Below, in pieces: positions 1 to 64,000 of a DNA stretch of 64,000 nt (position 1 is the stretch's first letter; every line of letters begins with the position of its first letter). The notes beneath the pieces are model-generated. The model was not told the DNA's origin. It ran no database searches and saw only the letters and a list, made by a program, of their open reading frames with translations. The stretch is from positions 331,889 through 395,888 of the forward strand of contig CAWJNJ010000005.1 of NCBI GenBank assembly GCA_963844245.1, written 5' to 3'. The DNA is from an uncultured Acidobacteriota bacterium. GTDB lineage: Bacteria > Acidobacteriota > Vicinamibacteria > Vicinamibacterales > 2-12-FULL-66-21. The translations under genes and the position numbers were made by a program.

Positions 1-1
1 C

Positions 2-400
2 GGCCGCGTTTACGCCCAGGACATCCAGCCCGAGATGATCGGCGCCATCGACCGGCGGGTCGAACGCGAGGGGTTGAAGAACGTCGGGACCGTGCTCGGC
101 ACCCCGGTCAATCCCAACCTCACCAACCCGGTGGACGTCGTCCTCATCGTCGAGACGTATTACGAGATGGAGGACCCGCGGACGCTCCTTCGCAATGTCC
201 GCAACTCCCTCAAGCCTGGCGGCCGGGTCGGCATTGTGGAGTTCAAGAAGGATGGTCACGGCCCGGGCCCACCGATGGACGTGCGGGTCGACCCGGAGAC
301 CGTCATCCGCGACGCCGAGACGGCCGGCCTGCGGTTGGAAGCGCGAGGCGACTTCCTCCGCTATCAATACCTGCTGAAGTTCGTCGTCGATACCAAGTAA
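2..400 (+). CDS. class I SAM-dependent methyltransferase, C-terminal part (5' end lies outside window)
   Basis: Frame is open from the window edge. Sequence LKPGGRVGIVEF..GPGPP fits post-motif-II regions of small SAM methyltransferases. TAA overlaps the next ATG (TAATG at 398-402). Confidence 0.6.
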   Translation, partial: GRVYAQDIQPEMIGAIDRRVEREGLKNVGTVLGTPVNPNLTNPVDVVLIVETYYEMEDPRTLLRNVRNSLKPGGRVGIVEFKKDGHGPGPPMDVRVDPETVIRDAETAGLRLEARGDFLRYQYLLKFVVDTK

Positions 401-1260
401 TGCAGGTTCCAGCGTTCTTCGCCGAGTTCCAGCACGCCACCGACAACGAGCTTCGCCGGCTGGTGCCTGACGCCGGTGACCCCGTGCAGCGGGCGATGGC
501 TTACACGCTGCTGGCGCCGTCCAAGCGCGTGCGCCCGGTGTTGACTCTTCTCTGCGCCCAGTTGTGCGGTGGGTCCGCCGCGCGCGGGCTGCCGGCGGCC
601 GCGGCCGTCGAACTGATCCACGCATCGTCGTTGATCCTCGATGACCTGCCGTCCATGGATGATGCGGCGCTGCGTCGCGGACGCGCGACGAACCACAAGG
701 TGTTTGGCGAAGCGATCGCGATACTCGCAGCCTTTGCGCTACTCAACCTGTCGTTCGGCACGATCTCGAAAGCCTACGATCCGGACCTGGCGGCGCGCTT
801 GACCGCGCTGCTGTCGGGTGCGGTCGGCAACGACGGCCTGATCGGCGGGCAGGCGGCAGATCTGCTGGCGACCGACCAGGTGATTGGATTCGAGATGCTC
901 GAGCGGATCCACCGCGGCAAGACCGGCGCGTTGTTTGTCGCCGCGGCTGCGTCGGGTGCACTGACGGCCGGCGCGTCACCCGAGACCGTCGCCTCGCTGA
1001 CCGCTTACGCAAAGAATCTGGGCCTTGCGTTCCAGATCATCGACGACCTGCTCGACGTCGAAGGGGATCCGGCCGAGACCGGCAAGGACGTCAGGGAAGA
1101 TGTGCGGAAGACCACCTTCGTCTCTTTCAGCGGCGTCGACGGGGCGCGGCAACTGGCGCGCGAGCTGTGCGACACCGCCGATCGGGCGCTCGTCCCCTTC
1201 GGCAAGCGCGCGGACCGGCTCCGTGAGCTGTCTGTATTCGTTGCGAGCCGGAGCCTCTAG
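400..1260 (+). CDS. polyprenyl diphosphate synthase (FPP/GGPP synthase family)
   Basis: 286 aa. First Asp-rich motif LILDDLPSMDD and second motif FQIIDDLLD, plus GKTGALF, are hallmarks of trans-isoprenyl diphosphate synthases. Confidence 0.85.
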   Translation: MQVPAFFAEFQHATDNELRRLVPDAGDPVQRAMAYTLLAPSKRVRPVLTLLCAQLCGGSAARGLPAAAAVELIHASSLILDDLPSMDDAALRRGRATNHKVFGEAIAILAAFALLNLSFGTISKAYDPDLAARLTALLSGAVGNDGLIGGQAADLLATDQVIGFEMLERIHRGKTGALFVAAAASGALTAGASPETVASLTAYAKNLGLAFQIIDDLLDVEGDPAETGKDVREDVRKTTFVSFSGVDGARQLARELCDTADRALVPFGKRADRLRELSVFVASRSL

Positions 1261-1263
1261 CCG

Positions 1264-3192
1264 ATGGACCCTTCGAGGCGCGACGGCCCTCCACCGGCGA
1301 CCGAGATCCGCGTCGATGAACTGCGGACGCAGTTGCGAGCCCTGGGCTATCTCGACGCCGGCGTCGATCGTTTCGTGCTCGGCCCCGCGAGTGGCGCGCG
1401 CAGCCCGTTCGCGATCGCGGCCCTGGGTTCGCTGCGGATCGGTGTGCTGGCCGCCGTCCTTCTCGGCCCCGCGGCGGCAGTAGGGATCGGGACCCGCTTC
1501 CCCGGGCTGGTCACCGGCACGAGCGATGCGATCGTTGTCGCTCTCTACCTCGCGCTGCTCTTCGGTGCGGCCGCCACGATCGTTTCGTTTCTCGCCAGCC
1601 TGATCGTGGCGCGGCTGCCGGTTTCATGGATCGGCCGCCGGGCGCGAAGCGTCTCTCGAGGCGCCGGCGTCGTGGTCGGCGGTGCGTGCCTGGCCTACCT
1701 GACCCTGTGGTGGCGCATTGCGAATCCGGATCTCGCCAGCCTTTCGCCGCTCTGGACCGCCTCGGCGCTCGCCATCGCCGTGTTCATCAGCCTTCTGCTC
1801 GGTCACGCCAGCACCATCACTGCCTTTGCCGTCATTGTCGCCACTCATCCCGAGACAGCACCCGCGCAACGTCGATCGACGTGGAAGCTGACGGTGAGTG
1901 CCGGCATCCTGGCATTCGGATCGGCGGCGGTTCTGCTGCTCATGACCGCACCGGCGCCGGCGTCACAGGGACCAGCGCCGAACCTTGCGGTCGTCTCACC
2001 GGGGGTCCGGGTCCGGGTCATCGCGATAGACGGATTGGATCCCGCCACGGTGCGAGCACTGGCGGCTGCACGCGTGCCGAATCTCAGCCGGATGCTCGAG
2101 GGCGGCTCCATCCACATTGCGGCCGGGGACGTTCGCGATCCCGCGCGCGACTGGACGACGATTGCCACCGGGCAACCACCCGAGGTCCACGGCGTGCAGG
2201 GACTCGAAACGCGGCGAGTGGCAGGAATTCAAGGCTCCGTCTCGTCGAGCCGGCAAGAGGGGGTCTTCAGAGCACTGCGCGGCGCGACCGACATGCTGCG
2301 ATTGACCCGGCCGTCCACGGCGAGCGGGGCGGAACTGCGATCGAAAACGATATGGGAGGTCGCGGCAGACGCCGGGCTGCGGCCCGCGGTCATCAACTGG
2401 TGGGCAACGTGGCCCGCGTCTACCGCCGGCGCCAATCCGCCGATCGTGATCTCTGACCGCGCGACGCTTCGCCTCGAACGCGGCGGAGCGCTTGATGGAG
2501 AGATCGCTCCAGCGGCCCTCTACGACCGCCTCCGTAACGACTGGCCTGCCATAAGGCAGGAAGCGGAGGGGCTCATGACTACCCTGCCGCCATCCAGTGC
2601 TCCCGAATCGGCGGCGGTGTTGAAACGTGCCGCGGAAGTCGACGCCTTGCAAGTCGTCATGGCGTCCCGTGTCCGAGCCGCGTCCGTCGATCTGGTCGCG
2701 CTGTATCTTCCCGGGCTCGACATCGCTCAGCACTCGCTGCTCGGTTCCGGAGCGACGGGTTCACCGTCCGCGCTCCAGGCCAGGCTCGAGGACGTGCGGA
2801 ACTATTACGTCTATCTCGACGGACTGCTGAAAGACGCACTGGTGCCTGCCGATGACGAACTGGTGATCCTGCTGGCGCAGCCAGGACGGCTGCAGACGAT
2901 CGATCACGGATTGATGGCGGCGCAGGGGGCACTCGCGGGAAGCGGCGTCACCGGCACGGCGCGGGCGGTCGACATTGCACCGACAGTGCTTCACGCACTC
3001 GGGGTGCCGGTCAGCCGTGAGGTCGCGGGAACGCCGATCCTCAAGTTGTTCTCGATCGAGTTTGCGAAGAGATTTCCCGTGCGGGAAGTGGAAGGCTACG
3101 GACGGCGAGTGTCGCCGACGGGGCTGCGCGATGGGCAGCCGCTCGACCAGGAGATGATCGAGCGGCTCAGAAGCCTGGGTTACGTGCGCTGA
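1264..3192 (+). CDS. membrane-anchored alkaline-phosphatase-superfamily protein (type I phosphodiesterase/nucleotide pyrophosphatase-like)
   Basis: 642 aa. About 6 hydrophobic N-terminal segments, then VIAIDGLDPATV...DWTTIATGQPPEVHGV, which matches the metal/nucleophile region of PF01663-type enzymes. LRALGYLD near the N-terminus and LRSLGYVR at the C-terminus. Confidence 0.6.
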   Translation: MDPSRRDGPPPATEIRVDELRTQLRALGYLDAGVDRFVLGPASGARSPFAIAALGSLRIGVLAAVLLGPAAAVGIGTRFPGLVTGTSDAIVVALYLALLFGAAATIVSFLASLIVARLPVSWIGRRARSVSRGAGVVVGGACLAYLTLWWRIANPDLASLSPLWTASALAIAVFISLLLGHASTITAFAVIVATHPETAPAQRRSTWKLTVSAGILAFGSAAVLLLMTAPAPASQGPAPNLAVVSPGVRVRVIAIDGLDPATVRALAAARVPNLSRMLEGGSIHIAAGDVRDPARDWTTIATGQPPEVHGVQGLETRRVAGIQGSVSSSRQEGVFRALRGATDMLRLTRPSTASGAELRSKTIWEVAADAGLRPAVINWWATWPASTAGANPPIVISDRATLRLERGGALDGEIAPAALYDRLRNDWPAIRQEAEGLMTTLPPSSAPESAAVLKRAAEVDALQVVMASRVRAASVDLVALYLPGLDIAQHSLLGSGATGSPSALQARLEDVRNYYVYLDGLLKDALVPADDELVILLAQPGRLQTIDHGLMAAQGALAGSGVTGTARAVDIAPTVLHALGVPVSREVAGTPILKLFSIEFAKRFPVREVEGYGRRVSPTGLRDGQPLDQEMIERLRSLGYVR

Positions 3193-3794
3193 CCGATCAG
3201 CTTCCAGAGACCTGGAAGGATCGCGGCGCCGAGGAAGATCTTGAAGACGTCACCGAGCAGGAACGGATAGAGCCCGGCGTGCAAGGCCGCCTCGAAACCG
3301 ATCGCGGCCGGACGCGCAACGAAGGCGAGCCACGGGACGCCGAAGGCGAAGATGACCACCAGGCCGGCCGCCATCGCCAGCACCGAGGTCGAGTAGCGCC
3401 GGTCGAATCCACGCTCTGCCAGGTAGCCGGTCAGGAACGCCGCGAACGGGTAGCTCAGAAGATATCCACCGGTTGGACCGAGAAGGCGCAACGGGCCCTG
3501 TGGCAGGACCGGGGAGGCGGCAAAGACCGGCAATCCCGACAACCCGGCGAGCAGGTATAACACCTGGGCCGCCATCCCGAGACGAGAGCCAAGGGCGGCC
3601 CCGCCGATGAGGACGACCATGTCCTGCATGACGAGTGGCACCGGCGTCACGCCGAGCGGAACGCTGATCTGCGCCGCGGCAGCGGTGGCGGCAGTGATGA
3701 AGAGCATGGCCGCGATGCGCGTGGCGGCGGACATTTCTGTCCCGTTGGTCCACGTGGTGAGGAGCGTGCCGGGCCCGGTTCGTGCGGTGTTCAT
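3180..3794 (-). CDS. bioY: biotin transporter BioY
   Basis: 204 aa, polytopic. QISVPLGVTPVPLVMQ, GLPVFA and GPTGGYLLSYPFAAFLTGYLAERG are typical BioY blocks. The start may be the internal Met at 3734. Confidence 0.8.
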   Translation of the reverse strand: MNTARTGPGTLLTTWTNGTEMSAATRIAAMLFITAATAAAAQISVPLGVTPVPLVMQDMVVLIGGAALGSRLGMAAQVLYLLAGLSGLPVFAASPVLPQGPLRLLGPTGGYLLSYPFAAFLTGYLAERGFDRRYSTSVLAMAAGLVVIFAFGVPWLAFVARPAAIGFEAALHAGLYPFLLGDVFKIFLGAAILPGLWKLIGQRT

Positions 3795-3813
3795 AACTGA
3801 CGGATTCTAACGT

Positions 3814-4602
3814 ATGCGTACGGCACTGACAATTGCGGGGAGCGACTCGGGCGGCGGGGCGGGCATCCAGGCCGACCTGAAGACGTTTGCGGCGCATGGT
3901 GTTTACGGCACCAGTGCCATCACAGCCGTTACCGCCCAGAACACTCGCGCTGTGTCGGGATGGGAAGCGGTTTCCCCGGCCCTGGTCGTCGCGCAGATCG
4001 AGGCCGTGGTCTCGGATATCGGCGCCGACGCCGTCAAGACCGGGATGCTCGCCAATGCCGCCATCGTTGCCGCGGTTGCCGAGACGGTGCGGCGCCTCGG
4101 CCTGGCCGTCCTGGTTGTCGATCCGGTGATGATTGCCAAGGGCGGGGACCGCCTCCTCGAAGAGGCCGCCGTCGCGGCGATCAGGACGCAATTACTTCCG
4201 CTCGCCACGGTCGTCACGCCGAATATTCCGGAGGCCGAGGAACTCACCGGCATGCGCATCACGTCTCTCGACGAGATGAGGACGGCGGCCCGAAGGATCC
4301 TGGAGCTCGGCCCGAGCGTCGTACTGGTGAAAGGCGGGCACCTCGACGGGGACGAGAGTGTCGACATCGCGGCGGACCGGAATGGGACGTTCGAGTTCCG
4401 CGGCCCGCGGATCGCGACACTGCAGACGCACGGCACGGGTTGCACCCTGGCGTCCGCGATCGCCTCGAACCTGGCTCTCGGCTACGAGGTCCGCGATGCC
4501 ATCGGGCGCGCCCGCGTCTACCTCGAGGGCGCGATCAGGAATGCCCCGGGAATCGGGCACGGGCACGGTCCGCTGGGCCATTTCTGGCGCGGGGTATACT
4601 GA
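3814..4602 (+). CDS. thiD: hydroxymethylpyrimidine/phosphomethylpyrimidine kinase
   Basis: 262 aa. [45 protein letters not shown]. Confidence 0.9.
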
Positions 4603-4607
4603 ATTTT

Positions 4608-5081
4608 GTGTCTCAGCGATTCCGCGTGGGCGACGAACCGCTCGATGCGGCGGCAGTCGTAGCGGCGGTGGCGCACCCCGGCTGCGGCGCAGTGACGACG
4701 TTCATCGGGCTGGTTCGCAATGAAAATGTGGGCCGGCAAGTGCTCTTCCTCGACTACGAAGCTTTCGAACCGCTGGCGGTGAAATCGTTCGAACGCATCA
4801 GTGACGAAGCGGCCGAGCGGTGGCCCTCGACACACCTGGCCATTCACCACCGGGTGGGCCGCGTCAGTATCGGTGAAGCCAGCGTGGCGATCGCGGCCGC
4901 ATCGCCGCACCGGGCCGACGCCTTTGCGGTGGCCCGCTATGCCATCGAGCGCATCAAACAGATCACGCCGATCTGGAAGCATGAGCACTTCGAGGGTGGC
5001 GAGGTCTGGATCGAGGGCGCCACCGCGGATCCGCAGGACGACGAAGCGCGGCAGGTCGCCATGGGGCGGGCATGCTCGTAA
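4608..5081 (+). CDS. moaE: molybdopterin synthase catalytic subunit MoaE
   Basis: GTG at 4608 is in frame with the tail of ORF 3960..5081. GAVTTFIGLVRN, LEYEAY-like LDYEAFEP and PIWKHE are MoaE motifs. The upstream part of that ORF overlaps thiD out of frame and was discarded. Confidence 0.85.
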   Translation: MSQRFRVGDEPLDAAAVVAAVAHPGCGAVTTFIGLVRNENVGRQVLFLDYEAFEPLAVKSFERISDEAAERWPSTHLAIHHRVGRVSIGEASVAIAAASPHRADAFAVARYAIERIKQITPIWKHEHFEGGEVWIEGATADPQDDEARQVAMGRACS

Positions 5082-5317
5082 CCGTGCGGCTGTTTGCACG
5101 GTTGCGTGAGATCGCCGGCGCCCCCGACGTTGCGGTGGTGTTGCCGGAGGCCGCTACCGTACAGGACGCCTGGCAGGCGCTCGCCGGACGATTTCCCGCG
5201 CTGGCGGCATATGCCGGGAGCGTGTCGTGCGCGGTCAACGAGGATTACGCGCGGATGAACGCGGCGCTGAAGCACGGAGACGAAGTGGCGTTCCTGCCAC
5301 CGGTATCCGGCGGGTAA
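5072..5317 (+). CDS. moaD: MoaD/ThiS-family sulfur carrier protein
   Basis: 81 aa ending in PPVSGG (C-terminal Gly-Gly). Overlaps the moaE end by 10 nt. Confidence 0.75.
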   Translation: MLVTVRLFARLREIAGAPDVAVVLPEAATVQDAWQALAGRFPALAAYAGSVSCAVNEDYARMNAALKHGDEVAFLPPVSGG

Positions 5318-5338
5318 GCGATCGCGAGAGCTGATTTT

Positions 5339-6400
<1,062 letters not shown>

Positions 6401-6401
<1 letters not shown>

Positions 6402-7263
6402 TGGCCTCGGTCGCCGAGCGGCTGACGGCTGCGCGGCGGCGGCTCGAAGCGGCCGGTCTGAACGCGGCTGACGCGGCCCTCGACGCCGAGGTGCTCACTC
6501 GCCACATCCTCGGCTGGGACCGCGCCGACCTCATCGTCCGCGGCCGCGACCCCGAGCCACCGGACTTCGCCGCGCGCCTCGACGCCCTGATCAGCTAGGC
6601 GCGCCGCGCGAGAACCTGTCGCCCAGATCACCGGCGTCCGCGAATTCTGGGGGCTGGAATTCGAAATCACACCTGACGTCCTGATCCCGCGCCCGGAGAC
6701 CGAGATCGTTGTCGAAGAAGCGCTGGCATTTGCCGCGGCACATCCGTGCCGGACGATCGTTGACGTCGGTACCGGCAGCTGGCTGCCTCGCCGTCACGAT
6801 CGCGCATGCACTGCCTGACGTTCACGTCACAGCAGTGGACGCGTCCGCGGCTGCACTCGAGGTCGCCCGGCGCAACGCGGCACGTCACGGCGTCGAGGGT
6901 CGCGTCACCTTCCATCACGGCGATGTTCTCGAGGGGCTCTCGGGACGCGCCGACCTCATCGTCTCGAATCCTCCCTACGTGCCGGAAGCCGATGCCGCCT
7001 CCATGCAGGAGGACGTCGTCCGCTACGAGCCGTACATGGCCCTCTTCGGCGGCAGCACAGGATTCGAAGTGATCGAGCGGCTGTTTCGCCAGGCGGCCGA
7101 TCACCTTGCACCCGGCGGGCAACTCATTGTTGAATTCGGCTTCGGCCAGGCCGAGCAGGTCAAAACGCTCGCCGAAGCAGCGGGGTGGCGGATCGTGCGC
7201 GTCCGCGACGACCTGCAGTCCATCCCGCGCACAATTGTCTTGAGCAGGACACCGAATGCCTGA
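6401..7263 (+). CDS. prmC: release-factor glutamine N5-methyltransferase PrmC/HemK, frame broken twice (about 6596 and 6780)
   Basis: Three frame segments: MASVAERL...DALIS; then [36 protein letters not shown]...VDVGTGS; then [12 protein letters not shown]...IVSNPPYV. The NPPY catalytic motif is present. Start ATG overlaps the prfA stop. Confidence 0.85.
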
Positions 7264-7600
7264 CTGTCTCTTCTGCAGAATTATCGCCGGCGAGATTCCA
7301 GCCGCCATCGTCTACCAGGACGAGCAGTTGGTCGCCTTCAAGGACATCACGCCGCAGGCGCCAACCCACATCCTCGTCATCCCGAGGCGCCACATCGCCA
7401 CGCTCAACGATCTCGTGCCGGAAGACGATGGGCTGGTGGGAGAAATGACGCGTCGCGCCGCCGCGATTGCGAAGGAGCTGGGATTGGCGGACCGGGGTTA
7501 CCGGGTCCTTTTCAACTGCAACGCTGAGGCAGGACAGACGGTGTTCCACATCCACCTGCACCTGGTCGGCGGCCGCAGGCTGGGCTGGCCACCCGGATAG
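7256..7600 (+). CDS. HIT-family (histidine triad) nucleotide hydrolase
   Basis: 114 aa. CLFCRI, HILVIPRRH, and the histidine triad VFHIHLHLVGG. Confidence 0.85.
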   Translation: MPDCLFCRIIAGEIPAAIVYQDEQLVAFKDITPQAPTHILVIPRRHIATLNDLVPEDDGLVGEMTRRAAAIAKELGLADRGYRVLFNCNAEAGQTVFHIHLHLVGGRRLGWPPG

Positions 7601-7633
7601 GAGAATGGAAAGGGAAAAGGGAAGATGGAAAAG
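7601..7633 (+). repeat. purine-rich GGAAAAG-word element, copy A
   Basis: GAGAATGGAAAGGGAAAAGGGAAGATGGAAAAG starts immediately after the HIT stop codon. Identical, apart from a 2-nt indel, to the reverse complement of 18684-18718. Confidence 0.8.
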
Positions 7634-7649
7634 TATCTAGCGCGCCAAG

Positions 7650-8468
7650 TCAAGAGTTCACTGGCCCGCGACGGGCTTCGCGCGACAGAAAGAAGTCCAC
7701 GGCACGATAGCCGCGCGCGAAGTAGGCCTGGAAAATCTGGCGCGTCGCCATCCGCCACTCGAGCGCGAGCGCTGGCGCTTGCGCCTGCATCTCGGTGAAC
7801 CCGACCGGGATCTCCACGAGCACGCGGCGGTCCTCGAGATCGAGCCGGCCGGCCATTGGTGCCAGCCACTCGCCCGCCTCTCGCGAGGGGTTTACGACCG
7901 GGGCGGCAACGACCGAGGCGTCGCGCATCAGCAGCCCGGCCTTCTCGGCGGTGCGGCGTTCGACGTGCGGTTCATTGAGGTGCCATTCCGCGACGAAGCG
8001 ATCCGTCGGTGAACCGCGATGCAGCAGGCTGCTCGACTCGCCGTAGATGTTTTCCTCGTACTCCTCGACGACGACGCCGAGCTTCGCGAAGTTGAGGTGG
8101 GCGTTCATCGCCTGCAGTGGATCGTAGGTCCACTCGATGAGGTCCAGCCCCATCGCGCGCGTCGCGTCGCGCTGCGCCAGCTTCAGTCTCGTCCCCAGGT
8201 TCGCTGACCTCGCGGCAGAGGTGACACCCAGCATGTGGGACCACTGCATCAGTCGTCCGGCCTTGATCCCGGGGATGGAGTAAACGAACCCGTTCATCGC
8301 ACCGGCGTCATCGAAGGAGCCGAGCAGAATCCCGCCACGCTTGATCGTCACGATCAGGATCGGCGCCGGCACCACATCTTCGGCGTCGGTATATCCCCAG
8401 ACTTCTTTTTCGAGCGCGACGACTTTCTGGCAGTCTTCGAGGGTTGTCAGTGGACGGATCAGCGACAT
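7650..8468 (-). CDS. GNAT-fold acetyltransferase-like protein (COG3375-like), function unknown
   Basis: 272 aa, long clean ORF. Pattern LEKEVWG..., LGTRLKLAQRDATRAMGLDLIEWTYDPLQAMNAHLNFAKLG resembles predicted GNAT-superfamily proteins. Recalled from memory, not searched. Confidence 0.45.
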   Translation of the reverse strand: MSLIRPLTTLEDCQKVVALEKEVWGYTDAEDVVPAPILIVTIKRGGILLGSFDDAGAMNGFVYSIPGIKAGRLMQWSHMLGVTSAARSANLGTRLKLAQRDATRAMGLDLIEWTYDPLQAMNAHLNFAKLGVVVEEYEENIYGESSSLLHRGSPTDRFVAEWHLNEPHVERRTAEKAGLLMRDASVVAAPVVNPSREAGEWLAPMAGRLDLEDRRVLVEIPVGFTEMQAQAPALALEWRMATRQIFQAYFARGYRAVDFFLSREARRGPVNS

Positions 8469-8480
8469 GGTTCTAACTCA

Positions 8481-8585
8481 CGTGGGGCTCTGCCCCACAC
8501 CCCGGCTCGGTCGCTTGCGGGGGCCCCGACACCCGCGCCGCTCCCTCGCAGGCGCGCCGTGCGCGCCTTGGAGCGTGAAGGTTCT
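8481..8585. repeat. GC-rich REP-like element, copy 1
   Basis: Contains hairpins GTGGGGC-TCT-GCCCCAC and GGCGCGC-CGT-GCGCGCC. Colinear blocks (CCCCACACCCCG, GCTCGG, CGCTCC, CTCGC, GCAGGCGC) are shared with the reverse complement of 58986-59090. Confidence 0.5.
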
Positions 8586-8596
8586 CGGACACGCTC

Positions 8597-9286
8597 CTAC
8601 AGATGCCCCGGCAGTTCGCGCAGCGACTGTATCACCGGCAAATCGGGCGGCGTCCCCACTTGACGGCCGGCACGAGCCACGAGCACGCCGCGCATGCCGA
8701 TCGCGAGCGCGCCCTCGATGTCATGGGCGAGGCTGTCGCCCACCATCACTGCATCGCCCGGCGGCGGGCTGCCGACCGCCTGAAGAGCCGCTTCAAAGAT
8801 GCTGGGGTGCGGCTTCATGAACCCATGCTGGTACGACGAGAGCGAAACATCGAACAGGCCGTTGAGCTCGAAGTGCTCGGCGAACGTCGACAGACACCGT
8901 TGCGTGTTGGAGATCAGCCCGATCTTGACGCCCGTGGACCTGAGCGCGCGCAGCACGTCTGGAACCTCCGGGTACATCTCGAAGTGGTGGCACGCGGCCC
9001 ACTGGTCGTAGATGTCACGCGCCGCCCGCTCCACACCTGGTCCCCGGCCTCCCATGCCCTCGATGATGCGGCTCGTGTACCGGACGAAGATCTCGGGATC
9101 GTAGGCGGCCGATGTGCTCTCGAGCAGAGGTGAGGCCTGCGCGACCGCTCGGTCGAATGCCTCGACCGCCACGGTCACGCCATGTCGAGCACAGAAGTCC
9201 CGATAGCCGCTGGCCTGGAATGAAGGGCCGGGGTGGATGAGCGTGAAGTCGACGTCGAAAAAGACCGCCCGGGTCACCGCAGACAT
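8597..9286 (-). CDS. HAD-superfamily hydrolase
   Basis: 229 aa. Motif I FFDVDFTLI, motif III/IV KPHPSIF...MVGDSLAHDIEGA. Confidence 0.75.
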   Translation of the reverse strand: MSAVTRAVFFDVDFTLIHPGPSFQASGYRDFCARHGVTVAVEAFDRAVAQASPLLESTSAAYDPEIFVRYTSRIIEGMGGRGPGVERAARDIYDQWAACHHFEMYPEVPDVLRALRSTGVKIGLISNTQRCLSTFAEHFELNGLFDVSLSSYQHGFMKPHPSIFEAALQAVGSPPPGDAVMVGDSLAHDIEGALAIGMRGVLVARAGRQVGTPPDLPVIQSLRELPGHL

Positions 9287-10558
9287 CTACTCGATGGGAC
9301 CCGCGACGACGATGGACGCTTTCGTGGGATCGAGGACCTCGGCCGCCGCCTCGTGGACGTCGTCCAGGCTGACCTCGCGCAGGAGTTGAGGCAGACGGCG
9401 ATCGTGATCCAGCCCGAGACCGAACTGTTCAACTCCAAGCAGGAACTCGCCGATGCCTTCGTTGGTCTCGAGCATTCTCGGAATCGACCCGATCAGTGAC
9501 TCGCGGGTGTCTTCGAATTCGGAAACCGTGGGACCGCTGCGGCCGAGGTCCCTGACCTCTTTGTCGATCGCCTCGAGAGTCTTCTCGACGTTCGCGGGAT
9601 CGACGCCGGCGCGAATGATGAGCGGCGCTTCCGACACGCGCGCTTCGAGGGTGCTGTAGGCGTAATACGCCATCCCCTGGCGCTCGCGGATGTTGTCGGC
9701 GAGCCGCCCCCCAAGGCCGAACTGTCCAAGGATGTTGTTCATCATCCAGTAGGCGTAGTACCGGGGATCGAGCCGGCGAACCGCCGTGAACCCGTATCCA
9801 ATGTCGGACTGCGTCTTGCCAGGCATCAGTTCCTGGCGCACCTCCCGGTCCCTGCGGGTAGGCGGTGCCGGCAGAACCTCCGGCTCGATGAGGCTTCCGC
9901 GCCAGCTCTCGAACAGTCTCGCGCCTGCGTCCACAGCGGCACGCGGGTCGACGTCGCCCACGATCGCCAGGCGCAGCGACGAGGGCTGAAGATGCTGTGC
10001 GTGAAAGGCAACAAGGTGCTCACGCTGGATGGACTGAAGGCTCGCGGCGGTGCCCTTGAACCGCCGGCCATACGGATGTGCAGCCCCGTAAAGCATCTCG
10101 ACCAGCACATCTATGCTTCGCACGGCCGGATTGTCGTCGTCCTGGCCCACCGACGTGATCGCCTCGTTCCGGCGCTTATCGAGCTCGACCTGCGGGAAGA
10201 GCGGCTCGCGCACGATGTCCGCGATGAGCCCAAGCAGGTCGTCGAGGTCCTCCTTGAGGCAGTCGCACGACACCGAGAAGGTGTCCCTCGCGGCCGAGAC
10301 GCGGAGCGAGACGCCGCGGTCGTCCAGCGCATCGGCGATCTCGACGGCCGAGCGATGAGCGGCGCCCCGATCGATGACGCGTCGCGTGAGATATGCGACG
10401 CCCGGCAGGTGGGCTGGATCCTGGGAGCTGCCGGCGAAGAACGTCGCGCTAATGGAAACGGCCGGCACCGTCCCGCTCTCCTGGGCGAGGATGACGACAC
10501 CATTCGCGAGCTCCGCCCGAAGGGGACGGAGGCCTTTCGCCAGGGTCGCGGGGATCAT
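9287..10558 (-). CDS. M16-family peptidase, probable non-catalytic partner subunit
   Basis: 423 aa with insulinase-like fold sequence but no HxxEH motif. 4-nt overlap with the upstream M16 gene. Confidence 0.8.
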   Translation of the reverse strand: MIPATLAKGLRPLRAELANGVVILAQESGTVPAVSISATFFAGSSQDPAHLPGVAYLTRRVIDRGAAHRSAVEIADALDDRGVSLRVSAARDTFSVSCDCLKEDLDDLLGLIADIVREPLFPQVELDKRRNEAITSVGQDDDNPAVRSIDVLVEMLYGAAHPYGRRFKGTAASLQSIQREHLVAFHAQHLQPSSLRLAIVGDVDPRAAVDAGARLFESWRGSLIEPEVLPAPPTRRDREVRQELMPGKTQSDIGYGFTAVRRLDPRYYAYWMMNNILGQFGLGGRLADNIRERQGMAYYAYSTLEARVSEAPLIIRAGVDPANVEKTLEAIDKEVRDLGRSGPTVSEFEDTRESLIGSIPRMLETNEGIGEFLLGVEQFGLGLDHDRRLPQLLREVSLDDVHEAAAEVLDPTKASIVVAGPIE

Positions 10559-11871
10559 GCCGCCTCGCCGACCGGCTGGAAGCGTCCGACGGTTCGAGAG
10601 GTCGACCCGAGTCGCTCGCGCGCAATCGTGGCGACAGCCTCGGGGGTGACGGCATCGATCCGAGCCTGTAGCTCGGTCAGGTAGTTTGGCCCGGCCACGG
10701 TCGAGAAATAGCCGAGTTGATGGGCCACGCTCGTGACGCTGTCGTTCTCGAGCACCAGGCGAGTCCGAAGCTGCCGCTTGGCGCGGGTGATTTCCTGCGG
10801 CGACAAGCCGCCCCGGCGAGCCCGATCGATCTCGGCGAGAGCGGCTTCCTCGAGCACATCGAGCGGAACGCCCGCAGCCGCCGTCAGCGACACGGTGAAG
10901 AGGAACGGGTCCGATGTCGGGAGCAGCGAGCCTGAGACCGAGGACGCCAGACCTCGCTCCACCAACGCGGAGTAGAGCCGGGCCTTCCGCTGCGGCGGCG
11001 CTTCGCGGAAGGCGTTCCAGAGGCTGACCCCCTTGGCCCCGGTGAGCGCGGCGTCCAGAACGAGCATCGGGAAGAACTCCGGCGAGGTCGCTGCTGGCGC
11101 GGGATACGCCAGCTTCAAGTAGGCGGTCGTGCCCTCGCGTTCCAGGAGCACCCTCCGCTCGCCCGCCTGGGGCGGCTCCGGCGTCCGCTTGTGCCGTGAG
11201 ACCTCGCCCGCAGGAATCCGGCCGAAATACCGCTCCGCTCGCCGCAACACGTCGTCCGCATCGACGTCCCCGACGATGACGAGGGTCGCGTTGTTCGGCA
11301 CGTAGTGGCGTTTGTAGAAGGTGTAAAGGTCTTCCCGCGACATCGCCTGCAGGTCCTGCAGCCAGCCAATCGTGGGATGGCCATAGGGATGGACCCGTAG
11401 CGCCGTCGCGGTCACCTCGGTCTCGAGGAGCTGTTCGGGGTCGTTATCGCCGCCCTGGAGCTCAGAAATAATGACCGTCCGTTCCGACTCGCACTCGGCC
11501 GGGTCGTACAGCCCTCGTGACATCCGCTCAGCCTCGATGAACAGCATCTTGTCGAGTGCTGCGCTCGCGGCCGTCTCGAGATACGTGGTCTGGTCGATCC
11601 ACGTGTAGCCGTTCCACATCCCGCCGACCCGTTCGACCAGGCCCTTCATCTCTTCGCGAGGGATGTTCTCGGTGCCCTTGAAGTTCATGTGCTCGACCCA
11701 GTGCGACACACCGGTCAGGCCTGCGGGCTCGTCGCCGGAGCCGACGCGATACCAGCACCACACCGACACCAACGGCGCGGTGTGGATCTCCTGGACAAGG
11801 ATCTTCAAACCATTCGAGAGGGTAGTTTCTCTGACGTTGCCGATCGTTGTGAGGACGTCGGAGGAGGTCAT
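10555..11871 (-). CDS. M16-family zinc peptidase (pitrilysin/insulinase-like), catalytic subunit
   Basis: 438 aa with inverted zinc motif HWVEH (GVSHWVEHMNFKGT). Confidence 0.85.
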   Translation of the reverse strand: MTSSDVLTTIGNVRETTLSNGLKILVQEIHTAPLVSVWCWYRVGSGDEPAGLTGVSHWVEHMNFKGTENIPREEMKGLVERVGGMWNGYTWIDQTTYLETAASAALDKMLFIEAERMSRGLYDPAECESERTVIISELQGGDNDPEQLLETEVTATALRVHPYGHPTIGWLQDLQAMSREDLYTFYKRHYVPNNATLVIVGDVDADDVLRRAERYFGRIPAGEVSRHKRTPEPPQAGERRVLLEREGTTAYLKLAYPAPAATSPEFFPMLVLDAALTGAKGVSLWNAFREAPPQRKARLYSALVERGLASSVSGSLLPTSDPFLFTVSLTAAAGVPLDVLEEAALAEIDRARRGGLSPQEITRAKRQLRTRLVLENDSVTSVAHQLGYFSTVAGPNYLTELQARIDAVTPEAVATIARERLGSTSRTVGRFQPVGEAA

Positions 11872-12018
11872 AACTCATTATATAAGGCCACTTTTGAGGA
11901 AATTTGGCCTGTTTTGGGTGGCATCTCGCTTGCTCTATAAGGGGGAAAGGCGTGACTCGATCCATAGGCAATGGTTGAGCTGCCAGAGCTACACTGATTG
12001 GATATTTAGGAGGAATGC

Positions 12019-12843
12019 ATGTTTAAGCGGACGATATCTGCGCTCGCGATCGCCGCGATTGCTTACGTGGGCGTTGCGCAGGCCCAGGAAAGCGCAACCC
12101 TGACTCTGCGGTCGGGCGAGCGTATCAGCGGCCAGCTCATCGATATGAACGGCTCAGGTTTCCAGATCCGGGTCAACAATGAGGATCGCCAGATCCCCAA
12201 GAATGATGTTTCCGTGATCGACTTCACGGGCGGCACGATGAGCAGTGCCGATTGGGCAAAGGTGGCTTCCGGACAGCAGGTCATCTGGCTGCGCAGCGGT
12301 CAGACCATCAACGGCAGCCTCTACGACATCGGCGGGACCTCACCGCTTCGTCTGACCTTCAAGACCGACTCGGGCGAGCGCGATATGACGACGGCAGAAG
12401 TCAGCCGCATCGTGTTGTCGCACACCGATGCCGCGGCGGCTGCGGCGAATACATCGGCAACGGCGCCGACCACCGGCTCGGGCGTGGTCGTCAACAGCAA
12501 GACGCGCTGGACGCCGACCGGCCTCACGGTTCGTCGCGGCGAGACGCTGACGCTCAACACCACGGGTGAAGTGCGCCTCAGCTTGAACGGCGACGATATC
12601 GCGCCTCCTGCGGGTTCGACCTCGGGCCGCATGGCGGTTGGCTCGCCCCTGCCCAACACGCTGGCGGGCGCGCTGATTGGCCGCATCGGCAATGGTGCCC
12701 CGTTCGGCATCGGCAATCAGACCACGCTCGTGGCGCCGGCATCCGGTCTGCTGTTCCTCGGCGTGAACGACGGGGATCTCAACGACAACACCGGCGAGTT
12801 CCGGGTCGAGATCACTCGTTCGAGCGGCGCGGTTCGCCGCTAG
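12019..12843 (+). CDS. secreted protein of unknown function with internal duplication and beta-rich C-terminal (PA-IL/LecA-like?) domain
   Basis: AGGAGGA SD 6 nt upstream. Signal peptide [23 protein letters not shown]. Two LRSGxxIxGxLxDxxG repeats. C-terminus reads [23 protein letters not shown]. Followed by a strong terminator. Confidence 0.6.
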
Positions 12844-12870
12844 GCGCGGCTCCCGGTCCACAGACTCACC

Positions 12871-12903
12871 GCCGGCTTCCTTCGGGGAGCCGGCGTTTTT
12901 CTT
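12871..12903 (+). terminator. intrinsic terminator
   Basis: GCCGGCTTCC-TTCG-GGGAGCCGGC (10-bp stem including one G-U pair, UUCG loop) followed by GTTTTTCTT. Confidence 0.8.
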
Positions 12904-12929
12904 GTACTGAACTAAAATATTGGTTTCCC

Positions 12930-15738
12930 ATGTCCGACTGGAAAGACACTCTCAATCTTCCGCGTACCGAATTTCCGATGAAGGCCAACCTCCAGACGGC
13001 CGAGCCGCAGGCGCTCGCTCGCTGGGAGGAGATGGGTCTCTACGGCAAGATCCGGGAAGCGCGCGCGGGACGGCCGAAGTTCGTCCTCCACGACGGTCCG
13101 CCGTACGCCAACGGACAGATCCACCTCGGCACCGCCCTCAACAAGATCCTGAAGGACTTCGTCGTGAAGTCGCGGACGATGGCGGGCTTCGACTCACCGT
13201 ATGTGCCGGGGTACGACTGTCACGGTCTCCCGATCGAGCTGAAGGTCGACCGTGAGCTGGGGAAGAAGAAGCGGGACATGAGCGTGGCGGACTTCCGCCG
13301 GGCCTGCCGCGCCTACGCCGAACGCTTCATCGGTGTCATGACCGAGGAGTTCAAGCGCCTCGGGATCTTCGGGGACTGGGATCACCCCTACCTGACCATG
13401 AACTTCCGCTACCAGGCGACGATCGTCCGTGCGCTTGGCCGGTTCGTGGAACAGGGGCTCGTCTACAAGGGGAAAAAGCCGGTCCACTGGTGTATCCACT
13501 GCCGTACCGCGCTGGCAGAGGCTGAAGTCGAGTACCGAGGACCACACCTCGCCCTCGATCTACGTGGAGTTCGCACTGGCGGAGGAAAGTGCCGGCGAGC
13601 TCGGCAAGCGTGTGCCTGCCCTCGCCGGGCGCCCGGTGTCGGTCCTCATCTGGACGACGACGCCGTGGACGATCCCTTCGAACCTGGCGATCGCCTTCCA
13701 CCCGGAGCTCGATTACGCCGCCTACGAGGTGGACGGACGCGCTGTCATCGTCGCCGAGGCTCTCGCATCCTCTGTTGCGGCCGCGGCCGGCCGGACCTTT
13801 GATGCACCAATCGCGCGGATGAAGGGCGAGCAGCTCGAACACATCCGCTTCCAGCACCCGCTCTACGCGCGGACGTCGCTCGGCGTCCTCGGAGATTACG
13901 TGACGACCGAGGCCGGCACGGGCGCCGTGCACACGGCGCCCGGCCATGGTGCGGACGACTTCAACACCGGCGTCCGCTATGGTCTCGAGATCTACGCGCC
14001 GATCGGCCCTGGCGGACGCTTCCTCGACACCGTGGAGCTCTTCGGCGGACAGCGCGTGTTCGACGCCAATCCGAACGTCGAAGCGGCGTTGAAGGAACGC
14101 GGACGGCTCTGGCACCGCTCCGACTTCTCGCATTCGTATCCGCACTGCTGGCGCTGCCACAACCCGGTCATCTTCCTTGCCACTTCGCAGTGGTTCATCC
14201 GGATGGACGGCGATCCCGTCGTCGGGGGCAAGACGCTGCGTCAGGCCGGGCTCGAAGCGGTCGACCAGGACGTCAAGTGGATCCCGGCCTGGGGCCGCGA
14301 CCGGATCTTCAACATGCTGACGAACCGCCCCGACTGGTGCATCTCGCGCCAGCGCGCCTGGGGTGTGCCGATCCCGGCCGTCGATTGTGCGAAGTGCGGC
14401 GAAGCCGTCCTGACCGCCGCGCTCGTCGAGCGGGCCGCGTCGGTTTTCGACGAATACGGGGCCGACGCCTGGTACGAACGGCCGATCGAGGAGTTCCTCC
14501 CGGAGGGACTGACCTGCCCGTCCTGCGGCGCGGCGGAGTTCGAGCGTGAGCGCGACATCCTCGACGTCTGGTTCGATTCGGGATCGAGCCACGAGGCCGT
14601 GCTGCCGTTCCGGCCCGAGCTCACCTGGCCGGCCGAGATCTACCTCGAAGGGAGCGATCAGCACCGCGGCTGGTTCCAGAGCTCGCTCCTGGTCGGCCTT
14701 GGTACGCGCGGACGTCCGCCGTTCAAGGAGGTGCTCACGCACGGGTTCCTGATCGACGTGGACGGCCGCAAGATGTCCAAGTCGATCGGCAACGTGATCG
14801 CGCCGCACGAAGTCATCAAGGAGAGCGGCGCCGAGAGTCTGCGCCTGTGGGTGGCGAGCAGCGACTTCCGCGAGGAGCTGCGCGTCGGCAAGCAGATCCT
14901 GCAGCGAGTGGTCGAGGCGTATCGCAAGATCCGGAATACCTGTCGTTACCTGCTGGCGAACCTCTACGACTTCGATCCCACGCTGGACCTGCTGGACGCG
15001 AGCGCGATGCAGGAGGTCGATCGCTACGCACTGGCGCGCTACGCGGAGGTCGCGCAGGCGGTGCTCGCGGCTTACGATCGCTACGACTTTCCGGGGATCT
15101 TTCAGCGTCTCAATCAGTTGACGACGGTCGATCTGTCCGCCTTTTACGCAGACGTGTCGAAGGACCGTCTCTACACCTTCGCGGCGGGCTCGACCGAGCG
15201 CCGTTCGGCGCAGACGGCGATGTACGTCATGGCCGACGGGCTGGCGCGGCTGCTCGCGCCGATCCTGCCGGTCACCGCCGAAGAGATGTGGAAGCATCTG
15301 CCGGGCGATCGCGAAGAATCCGTCCACCTGGCCGAGTTCCCACTCACCGCCGAACTCCAGAAGTGGCGCGATGATGAACTCGTTGTCCGGTGGGAACGGC
15401 TGATCGACATCCGTAACACGGTCAACGCCGCGCTCGAACTCAAGCGGCAGGACAAGACCATCGGCACATCGCTTGGCGCCCGCGTCGAGTTGCGCGCCGG
15501 CGGAGAGAAGGCAGCGCTACTCACGTCGGTCCGCGACCAGTTGCCGATGCTCTTCATCGTGTCCGACGTCCAGCTCGATCTCAACGGCACGCAAGATGGC
15601 ATGGACGTTATCGTCCACAAGGCCGAGGGAGAGAAGTGCCCGCGCTGCTGGCGGGTCGTGGCGACGTCGCCGGAGACGGGGCTGTGCGACCGCTGCACGA
15701 TCGCGACGCAGGCCATCGGCGGATCGGCGGCGGTTTGA
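12930..15738 (+). CDS. ileS: isoleucine--tRNA ligase, frame broken by one extra nucleotide at about 13536
   Basis: N-terminal ORF carries [12 protein letters not shown] (HIGH region). The second ORF carries [14 protein letters not shown] and the C-terminal zinc motif CPRCW...CDRC. Junction reads gag tac C gag gac. Confidence 0.95.
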
Positions 15739-16337
15739 TGCTGCCCCAGGATCCGCAGCCGGTCGCGTCGCCGGTCGAGCCTGGTGCTGGGGCTGAGCAA
15801 GGATCCGTCGCACCCGTCGCGCCCGCCGCCCCGGCACGGAGTTCTTTCGCGCGGCCGTTCGAGCTTGGCTCGATCGCGCTGATCGTTGTCCTGGATCAGA
15901 TCACCAAGGCACTGGTTCGTGCGAATCTGCCGCTCGGTGACAGCCGGACGGTCTTCCCGGGCTGGCTCGACTTGACGCACGTCGAGAACACCGGCGCAGC
16001 GTTCGGTCTGATGAACAACGTGGACTTCCCATACAAGGCCTACGTCATGATCGGCATAGCGGCGGTGGCGCTGCTGTCGATTGCAGCCTATGGAACGCAG
16101 CTGGGCTTCCAGGACCGCCTGGCCCGGGCCGGCCTCTCGTTGATCCTCGGCGGCGCCTTCGGCAACCTGATCGACCGTGCGGTCTTCGGGCATGTCGTCG
16201 ATTTCGTGGATGTGTACTGGAATGACGTCCACTTCTGGGCCTTCAACGTGGCCGACGCTGCCATCACCGTTGGCGCGGTCCTCGTGATCCTCGACATGCT
16301 AGGTCTCGGGCGACGACATGCATCCCATACTGTTTGA
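15738..16337 (+). CDS. lspA: lipoprotein signal peptidase II
   Basis: ATG overlaps the ileS stop (TGATG). DQITK, HVENTGAAFG and NLIDR...VVDFVD are LspA blocks. Pro/Ala-rich extension of about 40 aa at the N-terminus, so a later start is possible. Confidence 0.85.
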   Translation: MLPQDPQPVASPVEPGAGAEQGSVAPVAPAAPARSSFARPFELGSIALIVVLDQITKALVRANLPLGDSRTVFPGWLDLTHVENTGAAFGLMNNVDFPYKAYVMIGIAAVALLSIAAYGTQLGFQDRLARAGLSLILGGAFGNLIDRAVFGHVVDFVDVYWNDVHFWAFNVADAAITVGAVLVILDMLGLGRRHASHTV

Positions 16338-17127
16338 GATCCGCGGGTTTCCCGTCTACACCTACGGCGTGCTGCTGGCGGCGGCGTATCTGCTCGGCCT
16401 GCAATTCGCGCTGGTGCGCGCCCGGGCGCGCGGGCTCGACGGCAACCGCGTCATGGACCTGGGGATCTGGATCATCATCAGCGCGCTGATCGGTGCGAAG
16501 CTGCTGCTCCTGATCGTCGACTTCGACACCTTCCGCCAGAACCCGCGTGAGCTCGTGACGCTGATGCGATCGGGCGGCGTTTTTTACGGAGGATTGATCG
16601 CCGCGGTCGTGGTCGCGATCTGGTACCTCCGACGGCACCGGTTGCCGATGTGGACGGTCACGGACGCGTTTGCGCCCGGCATCGCGCTCGGCCACGTGAT
16701 CGGCCGCATGGGCTGCTTCTTCGCCGGCTGCTGTTTCGGGCGGGCCACGGACGTTCCGTGGGCTGTGACCTTCACCAATCAGTACGCCGCCGAGAACGTC
16801 GGCACGCCCCTCAATATCCCGATCCACCCGACCCAGTTATACGAGGCCGGCGCCGAGCTGCTCATCCTTGGCGTCCTGCTATTTCTGGAACGGAAGGGCC
16901 GGCCCTTCCCAGGCAGGACCTTCTGGGGATATCTTCTGCTCTACGGGATCACGCGGTTCATCATCGAGTTCTACCGGGGGGACGGGCGCGGCATGGTCGG
17001 GGACTTTTCAACTTCCCAGTTCGTGTCAATGATCCTGGTGCCGCTCAGCATCGTGATGCTGGTGGTCCTGTCGCGGCGTTCTGCGCCCGACCCGCGAGCA
17101 CACGCCAAGCGCGCCAGGGCCGCATAG
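16318..17127 (+). CDS. lgt: prolipoprotein diacylglyceryl transferase
   Basis: 269 aa. PVYTYGVLLAAAYLLG, GRMGCFFAGCCFGR, HPTQLYE. Confidence 0.9.
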   Translation: MHPILFEIRGFPVYTYGVLLAAAYLLGLQFALVRARARGLDGNRVMDLGIWIIISALIGAKLLLLIVDFDTFRQNPRELVTLMRSGGVFYGGLIAAVVVAIWYLRRHRLPMWTVTDAFAPGIALGHVIGRMGCFFAGCCFGRATDVPWAVTFTNQYAAENVGTPLNIPIHPTQLYEAGAELLILGVLLFLERKGRPFPGRTFWGYLLLYGITRFIIEFYRGDGRGMVGDFSTSQFVSMILVPLSIVMLVVLSRRSAPDPRAHAKRARAA

Positions 17128-17135
17128 GACTAACC

Positions 17136-18092
17136 ATGAGTTCGCACTCGCGACGCCTGGTGGTCGAACCCGAATACGACGGGTTCCGGTTGGACAACTT
17201 TCTCACCGCACTGCTCCCCGACCACTCGCGCTCGCAGATTCAGCGGCTCATCAAGGTCGGCCACCTGCGCGGCCCCGGCACACCGAAGGCCAGCAGCGTC
17301 GTCCATGCCGGGCAGGAGTTCGAGCTCGATATCCCCGAACCCGCAGCCGCCACACCGGAACCCGAAGACCTCCCGCTGCGGATCATCTACCAGGATCCTG
17401 ACGTCGTCGTGCTCGACAAGCCGGCGGGCATGGTGGTTCACCCGGCGGCCGGTCACAGCGGCGGCACGCTCGTGAACGCGCTGCTGCACCATGTCAAAGA
17501 CCTGAGTGGGATCGGCGGCGAGCTCCGGCCGGGGATCGTGCATCGGCTGGATCGCGGCACCTCGGGCGTGATGGTGGTCGCGAAGAACGATCGCGCGCAC
17601 CAGGAGTTGTCACGCCAGTTCCGCGACCGCGAGATCGACAAGGAGTATGTCGCGCTGGTGTGGGGCACCGTCCAGGCGGGCAAGCGCATCGACGTGCCGA
17701 TCGGGAGGGACCCGGCGCAACGGCAGAAGATGTCGACGCGGGCGCGGCGCGCGCGCAGCGCCGTGACGCGCGTCACGTTCGCTCACCACTTCGAGGGCGT
17801 ATCCCTGCTGAAGGTCGCGATCGCGACCGGACGCACGCACCAGATCCGCGTTCATCTCAGTGCCATCGGCCATCCGATCGTCGGCGATGCCACCTACGGC
17901 GGCGTGCACCGGCGCACCGCCGCGAACCTGCGCGCGGTCCTGCGCCTCGAGCGGCCTTTCCTGCATTCGGCGCGGCTCGCCTTTACGCATCCTGTGGATG
18001 CGCGGCGGGTGGAGTTCGATTCACCGCTGCCGCCGGACCTGCAGACGGTGCTCGATGAAATCCATGAGCGACATGAGGCCTCACTTGACTGA
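17136..18092 (+). CDS. rluD: RluA-family 23S rRNA pseudouridine synthase (RluD-like)
   Basis: Internal ATG of ORF 16650..18092. S4-like N-terminus (RLDNFL), catalytic HRLDRGTSGVMVVAK, and GRTHQIRVH. Confidence 0.85.
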   Translation: MSSHSRRLVVEPEYDGFRLDNFLTALLPDHSRSQIQRLIKVGHLRGPGTPKASSVVHAGQEFELDIPEPAAATPEPEDLPLRIIYQDPDVVVLDKPAGMVVHPAAGHSGGTLVNALLHHVKDLSGIGGELRPGIVHRLDRGTSGVMVVAKNDRAHQELSRQFRDREIDKEYVALVWGTVQAGKRIDVPIGRDPAQRQKMSTRARRARSAVTRVTFAHHFEGVSLLKVAIATGRTHQIRVHLSAIGHPIVGDATYGGVHRRTAANLRAVLRLERPFLHSARLAFTHPVDARRVEFDSPLPPDLQTVLDEIHERHEASLD

Positions 18093-18615
18093 CAACGCCG
18101 ACCTGGTCAGCCGCGAACGTGTCTTCGAGGGCACGGTGTTCAGCGTCGACCGCGATCGCGTCACCCTCCCCCACGGCAGGACCGTGACACTCGACGTGGT
18201 TCGCCATTCAGCATCGGTGGTGATTCTTCCGGTGCCCGAGACAGGGCACCTGATTCTCATCCGGCAATACCGGCACGCGGTGAACCAGTGGCTGTGGGAA
18301 GCGCCGGCCGGCAGCGTCGATCCCGGCGAAACACCGGAAGCCGCCGCACAGCGAGAGTGCCACGAGGAGATCGGCCTCGTGCCCGACACTGTCGTCCGAC
18401 TCGGCGCGATGTTCCCGACGCCGGGCTATTGCGATGAGCAGATGATTTTTTTCAGGGCGTCATCGCTTGCCGAAGGCACCGAGGCGGCGGCGCAGGACGA
18501 GGACGAGTCGATCGAAGCGCGCACGTTCGCGATCCGAGACGTGCGCGACATGATCCGGCGGGGCGAGATCGTCGACATGAAAACTATCGTTGGGATTGGC
18601 CTGTTAACTTCGTAA
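18055..18615 (+). CDS. NUDIX hydrolase (ADP-ribose pyrophosphatase-like)
   Basis: Nudix box GSVDPGETPEAAAQRECHEEIGL. The start is uncertain (ATG at 18055, 18064 or 18073). Overlaps the rluD end. Confidence 0.8.
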   Translation: MKSMSDMRPHLTDNADLVSRERVFEGTVFSVDRDRVTLPHGRTVTLDVVRHSASVVILPVPETGHLILIRQYRHAVNQWLWEAPAGSVDPGETPEAAAQRECHEEIGLVPDTVVRLGAMFPTPGYCDEQMIFFRASSLAEGTEAAAQDEDESIEARTFAIRDVRDMIRRGEIVDMKTIVGIGLLTS

Positions 18616-18627
18616 CAGGCCAATCTC

Positions 18628-18718
18628 GACGATGGAAAAGTGGAAAAGTGTCTGACTCGCGGCAACTTCGCCGCAGCCGAGCTCTTTTCCATCTTCCCTT
18701 TTCCCTCTTTCCATTCTC
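18628..18718 (-). repeat. purine-rich GGAAAAG-word element, copy B, with partial inverted partner arm
   Basis: Minus strand 18718->18684 reads GAGAATGGAAAGAGGGAAAAGGGAAGATGGAAAAG. The plus-strand arm GATGGAAAAGTGGAAAAGTG (18631-18650) can pair 10 bp with 18684-18693. Confidence 0.8.
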
Positions 18719-20413
18719 GCGGGACGACCGTCACCGTCCGGCTATAGGTGCTCGTGTCGTTGGCATCGTCGGTGACAGTCAGCGTGACCGTATACGTACC
18801 GCCGGCAAGGTATCGATAGCTCGCCGAGCGACCGTTGCCGATTCCGTTCGCGCCGTCTCCGAAATTCCAGGCGTAGGAGGAAATAACCCCGTCGCGGTCG
18901 AACGAACTCGATGCGTCGAACGCGCAGGTCAGTTCCGGTGCAGACAACGCCAAAGAAAGCGACCGGCCGCGTGTCGTAGATCGTGAAGATTCGCCCGCGA
19001 GTCACGTCTTTCTGTCCGTCACCGTCGGTGACGATCAGCATCGCGGCATAATTGCTGTCGCTCGAATGCGCGTAGGTGTGCGTGGGTGCTGGCCCGAAGC
19101 CGGTGGTGCCATCCCCGAACTTCCACTCGTAACTGACGATCGTTCCATCGGGATCGAACGACTCGGCGGCATTGAACTGGCACGTTCTCCCGGCGCACGC
19201 GGTCGTGAATGCGGCCGAAGGTTGCCCGGGGAGGGGGTTGAACCATGCCGGGTTGCTGCCGTAAGCGCCGAGCGTAAACAATCCGCTACCGTCAGCCTTA
19301 ACGACGTAAGTGTAGGCAGGTGTTCGTCCACAGGGCGAGTTATCCCCATTACACGCGCCAACACGCTCCTGGGTCTCTTCCCTCACGAGCGCGAGAGTAG
19401 CGGCCATCAGGCGACCACGACGCGTGCGGTCGCTGCGATCCCTGGCGCCACGGCGACGATCGAACCGTCTGTCCTCAACACGCTGACTGCCCTCCAAGGC
19501 TGCAAAGGCAATGTCCCCGCCGACCGGCGAGAAGATGGCTGACGATGGCATATGAACCCGGCGGGCGTGAGCTGCACGAGGTTCGTACCGTCCCGGTTGA
19601 TTGCGCAGATTGAGGTGCCGCAATTGAACGCTACCCTTCCACCGTCGGGGGACCAGCTGACGGCGCCGCGAAACGCCGCCCCATAGGTAAGTCGGGTCGG
19701 ATTCGATCCGTCCGCACCCATCACGTACAATTCCTCCACGCCGCCAGCGTCGCCCCCGAACGCGATCGCGTCGCCGCTCGGTGACCAGGCGTAGTGCCCG
19801 GTGAATCCGACGTTGTGCGTCAGTCGTGTCAAGTTCGATCCGTTCGCACCCGTCACGTACAATTCCGCCACGCCGTCAGCGTCGCGGCTGAACGCGATCG
19901 CGTTGCCGCTCGGCGACCATGCGTAGATCCCGCGGAATCCGACGTCGTGCGTCAGTCGTGTCAGGTTCGATCCATCCGGACCCATCACAACTAATTCCTG
20001 CGTCAAGCCTGACGCCCCCTCGAAGGATCCGAGAAGCGCGAGATGTGCGCCGTCCCGTGACCAGCTGACCGGGCCCCTCAGAGGCAGTCCAGCCGTCACA
20101 AGGGCACTTGTCTGGTTGATGCGGTCGTAGACGTAAAGGCCGTCGGCCAGATAAGCGACGCGCAGACCGTCGGGCGACCACGCCGGTGAGTGCCCCCCGA
20201 TGTAGGTCTCGCCGACGTCCGGGCCCCAGTCGAAGATCTGTACCTCGCAGGTGTCCACCGACTTCCCAGCCGCCCTCACCTACCCTCGGATAGCACCAGT
20301 CATTCGCGATCTTTGGGTTCCGGGTCTGTTGCGCGCTGACCCCGTGGTCCATCGGTATGACCAGGCAGACGAGACAGAGCAGTGCGAGTGTTTTGCGGAT
20401 CGAGCGTGTCCAT
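18714..20413 (-). pseudogene. secreted TolB-like beta-propeller plus two PKD domains, reading frame broken at least 5-6 times
   Basis: AAGGAG SD (20421-20426) then ATG at 20413. Signal-like RSIRKTLALLCLVCLVIP lies in the +1 frame. Repeated SWSPDG/AWSPSG..IAF..LY propeller blades. Two PKD units (FDPDGTIVSYEWKFGDGT; FDRDGVISSYAWNFGDG). Homology hops between ORFs 19876..20352, 19407..20279, 18742..19623 and 18426..18953. No stop codon close to the end of PKD2. Confidence 0.7.
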
Positions 20414-20430
20414 GATTGGACTCCTTTGCT

Positions 20431-21290
20431 TTACGGCATCTTCCAGATCGCCGCGTGGGCCAGTCCGTTTCCGGTGCTGCCCGCGATCGTGCCGAAGTCG
20501 TTCAGCGGCGCGAGCCGCACTCTGACCCCGGGGCCCGCCGAGCTCGGTCATGGGTGCTCCCGGCAGCGGCCAGAAAGGCGCGCTGATTACCACCGCGCTT
20601 GCTGACATCGCTCCAGCCAACGACGGTCCCTGCGGTGTTGATCCCCAAGCCTGTGCTACAGCAACCACCGAGGGTCCCCAGGTCCTCGATTGCGTTATCA
20701 CTGGCGCGCCAGCGAACGGCGTGAGGATTGCCGGCGGCATCAACGCTTGTGCCAGCGACGTCGCCGTTGTCTGCGATTGCAACCGCCCTGGTATTGCCGC
20801 CGAGGCCCGGCAACGCGACCATGCCCGTGGACGGGGTCCACCGGAATGCTCTGTAGCTTTGCGTGGAGCTGAGACTCTCACCGACGACGGTTCCCGCATC
20901 GTTTACGCCGTAGGCGAAACTGTGCGCGTCTCCCGGGAGTGTGCCCAGATCCTCGATCAGCCATTCGGTGGCCGCCATGCGCTACATGACGGCGGATGTT
21001 CCGCCGGACGGCACGGTGCTGCTGCCGACGACGGAGACCGCCGACGGATCCCACCGGTGCCGTTGTTCAGGCCGAATGCGGCGCCACAGCAGGTGCCGAT
21101 TAGGGGGGGGAGCCTTTCAATCGTCCAGCCGCCGGAAGACCTCATCCAGACGACGGCCCAGTGCTCTCTGACGCCAGCCTCGCTGCGGCCAGCGATGACG
21201 CCGTGATTATTGATGTCGCTGGCGAAGCTGCTGCGTCCGAGAGAGAGTTGACCGTGTGGCGGACTGCCTCGTTCACCGGCAACTGGGGTG
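20431..21290 (-). pseudogene. HAF-family extracellular repeat protein, frame-disrupted, no identifiable start
   Basis: Repeats of the type [55 protein letters not shown] and RAFxW. Pieces lie in three frames plus an in-frame TAG (20982-20984). Stop TAA at 20431-20433, just upstream of the SD of the next gene. Confidence 0.6.
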
Positions 21291-23688
21291 TGTGCGTCTG
21301 GGCCGAGGACGGCATCAGCGCAAGCGCGACGACCTCCTCGATCTCGGTCACGTAGTGGATCGTCAGCTCCTTCCGGAGCTCCTCGGTCAGATCCTCGTTG
21401 ATGTTCTTCTCGTTCTGCCGCGGCAGGATCACTTCGTTGATCCCGTGACGCTTGGCGGCGAGGACCTTCTCCTTGATCCCGCCGACCGGCAGCACTCTGC
21501 CCGACAGCGTGATCTCGCCGGTCATACAGATGTCACCGCGCACCGGACGCCCGGTGAGCTCTGAGGCCAGGGCCGTCACCATCGTGACGCCTGCCGACGG
21601 GCCGTCCTTCGGAATGGCGCCCGACGGCACATGGAGGTGGATCTCGGCGTCCTTGTAGAAGGACGGATCGACCCCGTAGTGGGTCGCATTGGTGCGGAAC
21701 CAGGAGAGGGCCGTCCGCGCCGACTCCTTCATCACGTCCCCGAGGTGACCCGTCAGCGTCAGGCTGCCGCCGCCCTGCATCCGCGAGGCCTCGACGAACA
21801 GCACTTCGCCGCCCGCGGGCGTCCACGCCAATCCGACCGCAACACCGGGATCCTTGGTGCGGTTCTCGATCTCTTCGTCGAGAAACACCGGAGCACCGAG
21901 CATCGCGACGACGGTCTCGGTCGTGATGACGACCTTGGCCTCATCGCCTTCGGCACGACGGCGTGCAACCTTGCGGCAGAGTGCCCCGAGCTCACGTTCG
22001 AGATTGCGGACGCCTGCCTCGCGCGTGTAGTTGCGGATGACGGCGCGCACGGCCGGCTCGGTGAACTCCATCTGCTCCGGCGCGAGACCGTGATTCTTCA
22101 CCTGCTTGGCGATCAGGTGCTCGAAGGCAATCTTGAGCTTCTCTTCCTCGGTGTAGCCGGCGAGCTCGAGGACCTCCATGCGATCGCGCAGGGCCGGCGG
22201 CACCGGATCGAGCATGTTCGCGGTCGTCAGGAACAGGACTTCGGAGAGATCGAAGGGCACGTCCAGGTAGTGATCGCGAAACGTGTTGTTCTGCTCCGGG
22301 TCGAGCACTTCGAGCAGCGCGGACGCCGGATCGCCCCGGAAGTCGGCGCCGAGCTTGTCGATCTCGTCGAGGATGAACACAGGGTTCTTCGACTCAGCCC
22401 GGCGCAGGCCCTGAATGACCTGCCCTGGAAGCGCACCGATGTAGGTCCGCCGGTGACCGCGGATCTCTGCTTCGTCGCGCATGCCGCCCAGTGAGACGCG
22501 AACAAACTTGCGGCCCAGGGAATTGGCGATCGACTTGGCCAGCGATGTCTTGCCCACCCCGGGCGGGCCGAGGAAGCAGAGGATCGGACCCTTCACGTCG
22601 GGATTGAGCTTGCGGACGGCCAGGTACTCGAGCACGCGGTCCTTGACCTTCTCGAGACCCGAGTGATCGGCGTCGAGAACTTCTTTCGTGCGGCGAAGAT
22701 CGATGGAATCCTCGGTGCGTTTGGCCCACGGCAGCGCGACGAGCCAGTCGAGATACGTCCGCGACACGGTGTATTCGGCCGCCGCCGCCGGCATCTTCGA
22801 CAGCCGGTCCAGCTCCCTGAGCGCTTCCTTCTTCACCGGTTCCGGCATGCCGGCCGCTTCGATCTTGGCGCGCAGTTCCTCGGTTTCCTTGGCCTGGTCG
22901 TCGCCTTCGCCGAGCTCCTTCTGGATCGCCTTCATCTGCTCGCGCAGGAAGTACTCGCGCTGGTTCTTCCCGACTTCCGACTGCACCTGCGACTGGATCT
23001 TCGACCCGAGCTCGAGCACCTCGAGCTCCTTGATCAGGATCCGGTTCAGCGAATCCATGCGCGCCCGGATGTCGAGCGTATCGAGGACTTCCTGCTTCAC
23101 CGGCGTGCCGATGGTCGTCAGGCTGGACGCGATGAAGTCGGCGAGCTTGCCGGGGTCGGTGATGTTGGCGGCCAGCGACTGCAGATCGTCAGACAGCAGC
23201 GGCGAGAGCGAGACCACCTGCTGGAAGTTGCTCTTGATGTTGCGCTGGAGTGCGTCGATCTCGACGTGATCTTCATCGCGCAGGACCTCGTCGGCTGCGG
23301 TGACGGCCGCTCTCAGGTACGGACGTGTCTGGGAGATCCGCTCCAGCCGCACGCGCGCAAGACCCTGGACGATCAGGCGGAGGCTGCCATCCGGCAGTTT
23401 GAACATCTTGTGGATGTGGGTGGCGGTCCCGATGGTATACAGATCGTCCTGCAGCGGCTCCTCGGTCGAAGCTTCGCGCTGCGTGAAGACGCCGATCATG
23501 CGGCCCGAGGTCGTCGCCTCGTCAATCAGGCGGACCGATGCCTCGCGCGCCACGGCGAGCGGCATGAAGGAGTTGGGGAACAGCACGGTATCCCGCAACG
23601 GCAGCACGGGGAGCTCCGCCGGGATCTCGATCGGCTTTTCTGCGTCCTCGGCTTCGAACGCAATCTCGACTGTCGGGTCGTCGGTCAT
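21142..23688 (-). CDS. lon: ATP-dependent protease Lon (La)
   Basis: 848 aa. LON N-domain, Walker [10 protein letters not shown], proteolytic PKDGPSAGV (Ser) and K in [10 protein letters not shown]. Unusual non-homologous tail of about 55 aa after VVALAL. Confidence 0.95.
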
Positions 23689-23720
23689 ATCTGGCGTTGT
23701 TGTACTCGAAATGAAGCAAG

Positions 23721-23762
23721 AAAACTAAAAAGGGCGAAGAAGGCACCAGCCTCCTTCGCCCT
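23721..23762 (-). terminator. intrinsic terminator downstream of the dksA-like gene
   Basis: On the minus strand: GGGCGAAGGAGG..CCTTCTTCGCCC stem followed by TTTTTAGTTTT. Confidence 0.7.
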
Positions 23763-23783
23763 TTGCCTTTTCTGAGGTGGTTA

Positions 23784-24239
23784 CTAGCTCTGCATGTCGA
23801 GGAACAGTGACGACGAGCCGCGGCGCTGCGACATCACGCGCTCGCGCTGCTGGGCCGTCTCACGAGCCTCTTCGCAATCCTTGCAACGGACCGCGAACGG
23901 GAGCGCGCGCAACCGGCGCTCCGAGATTTCCTCGCCGCACTCGAAGCAGTATCCGAACGTGCCGTCTTCGAGACGATGCAACGCTTCCTCGATCTTGCTG
24001 AGCGTCTCCGACTTCATCTGAATGAGCGCGAACTCGATGTCATCCTGGATGTCGGCTTCGGAGCTCTCGACTGCGTCGAGCACGCCCTGGTTCGGGTTGT
24101 TGGCACCCTCGCTGCGGACGTCACGGATCTTGCCCTGGACCTGGTCCATGATCTCGCGTCGACGCTCTTCGAGAATGCTCTTCAACTCGGAGTATCGATC
24201 CCGGTTCATCTGCCCGCCGGGCGACTTATGAACTTTCAT
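23784..24239 (-). CDS. dksA: DksA/TraR-family C4 zinc-finger transcription factor
   Basis: CFECGEEIS...CKDCEE four-Cys finger, preceded by a coiled-coil with acidic tip residues. Start taken at MKVHK (24239), with purine-rich GGAAAGGAAAA upstream. The ORF track starts at 24293. Confidence 0.75.
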   Translation of the reverse strand: MKVHKSPGGQMNRDRYSELKSILEERRREIMDQVQGKIRDVRSEGANNPNQGVLDAVESSEADIQDDIEFALIQMKSETLSKIEEALHRLEDGTFGYCFECGEEISERRLRALPFAVRCKDCEEARETAQQRERVMSQRRGSSSLFLDMQS

Positions 24240-24492
24240 ATGATTTTCCTTTCCCTCGACCCGCTTATAGTTGCTGGCCGTTATGCAAGCCATCTGCCAT
24301 GTATAAAGCCAGTCAGTTTACAACAGATGAGCCCTTTATTGGAAGGCCAGTATCCGAAACAAAGCCGCTTCCCCGCCTCAACGGAGTAGAAACTGCCTCG
24401 CGTCGTGAGGATTAAGACGCCGGTACGGGTCCTGGCGGTTCTCGTTGCCGACCTCCCGCAGGTTGCGAGCCGGTCCCTGCGGGCAGTGAGCC

Positions 24493-24520
24493 GCGACAGA
24501 CCACGTCTGCGTGCTATAAT
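24493..24520 (+). promoter_or_regulatory. candidate sigma70-type promoter of rpmB (extended -10)
   Basis: GCGACA-N16-TGcTATAAT. The TATAAT at 24515-24520 is a perfect -10 in an otherwise GC-rich context, about 65 nt upstream of the rpmB ATG. Confidence 0.5.
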
Positions 24521-24585
24521 TCGTGGTTTCCACGGCTGCCGCTGGCCGCCGTAATCACTTACCCCGACACGATTTACAGGTAGTC

Positions 24586-24798
24586 ATGGCGAAACGCTGC
24601 GAACTCTGCGGAAAAGGGCCGGTCTTCGGCCGTAATGTCAGCCACGCGCACAATGTCACCCCGCGCCGGTTCGAACCGAATCTTCAGCGCGTGCGCGCGC
24701 TCGTGAATGGCGGCATCCAGCGCCTGCGTGTCTGCACGCGGTGTCTGCGGTCCAACAAAGTGGTCAAGGCCAGCCGGGCCAGCAAGGCCGTCGCCTAG
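24586..24798 (+). CDS. rpmB: 50S ribosomal protein L28
   Basis: [37 protein letters not shown] is the canonical bL28 N-terminus. Internal ATG of ORF 24523..24798. Confidence 0.9.
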
Positions 24799-24799
24799 C

Positions 24800-25177
24800 A
24801 TGCGGCAGGCGGTTTCGTCGGACGCCGCCCCCAAAGCCATCGGCCCGTACTCCCAGGCGATCAGGGCCGGTTCGCTCCTCTTCGTCTCAGGACAGATTCC
24901 ACTGGATCCCGCCACGGGAGCCATGGTCGAGGGCGATATCGCGGCACAGACGCGCCGGGTGTTTGCCAACCTCGGGGCGATTCTCGAAGCGGCGGGAGCC
25001 TCGTTCGATAACGTGGTCAGGACGACCGTCTACCTGGCGGATATGAACGACTTCGCGATCGTGAACGAGATCTACGGGACGTACTTCTCGTCGCCGGCGC
25101 CGGCGCGCGCCACCGTCCAGGCCGCGCGTCTGCCCAAGGACGCGCGCGTCGAGATCGACCTGATCGCGTCCCTGTAA
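24800..25177 (+). CDS. ridA: RidA/YjgF-family reactive-intermediate deaminase
   Basis: APKAIGPYSQAI, LFVSGQIPLDP, VVRTTVYLADMNDF, PARATVQAARLPKDARVEID. Confidence 0.85.
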   Translation: MRQAVSSDAAPKAIGPYSQAIRAGSLLFVSGQIPLDPATGAMVEGDIAAQTRRVFANLGAILEAAGASFDNVVRTTVYLADMNDFAIVNEIYGTYFSSPAPARATVQAARLPKDARVEIDLIASL

Positions 25178-25251
25178 GGGCGGTTCGCGAACCGCCCCGT
25201 GACAGTTGGCGGGTCCAACGACACCGTCACGGGGCCGTTCACGAACGGCCC

Positions 25252-27415
25252 CTACACGAGCGGCCCTGCCGGGCCGCTCTCTACGTCCAGAACCCCCTCG
25301 ATACTGCGCAGCGCCTTGACCACCTTCTGCAGGTGTTTCAGATCGCTGATCTCCACCGTGATGTCGATCCGCCCGCGCTGGTCGTCCACCGTCGCCTCGA
25401 CGTTGCGAATGTTGGTGTTGATCCCGGCGATCTTTGAACTGACATCGGCGAGGATGCCCTTGCGGTCCTCCACGTGGATGCTGAGGCGGACGATGTAGGT
25501 GGAGGGATCGGCGGCCGGTATCCCACTCCACGTCGATGCGGCGCTCGGGATCGTAGAGCAGGTTGACGACATTCGAGCACAGCGCCGAGTGCACCGAGAC
25601 GCCCTTCCCTCGCGTGATGTAGCCGACGATTTTTTCGCCGCGAATCGGGTTGCAGCAGCGCGCCCGGAACACGAGCAGGTCATCGACCCCGCGGACCTTG
25701 ATCTTGTCTTCGCCGGTGCCGAGCACGCGCCGCACAACCGAGACGATGCCGGTGTCTGAGGTCTCTTTGAGCTCCGTCTGCGGAACGAACTTGGCCAGAA
25801 CGCTGCGCGCCGGCAGCTTGCCGTAGCCGATCGCGGCATAGAGCTCCTCGGGGCGACCCATTCCGTACTCGGCCAGCACGCGCTGGAGTGCCACCGGTTC
25901 GGCCAGGCTCTTCGCGCTCACACCGTAGCGCCGCGCTTCCTTGTCGAACAGCCGCCGCCCGAGTTCCTGGCTCCGCGTCTTCTCCTCGGCATGGATGAAG
26001 TGTTTGATCTTGTTGCGGGCGCGCGAGGTGACGACGAAGTTGAGCCAGTCGCGGCTCGGCTTGTGGCCCGGCGTCGTAATGATCTCGACGATATCGCCGT
26101 TGCGGACCCGGGTGCGGAGCGGCACCATCTTGCTGTTGACGCGAGCCCCGACGCACTGGTGTCCGACGTCGGTATGAATGGAATAGGCGAAGTCGACCGG
26201 CGTCGAGTCGCGGGGGAGGGCCTTCACTTCGCCCTTGGGCGTGAAGATGTAGACCTCCTCGGGATAGAGCTCGATCTTCAGGTTCTGCAGAAACTCCTGC
26301 GGATCACGCACCTCCTGCTGCCACTCGAGCAATTGCCGGAGCCACACGAAGTACTGTTCGTCGCGGCCGGCGCCAACGCGGCCTTCTTTGTACTTCCAGT
26401 GCGCCGCGATGCCTTCTTCGGCCGTCCGATGCATCTCGGAGCTGCGGATCTGCACTTCGAAAGGGAACCCGCGCTCGCTGATCACCGAGGTATGGAGCGA
26501 CTGGTATCCATTCGGCCGCGGCGTGGCAATGAAGTCCTTGATGCGGCCGGGGACCGGCGACCAGGTCTGATGGATGATCCCGAGCGCGCCATAGCAGTCC
26601 TTCACCGACGCCGTGATGATCCGCAGCGCGACGAGGTCGTAGACCTGGTCCAGTTCAATTTTCTGCCGCTTCAGCTTCTGGTGAATGCTGAAGAGGCGCT
26701 TGATGCGGCCGTCGATCTCGATCACCGGTACCTGCGCTTCGGTCAGCTTGGCGGTGATCGTCTTTTTGAGGTCCTCGATCATGCCCTCGGTGGCGCGGCG
26801 GCGGCTCTCGACGGTCTGCCGGAGCGATTCGTACGCCTTCGGCTCCAGGTACTTGAACGCCAGCTCCTCGAGCTCGTTCTTGACCTTCGACATGCCCAGG
26901 CGGTTCGCAATCGGAGCGTAGATGTCGCGGGTTTCCTGCGCGATCTTGACCCGCCGCTCTTCCGGCAGGTGGTGCAGCGTCCGCATGTTGTGGAGCCGGT
27001 CGGCCAGTTTGACCAGGATGACGCGGATGTCATCCACCATCGCCAGCAGCATCTTCCGGAAGTTCTCGGCCTGGCGCTCTTCGCTCGACGAGAACGGAAT
27101 GGTGCCAAGCTTGGTGACGCCCTCGACGACGTGGGCCACGTCAGCGCCAAACAGCTCTTTGATCCGTTCGATCGGCGTCTGGGTGTCTTCGACGATGTCG
27201 TGCAGCAGCCCGGCCGCAATCGCCACGACATCGAGCTTCATGTCGGCCAGCTGATCGGCTACCTCGAGCGGATGGACCAGGTAGGGCTCCCCCGAGTGGC
27301 GGACCTGTCCCTTGTGCTCGAAGGCCGAGAAGACGTAGGCCCGCCTGAGCAGCTCGATGTCGGCCTCTGGATTGCTGGCCCTTACCTTTTCGATGAGATC
27401 CTCGAACCGGATCAT
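25252..27415 (-). CDS. spoT: bifunctional (p)ppGpp synthetase/hydrolase Rel/SpoT, frame broken once near 25513-25522
   Basis: HD hydrolase domain (HSGEPYLVHPLEVA...HD), synthetase domain (RIKDFIATPRPNGYQSLHT), and TGS. The ACT domain (YIVRLSIHVEDRKGILADV...) lies in ORF 25252..25839, one frame off from ORF 24887..27415. Confidence 0.9.
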
Positions 27416-27461
27416 TTTTGTGGTGTCTAAGAGAATAAGGGACTGGTGTCCGTGAACCGGG

Positions 27462-27491
27462 TTGACGCCCTGTTTTTGCGTTCACTATACT
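27462..27491 (+). promoter_or_regulatory. candidate sigma70-type promoter for the TPR lipoprotein gene
   Basis: TTGACG-N18-TATACT, about 38 nt upstream of ATG 27529, in the divergent gap with rel/spoT. Confidence 0.45.
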
Positions 27492-27528
27492 GACCCGTCC
27501 TGTAACTCATTCTAAAGGTTCAAGAAGC

Positions 27529-28488
27529 ATGACAACGCGATATCGGATGGTGACGGCAGCGGCCATCGTGGTGGCAGTCGGAGTGGCCACCGCGGGGTGC
27601 GGCCGCTACTCGATCGGCGCTCTCAAGGGCCAGAAGGCGTACAAGGACGCCAATGAGCTCTATAAAACCTCGCAGTGGAAAGACGCCGCCGCCAAATACG
27701 AATATGTACTTCAGCAGGATGCGTCCCGCTCGGAAGTGTATTTCTTCTTGGCGAACAGCTACGACAACGCGTACAAGCCCAGCCGTGCGGGCGAACCTGA
27801 GAATGACTCGTACATCCAGAAGGCGATTCAGAACTACCGCAAAGCCGCCGAGGAGGACAAAAACCCGGAGATGAAGAAGCTGGCGCTCCAGTACCTGGTC
27901 GCCGCTTACGGCCCCGACAAGCTGAACGACCCGACGCAGGCCGAGCCGATCGTCCAGGAAATGATCCGGATTGCGCCGAACGACCCGGGCAACTACTTCG
28001 CGCTGGCCAGGATCTACGAGGATGCCGGCCGTTACGAAGAAGCCGAGGCGGCGCTTCTGAAGGCCCGCGACACCAATCCCCAGGACGTCACGGTCTACGT
28101 CCAGCTCTCCGGCTTCTACAACCGCCAGGGTGCGTTCGACAAGACCATCGAGGCCCTGAACAAGGCGGCCGAGATCAAGCCTGACGATCCGCAGGGCCAC
28201 CAGCTTGTCGCGACCTACTACTGGGAGAAGGCCTTCAAGGATTACACGCTGAAGCCGGCGGCGAAGAAGGACTACATCATGAAGGGCATCGAGGCCACCG
28301 ACCGGGCCCTGAAGCTGAACCCGAACTACGCCGAGGCGCTCACCTATAAGAACATCCTGCTCCGGATGCAGGCCAATCTCGAGACTGATCTGACCAAACG
28401 GGCCGCTCTCATGAAAGAGGCCGACGAGATCAAAGCCAAGGCCATGGAGCTGCAGGCCAAGGCCGCCGGCACCGCGAAGCCCAAATAA
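27529..28488 (+). CDS. TPR-repeat lipoprotein
   Basis: Lipobox VATAGC. Multiple 34-aa TPR-like units (YFFLANSYD, ALARIYEDAGRYEEA, VQLSGFYNRQGAFDKT...). Confidence 0.7.
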   Translation: MTTRYRMVTAAAIVVAVGVATAGCGRYSIGALKGQKAYKDANELYKTSQWKDAAAKYEYVLQQDASRSEVYFFLANSYDNAYKPSRAGEPENDSYIQKAIQNYRKAAEEDKNPEMKKLALQYLVAAYGPDKLNDPTQAEPIVQEMIRIAPNDPGNYFALARIYEDAGRYEEAEAALLKARDTNPQDVTVYVQLSGFYNRQGAFDKTIEALNKAAEIKPDDPQGHQLVATYYWEKAFKDYTLKPAAKKDYIMKGIEATDRALKLNPNYAEALTYKNILLRMQANLETDLTKRAALMKEADEIKAKAMELQAKAAGTAKPK

Positions 28489-28495
28489 CCCCCAA

Positions 28496-28546
28496 ACGTG
28501 CGACGTGCTACGTCGTCCGCACGTCGCACCTAGACCTAGCACGTAC
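28496..28546. repeat. GTGCGACGTGC-word palindromic element (short copy)
   Basis: Perfect 11-bp inverted repeat GTGCGACGTGC (28498-28508) / GCACGTCGCAC (28519-28529), followed by CCTAGACCTAGCACGT. Confidence 0.75.
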
Positions 28547-28585
28547 AAAGAAAAAGGCGGGCCGTGAGGCCCGCCTTTTGTTCTT
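28547..28585. terminator. bidirectional intrinsic terminator between convergent TPR and exbD genes
   Basis: AAAGAAAAA-GGCGGGCC-GTGA-GGCCCGCC-TTTTGTT. Confidence 0.75.
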
Positions 28586-28610
28586 TCCGTGGATTCCGTG
28601 TAATCCGTGA

Positions 28611-29066
28611 CTAGTTGCCCGCTCCGCCCTTGCGCATCCGCTCGGTGACGATGCCGACCTTTTCGACTCCGGCACCCTTGGCCGCGTCGATGACCTCGAT
28701 GATGTCACCGTAACGCAACGTGCCGGCGCCGGCGATGAACATCGTCTTGTCCTTACGCGTCTCGAACACGCCGCGCAGGTACTCTTCCAGGCTCTCACGC
28801 GCAACGGGCTGTTTGTTCACCGCCATCGACCGGTCGGCATTGAACTCGAGCATGATCTGCTCGCTCGGCTCGTTCGCCGCCGGGGCCTTGGTCTCGAGGG
28901 GCAGATTGATGTCGAGCCCCTTCTGCGTCAGCGGCAGGGCCGCCATGAAGATGATCAGGAGCACGAGCAGCACGTCGATCAGCGGCGTGACGTTCATGTC
29001 CGAACTGGCGTGGGGTGTCTCCCCCTTCACGACGCGGTCGGCGCCGTGGTGCTTGTGTGCGGCCAT
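28611..29066 (-). CDS. exbD: ExbD/TolR-family biopolymer transport protein (copy 2)
   Basis: 151 aa. MNVTPLIDVLLVLLIIFM with the conserved TM Asp. Confidence 0.85.
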   Translation of the reverse strand: MAAHKHHGADRVVKGETPHASSDMNVTPLIDVLLVLLIIFMAALPLTQKGLDINLPLETKAPAANEPSEQIMLEFNADRSMAVNKQPVARESLEEYLRGVFETRKDKTMFIAGAGTLRYGDIIEVIDAAKGAGVEKVGIVTERMRKGGAGN

Positions 29067-29068
29067 GA

Positions 29069-29509
29069 CTAGTTCCCTCCCGCCGGCTTGTTCGGGTCGT
29101 TCTTCTTTTCGGTGATCAGGCCGATGTCCTCGATCTGGGCCTCGTGGAGGTAGTCCATCGCCTCCATGATGGCGCTGTAGGAGGCGTCCTGGTCGCCCTT
29201 GATGAGCACGACGCGATCGCTCTTGTCCTCGAGGATGCTCTTGACCCGGTCGGTGAACTCGTTTTTCCCGACCCGGATGCCATTGACCCAGAACTGGTTG
29301 GCCGAATCAACCGCGACCACCGTCTGCTTGTCGTTGTCCGGCTTGTCCGCCGTGTTGGCGGCAAGCGGCAGCTTCACGTCCACGCCCTTCTGGAGCATGG
29401 GCGCGACCAGCATCATGATGATCAGCAACACCAGCATGACGTCGACGAGCGGCGTCACGTTGATGTCGGATTTTGGGCCGCCTTTTGAGCCGCCTACGTC
29501 CATCGACAT
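29069..29509 (-). CDS. exbD: ExbD/TolR-family biopolymer transport protein (copy 1)
   Basis: 146 aa. INVTPLVDVMLVLLIIMM. Confidence 0.85.
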   Translation of the reverse strand: MSMDVGGSKGGPKSDINVTPLVDVMLVLLIIMMLVAPMLQKGVDVKLPLAANTADKPDNDKQTVVAVDSANQFWVNGIRVGKNEFTDRVKSILEDKSDRVVLIKGDQDASYSAIMEAMDYLHEAQIEDIGLITEKKNDPNKPAGGN

Positions 29510-29534
29510 GGTAGAAACCCCCTAAAACGTTCGA

Positions 29535-29680
29535 AGTGCTACGTGCTACGTGCGATGTGCGGTGCTACGTGCGGTGTGCGAAGTGCTGTGCGACGCGTGG
29601 TGCACATTGCACCGCCCGTCGCCCGTGGACCTTCGCACCGCACGTCGCACCTAGCACGTCGCACCTAGCACGTCGCTGCG
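29535..29680. repeat. GTGCGACGTGC-word long imperfect palindrome between exbB and exbD
   Basis: Left arm of GTGCTACGTGC/GTGCGATGTGC words, centre GGTGCACATTGCACC, right arm GCACGTCGCACCTAGCACGTCGCACCTAGCACGTCGC (tandem 14-mers). Confidence 0.75.
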
Positions 29681-29682
29681 TG

Positions 29683-30363
29683 CTAGGCCGTCTTCTTGAT
29701 GAAGTAGTCGAGCAGTTCCGACGACGAGTTGTCCATCTCGACGTTGAAGTACTCGATGCGGCCGCTCAGGTAGTTGTAGAACCAGACGGCCGGAATGGCG
29801 ACGACGAGCCCCAGCGCCGTTTCGACGAGCGCTTCCGAAATACCGGCCGAGACCGCCGCGAGGCCGCCCGAACCGCTGGCCGCGATGCCCTGGAACGCGT
29901 TGATGATGCCGACGACCGTGCCGAGCAGACCGACGAACGGCGCGGTGGCGCCGATGGTCGCCAGCGACGAGACGCCCTTCTTGAGGTCGTTGGCGGTCAG
30001 CGCCGTCGCCCGCTGAATCGCGCGGCGCACAGTGTCGACGAGATCCTCACGACTCAGGTTGCTGCCGCTTTCCTGCTGGAACTGGTATTCCTGCATCCCC
30101 GCGAGGACCACTTTCGCAAGATGGCTGTAGCGGTAGTTCTTGGACGAAGAAATCGCGATGGCGTCCTTCAGACGGCCGTCCTTCAGGTGCTTCGCCACCT
30201 GGGGCGCGTAGAGCTTCGACTGCTTCCGCGCCTGCGCGAACGTGTAAATCCGTTCGATGGCCACGCCGAAGGAAATCATAGACATGATGACGAGGATGAC
30301 CGCGATTGCTTTCGCGACCCACCCCATCTCAGTCCACATGTGCATCAGATCCATTCCACCCAT
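29683..30363 (-). CDS. exbB: ExbB/TolQ/MotA-family proton channel
   Basis: 226 aa, 3 TM segments. LATIGATAPFVGLLGTVVGIINAF is the family signature. Confidence 0.85.
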   Translation of the reverse strand: MGGMDLMHMWTEMGWVAKAIAVILVIMSMISFGVAIERIYTFAQARKQSKLYAPQVAKHLKDGRLKDAIAISSSKNYRYSHLAKVVLAGMQEYQFQQESGSNLSREDLVDTVRRAIQRATALTANDLKKGVSSLATIGATAPFVGLLGTVVGIINAFQGIAASGSGGLAAVSAGISEALVETALGLVVAIPAVWFYNYLSGRIEYFNVEMDNSSSELLDYFIKKTA

Positions 30364-30416
30364 TCGCCAATCCTCCGCTACTGGTACGAAATCAATGAAT
30401 ACAAAGAGACGAGTCG

Positions 30417-31145
30417 CTATTGCAGCGTGAAGTTCACCGTCACGGTCATGATGACCGGCACGGGAACACCGTTAAGCGTGGTCGGTGTGAACGTCCACTG
30501 CTTGACTGCGTCGAGCGCCGCCTGGTCGAGCAGCGGGATCGATCGCAGAACTTTTGCGTCCTTCACCCGTCCGTCGGCGCCGATGGTCGCTTCGATGATG
30601 ACCATGCCGGCGACGCGCGCTGACTGCGCGATCGGGGGGTAAACAGGACTGACGTGTTTGATCTTGCTCGGCGTCTTGATGTTGCCGCCGACGCGCACGG
30701 GCGCGGTGGGTGGCGGCGGCGGCGGTGGCGGCGCGCTCGGCAGCCCGCCGACGACACCACCGAGGACACCACCGGGAACGCCGCCCTCAACGCCACCGGG
30801 GACACCCTCGGCGACGCCTGCAGTGCTCGGCGCTTCCTGAATGATTTCCTTGGGGGCTTCGACCGGCGCCGCATTCGGGTTTGACACCGGCGTCGGGGTG
30901 GTCTCAGTCCTCGCCGCAGCAGGAGCGGGCGGCGGGGGCGGGGGTGGCGGGGGCGGCGGTGGTGCACCGACGAACGCCATCATCGTTGGGGGCGTCGGGA
31001 GGACGTCGGTCGCCATCAACGGGATGATGATCACGGCCCCGAAGAGCACAACGTGAGCAAAGATCGAAACCGGGACTGTATACCACGCCTGCGAGCCGAG
31101 CTTTACCGTCGGATTGGCTACGTCGCCGAACATGTCACGCGGCAC
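30417..31145 (-). CDS. tonB: TonB-family energy transducer
   Basis: GTG start with GGAGGG SD. N-terminal TM, long Pro-rich spacer ([15 protein letters not shown]), and C-terminal TonB domain ([26 protein letters not shown]...[16 protein letters not shown]). Confidence 0.85.
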
Positions 31146-31187
31146 GGGTCACCCTCCAAGCTTTCACTGTGCGGTGCAAGACCGCAG

Positions 31188-31217
31188 ATTATAGTCAGAG
31201 CCAAAAACCAGTGTCAA
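31188..31217 (-). promoter_or_regulatory. near-consensus sigma70-type promoter of the tonB-exbB-exbD-exbD operon
   Basis: Minus strand reads TTGACA-N18-TATAAT, about 40 nt upstream of the tonB GTG. A 7-bp hairpin CTGCGGT..ACCGCAG lies in the leader. Confidence 0.6.
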
Positions 31218-31326
31218 CGAAGGCTCTCTGGACTTTAGACACCGGTTTTCGGAAAACGGCTCCACCGTATGTGCGTGCAAGGAGCACACCGCCGCCACCA
31301 TCGTGGCTGAGCTGCCTTGTTCACAC

Positions 31327-33405
<2,079 letters not shown>

Positions 33406-33516
33406 CAGGAAATTGGCTGACGCGTAACTGTCAGGACGGCAAAGTGGGGGCCGAAGCACCCCCGAAGCGCAACTCTGACCATGCGATACGATGCAGGCGA
33501 GCTTTTCAACCGGCCT

Positions 33517-36024
<2,508 letters not shown>

Positions 36025-36043
36025 TGCTCTCCTCCGTCGTTGC

Positions 36044-36668
36044 CTATACTCGAAAATCGCCGACGCGGTCAGTACCGTGCCGGGCGCGAATGCGGCCGGG
36101 CAATGCCATGCCGCCTGTCAGAAAGATCCGTATGCCCTGCTCGACCGTGATGTCGGGATATGACGCCTTGTCACGGTGACAGATGATCACGTCGCCAAGA
36201 TACAGGTGGTTGGTTGGCACGTACACCGCCACCATCGGCTCGACGCCGCTGCCACTCTCCATCATGAATTCCTTGGTCAGGAATCCCAGGAGGAAGCCGC
36301 GGGTCGGATCCTCGACGAGCACGACCCGCTTGAAGCCGGTACTCGTTGTCGGGTGAGAAGGCTACTACAAGCTGCTTCACCGGTGCATAAATCGTGCGGA
36401 AGACCGGCACCCGCAGCAGGTAGCTCTCGGCTCGCTGCAGCACCCGCTTGCCGATCACGTTGGTGGCGAGCGCGCCCACCACCAGCACGAGCAGCGCCGT
36501 GGCCACGATCCCCACCCCCGGCACCGCGCGCCCGAACCACTCCGCATACCACGGCCCGACCAGGCCGTCGATCAGCCTGAAGATCCAGACCAGCGCCGCC
36601 ACACTGACGACGAGCGGGACCATGACGATGAATCCCGCCAGAAAGCGCCGGCGCAGCCACTGGACCAT
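36044..36668 (-). CDS. DUF502-family membrane protein, frame broken by one extra nucleotide at about 36338
   Basis: N-terminal ORF (36171..36668) ends its homology at ...VVAFSPDNEY. It continues in ORF 36044..36322 as GFKRVVLVEDPTRGFLLGFLTKE. Junction reads gag tac C ggc ttc. Confidence 0.7.
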
Positions 36669-36671
36669 CGC

Positions 36672-37484
36672 TCAGTGCCGCAGCAGCCAGAACACGGTGA
36701 TCGTGGCCAGGATCAGCCGGTAGCCGGCGAAAATATCGAGACGGTTGCCGGCCAGGAACCGCAGGAAAAACTTGATCGTCACGTAGCCGACCAGCGCCGA
36801 GACGACGACTCCTACAACAATCAGCGAGAGACTGCCGTCCGGCAGCGGCATCTTCATTAGTTCGAGCGACTCCTTCGCGGCGGCCGCCAGCATGGCCGGG
36901 ATCGCCAGGAGGAACGTGAACCGGGCCGCCGCATCCCGGCGCATGCCCAGGATCAGCCCCATCGTGATCGTGGACCCCGATCGAGACATCCCCGGGATCA
37001 GCGCCGCCGACTGCGCGACGCCGATGAGCAGTGCATCACGCCAGCTCAGGGTCTCTTCGGTCCTGGTCTGTGGCCCCAGCCGCTCGGCAACCAGCATCAG
37101 TACGGCGCCGGTGGCCAGCGCGCCGGCCGCAACCGCCGGCGTCCGCAGCACGTTCTCGATGTAGTCGCTGAAGAGCACCACGACGATGACGACGGGGATC
37201 GTGCCGATGACGATCATCCGCGCCAGCTGTGCGGACGGGTCGGGCTGTGGCGACAGGATGCGCGGCACCGCCCGGATCATCCCGAGGATCTCGGCGTGGA
37301 AGAACGTCATGATCGCCGCCAGCGTGCCGACGTGGAGCGCCACGTCGAACGCCAAGGCGAATGCGGGCTCGAGCTCCCAGCCAAAAAACGCGCGCGCCAG
37401 GATCAGGTGCGCCGAACTCGAGACCGGCAGGAACTCCGTGAAGCCCTGGATGGCCCCGAGCAGGATGGCGGCAGTGAGACTCAC
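36672..37484 (-). CDS. uppP: undecaprenyl-diphosphate phosphatase
   Basis: 270 aa. GFTEFLPVSSSAHL and PGMSRSGSTI are BacA/UppP motifs. Confidence 0.9.
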   Translation of the reverse strand: MSLTAAILLGAIQGFTEFLPVSSSAHLILARAFFGWELEPAFALAFDVALHVGTLAAIMTFFHAEILGMIRAVPRILSPQPDPSAQLARMIVIGTIPVVIVVVLFSDYIENVLRTPAVAAGALATGAVLMLVAERLGPQTRTEETLSWRDALLIGVAQSAALIPGMSRSGSTITMGLILGMRRDAAARFTFLLAIPAMLAAAAKESLELMKMPLPDGSLSLIVVGVVVSALVGYVTIKFFLRFLAGNRLDIFAGYRLILATITVFWLLRH

Positions 37485-37499
37485 GCGGGCAGCAAGCGG

Positions 37500-38492
37500 C
37501 TACGAAACTTTCTTGCGCTTGCTGGGCCGCGTCGAACCGGATGCGGCCGCCGGCGTCGTCGCGGGGGCCGACGCACCGGTCACCATCTGGCCCTTGAGCG
37601 GCTTGCGCCCCTGCAGGACGATCGCGATCGCCGAGGCGATGAACACGGTCGAGTAGGTGCCGCTGATGATGCCGACGAGCATCGTGAACGCGAACCCCTC
37701 GAGAACTTCGCCACCGAACAGATAGAGCGCCAGGACGCTGAGCGCCGTGGTTCCGGCGGTGATTACCGTGCGCGACAGCGTCTGGTTGACCGCGGTGTTG
37801 ACGATGGTGGACAGGCTTTCGCGACGCATGCCGCGCATGTTTTCGCGGACCCGGTCGAAGATGACGATCGTGTCGTTGACCGAGTAACCGGTAATGGTCA
37901 GGAGCCCCGCGACTACGTTGAGCGTCAGGTCGTAGCGGAAGAAGGCGAGGAACGCGATACAGACCAGCAGGTCGTGCAGCGTCGCCACGACAGCGCCAAC
38001 CGCGAACGAAAACTGGAACCGCAGCGCGATGTAGGCCAGGATGCCGGCCATCGCCAGCACGGTCGCCCAGACGCCCTGCTTGCGCAGCTGCTCGCCGACC
38101 ACTGGACCGACGATCGAGGTCTTGACCGGCTTGTCGTCGAAGGTGCCGACGTTGGCGCCCTTGAGCGTGGTGATGATCTGATCCGCTTCGTTACTGAGAT
38201 TGCCGCCGCTCTCGGCGCCCACCCGCTTGACGCGAACCAGAACGTCACGGTTCTCGGGTTGCCCGTAGTGCTGCACCGTCGCGTCGCCGCCGAGCGCCCC
38301 GGTGATCCGATTGAGGTCGGGCGTCTCGGCGAACTTGAGGATGACGATCGTGCCGCCCTCGAAGTCGACGCCTTTTTGAAGCCCGCGGGTGCCGATCATG
38401 AACATCCCGGCGCCGATGACCAGCGCCGACAGCGCCAGGGCGTGCCAGCGCCAGCGGATGAAATCGAAATTCGGAGTTTTGAAAATCTGCAT
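37500..38492 (-). CDS. secF: protein translocase subunit SecF
   Basis: 330 aa. GYSVNDTIVIFDRVREN, downstream of secD. Confidence 0.9.
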   Translation of the reverse strand: MQIFKTPNFDFIRWRWHALALSALVIGAGMFMIGTRGLQKGVDFEGGTIVILKFAETPDLNRITGALGGDATVQHYGQPENRDVLVRVKRVGAESGGNLSNEADQIITTLKGANVGTFDDKPVKTSIVGPVVGEQLRKQGVWATVLAMAGILAYIALRFQFSFAVGAVVATLHDLLVCIAFLAFFRYDLTLNVVAGLLTITGYSVNDTIVIFDRVRENMRGMRRESLSTIVNTAVNQTLSRTVITAGTTALSVLALYLFGGEVLEGFAFTMLVGIISGTYSTVFIASAIAIVLQGRKPLKGQMVTGASAPATTPAAASGSTRPSKRKKVS

Positions 38493-38502
38493 TGAGGTCG
38501 AC

Positions 38503-40107
38503 CTAGATGCTGATCGTCTTCGACGCAGCCGGGCGGCGGTTGAGGGCCAGCTCGAACAACGTCTTGGACACGAAAATGGAGGTGAAGAGGTTCGTGAGCA
38601 GACCGATCGTCAAGGTCACAGCGAACCCGCGGATCGGACCGGTGCCGAATTGGAAGAGGAACCCCGCGGCGATCAGCGACGCCACGTGCGTGTCGAGCAA
38701 GGTCAGGAACACCCGGTCGAAGCTGGCCTTGATGGCGGCACGGGCCCCGCGCTGCCCCGCCAGTTCCTCCTTGATGCGCTCGAAGATCAGAACGTTGGAG
38801 TCGACGCCCATGCCCATCGTCAGGATGAACCCGGCGATCCCCGGCAGCGTCATGGCGGCGCCGAAGTAGGCCATGAAGCCGAGCAGGATCACGAGGTTGA
38901 ACACCATCGCGACGATCGCATTGATGCCCGACAGCTTGTAATACGCCAGCATGAAGACCACCACGAAGGCCAGGCCCATCAGGGACGCGAGGACACCGGC
39001 CCGCACCGAGTCAGCGCCCAGGCTGGGACCGATGGTTTCCTGTTCCAGGTAACTCATCGAGGCCGGCAATGCGCCGGACCGCAGCACGAGCGAGAGATCG
39101 TTGACTTCGTCTGACGTGAAGCTGCCCGTGATCCGGCCCTCGTCGGTGATCCGGCCCTCGATGCGTGGCGCCGACTGCACCCGCCCGTCGAGGATGATGG
39201 CGAGCATCCGGTTGATGTTCTCGCCGGTGACCTTGCCGAACTTGCGGGCGCCGTCACTGGTCAGCAGGAAGCGGACCGCCGGACGGTTGTTCTCGTCGAT
39301 GGTCGGCGAGGCGCCGCGAAGATCGGCGCCGGTCACCGCGGCGATCTTTCGCACCAGGTAAAATTCGGTCCCCAACTGCGCGCCCGCGGCGCCGGAGACG
39401 ACTTCCATGTCGGCCGGGACCTGGCCGCCGTGAGCCTGGAGCAGGGCTTCCTGTGTCGGCGCCGGACCCGACTCCACGATCTTCAGCTCGAGGAAGGCCA
39501 TCTTGCCGATGATGTCCTTGGCCCGCTCGACCTCGGTCACGCCGGGGAGCTCCACCATGATCTGATCGTTCGACTGGCCGTAGCGCGAGATGTTCGGCTC
39601 GGCCACGCCGAGCGCGTTGACGCGCCGGTCGATCGTCTCGAGGGCCTGCACGACGGTCTGCTCGCGCATGTCACTCTCGACGTCGCGCTTCAGCGTGAAC
39701 GTGTAGCTGCCGCCAGGGTTGGAGGCGCGGTCGAAACTGGTCGACAGCTGGTCGTCGGCAGCGCGGCGGAATTCCGCGTCCCGTTCGCCCGGCACGCCGT
39801 CGACTTTGAAGGACGTCTCGGACGCGACCGTGATGGCGCCAACCGTGACCCCGGCCTCCTGCAGCGTTTCGCGCAGCTGGTCGCTCGAGGTCGTGCTGAA
39901 GGCGCGCAGCGCATCGCCGGTGTGGACCCGCAGAACGAGATGGACGCCACCCTTGAGATCGAGCCCGAGCTTCAACTGCTTCGCCAGCAGCCAGCCGGGT
40001 GCAGGCAGCCCGTATCGCTGCGCCAGGATCGGATAGACCCCGAGCGCGAAGAAGCTAATGAAGACAACGGCGATGGTGATAACTTTCCAGCGAAGATTCT
40101 TGGTCAT
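38503..40107 (-). CDS. secD: protein translocase subunit SecD
   Basis: 534 aa. LGLDLKGGVHLVL, TLPGIAGFILTMGMGVDSNVLIFERIKEE. Confidence 0.9.
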   Translation of the reverse strand: MTKNLRWKVITIAVVFISFFALGVYPILAQRYGLPAPGWLLAKQLKLGLDLKGGVHLVLRVHTGDALRAFSTTSSDQLRETLQEAGVTVGAITVASETSFKVDGVPGERDAEFRRAADDQLSTSFDRASNPGGSYTFTLKRDVESDMREQTVVQALETIDRRVNALGVAEPNISRYGQSNDQIMVELPGVTEVERAKDIIGKMAFLELKIVESGPAPTQEALLQAHGGQVPADMEVVSGAAGAQLGTEFYLVRKIAAVTGADLRGASPTIDENNRPAVRFLLTSDGARKFGKVTGENINRMLAIILDGRVQSAPRIEGRITDEGRITGSFTSDEVNDLSLVLRSGALPASMSYLEQETIGPSLGADSVRAGVLASLMGLAFVVVFMLAYYKLSGINAIVAMVFNLVILLGFMAYFGAAMTLPGIAGFILTMGMGVDSNVLIFERIKEELAGQRGARAAIKASFDRVFLTLLDTHVASLIAAGFLFQFGTGPIRGFAVTLTIGLLTNLFTSIFVSKTLFELALNRRPAASKTISI

Positions 40108-40110
40108 GAT

Positions 40111-40452
40111 TTAGGAATTACCCGAGTCCTGCACCACCAGATCCTGGCCCTGGTAGCCGGCCACCGCGGCACGCGACAGCTCGATCCGTACGCGATCCGC
40201 GATCTCCACCTGCAGGGTATTGTCGGTGACGCGGGTGATCTTGCCGTACATCCCGCCGGTGGTGACAATCTTGTCACCCACCTTGAGATTCTCCTGAAAC
40301 TCCTGAATTTTCTTCTGCCGGCGCTTCATCGGCAAGAGGATCAGGAAATAAAAAATGCCCAGGATGATGGCAAACGGGAGAAAGGTGCTGAACGCCTGAA
40401 CTCCCCCGGGCGGAGTCATGGCGAAGACTAACGATTCGTTCACGAAATACAT
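40111..40452 (-). CDS. yajC: preprotein translocase subunit YajC
   Basis: FYFLILLPMKRRQKKIQEFQENLKVGDKIVTTGGMYGKI. The start may instead be the Met at 40419. Confidence 0.85.
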   Translation of the reverse strand: MYFVNESLVFAMTPPGGVQAFSTFLPFAIILGIFYFLILLPMKRRQKKIQEFQENLKVGDKIVTTGGMYGKITRVTDNTLQVEIADRVRIELSRAAVAGYQGQDLVVQDSGNS

Positions 40453-40454
40453 CT

Positions 40455-41606
<1,152 letters not shown>

Positions 41607-41653
41607 TCGTCACCAGCATACCGGCCCGGCGTCATGCGCGGTATCCTGATGGC

Positions 41654-42817
41654 GTGAAACGTTTGCGCGTTGGCGTGTTGTATGGCGGCCGGTCCGGTGA
41701 GCACGAAGTGTCACTGGCTTCAGCCGCAGCGGTGTTTGCTCACCTCGATCGCACCCGCTACGAACCAGTTCCCATACGGATCGAGAAGGACGGTCGCTGG
41801 AGCATCGCGGAACGGCCGCCCGCGACCATGTCGGCCGGCGAGGTGATCGAGCAATCGCGGCTCGAAGCGCACCGGCCACCCCGGGCCGGCCGGGAGGTCC
41901 ACCTCGTGGCTCACCCGAGCGAAGAAACGATCCTGTCGATCGACCGCCCGCGGGCGTTGCGTGGAGACGACGGCACGCACGCGCTGGTGACGGGCCTGAA
42001 CCTCGACGTGATCTTTCCCGTGCTGCACGGACCGTTCGGTGAAGACGGCACCATCCAAGGCCTGCTCGAGCTCGCGAACGTCCCCTACGTCGGCGCCGGC
42101 GTTCTTGCCTCGGCGGTCGGGATGGACAAGGGCATGATGAAAGTCGTGTTCGCGGCCCATGGGCTGCCGGTCTGCCCCTACTCTGTCATCCGCGCCCATG
42201 ACTGGGAGTCGGGCCGCGCCGCGATCATGGCCGATCTCGAGAGCACGCTCGGATTTCCGATGTTCGTCAAGCCGGCGAATCTCGGCTCGAGCGTCGGCAT
42301 CTCCAAGGCCAAGGACGCCACGTCGCTGGCCGAGGCGATCGACCTCGCCCGCAGCTACGATCGCCGCATCATCGTCGAAGCGGCCGTGCCGGATGCCAGG
42401 GAGATCGAGTGTGCCGTCATCGGCAATGACAATCCGGAAGCGTCCGTACCCGGAGAAGTCATCCCGGCCCGTGAGTTCTACGACTACGAGGCGAAATATA
42501 TCGACGGGGCGTCGCAGACGGTCATCCCGGCCGACCTCCCGGCCGCGACCGCGGCCGACGTTCGCCGGATGTCGATCGAGGCGTTCCGCTGCATCGATTG
42601 CGCCGGCATGGCGCGGGTCGACTTCCTGCTGTCGCGGCAGGACGGTGCCCTCTTCGTCAACGAGGTGAACACGATCCCGGGGTTCACGACGATCAGCATG
42701 TACTCCAAGATGTGGACGGCAAGCGGCGTCGAGTACCCGGCCCTGCTCGATCGGCTGATCGCTCTGGCGCTCGAGCGCCACGCCGCCCGGCAGCAACTGC
42801 GCACCAGCGTCACATGA
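41654..42817 (+). CDS. ddl: D-alanine--D-alanine ligase
   Basis: GTG start. VGVLYGGRSGEHEVSL, HGPFGEDGTIQGLLE, FVKPANLGSSVGISK, NEVNTIPGFT. Confidence 0.9.
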   Translation: MKRLRVGVLYGGRSGEHEVSLASAAAVFAHLDRTRYEPVPIRIEKDGRWSIAERPPATMSAGEVIEQSRLEAHRPPRAGREVHLVAHPSEETILSIDRPRALRGDDGTHALVTGLNLDVIFPVLHGPFGEDGTIQGLLELANVPYVGAGVLASAVGMDKGMMKVVFAAHGLPVCPYSVIRAHDWESGRAAIMADLESTLGFPMFVKPANLGSSVGISKAKDATSLAEAIDLARSYDRRIIVEAAVPDAREIECAVIGNDNPEASVPGEVIPAREFYDYEAKYIDGASQTVIPADLPAATAADVRRMSIEAFRCIDCAGMARVDFLLSRQDGALFVNEVNTIPGFTTISMYSKMWTASGVEYPALLDRLIALALERHAARQQLRTSVT

Positions 42818-44368
42818 AACTCGCCGCGAGCGCGGTCGCCGCGGCGCTGTGCATCACGATGATCACCGGGTCGGCAGCGCCCGCGTCGAGGCAACTGCGC
42901 GGCGCCGAGGGTCTGGTCCGCGCCTACGATTTCATACTCGACGCCCGCTTCGACCAGGTCGAGCCTGAACTCCGTAAGGCCTGTGGACCTGCGCCGCGCG
43001 AGGCCTGCGACGTGCTCGCGGCAACGGCCCTCTGGTGGCGCATTCAACTCGACCCCGACAGCACCGCGCTCGATCTCGAGTTCTCCACGCTCGTGGACCG
43101 GGCCATCGCGTCCACCGAGGCGTGGGCGGAACGCGCCCCGAATGATGCGGAAGCCTGGTTCTACATGGGCGGAGCGTATGCCGCCCGGGTGCAGTGGCGT
43201 GTGTTGCGGGACGAGAAGCTTTCTGCGGCCCGCGACGGCAAACGCATCCTGGAGGCGCTCGAGGAATCAATCCGACTGGATCCGACGCTGGATGACGCGT
43301 ACTTCGGAATGGGGATGTACAAGTACCTACGCCGATGTCGCACCAACGGCGGCGAAGATGCTCCGCTTCCTCCTGCTGCTGCCGGGTGGCGACCGCAAGG
43401 TCGGGCTCGAGCAGATGCGGCGCGCCAGGGCGAGGGGACGTCTACTGCAAGGAGAGGCTGACTATCAGCTCTCGATCATCTATCTCTGGTACGAGAATCA
43501 GACCCCGCACGCCATCAACCTTCTCCAGGCGCTGCACGAGCAATATCCGGGCAACCCGCTCTTCCTCTCACAGATTGCCCATATCCAGGACGCCTACCAG
43601 CACGACATCACCGCCAGCCTCGCCACCTGGCGCACGCTGCTGGCGTCGGCGCGCGAGCAGCGCGCCAACCTGCCCACACTGGCCGAGACACAGTCACGGC
43701 TCGGGATGGCGCGGATGCTCGAGGGACTGCATCAGACCGACGACGCGATCGAGCAGCTGCAGGCCGTGATCGCGCGGCGACCGGAGGCGCCATTCGGCTC
43801 GATGGCCCTGGCCTATCTGCGTCTCGGCGAAGCGCACGACCGGCTCGGCGCCCGTGCGCAGGCGGTCGAGGCCTACGCGGCGGCGCAGAGGCTCGCACCC
43901 GCAGAGGATCCGCACGAAGTGCGTTCGGCGGCCGCTGAGCATCTGCGACGCGCGCCAGACGTCCGGGCGGCTGAGGCGTATCGGCACTCACTCGACGGCT
44001 GGCGGCTCTTCGAGAAGAACGACCTTCCTGGCGCCGCCGCTGCACTCGAACGATCCCTCGTGCTCAACAGCAACGCGCCGGTCGCGCGCTATCGCCTCGG
44101 TCGCGTGATGCAGGCCATGAAGCAGGACCCCGCCGCGCTGGTGCAATTCGAGATGGCGATCCGCCAGGCCAAGCACGCCCCCGCTCCGATTCTCGGCAAC
44201 GCATATCTCGAGGGCGCGCGACTCCTCGAGCGCGCCGGCAAACGTGACGCGGCCCTCTCGTATTACCGCATCGCCTCGTCGCTCTTCGGCGCCGCCAGCG
44301 ACACGCGAGCGGCAGCCACACGCTCGATCACACGCCTTCGCAGCGGCGACGCGCGCACGCCGCGCTGA
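42814..44368 (+). CDS. secreted TPR-like repeat protein, frame broken by one extra nucleotide at about 43327
   Basis: ATG overlaps the ddl stop (ATGA). Signal peptide MKLAASAVAAALCITMITGSAAPA. ORF 42598..43461 is homologous up to GMGMYKY, then ORF 42983..44368 continues as YADVAPTAAKMLRFLLLLPGG. Junction reads aag tac C tac gcc. Confidence 0.65.
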
Positions 44369-44475
44369 CCTCCTCACACTTCCGTCACCGCGCGATCACT
44401 TCCGTCATCGCGATCACTCGCCGCGCAACGCACTCACACATTTCAACGCTGCAATGCACGCGACGACGTCGACGT

Positions 44476-44548
44476 CAGCACTGAATTGCATCGAGTGACC
44501 GCGAGTGCAGCACTGAAGCGCATCGAAGACATCAGCTTCAGCACTGTA
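44476..44548 (+). repeat. three phased CAGCACTG(A/T)A boxes (31-32 bp spacing) upstream of the micro-ORF promoter
   Basis: Boxes at 44476-44485, 44508-44517 and 44539-44548. Units 1 and 2 also share a GCATCGA extension; unit 3 has a diverged version (GATGCGC). Confidence 0.6.
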
Positions 44549-44636
44549 GTGATGCGCGCATCGCACCGACAACATGGGTGATGAAAAAAATCGGATGTCG
44601 AGCGGTTCGATTTTTGACTTTTCATGCACTTTGTGC

Positions 44637-44664
44637 TTGACAGTCTGATTTTCTCATCCATAAT
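44637..44664 (+). promoter_or_regulatory. candidate sigma70-type promoter for micro-ORF 1
   Basis: TTGACA (44637-44642), 16-nt spacer, CATAAT (44659-44664), in a locally AT-richer stretch. Confidence 0.6.
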
Positions 44665-44757
44665 CTACATCTTGTATGAGGGTGGAGTGCTCAGCCCACC
44701 TGTTGTAACCCTCGGTCACCGGTCACAAGCTGAGCTGCCTAATTCCAAGGAGGAATA

Positions 44758-44814
44758 ATGGCGAAGAAGACTGCAAAAAAGGGCGGCGCTAAAAAGGGCG
44801 GGAAGAAGCGCTAA
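44758..44814 (+). CDS. micro-ORF 1: 18-aa polybasic peptide MAKKTAKKGGAKKGGKKR
   Basis: AAGGAGGA SD at 44747-44754, ATG at 44758, TAA at 44812-44814. An intrinsic terminator follows 17 nt later. Paralogous to micro-ORF 2, with only synonymous differences. Confidence 0.65.
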   Translation: MAKKTAKKGGAKKGGKKR

Positions 44815-44831
44815 AGCCGCCTTGCCGGTCC

Positions 44832-44862
44832 GGGGGTGTCGCGAGTGACACCCCCTTTTCTT
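44832..44862 (+). terminator. intrinsic terminator of micro-ORF 1
   Basis: GGGGGTGTC-GCGAGT-GACACCCCC followed by TTTTCTT. Confidence 0.8.
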
Positions 44863-45068
44863 GGATGCTGACCTTCCGCACACGCGCGGGAGTCGAGACG
44901 CGGCCCGCGCGCATCACGCACGAGGGACGCCAGTAGAGCGGGGCCTAGGGATCCCGCCGATCAGCGAGACGCGAGAGCGCTGACAGCGCAGGCCGGCGCG
45001 CCGGTAGGCCGCGGCGCTGCAATGCGGTGAGGCTCATCGCAAACCCACAACGAAGGGGGGGATAAAGC

Positions 45069-45131
45069 ATGGCAAAGAAGACTGCAAAGAAGAAGGCTGG
45101 CGGGGCGAAGAAGGGCGGCAAGAAGCGCTAG
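45069..45131 (+). CDS. micro-ORF 2: 20-aa polybasic peptide MAKKTAKKKAGGAKKGGKKR
   Basis: Purine-rich GAAGGGGGGG ends 8 nt before ATG 45069. TAG at 45129-45131. Terminator 20 nt downstream. Confidence 0.6.
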   Translation: MAKKTAKKKAGGAKKGGKKR

Positions 45132-45150
45132 TTCGCCTTCCCGTTAGAAA

Positions 45151-45180
45151 GGGGGCGGCAGGCGCCCCCTTTGTTTTTGT
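45151..45180 (+). terminator. intrinsic terminator of micro-ORF 2
   Basis: GGGGGCG-GCAGG-CGCCCCC followed by TTTGTTTTTGT. Confidence 0.8.
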
Positions 45181-45186
45181 ACCTGT

Positions 45187-45285
45187 CAACTCCAAACTCC
45201 CAACTCCCAACTCCAAAACTCACGCCAACTGCGTCGCAGAGCGTTGCGTCGTGGTTGAAGTAGGAGTTTGGAGTTTGATTGAGTT
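45187..45285. repeat. imperfect palindrome built from AACTCC/GGAGTT words
   Basis: Left arm CAACTCCAAACTCCCAACTCCCAACTCCAAAACTCAC, right arm GTTGAAGTAGGAGTTTGGAGTTTGATTGAGTT. Perfect 12-bp pairing between 45189-45200 and 45263-45274. Confidence 0.7.
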
Positions 45286-45290
45286 AATCC

Positions 45291-47405
45291 CTATTGCCAG
45301 GCGCGCCCATCCCACACGCGCACCCGCTGAATGACATCCCCCTTCTGGATCTTGTCGACGACGTCCATGCCGTTGACGACGTGGCCGAAGGCCGTGTAGT
45401 CGGCATCGAGGTGCGGCGCCGGCGAGTGCATGATGAAGAACTGGCTGCCGCCGGTGTCCTTCCACGAGAGGGCCATGCCTACGGTCCCGCGCAGGAACGG
45501 ACGTTCGTTGAGCTCGTCACGGATCGAGTAACCCGGGCCACCTTCGCCATCGCCGCGCGAGTCGCCGGCCTGGATGACGAAGTTGGGGTCCACCCGATGG
45601 ATCGCAAGGCCGTTGAAGAATCCCTTGCGCGCGAGTGTCATGAAGTTGTGGGCCGTCTGCGGTGCATCGAGCATGGCGAGTTCGAACTCGATCGTGCCCT
45701 TAGCTGTTTCGATGAACACGTGCGGCGAGTAGTCAGGAGCAATGATCGCGGGACTGTTGTACGGGGCCAGCGCGACCGATGGCACCGGGCGGATCGCGCT
45801 GCGGTAATCACCTGATGGGTCCAAAGGCGCGAGCAGTTCGGCGGCGCGGACGCGTACTGCCCATTCCTTGTCGGCCAGGCCCAGCTTCAGTGTCTCGGTA
45901 GCCTCGGCCGCACCGAACTGGACGAGAGCCTCCATCGCCGCCGTCCGTGCGAGGTAGGCGAGATCCGGCTGCGCAATCTTCCATGCCTCGCGCAGGGCCG
46001 CCGCCCCACCTTCGGGCTTTGCCTCGCCGATGAGCGTAGAGACAGCGGCGCGGACGGCGAAGTCGGGCTCCTTCACGTGAGACAGCAGCAGCGATGGCGC
46101 GTCCGGCGCCTTGAGCCTGACCAGGGCGCGCAGCGCGGCCGGCCACACCCGCTTGTCTTCATCCTGGAGCATCGCGCGGACCCGGTCGATCGCGGCATCC
46201 GGCGGCATCGTCGCGAAAATACCGGCAAAGGCCGCGCGCACCGTCCAGTCACGATCGGGTTCGAGGCTCGCCAGTACGAGTAGAAACGTTTCAGGGTCGA
46301 TGAGGGCCGCCGCGCGTGCCGCCGCGATCCGCATCACCGGCCAGTTGTCGGTCATCAGATCCTGGATCACCGCCAGGCCTGCCGCGGCACGCATGGTGCC
46401 GAGGGCCGCCACAGCCTCGAGCTTGACGTTCGGGTCGATTGCCTTCTCGGAGATCAGCGCGACGAGCGGCTCGACCGCCGCCTCGGCGTTCAACCGCGCC
46501 ACGGCACGAATCGCCGACACCACGACCTCGTGAGGCCTGGTGCGCTCGAGAAGTGGAACCAGTGCCGGGGCGACAGATGGATCCTTCGAAGCACCCAGTC
46601 CACGCGCGGCAAAACTCACCGTGTACTTACCCGGGCCCTTCGCCAGAGCGGTGAGGGCCGGCACCGCCCGCGGATCGTTGACGCGCTGCAGCGCGTAGGC
46701 GACGGGCCACCAGTTCGACACCGGCCGGCCGTTCTCGACAACCGCTCCGGCGAGCGGCTCGAAGGCACCGAGCCTCACCAGCGCAAACAGGGCGAGCTTG
46801 AACGCCTCGGGCTCGGCTGCAGCCGGCCACTTCTCATCGTCGGGGGCCATCGCGGTGACGAGTGGATGCTTCGACAGTTCACGCGCGAGCGTCCCGATTG
46901 CGGGAGCCGCCTCCTTCGCACCAATCTGCCCGAGCGCCTCGGCCGCCCGGCCGCGGACGAGAGGATCGACATCGACGAGCGCCTGGGTCAACGGTGCGGC
47001 CGCAGAAGCGTGGCCGATCAGCCCGAGCGCGAAGGCCGCCATCTGTCGCACCTGCGCGTCCGGATCGGAGAGGAGGCCGGCAAGTGGCGCCACACCCTCA
47101 GGCAGACCCACCCGGCCGATCGCGAGCGCGGCGCGACGCCGGATCCGGCCTTCGGAGTCGGCGAGAAACGCCGTGAGGTCGGGCACCTTCGGGGGAGCGG
47201 GCTCGAGCTGGGGCTTGCGTCCCTTGGTGACCGGCGGCGCCACCACGGGGGGTGGCGTGTCCTTGAGAATGCGCTGATCCTCCAGCCTGAGGATGTCGGC
47301 CATCTTCACTTCGAAAGGCACGACCACCGGGGCCGGCGGCGGCGCCGTCGCACAGGCGGTCAGGAGCGGAAGAACCACGAAGGTGAGGAGTACAGCCTTT
47401 TTCAT
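45291..47405 (-). CDS. lipoprotein fusing HEAT/ARM-like repeats to a C-terminal cyclophilin-type peptidyl-prolyl isomerase
   Basis: Start taken at MKKAVLLTFVVLPLLTAC (lipobox). About 500 aa of Ala/Leu-rich HEAT-like repeats (DPxVRxxAAxALGxIG). C-terminus FHRV-type cyclophilin: GFFNGLAIHRVDPNFVIQAGD...GTVGMA...GSQFFI. Confidence 0.8.
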   Translation of the reverse strand: MKKAVLLTFVVLPLLTACATAPPPAPVVVPFEVKMADILRLEDQRILKDTPPPVVAPPVTKGRKPQLEPAPPKVPDLTAFLADSEGRIRRRAALAIGRVGLPEGVAPLAGLLSDPDAQVRQMAAFALGLIGHASAAAPLTQALVDVDPLVRGRAAEALGQIGAKEAAPAIGTLARELSKHPLVTAMAPDDEKWPAAAEPEAFKLALFALVRLGAFEPLAGAVVENGRPVSNWWPVAYALQRVNDPRAVPALTALAKGPGKYTVSFAARGLGASKDPSVAPALVPLLERTRPHEVVVSAIRAVARLNAEAAVEPLVALISEKAIDPNVKLEAVAALGTMRAAAGLAVIQDLMTDNWPVMRIAAARAAALIDPETFLLVLASLEPDRDWTVRAAFAGIFATMPPDAAIDRVRAMLQDEDKRVWPAALRALVRLKAPDAPSLLLSHVKEPDFAVRAAVSTLIGEAKPEGGAAALREAWKIAQPDLAYLARTAAMEALVQFGAAEATETLKLGLADKEWAVRVRAAELLAPLDPSGDYRSAIRPVPSVALAPYNSPAIIAPDYSPHVFIETAKGTIEFELAMLDAPQTAHNFMTLARKGFFNGLAIHRVDPNFVIQAGDSRGDGEGGPGYSIRDELNERPFLRGTVGMALSWKDTGGSQFFIMHSPAPHLDADYTAFGHVVNGMDVVDKIQKGDVIQRVRVWDGRAWQ

Positions 47406-47409
47406 AGGG

Positions 47410-48537
47410 TCAAGCAGATGCGCGCAGCTCGACGCGCTGTTCAGTAACGGCGGCGATCCGATCGTCGACAAGATGGACGCCGATGCCGGGTCCGGTTGGC
47501 ACCGCGATCGTGCCGTCGGGCCGGACATTGATCTCAGGGTCGATGAGGTCGGGTGCAAAGTAGCGGCGGCTCGCCGCTACGTCACCGGGGAGCGTGAAGC
47601 CCGGCAGCGTCGACAGATGAATGTTGTGTGCGCGGCCGATGCCACTCTCGAGCATGCCGCCATGCCAGACCGGAATGTCATGCTCGACCGCGATGTCGTG
47701 CATCGCAATCGACTGGCTGTGACCACCGACGCGCCCTGGCTTGATGTTGATGATGCGGCACGCACCGGCGCGGATCGCTTCAGCCGCGATTTTCGGCGTG
47801 TGCAACGACTCATCCAGACAGACAGGGGTTCGCACCCTGTTCTGCAGGATCGCGTGATCCAGCACGTCGTCATAGTCGAGCGGCTGCTCGATCATCATCA
47901 ATGCGAATTCATCCAGCCGGGCGAGATGCGCCGCGTCGTCGAGGTGATAGGCGGCGTTGGCATCGACCATCAGCGGCACCGGCCCGAACCTGGTGCGGAC
48001 GGCTTGTGCGGCCGCAACGTCCCACCCGGGTTTGATCTTGATCTTGATGCGCCGGTAGCCGGCCGCGAGCTCCACCTCGACCCGTTCAAGCAGCTGGTCG
48101 AGCGAGTCCTGGATACCGATCGACACGCCGGACGCGATGCCACTGCCGATGATCGCGTCGGATCCGCCCAGCAGCCGGCACAACGGGACGCCCTGCTGCC
48201 GTGCGAACAGATCCCACGCCGCCATCTCGACGGCGGCCTTCGCCATGTTGTGGCCGCGGATCGCGGCCAGCGCCGGGAAGATCTCCCGTGGGTGCGCGAA
48301 CTCCCGCCCAAGCACGGCTGGCGCGATGAACTGCTCGATGATGTGCCACGCGGTGCTCGTGGTTTCGGAGCCGTAGTATGGGTTGGCCTCGGCGACGCAT
48401 TCACCCACGCCGGTCAGGCCGTCACCTTCGACAAACACCAGGATGAATGGGCGTTCGTGGATACGGCCGAAGCTCGTCTCGAAGAATCGGACCAGCGGAA
48501 GGCGCAGGAGACGCAGCTCGATCCGCTCGATTCGCAC
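47410..48537 (-). CDS. enolase-superfamily enzyme (o-succinylbenzoate synthase / N-acylamino-acid racemase-like)
   Basis: 375 aa. KIKIKPGWD, MVDANAAY, IEQPL and CLDES fit the MR/MLE-subgroup metal ligands and Lys residues. No other men genes are adjacent. Confidence 0.7.
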   Translation of the reverse strand: MRIERIELRLLRLPLVRFFETSFGRIHERPFILVFVEGDGLTGVGECVAEANPYYGSETTSTAWHIIEQFIAPAVLGREFAHPREIFPALAAIRGHNMAKAAVEMAAWDLFARQQGVPLCRLLGGSDAIIGSGIASGVSIGIQDSLDQLLERVEVELAAGYRRIKIKIKPGWDVAAAQAVRTRFGPVPLMVDANAAYHLDDAAHLARLDEFALMMIEQPLDYDDVLDHAILQNRVRTPVCLDESLHTPKIAAEAIRAGACRIINIKPGRVGGHSQSIAMHDIAVEHDIPVWHGGMLESGIGRAHNIHLSTLPGFTLPGDVAASRRYFAPDLIDPEINVRPDGTIAVPTGPGIGVHLVDDRIAAVTEQRVELRASA

Positions 48538-48563
48538 CTGACAATGCTATAACAAGGTCCACA

Positions 48564-49199
48564 TTGGACTTCCGATACATCGCCATTGAAGGGCCGGTCG
48601 GGCTGGGTAAATCCACGCTCGCGGATCGCCTCGGCGCGCGCTTCGACGCCACCGTCGTCCTCGACGAAACCGATAATCCGTTTCTCGCCGACCTTTACGC
48701 CGAACGCCCCGGCGCCGGGTTTCAGGCGCAACTGTTCTACACGCTCTCGCGTCACCGTCAGCAGACCCAGCTTCGCCAAAGCGATCTCTTCAGCCAGCTC
48801 ACGGTCTGTGATTACCTCTTCGACCGCGACAAGATCTACGCCTATTTGAACCTGGATGACAACGAACTGTTCATCTACCAGCGCCTCTACGAACTGCTGT
48901 CTGAAGACATCCCGGTGCCGGACCTCGTTGTTTACCTGCAGACTCCGACCGATATCCTGCGCAAGCGGCTGCGGGAGCGCGACAAGGCCAACCCGGACCT
49001 GCCGCGGCTGGACGATGAATACCTCCGCGAACTGAACGAGGCGTACAACCACTTCTTCTTCCATTACACCGCGACGCCGCTGCTGGTGGTCGAGACGTCG
49101 CAGTTCGATGCGTCCTGGGGGGACGAGGCCGTCGCCGACCTGGAGCGGCAGATACGATCGATGGGCAAGGGCACGCGGTATTACGTCCCGCGCGCCTGA
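48564..49199 (+). CDS. deoxynucleoside kinase family protein
   Basis: P-loop IAIEGPVGLGKSTLA, FQAQLFYTLSRH, DYLFDRD, LRKRLRER. Start placed at TTG 48564 because the upstream part of ORF 48447.. overlaps the divergent gene. Start is uncertain. Confidence 0.7.
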   Translation: MDFRYIAIEGPVGLGKSTLADRLGARFDATVVLDETDNPFLADLYAERPGAGFQAQLFYTLSRHRQQTQLRQSDLFSQLTVCDYLFDRDKIYAYLNLDDNELFIYQRLYELLSEDIPVPDLVVYLQTPTDILRKRLRERDKANPDLPRLDDEYLRELNEAYNHFFFHYTATPLLVVETSQFDASWGDEAVADLERQIRSMGKGTRYYVPRA

Positions 49200-49215
49200 G
49201 GTATCCTCGTTCCTT

Positions 49216-50130
49216 ATGGCCTGGTTCAAAAAGGACAAGAAGCCCATTCAGCCGCCGGCCGACAAGAGCCGGGTTCCGGAGGGGCTGTGGGTGAAGTGCC
49301 CGTCCTGCGCGGAGATCATCTATAACAAGGATCTGGTTGCCAGCCTCAATGTCTGCCCGAAGTGTTCGCATCACTTCCGGCTGACGGCCAGTGAGCGACT
49401 GAAGGTGCTGTTCGACGGCGACTGGCAGGAGTTCGACCACGGCCTGACCTCTATCGATCCGCTCCACTTCACGGACACCAAGGCCTACCGGAAGAGGCTC
49501 GAAGCGAGCATCAGCGCGACCGGGCTGCAGGATGCGGTGATCACGGCGACCGGCACCGTGGACGGGCTCCGCTGCTCGATCGCCGCCATGGAGTACGGAT
49601 TCATCGGCGGCAGCATGGGGGTCGTGGTCGGCGAGAAGATCACGCGAGCGATCGAGCGTGCGATCGTCGAACGGATCCCGGTGATCATCGTCTCGTGCTC
49701 GGGCGGGGCTCGCATGATGGAGGGCGCCCTCTCGCTCATGCAGATGGCCAAGATCAGCGCGGCATTGGCGCGGCTCGACCGGGCGCGGCTGCCCTATGTA
49801 TCCGTGCTGACGGATCCAACCACCGGCGGCGTCACCGCCAGCTTCGCCATGCTGGGGGACGTGAATATCGCGGAGCCAAAGGCGCTGATCGGCTTTGCCG
49901 GTCCTCGCGTCATCGAACAGACGATCCGGCAGAAGCTGCCCGAGGGTTTCCAGCGCAGCGAGTTCCTCGTCGAGCACGGCATGCTGGACATGGTCGTGGA
50001 TCGGCGCGAGATGAAGGACGTGATCGCGCGGTTCCTGCGTTTCGGGGGCGCCACCGCAACGCCGCCGCCCGTATCTCTACCGACGCCGCGGCCGGCTGCG
50101 GGAACCCCGGGAGAAGAGCCGGCACGTTGA
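49216..50130 (+). CDS. accD: acetyl-CoA carboxylase carboxyltransferase beta subunit
   Basis: MAWFKK..., zinc ribbon CPSCAEIIY...CPKCSHH, GFIGGSMG. Confidence 0.9.
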   Translation: MAWFKKDKKPIQPPADKSRVPEGLWVKCPSCAEIIYNKDLVASLNVCPKCSHHFRLTASERLKVLFDGDWQEFDHGLTSIDPLHFTDTKAYRKRLEASISATGLQDAVITATGTVDGLRCSIAAMEYGFIGGSMGVVVGEKITRAIERAIVERIPVIIVSCSGGARMMEGALSLMQMAKISAALARLDRARLPYVSVLTDPTTGGVTASFAMLGDVNIAEPKALIGFAGPRVIEQTIRQKLPEGFQRSEFLVEHGMLDMVVDRREMKDVIARFLRFGGATATPPPVSLPTPRPAAGTPGEEPAR

Positions 50131-51353
50131 GCGACGACCCGCTTCGGTGGTTGTTCAGCCTCGAAGTGCTCGGGATGAAGTTTGGTCTCGAGAACATCAC
50201 GGTCCTGCTCGAGACGCTCGGCAACCCTCACCAGCACTTCGCGGCCCTGCACGTCGCCGGCACCAACGGCAAGGGCTCGGTCACCGCAATGGCCGAGACC
50301 GCGCTGCGCCGCGCCGGCTACCGTGCGGCGCGCTACACCTCGCCCCATCTCGAGCGCATCGAGGAACGGTTCGTCATCGACGGCGCCGAGGTGGCGACGG
50401 CCGATCTCACGGCCGCCCTTTCTGTCGTGCGGTCGGCGGTGGAGGCTCTCATCAACAAAGGCGTTCTCAGCGGACCGCCGACTTTCTTCGAGTGCACGAC
50501 CGCCGCGGCTTTCGAGCTGTTCCGACGGGCGGGTGTTGAGATCGCAGTGCTCGAAGTGGGCCTTGGCGGACGTCTCGACGCCACCAACGTGGTGCAACCT
50601 GTCGCCGCCGCGATCACGACGATCGACTTCGATCACCAGGCCCAGCTCGGTTCGACGATCGAGGCGATCGCCTTCGAGAAGGCCGGCGTCATCAAGCGCG
50701 GCGTGCCGATTGTCATCGGTTGCCTGCCTCCGGCAGCCGAGCGTGTCATCGAAGACAGGGCCGCCAGCATCGGTGCGCCCGTGATCAGGGCGTGCGGTCC
50801 TTCGACGCCGCCACTGCTGGCACGGCCCCGGCTCCCTGGCGCGCACCAGGAAGAGAATGCCCGGGTCGTCACCTCGCTCCTGCGCACGCTCAACGGACGT
50901 GGCTTCGCCGTCTCGGACGAAGCGATCGCGCACGGGATCGAGCACGTCGAGTGGCCCGGACGACTCGAGCTGCTTCGTTGCGGCGGCACCGAGGTTCTGC
51001 TCGATGCGGCTCACAACCCCGCCGGCGCCCGCTCGCTCGCAGCCTATCTGGACGACGCCGGCTGGATCGATCCGACGCTCATCTTCGCCGCCATGGCCGA
51101 CAAAGACATCGCCGGCATCCTCGCTCCCCTGCTGCCCCGTGTGCACCGAATCATCTGCACGACCGCACCTACGCCTCGAGCTGCACGGTCAGACGATCTT
51201 GCGCGGGTCGTGCGCGAACTCGCGCCCGGGCGGGACGTCACGAGCATCGAGACACCAGCCGACGCACTCGCCCATGCATGTGCCACTTCGTCGCGTGTTG
51301 TCGCGGCCGGCTCGATGTTTTTGATCGGCCCCCTGCGTGGTATTCTTCGCTGA
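50127..51353 (+). CDS. folC: bifunctional folylpolyglutamate synthase/dihydrofolate synthase
   Basis: TTG at 50127 overlaps the accD stop (alternative Met at 50175). HVAGTNGKGS P-loop, SPHL, LEVGLGGRLDATN. Confidence 0.85.
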   Translation: MSDDPLRWLFSLEVLGMKFGLENITVLLETLGNPHQHFAALHVAGTNGKGSVTAMAETALRRAGYRAARYTSPHLERIEERFVIDGAEVATADLTAALSVVRSAVEALINKGVLSGPPTFFECTTAAAFELFRRAGVEIAVLEVGLGGRLDATNVVQPVAAAITTIDFDHQAQLGSTIEAIAFEKAGVIKRGVPIVIGCLPPAAERVIEDRAASIGAPVIRACGPSTPPLLARPRLPGAHQEENARVVTSLLRTLNGRGFAVSDEAIAHGIEHVEWPGRLELLRCGGTEVLLDAAHNPAGARSLAAYLDDAGWIDPTLIFAAMADKDIAGILAPLLPRVHRIICTTAPTPRAARSDDLARVVRELAPGRDVTSIETPADALAHACATSSRVVAAGSMFLIGPLRGILR

Positions 51354-51376
51354 TCCCTGCCGCGGCTCATCCACGC

Positions 51377-53666
51377 ATGTTTCGGCTCAGTCTCAGCTTT
51401 CTTCTGTGCGTTCTCTGCCACTGGGCACTGGTCCCTGCGTCGGCGCACGCCCAGATCACCATCTCCGGTTGCAAGTCGGACGCGTTACAGAGCCAGATCT
51501 CCATTCAGGACGGCAACCACTGGACGTTCACCGGCACCGCGGCACGGCCGATCCAGATCGACTGCGACGACATGCAACTCTTCGCCAACAGCGTCGAGCT
51601 GTTTCAGGCCGAGGGCCGTCTCATCGCCACGGGAGATGTCGCGTTCATCTCCGGCGAAAGCCGCATCTCATCCGAGCGGCTCGACTACGACACCAAGGCG
51701 AAGACGGGCATCTTCTACAACTTCTCCGGAACCACCGTGCTTCGCGAAAAGGCACAACCGGGCCCTTACGGAACGCAGGAGCCCAACGCGTTTTTCTGGG
51801 GTGAAGAGCTGCACCGCGAAGGTCCGAAAAAGTACCGCATCGTCCGCGGCGGGTTCACCGCGTGCGTGCAGCCGACCCCGCGCTGGGACGTCGGGTCCGG
51901 TTCGATCACGCTCAATCTCGATGACTACGCCCTGCTTCGCAACGCGATCTTCCGCGTCAAGGGTGTTCCGGTGATGTACCTGCCGATCTTCTACTATCCG
52001 CTCGAGGAAGACGACAGGTCGACCGGCTTTCTGATGCCGATCTACGGCTCGTCCACGCTGCGCGGACAGTCGATTTCGGCGCCGTTCTTCTGGGCGATCG
52101 GCCGCAGCCATGACGCGACAATCACCTACGACTGGTTCTCGAAAGCTGGGCAGGCCGTCACGGGTGAGTATCGCTACATGCTCGCGCCGGGCTCGTCGGG
52201 GCGGGCACTCTTCAACACGCTGAACGAGTCGGAGGTCACCGACCCGGCCCAGGGGATCCGTCCGTCACAGCGAAGCTACACGGTCAACGGATCGCTGGTG
52301 CAGGCGCTCCCCATGGGCCTGCGTGCCCAGGCCAATGCGAACTACTTCTCGAGCCTGGCGACACAGCAGCGCTACCAGCAGGACGTCTACCAGGCGACGA
52401 CGCGGCAGCGAAACTTCGACACAACGTTGACCGGCTCGTGGGGCGCCTACATGATGAGCGCTCGCGCCGAGCAGCGAGACTACTTCGACAACAACGAAAC
52501 GCTGACGCGCACGGGCAGCCTCCCCCGCATCAACCTCTCACATGCCGAGCGTCCGATCGCCGGGTCGTTGGTCTACTTCGGGGCCAACGGCGAGTACGCG
52601 AATATCCTCCGCAGCACCCGGCGCGACGATCTGGAACTGTCCAACCAGGGGTTGACGCGGATGGACGTCGCACCTAGCCTCCGAGTTGGATCTGCGACCC
52701 TGGCCGTTTCTGAGCATGAACTCGTCGGTTGCATGGCGCGGGACGTATTGGACGTGAAAGCCTCGACTCCGCCGGCAAGCAGATCGAGGAATCGATCGGC
52801 CGCCAGTACTTCGACCTGTCAGACGCGGATCAGGGGCCCTCCTTCAACCGGATCTTCAATACGCCGGGCAATGGCTATGCGGAGAAATGGAAGCACCTGA
52901 TCGAGCCGACGCTGTCGATCCAGCGGACCACGGCGATCGACGAATTACCCAACATCGTCCGGCTCGAGTCCGGCGACTACACCGTTGGCAACGTGACGCG
53001 TATCACCTACGGCGTGCGCGAACGTGCTTGCCGCGAAAAAGGAGTCGTCGCGCGAAATCGTCAGTCGTGAACATCAACCAGACCTATTACAGTGATGAGA
53101 ACGCCGCCCAATACGACAGGAACTACCAGTCCAGCTACAGCGATCTGGCGGCGCCGACGAAATTTTCAGCCGTCGCCTTCAACACCAGGGTGACCCCGAC
53201 CGACCGGTTCCAGGGGGAGTTCCGGACCGAGTGGGACCCGACCGTCCATACGCTGAAGACGATGTCGGGGAGTGGCCACGTGCAAGCCAGTGAATGGCTG
53301 CAGCTGTCGGGATCCTGGAGCCGGCGCCGGTTCATTCCGGAACTGCCGGACTACGATGATCCGACGCAGGCGACGCATACCGTAGCGGCCGGCGCTACAG
53401 TCCGGAACCGGACCAACCGGCTGGGCGGCAGTTACTCGTTCGACTACGACTTCCAGCGTGACTATTTCCTGCAGCAACGAGTCATGGCGTACTACAACGC
53501 CCAGTGCTGCGGGGTGGTGGTGGAGTTCCAGACGTTCAATTTTCAGGGCGTTCAGGGGATCCCGGTGCCACAGGACAAGCGGTTCAACATCTCTTTCAGC
53601 CTCGCCGGCATCGGAACGTTCTCGAACTTCCTCGGGGCCCTGGGTGGCGCCGAGCAGCGCCGCTGA
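51377..53666 (+). CDS. lptD: LPS-assembly outer-membrane protein LptD/OstA-like, frame broken about 4 times (52682, 52754, 53023, 53066)
   Basis: Signal peptide MFRLSLSFLLCVLCHWALVPASAHA. OstA N-domain (LFANSVELFQAEGRLIATGDV). STGFLMPIYGSS. The C-terminal beta-barrel continues through ORFs 52729..53070 and 52887..53666 (NINQTYYSD..., FNISFSLAGIGTF). Confidence 0.8.
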
Positions 53667-53689
53667 CGATCACTCTCGAGGTAATTGCG

Positions 53690-54706
53690 ATGGTTTCAGT
53701 TCTCGTCACGGGCGGCGCCGGCTTCATCGGCTCCAACTTCGTCCGGTTCGCGCTCGAGGCGCACCCTGACTGGCACGTCACCACACTCGACAAGCTGACC
53801 TACGCCGGCCGGCTCGAGACGCTGCAGGACGTCATCGACAATCCGCGGCACACCTTCGTGCGCGGCGACGTTGCTGACGCGAGCGTCGCGGCGCCGTTGG
53901 TCCGGGACGCCGACGTCGTCGTCCACTTCGCGGCCGAGACGCACGTCGACCGGTCGATTCTGAATGCCGGCGAATTCATCACGACCGACGTTTTCGGGAC
54001 GTTCGTCCTGCTCGAAGCCGCCCGCGAGGCCACGCACCTCAAACGATTCATCCAGATCTCAACCGACGAGGTCTACGGAAGTGTGGCTGAGGGGTCCAGC
54101 ACCGAGACCGACGAACTGAAACCGCGCAACCCGTACTCGGCCAGTAAGGCCGGCGCGGACCGGCTGGCCTACAGCTACTTCGCCACCTACGACGTGCCGG
54201 TCATCATCACGAGGGCGTCGAACAACTACGGCCCCTACCAGTTCCCCGAAAAGGTGATTCCGCTGTTTGTGACCAACCTGTTCGATGATCTGCAGGTGCC
54301 GCTCTACGGTGACGGCGGCCAGATTCGTGACTGGCTGCACGTTGACGATCATTGCCGCGGCGTCGACCTGCTGATCGAATCGGGCACCAACGGTGAGGTC
54401 TACAACATCGGTGGCGGGAACCACGTGCGGAACGTCGACCTGACCCATCGGATCCTCGAGCTCACGGGCAAGACGGACGCGCTGATCCGTCACGTTGCGG
54501 ATCGCCAGGGGCACGACCGGCGCTACTCGCTCGACACCACGAAGCTGCAGCGTCTCGGCTGGGCGCCGCGGGCGCGGTTCGAAGAGGGCCTCGCCGAAAC
54601 GGTGGAGTGGTACCGCAAGAACGACTGGTGGTGGCGCCCGATCAAGGACGCCGATCCGGCCTTCCGCGCCTACTACGAGAAGCAGTACGGTAAAACACGG
54701 GTGTGA
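53690..54706 (+). CDS. rfbB: dTDP-glucose 4,6-dehydratase
   Basis: VLVTGGAGFIGSNF, STDEVYG, YSASKA, DGGQIRDWLHVDDH. Confidence 0.9.
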   Translation: MVSVLVTGGAGFIGSNFVRFALEAHPDWHVTTLDKLTYAGRLETLQDVIDNPRHTFVRGDVADASVAAPLVRDADVVVHFAAETHVDRSILNAGEFITTDVFGTFVLLEAAREATHLKRFIQISTDEVYGSVAEGSSTETDELKPRNPYSASKAGADRLAYSYFATYDVPVIITRASNNYGPYQFPEKVIPLFVTNLFDDLQVPLYGDGGQIRDWLHVDDHCRGVDLLIESGTNGEVYNIGGGNHVRNVDLTHRILELTGKTDALIRHVADRQGHDRRYSLDTTKLQRLGWAPRARFEEGLAETVEWYRKNDWWWRPIKDADPAFRAYYEKQYGKTRV

Positions 54707-55644
54707 GCACCCTGCGGGACGTTCCGCTCGTGACCGGCGCCGGCGGGTTCGCCGGCAGTCACCTGCTCGAACGTCTGCTCCTGTCGCACGAGCGGGTTGC
54801 AGGATGGGCCCGTAGCGGGAGCCGTTCGTTCGACGCGCCGAACCGTGTTCACTGGCAGCATGTCGATATCCTGGACCGCGGCGCAGTGCGCAGCGCGATC
54901 CGTGCGCTTCAGCCGTCGGTCGTCTTTCATTGCGCCGGTCTGCCCCACGTCGCCGAATCCTGGGCGAACGCGGGGCGGGCGTTACAGGTGAACGCCCTCG
55001 GCACTCACCACCTGCTCGACGCCGTCCGTGAATGCTCCCCGCACTCGCGCGTCATCGTGGCTGGATCCGCTCTCGTCTACCGGCAGTCGGAGCAGGCGTT
55101 GCGCGAGGACTCCGCCGTTGGACCGAACGATCCGTACGGCCTGAGCAAGCTGGCCCAGGAGATGGTCGCGGTGCGGGCGGAGACGGCGGTCGTGTCGACG
55201 CGTCCGTTCAACCATATCGGGCCGCGGCAGCAACCGTCGTTCGCGACGTCGAGTTTCGCGAAGCAGATCGCTGAGATCGAGGCTGGGCGGCGCGAGCCCG
55301 TGATGCTCGTCGGCAACCTCGATTCACGCCGCGACTTGACCGACGTGCGTGACACGGTGCGGGCGTATGAAGCGCTGGCCCTGCGCGGTACGCCGGGGCG
55401 GCTCTACAACATCTGCAGCGGCACCGCGCACAGGGTGGGTGATGTGCTCGACCGCCTGATCGCGCTCGCGCGCGTGCGGGTTACCGTCCAGCAGGACCCG
55501 GCTCGGATGCGGCCCAGTGACAATCCGCTCGTCCTCGGCGATCCAACCCGCATCTCCGCCGACACCGGCTGGAGGCCGGAGATCCCGATCGACACGACGC
55601 TCGACGACCTGCTCGCCTGGTGGCGAACCCAAGTGGCGTCCTGA
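54703..55644 (+). CDS. NAD-dependent sugar-nucleotide epimerase/reductase (extended SDR, GDP-6-deoxy-mannose reductase-like)
   Basis: GTG start overlapping the rfbB stop. VTGAGGFAGSHL, YGLSKL (YxxxK). Confidence 0.75.
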   Translation: MSTLRDVPLVTGAGGFAGSHLLERLLLSHERVAGWARSGSRSFDAPNRVHWQHVDILDRGAVRSAIRALQPSVVFHCAGLPHVAESWANAGRALQVNALGTHHLLDAVRECSPHSRVIVAGSALVYRQSEQALREDSAVGPNDPYGLSKLAQEMVAVRAETAVVSTRPFNHIGPRQQPSFATSSFAKQIAEIEAGRREPVMLVGNLDSRRDLTDVRDTVRAYEALALRGTPGRLYNICSGTAHRVGDVLDRLIALARVRVTVQQDPARMRPSDNPLVLGDPTRISADTGWRPEIPIDTTLDDLLAWWRTQVAS

Positions 55645-56993
55645 TGAAGGCGGACCAGGCCTTCTCGGAAGACACGCGACAATCCGTCCACATTGCGATG
55701 GGCGCGTTCGCGTTCGCGCTGCCGTACATCCCCTGGTGGTTCGCGGTACTGCTGGCAGCTGCGGCGGTCGCGTTCAACGTGTTCGCGCTGCAGAAGCTCA
55801 CCGGGCTGCAACTGTTCCGCCCGGGCGAGCGCCTCCGTCGGCTGACGTCCGGATTTGTGTTGTATCCGCTCGTGGTGCTCGGGCTGCTGTTCACCGTCGG
55901 CAGCCGCCTCGACATCGTGGCCGCGGCCTGGGGCATCCTCGCGGCCGGTGACGGCATGGCCACGATCATCGGTCGCCGCTACCCGATCAAGCCGATCTCA
56001 TGGAACAGCAGGAAGTCGCTCGGCGGCAGCCTGGCGCTGGCGGTGTTTGGCGCCACCGCCGGCGTCTTGCTCGCCTGGTGGTGCCGGGCCACGGTGATGC
56101 CGCCGGCGTACACCTGGTTCTTCTTCGTGGCCCCGATCCTTGCCGCAATCGCCGCCGCCGCGGTGGAGACGATCCCGATCTCGCTCGACGACAACATCTC
56201 GGTGACGGCCACCGCGGCAGCGGTAATGTGGGCGATCTCGCTCGTCAGCGCGGACCTTCTCGACGCCGCGGGGCATACGCTGCTGTGGTACGTGCCGCTG
56301 GCCTTGTCGGTCAACGCCGTGGTTGCGGCCGCCGGGTATCGCGCTCGGACGGTGACGGTGTCGGGCGCCGTCTGTGGCGCCCTCCTCGGGACGATCGTGC
56401 TGGTGTGTGCCGGCTGGCAGGGATGGGTCCTTCTGCTGCTGACGTTCGCCGCGGCGGTGATCACCTCGCGCCTCGGCCTGGATCGCAAGCAGCGGCTCGG
56501 AATCGCGGAGGAACGTGGCGGACGGCGGGGTGCAGGGAACGCCTTCGCCAATACCGGCATCGCCGCGATCGCTGCGTTGATGGCCGTCCTGACCTACGCT
56601 CACGATCCGGCGCTGCTGGGCTTCACCGCCGCGCTCGTGGCCGGCGCGAGTGATACCGTCGCGAGCGAGATCGGCAAGGCCTGGGGCCGCCGAACGTTCC
56701 TGCTGACGACACTGCGGGCCGTACCTCCTGGAACCTCGGGCGCAATGTCGATCGAGGGCACGCTTGCCGGGGTCGGGAGTGCCGCCGTCCTGGCATTCAT
56801 CGCCTTGGCGCTGAACCTGGTCACCCTGCCGCAAGTCGGTGTCGTCGTCGGGGCCGCCACGGCCGGTGCGCTGGTCGAGAGTGTCCTCGGTGCGACGCTC
56901 GAGCATCGCGGAGTGGTCAACAATGACGTCCTGAACTTTGTGAATACCGGCGTGGCCGCGGTCGTGGCGATAAAGTTGGCACAGAGTCTATGA
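55644..56993 (+). CDS. fusion membrane protein: polyprenol (phytol/dolichol)-kinase-like CTP-transferase domain plus DUF92 (VTE6/TMEM19-like) domain
   Basis: ATG overlaps the upstream stop (TGATG). The N-terminal half has GDGMATIIGRRYPIKPISWNSRKSLGGSLALAVFG (PF01148-type kinase motif). The C-terminal half has RGGRRGAGNAFANTG and ASDTVASEIGK...PPGTSGAMSIEGTLAG (DUF92 signature). Confidence 0.7.
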   Translation: MKADQAFSEDTRQSVHIAMGAFAFALPYIPWWFAVLLAAAAVAFNVFALQKLTGLQLFRPGERLRRLTSGFVLYPLVVLGLLFTVGSRLDIVAAAWGILAAGDGMATIIGRRYPIKPISWNSRKSLGGSLALAVFGATAGVLLAWWCRATVMPPAYTWFFFVAPILAAIAAAAVETIPISLDDNISVTATAAAVMWAISLVSADLLDAAGHTLLWYVPLALSVNAVVAAAGYRARTVTVSGAVCGALLGTIVLVCAGWQGWVLLLLTFAAAVITSRLGLDRKQRLGIAEERGGRRGAGNAFANTGIAAIAALMAVLTYAHDPALLGFTAALVAGASDTVASEIGKAWGRRTFLLTTLRAVPPGTSGAMSIEGTLAGVGSAAVLAFIALALNLVTLPQVGVVVGAATAGALVESVLGATLEHRGVVNNDVLNFVNTGVAAVVAIKLAQSL

Positions 56994-57907
56994 CGAGCGA
57001 CTCACGCCCACGGCTATGGCTCGAGCTGTCGCGTCCGTTCACACTGGTGGCGCCGGCGTTCGGCGTCGTCTCGGGCGCCATCACCGCCGCCGGCGCCCAG
57101 CCAGCCGACCGCTGGACGTCGAGCCTGCTGACCTACACCGCCATCGGCGCCCTGATGGCGATGGTGCTCAACGCCGCCAGCAACGCACTCAACCAGATTT
57201 ATGACCTCGAGATCGATCGCATCAACAAACCGCAGCGGCCGCTCACGAGCGGACGCCTGTCGGTCCGCGAGGCGTGGATCTTCACCTGGATTGCCTACGC
57301 GGTTGCGCTGACGCTCGCCTGGTTCGTGGCGCCGGGCGGACGTCACGAATGTTTCTGGATCGTGCTGGTCGCCGCCGTCCTGACGTTCGTCTACTCGTGT
57401 CCGCCACTGCGGACGAAGCAGCGCGGACTCTGGGCGAACATCACCATCGCGGTTCCGCGAGGTGTCCTCCTCAAGGTCGCCGGCTGGTCCTGCATCAAGA
57501 CGATCTGGGGCGTCGAACCCTGGTTCATCGGCGCCATCTTCGGACTCTTTCTGCTCGGGGCCTCGACCACCAAGGATTTCGCGGACATGGAGGGTGACGA
57601 GCGGGGCGGCTGCCGAACGCTGCCGATTCTTTACGGCGTCCACCGTGCGGCGTGGATGATCTCGCCGTCGTTTGTCTTGCCGTTTCTGCTGATTTCATAC
57701 GGCGCCTTCGCCGGCATCCTCACCGGCAACTTCTGGCTCCTCCAGGCGCTGGCGGCGTTCATGACGCTGTATGGCTCGTACGTCTGCTACTTGATGCTGA
57801 GAAGGCCGGAGGATCTGGCCATCGATGCAAACCACGTCTCGTGGGCACACATGTATCGCATGATGTTTGTCGCCCAGGCCGGTTTCGCCCTGTCCTACAT
57901 GTTCTAG
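56990..57907 (+). CDS. UbiA-superfamily prenyltransferase (ChlG / DGGGPS / homogentisate-prenyltransferase-like branch)
   Basis: ATGA overlap with the upstream gene. NALNQIYDLEIDRINKPQRPLTSG (first Asp-rich motif) and KDFADMEGDERGGCRTLPILYG (second). About 8-9 TM segments. Confidence 0.8.
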   Translation: MTSDSRPRLWLELSRPFTLVAPAFGVVSGAITAAGAQPADRWTSSLLTYTAIGALMAMVLNAASNALNQIYDLEIDRINKPQRPLTSGRLSVREAWIFTWIAYAVALTLAWFVAPGGRHECFWIVLVAAVLTFVYSCPPLRTKQRGLWANITIAVPRGVLLKVAGWSCIKTIWGVEPWFIGAIFGLFLLGASTTKDFADMEGDERGGCRTLPILYGVHRAAWMISPSFVLPFLLISYGAFAGILTGNFWLLQALAAFMTLYGSYVCYLMLRRPEDLAIDANHVSWAHMYRMMFVAQAGFALSYMF

Positions 57908-57956
57908 AACTCCGCCCTTGACAGCGCCATGCCGCATGGCGAAACTAAGGCGAAAG

Positions 57957-58985
57957 ATGGCTGAACAGCCTGCGTTTTTCGACCTCCAGCAGAAACCCAC
58001 TACCCGAACCATCGCCCTCCGGATCCGGACTGCGGGAGCCGCCGTCGCGATCGACGAAGCGCAGCGACGAGCGGATGCCGCCAGTTACCAGGAAATCACC
58101 TGCCGGTCGGCGCTCAACGCGGTCAAGGGCACGCCGTTCAATTGGACGCTGAACCCGTATCGCGGCTGCACCCATGCCTGTCACTACTGCTTCGCGCGCC
58201 GGTATCAGACCCAGTTCGAACTCGGACCGGACGATCATTTCTCGTCGTTCATTTTTGTGAAGGTGAATCTCGTCGAGGTCCTGAAGCGCGAACTCGACAA
58301 GCCGTCGTGGGCGCGCGAGCTGGTCGCGATCGGGACCGCGACGGATCCCTATCAACCGATCGAGGGCCACTACAAGCTGACGCGGAGGTCGCTCGAGGCA
58401 TTTGCGGCGGTTCGTAATCCGATCGGGCTGGTGACCAAGGGACCGATGGTCGTCCGCGATGCCGACGTCCTGGCTGAGATTGGACGACTGGCAGACGCCA
58501 CGGTGTGCATGAGCGTTCCGACGGTGGACGAGGACACGTGGCGCGCGCTGGAGCCCGGCACCGCCCACCCGCTGCAACGGCTCCGCGCGGTCCGCATACT
58601 TCGTGACGCCGGTGTCAATGCCGGCGTCCTGATGTCACCGGTGGTACCAGGCTTCACGACCGATCCCGCCAAGGTCGAAGCCACGATCAAGGCGGTGGCC
58701 GACCACGGCGCCGCCTTCATGGGCGCGAACGTGATGTTTCTGAAAGGCGGCACCAGGGATCACTTCATGGGGTTCCTCGCCAAGGAGTTCCCGCACCTGG
58801 TGGACGGCTACAACCGTTTGTACGCGGGCGCGTACGCCAAGCCAGATTACGTAACACAGGTGCGCGCGATGATCGGTGTGCTGCAGGAGCGCTACGACCT
58901 CGGTCACCGCAACCGTAGCGTCGAGGCGGCGCCGGCACAACCCGACGTCGCCGAGCCGGAGCAGTCCGGACTGAATTGGGAGTAG
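57957..58985 (+). CDS. radical SAM protein, SplB/COG1533-like ('DNA repair photolyase' family)
   Basis: YRGCTHACHYCFAR (CxxxCxxC). Overall similarity to the Rv2578c-type family, from memory. Start could be 57936 or 57957. Confidence 0.7.
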   Translation: MAEQPAFFDLQQKPTTRTIALRIRTAGAAVAIDEAQRRADAASYQEITCRSALNAVKGTPFNWTLNPYRGCTHACHYCFARRYQTQFELGPDDHFSSFIFVKVNLVEVLKRELDKPSWARELVAIGTATDPYQPIEGHYKLTRRSLEAFAAVRNPIGLVTKGPMVVRDADVLAEIGRLADATVCMSVPTVDEDTWRALEPGTAHPLQRLRAVRILRDAGVNAGVLMSPVVPGFTTDPAKVEATIKAVADHGAAFMGANVMFLKGGTRDHFMGFLAKEFPHLVDGYNRLYAGAYAKPDYVTQVRAMIGVLQERYDLGHRNRSVEAAPAQPDVAEPEQSGLNWE

Positions 58986-59090
58986 GCCCGCTTTCAGCGC
59001 CTGCGGCCCGCGCGAGGCGGCGGAGCGAAGTGCCGCGAAGCGGCACCGCCGAGCGCGCGCTCGCGGGGGTGGGGCCCCGCGAGCACTAAT
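58986..59090. repeat. GC-rich REP-like element, copy 2 (inverted orientation), between convergent genes
   Basis: Hairpins GTGCCGC-GAA-GCGGCAC and a 10-bp stem GCTCGCGGGG-GTGGGG-CCCCGCGAGC. Confidence 0.5.
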
Positions 59091-59101
59091 TGAAGCTGTA
59101 A

Positions 59102-61390
<2,289 letters not shown>

Positions 61391-61575
61391 GGTCTGCCTC
61401 CAGGAAAGAATCCTGCCCGTCAACAGAGCAAGGAGCGGGCCATGGCAGGCCCACTGCTCCCTGCCGTTAACTGATTGCAGTGGAAGGAGAAACGACGTGT
61501 GGGGAATGCGATGCCAACTCCGCGCCCACACGATTTGGAGGACGCGCACGACCTATCGTTGGCGCCGGATTGCTA

Positions 61576-62404
61576 CTAGATGGTTCCGAGCAGGGCGCGG
61601 ATGCGCGCCTCGGTCGGGGGGTGCGAGCTGAAAAGGGCCGAAATGCCGCCGCCGGTAAAGGGCTTGATGATGAACATGTGGGCCGTCGCCGGGTTGGCGT
61701 CGAGCGGAACCCGCTTGGCGACCGCCTCGATCTTGCGCAGCGCATTGGCGAGACCGTAAGGATTACCGGCGATTTCCGCCCCGGTCGCGTCGGCCGCGAA
61801 CTCGCGCGAGCGCGAGATCGCCATCTGCACGAACAGGGCGGCGATCGGGGCAAGGATCATCATCGCCAGCATGACGATCGGGTTGGATCCCGCCGTCACG
61901 ATCGTCACGGCTGCCGCCCATGAACATCGCCATCCGCGCAAACATCATGATCGCGGCCGCGATGGTCGCGGCGACCGAGCTGATCAGGATGTCGCGATTC
62001 TTGACGTGCGCCAGTTCGTGCGCCATCACCCCGTCGAGCTCGTCGGGGCTGAGCACCTGGATGATCCCCTCGGTCGCCGCGACGGCGGCGTGCGATGGAT
62101 TGCGTCCGGTCGCGAAGGCGTTCGGCGAGGAGTCGGGAATGACGTAGACCTTGGGCATCGGGAGGCCGCCGCGCTGGGCGAGCCGCGCCACGCTCTGGTA
62201 GAGCGGATGTTCGGCGCCGACTTGCTTGGCCTGATACATCCGCAGGACGATCTTGTCCGAGAACCAATACGAACCAAAGTTCATGATCACGGCGAAGGCA
62301 AACGCGAACATCAGACCCTGGGAGCCCCCGGCCAGTTCGCCGATGACCAGCAGGATGCCGCTGAGGGCGCCGAGGAGGACGACCGTCTTTATGCCGTTTG
62401 CCAT
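61576..62404 (-). CDS. htpX: zinc metalloprotease HtpX, frame broken by one extra nucleotide near 61885-61888
   Basis: HELAHV zinc motif in ORF 61763..62404. The C-terminal part ([33 protein letters not shown]...[10 protein letters not shown]) is in ORF 61576..61941. Confidence 0.85.
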
Positions 62405-62413
62405 GCCTCTATT

Positions 62414-63563
62414 TTACTCCGCCGACGTGTTGATGCGCTGAAGGAGCGCGGCCAGGAAGGCCGCCCGCCAGGGCAGGTCCACGAGCCGCACGTGCTCGTG
62501 CAGCGCGTGGGCACCGTCGCCTTGCGGCCCCAGCCCGTCCAGCGTGGCGACACCAAGAGCGGCGGTAAAGTTTCCATCCGACCCGCCGCCGGTCGCGCCT
62601 TCGGCGAGCTCGCGGCCCAGTGTTCTGGCCACGCCTTGCGCCTGTTGATAAAGACGCGCGACGGCGGCCGTACGTTCCAGCGGCGGCCGTTCGAAACCGC
62701 CCTTGACCTCGAGTCTCACCCTGGGATCGACGACCTGGAGATCACGAAACTGCTGCTCGACCCGGTCGGCGTCCTCTCGTGTCGGAGCCCGGACGTCGAT
62801 CACAGCCTGCGCGGCTTCGGCGACGACATTCGGACGGGTGCCGCCACTGATGACGCCGGCGTTGACGCTGACGCCACGGTCGGGATCACTCAGCTTCTCG
62901 ACCGCGAGGATCAGCCGGGCGAGTTCGTGCACGGCGCTCGCGCCCTGGCGCGGATCGATCCCCGCATGCGCGGAGACGCCGCGCACGGTCAGCGTGAACT
63001 CGCCACACCCCTTCCGCTGTGTCTTGCAGGCACCGCCGGGGAGCGAGGGCTCCATGACCAGCACCGCATCGCTCGCCTGCGCCTCGCGTCTCGATCAACG
63101 CGCGCGAGGTGCCGCTCCCCACTTCTTCGTCGGTCGTCCAGAGCATCACGACTCTCGGACGTGGCAGCTGCTGCGCCTCGACCGCACGCACCGCGAGCAG
63201 TGCGATCGCGATGGACGCCTTCATGTCGTAGATGCCCGGGCCGTAGAGACGGCCGTCGTGTTCGCGAACCGGCATCCGCTCCAATTGTCCGACCGGCCAC
63301 ACGGTATCGAAGTGGCCAAGGATCAGCACGCGGCGGGGGCCGCCCGCGAACTCCGCCCTGATGTGATCGCCGCGGCTCACCTGTGCAAGCCGGTCCACCC
63401 GGGCACCGGCCGCCTCGAGCATCCCAACAAGGAGGTCGCCGCAGCGGTCCACTGCCGCCTTGTCATCGCTTGGTGATTCCAGCCGGACCAGCGCCTCGAC
63501 GTCCCGCCGAAGGGCGCTCGACTCAGACTCGCAATAGGCGATCAATTCCCTCATCGAGCGCAC
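62414..63563 (-). CDS. M20-family metallopeptidase (glutamate carboxypeptidase/CPG2-like), frame broken once near 63084-63087
   Basis: LGHFDTVWP, GPGIYDMKA and TTDEEVGS in ORF 62886..63563. MEPS..., RKGCGEFTLTVRGVSAHAG, GGTRPNVV and GGGSDGN in ORF 62414..63064. Confidence 0.8.
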
Positions 63564-63618
63564 ACTCCCCGGGCTCTTCGCGTGCCCCTTCTGCTACTGG
63601 CGTCCCTATAATAGGAGT

Positions 63619-64000
63619 ATGCGCAACATGCTCCCGCTCGCGCTCCTGATCGCCTCGCTGGTGACGGCCGTGGCCGCGCAGGTCCCGCAGCCGTTTCCCA
63701 AACCCGGTGCGCCGGCTCCACCGGTCGCGACGCCGAGCGCGCCGACCGCAGGCGGGGGCGCCGAAAGTGATCGAGCCCGCCGAGGGATCGCTCGGGGTTG
63801 CGATCTATCCGTCAGCCCAGTTCATTGCTTCGTACGATGCCGGGATGGGGCAGCGCTACTACCTGTACGGGACGACCGCGCCTTTCGCCGACATCGTTCA
63901 GGTACTACCGGAACACATTGAAACAGCGTGGTGAGCTCGTCTACGAACAGCCCGCCCTGCACCAGTTCGACATCGGGCGCTTCCGCGAGGAATCCATGGC
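63619..64000 (+). CDS. secreted protein of unknown function, 3' end outside window, frame broken twice (about 63755 and 63902)
   Basis: Signal peptide MRNMLPLALLIASLVTAVAAQ, then a Pro-rich linker. Continues in frame +1 (PKVIEPAEGSLGVAIYPSAQFIASYDAG...) and again +1 (YYRNTLKQRGELVYEQPALHQFDIGRF). Confidence 0.5.

Follow-up and report, generated by a model that had tools for sequence, protein, structure and literature searches.

The locus described here raises a simple question: are two tiny ORFs genuine genes and, if so, does selection act on the peptide, on the RNA, or on both? The window, by which we mean the whole 64,000 nucleotide stretch of DNA analysed, belongs to a member of the Vicinamibacterales (Acidobacteriota) and has a GC content of 64.8%. 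Its two ORFs, of 18 and 20 codons, are lysine-rich and unannotated:

44758..44814, plus strand: micro-ORF 1, ATG to TAA, 18 codons, MAKKTAKKGGAKKGGKKR; an extra copy found in a sub-lineage
45069..45131, plus strand: micro-ORF 2, ATG to TAG, 20 codons, MAKKTAKKKAGGAKKGGKKR; the ancestral-type copy

No other ATG-started ORF of 10-45 amino acids, on either strand of the window, contains at least 25% lysine. We take the unit-2 type to be the ancestral form of the locus. Compared codon by codon, the ORFs differ by 6 synonymous and 0 non-synonymous changes, one in-frame 6-nt indel, and their stop codons (TAA and TAG). This is exactly as a preliminary description of the DNA had it, and all coordinates given there proved right when re-checked on the sequence. 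The repeat shared by the two units extends from about 9 nt 5' of the ATG to the stop codon and no further. Hence, as had also been claimed, the leaders of the paralogues cannot be aligned. The next gene (45291-47558, minus strand) encodes HEAT repeats and a cyclophilin and is, as described, convergent to the micro-ORFs. The rpmB gene of the window is 20 kb distant.

Relatives of the ORFs are numerous. A pattern by which the locus may be recognised is ATGGCNAARAAR-N(12-42)-GGNAARAARCGNTAR. A pattern scan with the gap length unconstrained covered 185,579 species genomes; about 104 of 120 among the matches listed are acidobacterial. In all, at least ~104 loci from acidobacterial genomes, and some 40 from metagenomes, have one or two such ORFs. 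Note that the search pattern dictates the motifs at the N and C termini in the genome-scan set; loci collected by synteny are free of this and have the same ends. The ORFs span ~13-21 codons, with 13 in loci from Rokubacteria and 14-20 in acidobacterial and metagenome loci. Lengths of 42, 45, 48, 51, 54, 57, 60, and 63 nt occur and these eight classes are all multiples of three. Among the matches listed, 142 copies are in frame and 1 is frameshifted. Across 40 distinct paralogue pairs, which are not phylogenetically independent, 229 synonymous and 32 non-synonymous base differences were counted, where 22% synonymous would be expected. Many genomes encode two identical peptides from copies 3-9 synonymous sites apart. 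Where a lineage has features of its own (T, A, or S at position 5; the 14-aa form), these are common to both copies, and both AGY and TCG are in use as serine codons. Reading frame and substitutions in relatives, proposed earlier as the way to check the idea, thus both bear out the claim that the paralogous ORFs are coding and the peptide selected: across more than 140 loci, indels stay in frame, synonymous changes are in excess, and the ATG, stop codon, and Shine-Dalgarno (SD) sequence are kept. We conclude that the status of the micro-ORFs as genuine conserved genes under purifying selection is well supported, and that the comparative data favour their translation. The same data make it extremely improbable that the locus is a conserved non-coding RNA motif with an incidental ORF. 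Such a motif would fit the very high nucleotide conservation within the ORF, and the fact that no gene caller annotates it. However, it would not be expected to confine indels to multiples of three in eight length classes, to accumulate synonymous changes far in excess of non-synonymous ones, to switch serine codon family, or to retain an ATG, a stop codon, and an SD in two copies whose flanks differ.

The genomic setting is also stable. All syntenic loci keep the ORF or ORFs, at 49-100% identity of the HEAT-cyclophilin neighbour across its final ~165 residues; at one orthologous locus (L018) no micro-ORF was found within 399 nt. In every locus the HEAT-cyclophilin gene is convergent to the micro-ORFs, 50-400 nt away (with one outlier at 1779 nt), and no locus has a same-strand gene 3' of them. 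The last point upholds the earlier view that these are not attenuator leader peptides. No analogous basic micro-ORF was found at distant HEAT-cyclophilin homologues or at stand-alone cyclophilin loci. Each assembly has one locus, among the matches listed.

How might the ORFs be expressed? The elements concerned are as follows:

44611..44622, plus strand: A/T-rich conserved upstream element TTTTTGACTTTT, seen in alignments; UP-like element or second -35-like box
44637..44664, plus strand: sigma-70-type promoter, TTGACA-N16-CATAAT, 11/12 matches; the orthologue of that in single-unit relatives
44747..44754, plus strand: unit-1 SD, AAGGAGGA, a type shared with 48 unit-1 ORFs
44832..44862, plus strand: T1, terminator-like hairpin GGGGGUGUC...GACACCCCC (44832-44855) with U-tract, from the sequence scan and predicted fold
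45052..45063, plus strand: unit-2 extended G-run SD, GAAGGGGGGGAU, with an in-frame UAA shortly 3' of it
45132..45143, plus strand: C-rich conserved 3'-UTR motif UUCGCCUUCCCG (CYUC(N)CCCG in relatives); predicted pairing partner, the ORF's distal half, with unconvincing covariation
45148..45182, plus strand: T2, hairpin AAAGGGGGCGG...CGCCCCCUUU (45148-45172) with U-tract; symmetrical A-tract/T-tract, between two convergent genes

The promoter is present as first described. One promoter-like site was observed in the window, against 0.3 expected, and it is unique there even with 3 mismatches allowed. In relatives, TTTTTGAC lies 5' of the -35 element in 87 of 114 loci, and 77 loci each have a single exact copy of CCATAATCTACATCTKGTATGAGG, the 24-nt stretch that runs from the -10 element into the beginning of the transcript. 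Classes hardly differ in the promoter or in the bases transcribed first, and the promoter is better conserved than the neighbouring coding sequence. A triple repeat of CAGCACTG, 5' of the promoter, is confined to the window and was dropped as a part of the system. A strong SD-like site (AAGGAGGA or the extended G-run) precedes 186 of 189 ORFs. The unit-1 ATG is 93-97 nt past the -10 element in every case. The G-run type is found before 138 ORFs, with a rather long spacing to the ATG (~9-12 nt); in a 117-sequence alignment, each of its columns is either invariant or conserved above 90%.

These observations do not fit the suggestion that each copy is a self-contained unit. One sigma-70-type promoter alone was found for the locus, unit 1 lies within a conserved leader of the unit-2 type, and no recognisable promoter was found for unit 2 itself. 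A hairpin and T-tract follow 45 of 47 unit-1 ORFs and 129 of 137 G-run units, where the hairpin starts a median of 17 nt past the stop codon; overall, 174 of 186 ORFs have one, ~17 nt 3' of the stop. Note that terminator-like sites are not in excess in the window (2 counted, against a shuffle expectation of 1.5). T1 and T2 are therefore supported by conservation of the hairpins in relatives and not by the window count. The comparisons establish the architecture of promoter, leader, and terminator: a single strong, highly conserved promoter of the sigma-70 type drives a small RNA, comprising a stem-loop (P1), a long structured leader (P3) whose apical loop is conserved, a micro-ORF with a G-run SD, and an intrinsic terminator. 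In the sub-lineage of the window, a second copy has been set within the leader, just 3' of P1, with the canonical AAGGAGGA SD and its own T1. Since T1 has its own hairpin and U-tract, copy 1 could be produced from a short transcript. Copy 2 would need read-through of T1, or processing, and would remain behind the regulatory leader. Counting against this scheme, the U-tracts of T1 are often long and no second promoter was found by which copy 2 might be expressed.

An arrangement of this sort invites comparison with the trp, his, thr, and pheA attenuators, which also have a very short ORF, enriched for the codons of one amino acid, just 5' of an intrinsic terminator. Conceivably, translation of the lysine codons might tune termination at T1 or T2 in cis, as a sensor of lysine or of translation status, with the peptide a by-product. 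About half of the codons specify lysine, the distance from stop codon to hairpin is constant (median 17 nt), T1 stands between two copies served by a single promoter, and the neighbour is always convergent, 50-400 nt off. The targets, to which we likewise give a low probability, would be copy 2, reached by read-through, or the convergent HEAT-cyclophilin gene, reached by antisense transcription. We consider the idea improbable. Unlike the attenuators, single-unit loci have no same-strand gene or operon 3' of the ORF, and no convincing, covarying antiterminator pairing was found. Furthermore, the peptide sequence is itself selected: positions conserved at the amino acid level include Gly, Ala, Thr, and the C-terminal GKKR, and the two copies co-vary in protein sequence. 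A codon sensor needs neither.

The leader has three predicted hairpins:

44678..44702, plus strand: P1, stem-loop near the transcript 5' end (GAGGGUGG...CCCACC), in the predicted fold of the window transcript
44873..44892, plus strand: P2, hairpin CUUCCGC/GCGGGAG 3' of T1, found by eye among spacer sequences and in the predicted fold
44966..45041, plus strand: P3, long leader hairpin with a conserved apical stem-loop

Most of 89 unique leaders have the P1 arm paired, by G-C, A-U, and G-U in alternation. For P2, relatives have the versions CUCCCGC/GCGGGAG and CUUCCGC/GCGGAAG. In 98 unique sequences, the two flanks of P3 are complementary to each other (mean -27.1 kcal/mol, mean z -2.04), although the left flanks are just 38% identical. 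Hence, for both P1 and P3, structure is kept while sequences diverge. The P3 apical stem-loop, GCC-GGUA-GGC at 45000-45009, is the counterpart of a near-invariant CGUGCCAGGCGGCAGCC block in relatives; the block has diverged in the window's own lineage. RNAalifold gave no consensus structure from the 117-sequence leader alignment, which is too gappy, or from the first 52 nt. Conservation of P1 and P3 was thus judged from per-sequence folds and flank-duplex statistics instead. RNAalifold did propose pairing of the SD with the 3' arm of the terminator, and of the ORF with the 3' UTR. Variable positions in these pairings lack covariation and we make no claim for them. Rfam produced chance-level matches alone: E exceeded 3 for the window region and 0.1 for five related loci, where scores fell far short of the gathering thresholds. 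When the invariant leader block was locally aligned to E. coli rRNA, its score was equalled by 126-167 of 200 shuffles for 16S and 23S, and by 40 of 200 for 5S. The apical block thus shows no sign of mimicking E. coli rRNA, relative to shuffled controls. One weak match of the leader, to E. coli 23S positions 1159-1182, was reached by 8 of 200 shuffles in 9 tests against a reference rRNA that is not from the group itself.

The RNA is constrained within the ORF too. In the commonest, 16-aa, class, codons 3-14 hardly vary at their synonymous sites, non-preferred codons included (AAA4, GGG8, and GCC5/12 are frozen). Third-position identity is 0.89 here, whereas the neighbouring gene has about 0.60. 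Leaders of orthologues align very well, and their folds contain conserved hairpins. Together with the near-frozen synonymous sites, this argues for RNA-level selection on top of that for the peptide. The preliminary description had selection on the peptide and not on an RNA. The first half stands, given the 229 synonymous and 32 non-synonymous differences; the second does not, since both the leader hairpins and codons 3-14 are constrained. With synonymous sites held in this way, the locus would resemble a conserved intergenic 'RNA motif' and is a caution for screens that seek them.

Constraint on both products is a feature of dual-function RNAs that encode peptides, such as SgrS/SgrT, RNAIII/delta-haemolysin, and SR1/SR1P. 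These are likewise short, independently transcribed, structured RNAs with their own terminators and a small peptide. By comparison, the window peptides are far shorter and polycationic. A ~200-330-nt transcript might regulate via the P3 apical loop, or the purine-rich segment of the ORF, in addition to encoding the peptide. The frozen synonymous sites, the conserved P1 and P3 structures with their near-invariant apical block, and a promoter better conserved than the neighbouring coding sequence all fit. Even so, we regard such a role as rather unlikely: no Rfam family was matched, the apical block has diverged in the window's lineage, and synonymous constraint is equally explicable by the initiation or mRNA-folding needs of a 16-codon ORF.

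We return to the peptide as the selected product. Its composition is 47% K, 18.5% G, 18% A, and 6% R, so that Lys and Arg make up about 53%; a few Thr, Ser, Pro, and Val complete it. The charge is +8 to +14 and there are no acidic, aromatic, or large hydrophobic residues. With no hydrophobic, transmembrane stretch, a type I toxin or membrane micropeptide was rejected, in agreement with the initial opinion that a membrane toxin is unlikely. The 20-aa peptide matched no Pfam-A family by hmmscan at E up to 10, and so is not assigned to bTHX (Pfam Thx). It also matched 0 NCBIfam families, and phmmer found 0 matches among all PDB chains, each at E up to 10; assignment to bS22 or bL37 was rejected on these counts, with searches that have little power for short low-complexity queries. 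Exact look-up of five 20-21-aa variants in a collection of 15 billion proteins returned none. A search with three concatenated peptides, for larger proteins holding the peptide, returned P0121 alone. This is not a fusion protein but a gene-caller over-extension of a unit-2 ORF. We found no description of such peptides in the literature. The first impression that no named family is involved thus extends to Pfam, NCBIfam, Rfam, PDB, and protein databases.

What might such a peptide do? We infer, with confidence that is evenly balanced, that it is a polycationic RNA-binding micropeptide, with the ribosome as first choice, under control of its leader. The peptide would be an abundant free polycation on a polyanionic partner, preferably RNA and specifically the ribosome, and its translation would be set by the structured leader or be subject to feedback through it. 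We infer rather than observe a high level of expression, this partner, and control by the leader; association with the ribosome or nucleic acid is plausible. Ultra-short polybasic ribosomal proteins include bTHX (~26 aa), bL37 (~24 aa), bS22 (~33 aa), and eL41 (25 aa). They are Arg-rich, with aromatic residues and fixed lengths. NCBI names for bS22 and bL37 come from protein family models, and both have been solved in mycobacterial and other ribosome structures. Recognition of bS22 and bL37 came only with ribosome structures (for example, PMC6133939, PMC10618245). The window peptides resemble all four proteins in being tiny, strongly cationic, lineage-restricted, and easily overlooked by gene callers. 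In contrast, they share no sequence or profile similarity with them, use Lys/Gly/Ala only with no Arg-rich or aromatic core, and vary between 13 and 21 aa. Their gene also has a long structured leader, and often a tandem second copy. A bolder version would make the peptide a new, lineage-specific ribosome component of Vicinamibacteria, or a stoichiometric ribosome-associated factor, and P3, with its invariant apical loop, a new autoregulatory RNA element recognised by the peptide or the ribosome. This we think unlikely. If it is true, no bacterial ribosomal protein known would be shorter than this peptide of 13-21 residues. We know of no solved ribosome structure from Vicinamibacteria.

Length of 13-21 residues and restriction to Lys/Gly/Ala appear to fit loose electrostatic binding, for instance to DNA, at least as well. 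The peptide might therefore be a nucleoid-associated, free-standing counterpart of the histone-H1-like Lys/Ala tails, with AKKA and PAKK repeats, found in the mycobacterial HupB C-terminus, Hc1, and AlgP, and bind or compact DNA rather than engage the ribosome. It shares with these tails an extreme lysine content, probable disorder, and xAKK/PAKK-type repeats, of which the variants MAKKVAKKPAKKAGKKR, MAKKAPAKKATKKAGKKR, and MAKKAAKKAAKKGGKKR are built. Flexible length and limited residue choice also suggest composition-driven binding. However, each of the known tails forms a domain of a larger protein, whereas the gene product here consists entirely of the repeat, and the concatenated-peptide search found no larger protein with a similar tail. 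Moreover, both copies in a genome encode exactly the same peptide despite synonymous divergence, which argues for a specific partner. On balance, we think a nucleoid role unlikely. The KGG-repeat stress proteins YciG and GsiB (PF10685) are longer, with acidic and aromatic residues. They have Gly/Lys-rich hydrophilic sequence and KKGG-like motifs in common with the peptide, but, as noted, the 20-mer had no Pfam match at E up to 10.

Returning to the favoured reading, of a ribosome- or other RNA-binding micropeptide, the peptide is a concrete and easily synthesised candidate for a polycation that binds ribosome or nucleoid, and the conserved structured leader is a possible new cis-regulatory RNA. 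Vicinamibacteria (Acidobacteria subdivision 6) rank with the most abundant bacteria of soils. This clade-wide micro-gene, conserved in more than 100 of their genomes, has never been annotated; annotation pipelines have all passed over a core gene that occupies a single locus and whose promoter is among the best conserved in the region. At 13-21 codons, the ORFs are among the shortest in bacteria with strong comparative support for peptide selection, and show what length cut-offs hide. Similar tandem micro-ORFs occur in Rokubacteria, where the analogue adjoins, and is convergent to, rpmB, and one case was seen in Patescibacteria. These cases give a hint of a possible wider distribution of polylysine micro-genes.

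The micro-ORF pair is real, and what it represents is broader than the window could reveal. It is the duplicated form of a clade-wide, unannotated family of micro-genes that share a conserved promoter and a structured leader. On re-checking, the sequences and coordinates of both ORFs were as first described. The pair and its surroundings are as follows.

42983-44368, + strand: flanking gene, encoding a TPR protein
44637-44664, + strand: sigma-70-like promoter, TTGACA-N16-CATAAT (consensus scan, 11/12 matches; 0.3 expected, 1 found)
44747-44754, + strand: Shine-Dalgarno (SD) sequence of ORF1, AAGGAGGA
44758-44814, + strand: ORF1, product MAKKTAKKGGAKKGGKKR
44832-44855, + strand: hairpin and T-tract (consensus scan)
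45052-45063, + strand: SD of ORF2, GAAGGGGGGGAT
45069-45131, + strand: ORF2, product MAKKTAKKKAGGAKKGGKKR
45148-45172, + strand: hairpin and T-tract (consensus scan)
45291-47558, - strand: flanking, convergent HEAT-repeat/cyclophilin gene (HEAT-cyclophilin)

Genes for Ddl, Tgt and SecD are further upstream. On both strands of the 64-kb window (64.8% GC), ORF1 and ORF2 are the only ATG-initiated ORFs of 10-45 amino acids with at least 25% lysine. Codon comparison reproduced the differences reported between them: six synonymous changes, no non-synonymous changes, one in-frame 6-nt indel and a different stop codon. The copies resemble each other only from approximately 9 nt 5' of the ATG to the stop codon.

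Homologues of HEAT-cyclophilin are named in their sources as Vicinamibacterales (Acidobacteriota). On two contigs (orthologue 85% and 78% identical), the order Tgt/Ddl/TPR/gap/HEAT-cyclophilin is kept. Both micro-ORFs occupy the gap and encode identical, or nearly identical, peptides. We also retrieved 80 metagenome loci via the neighbouring gene, leaving the peptide ends unconstrained, and counted only those with a full-length orthologue and at least 300 nt downstream. In 38 such loci, a Lys-rich micro-ORF lies just downstream of, and convergent to, HEAT-cyclophilin; most have one 16-codon ORF, MAKKAKGGKKKAGKKR. No micro-ORF was found in the 399 nt 3' of one full-length orthologue (L018, 4588-4987; 66% identity, C-terminal region), and this lineage may have lost or moved the micro-gene. 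The remaining nine loci, of similar identity in the PPIase domain, carry either a distant HEAT-cyclophilin homologue or a stand-alone cyclophilin; among the metagenome loci examined, nothing comparable was beside either type.

Next, one genome for each of 185,579 species was scanned with the pattern ATGGCNAARAAR-N(12-42)-GGNAARAARCGNTRR, and at least 120 stretches matched. Approximately 104 of the 120 listed are from Acidobacteriota (Vicinamibacterales, Vicinamibacteria, 'gp6' and a few 'Solibacteraceae'), with one stretch per assembly among these matches. Wherever there is sufficient sequence, the ORF is convergent to HEAT-cyclophilin and 50-400 nt from its 3' end (one outlier, 1779 nt). Tandem polylysine micro-ORFs also occur in two Rokubacteria MAGs (L101, 3551-3683; L111, ~595-725), and may belong to this family or have arisen convergently. 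There, the first ORF is MAKKKAKKKGKKR (L101) or MAKKKATKKGKKR (L111), with SD GAGGGGGTGA, and the second is MAKKKATKKKKK, with SD AAGGAGGTGA, followed by a terminator. These pairs are convergent to rpmB, encoding ribosomal protein L28. Unlike in Rokubacteria, rpmB is not linked to the micro-genes in the window, since it is ~20 kb upstream (24586-24768). A Patescibacteria MAG (L155, 1375-1310, - strand) has a 21-codon ORF, MAKKKKAAKKKAKKAKRGKKR, with no obvious SD, then a hairpin and T-tract.

Several observations argue that the ORFs are coding. The preliminary description proposed comparing the reading frame among relatives. Indels are multiples of three: family ORFs are 42, 45, 48, 51, 54, 57, 60 or 63 nt long, although the gap in the pattern was free to vary. 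Among the matches listed, 142 copies are in frame and one is frameshifted, whereas most of the unrelated matches, from other phyla, are not in frame. The exception, a 44-nt match, is the second copy in a Vicinamibacterales MAG (L114, 2887-2930); it could reflect a pseudogene or faulty assembly. Selection on the peptide, as first proposed, is also evident between paralogues; across 40 distinct two-copy loci there are 229 synonymous and 32 non-synonymous differences, where random change would make 22% synonymous. Note that, because pairs share ancestry, a p-value for this count is not meaningful; its direction is unambiguous. Many genomes encode the same peptide twice, with copies 3-9 synonymous sites apart. 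Both copies share the features peculiar to their lineage (position 5 as T, A or S; a 14-residue form), and the serine codon is AGT/AGC or TCG, depending on the copy. Both copies keep a strong SD, ATG and stop codon despite unrelated flanks. The 35 distinct peptides (13-21 residues) are 47% K, 18.5% G, 18% A, 6% R and 3% T, with no acidic, aromatic or large hydrophobic residues. Judged from these comparisons, the micro-gene is very probably translated and selected as a peptide.

Selection is not confined to the peptide. In 70 loci of the 16-residue class, third-position identity at codons for the same amino acid is 0.89 in the micro-ORF and ~0.60 over the final 165 codons of the adjacent gene (Gly 0.97 and 0.53, Ala 0.86 and 0.57, Lys 0.92 and 0.76, respectively). 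Hence, the RNA is constrained beyond the peptide, contrary to the original view that it was not under selection. In this class there is almost no variation across codons 3-14, even at the non-preferred AAA4, GGG8 and GCC5/12, while codons 2, 15 and 16 drift freely. Each copy type has distinct codon habits. Candidate causes are the initiation context within a 16-codon ORF, pairing of the ORF with the 3' UTR, and pairing of the SD with the 3' arm of the terminator. Folding proposes both pairings, with no co-variation at variable positions. A dual-function RNA, acting both as message and in its own right, is possible.

The promoter block is near-identical family-wide. In all classes it consists of TTTTTGACTTTT, a ~14-nt spacer, TTGACA-N16/17-CATAAT and then CTACATCTKGTATGAGG; a 24-nt piece, unique in the window, matches exactly once in each of 77 loci. 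At the 5' end of the transcript is a stem-loop, P1. Its pairing is kept in most of 89 unique leaders, where base pairs alternate between G-C, A-U and G-U. In single-copy genomes, ~130-250 nt of leader follow P1 and contain a long hairpin, P3. The apical part of P3, GUGAGCGUGCCAGGCGGCAGCCAC, is almost invariant; the outer stems vary in sequence and remain complementary. For 98 unique pairs of P3 flanks, mean duplex energy is -27.1 kcal/mol (mean z -2.04), though left flanks are just 38% identical. Then come A(U/A)CCCAC, invariant GAAGGGGGGGAUAA, the ORF, a C-rich 3'-UTR motif and the terminator. Assuming a canonical 16S 3' end, we read GAAGGGGGGGAUAA as an extended SD that includes G-U wobbles, then an in-frame UAA. 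A hairpin and T-tract follow 174 of 186 ORFs, a median of 17 nt from the stop codon. A cis-acting sensor ORF, serving regulation through its own translation, is also possible.

Where there are two copies, as in the window, the distance from the -10 element to the start of copy 1 is invariably 93-97 nt, and this copy has SD AAGGAGGA. It has its own hairpin and U-tract (T1), then a hairpin, P2; the remaining ancestral leader and copy 2 follow. No second sigma-70-type promoter was seen in two-copy loci. Hence, the arrangement in the window is one transcription unit (promoter, P1, ORF1, T1, P2, P3, ORF2 and terminator T2), rather than the two self-contained units initially envisaged. Transcription could get past T1 by read-through or regulated antitermination; processing and a promoter that went unrecognised are further possibilities. 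An anti-SD-like motif, GCUGACCUC(N)CCCG, at 44873-44879 and 45132-45143, recurs in many loci. In single-copy loci it lies 3' of the stop codon; in two-copy loci it lies 3' of the T1 U-tract and forms P2. The motif may be a trace of the duplication's origin or a functional site.

Consistent with the initial failure to recognise a named family, there was no family in Rfam, Pfam or NCBIfam, and no chain in the PDB. Five 20-21-residue variants were absent from a collection of 15 billion proteins. Searching with concatenated peptides gave a sole match, P0121, and thus no longer protein that carries the peptide as a tail. P0121 (JGI contig, 933 nt) is a 58-residue gene call running from the leader into a unit-2 ORF (…TKGGISA-MAKKTAKKKAGGAKKGGKKR); it is an annotation artefact, with an upstream start and read-through of the G-run SD. 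Literature searches turned up bS22, bL37, bL38 and bTHX as comparators and no account of these peptides. Two roles already doubted each lack a defining feature: an attenuator, as no same-strand gene is downstream in the loci examined, relatives included, and a membrane toxin, given the composition of the 35 peptides.

The micro-gene is thus a conserved, single-locus gene with strong expression signals and a structured leader, under purifying selection for a polycationic peptide. Its products belong with the tiny polybasic peptides, and we assign function by inference. The peptide would be abundant and bind a polyanion. We rank the ribosome or RNA first, because there is a precedent in polybasic micro-proteins that are restricted to particular lineages and known only from ribosome structures, promoter and locus conservation is housekeeping-like, the two copies co-vary exactly, suggesting a specific partner, and the leader resembles the kind used for autogenous control. 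Likeness of the leader block to E. coli rRNA was not above shuffled controls. H1-like binding of DNA fits nearly as well, given variable length and a composition of Lys, Gly and Ala only. Our best overall explanation, a translated, leader-controlled polycation that binds RNA, with the ribosome its likeliest target, has about an even chance of being correct. It is unlikely that the peptide is a genuine, stoichiometric part of the ribosome.

The window also contains several repeats. Between T2 and the HEAT-cyclophilin stop codon (45188-45277) are C/A-rich 14-nt direct repeats (CAACTCCAAACTCC / CAACTCCCAACTCC) with an inverted copy, GGAGTTTGGAGTTTG, 55 nt beyond; together, these would form a long hairpin. 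At two other loci (L043 and L087), repeats of a similar CCCCAAT type lie 3' of T2. Upstream of the micro-gene promoter (44476-44549), CAGCACTGAAG occurs three times, spaced by 31-32 nt; none of the 113 other loci examined has it, so it is window-specific rather than a shared element. Immediately 3' of the TPR stop codon (44377-44418) are two copies of a 20-nt tandem repeat, CACTTCCGTCA(C/T)CGCGATCACT.
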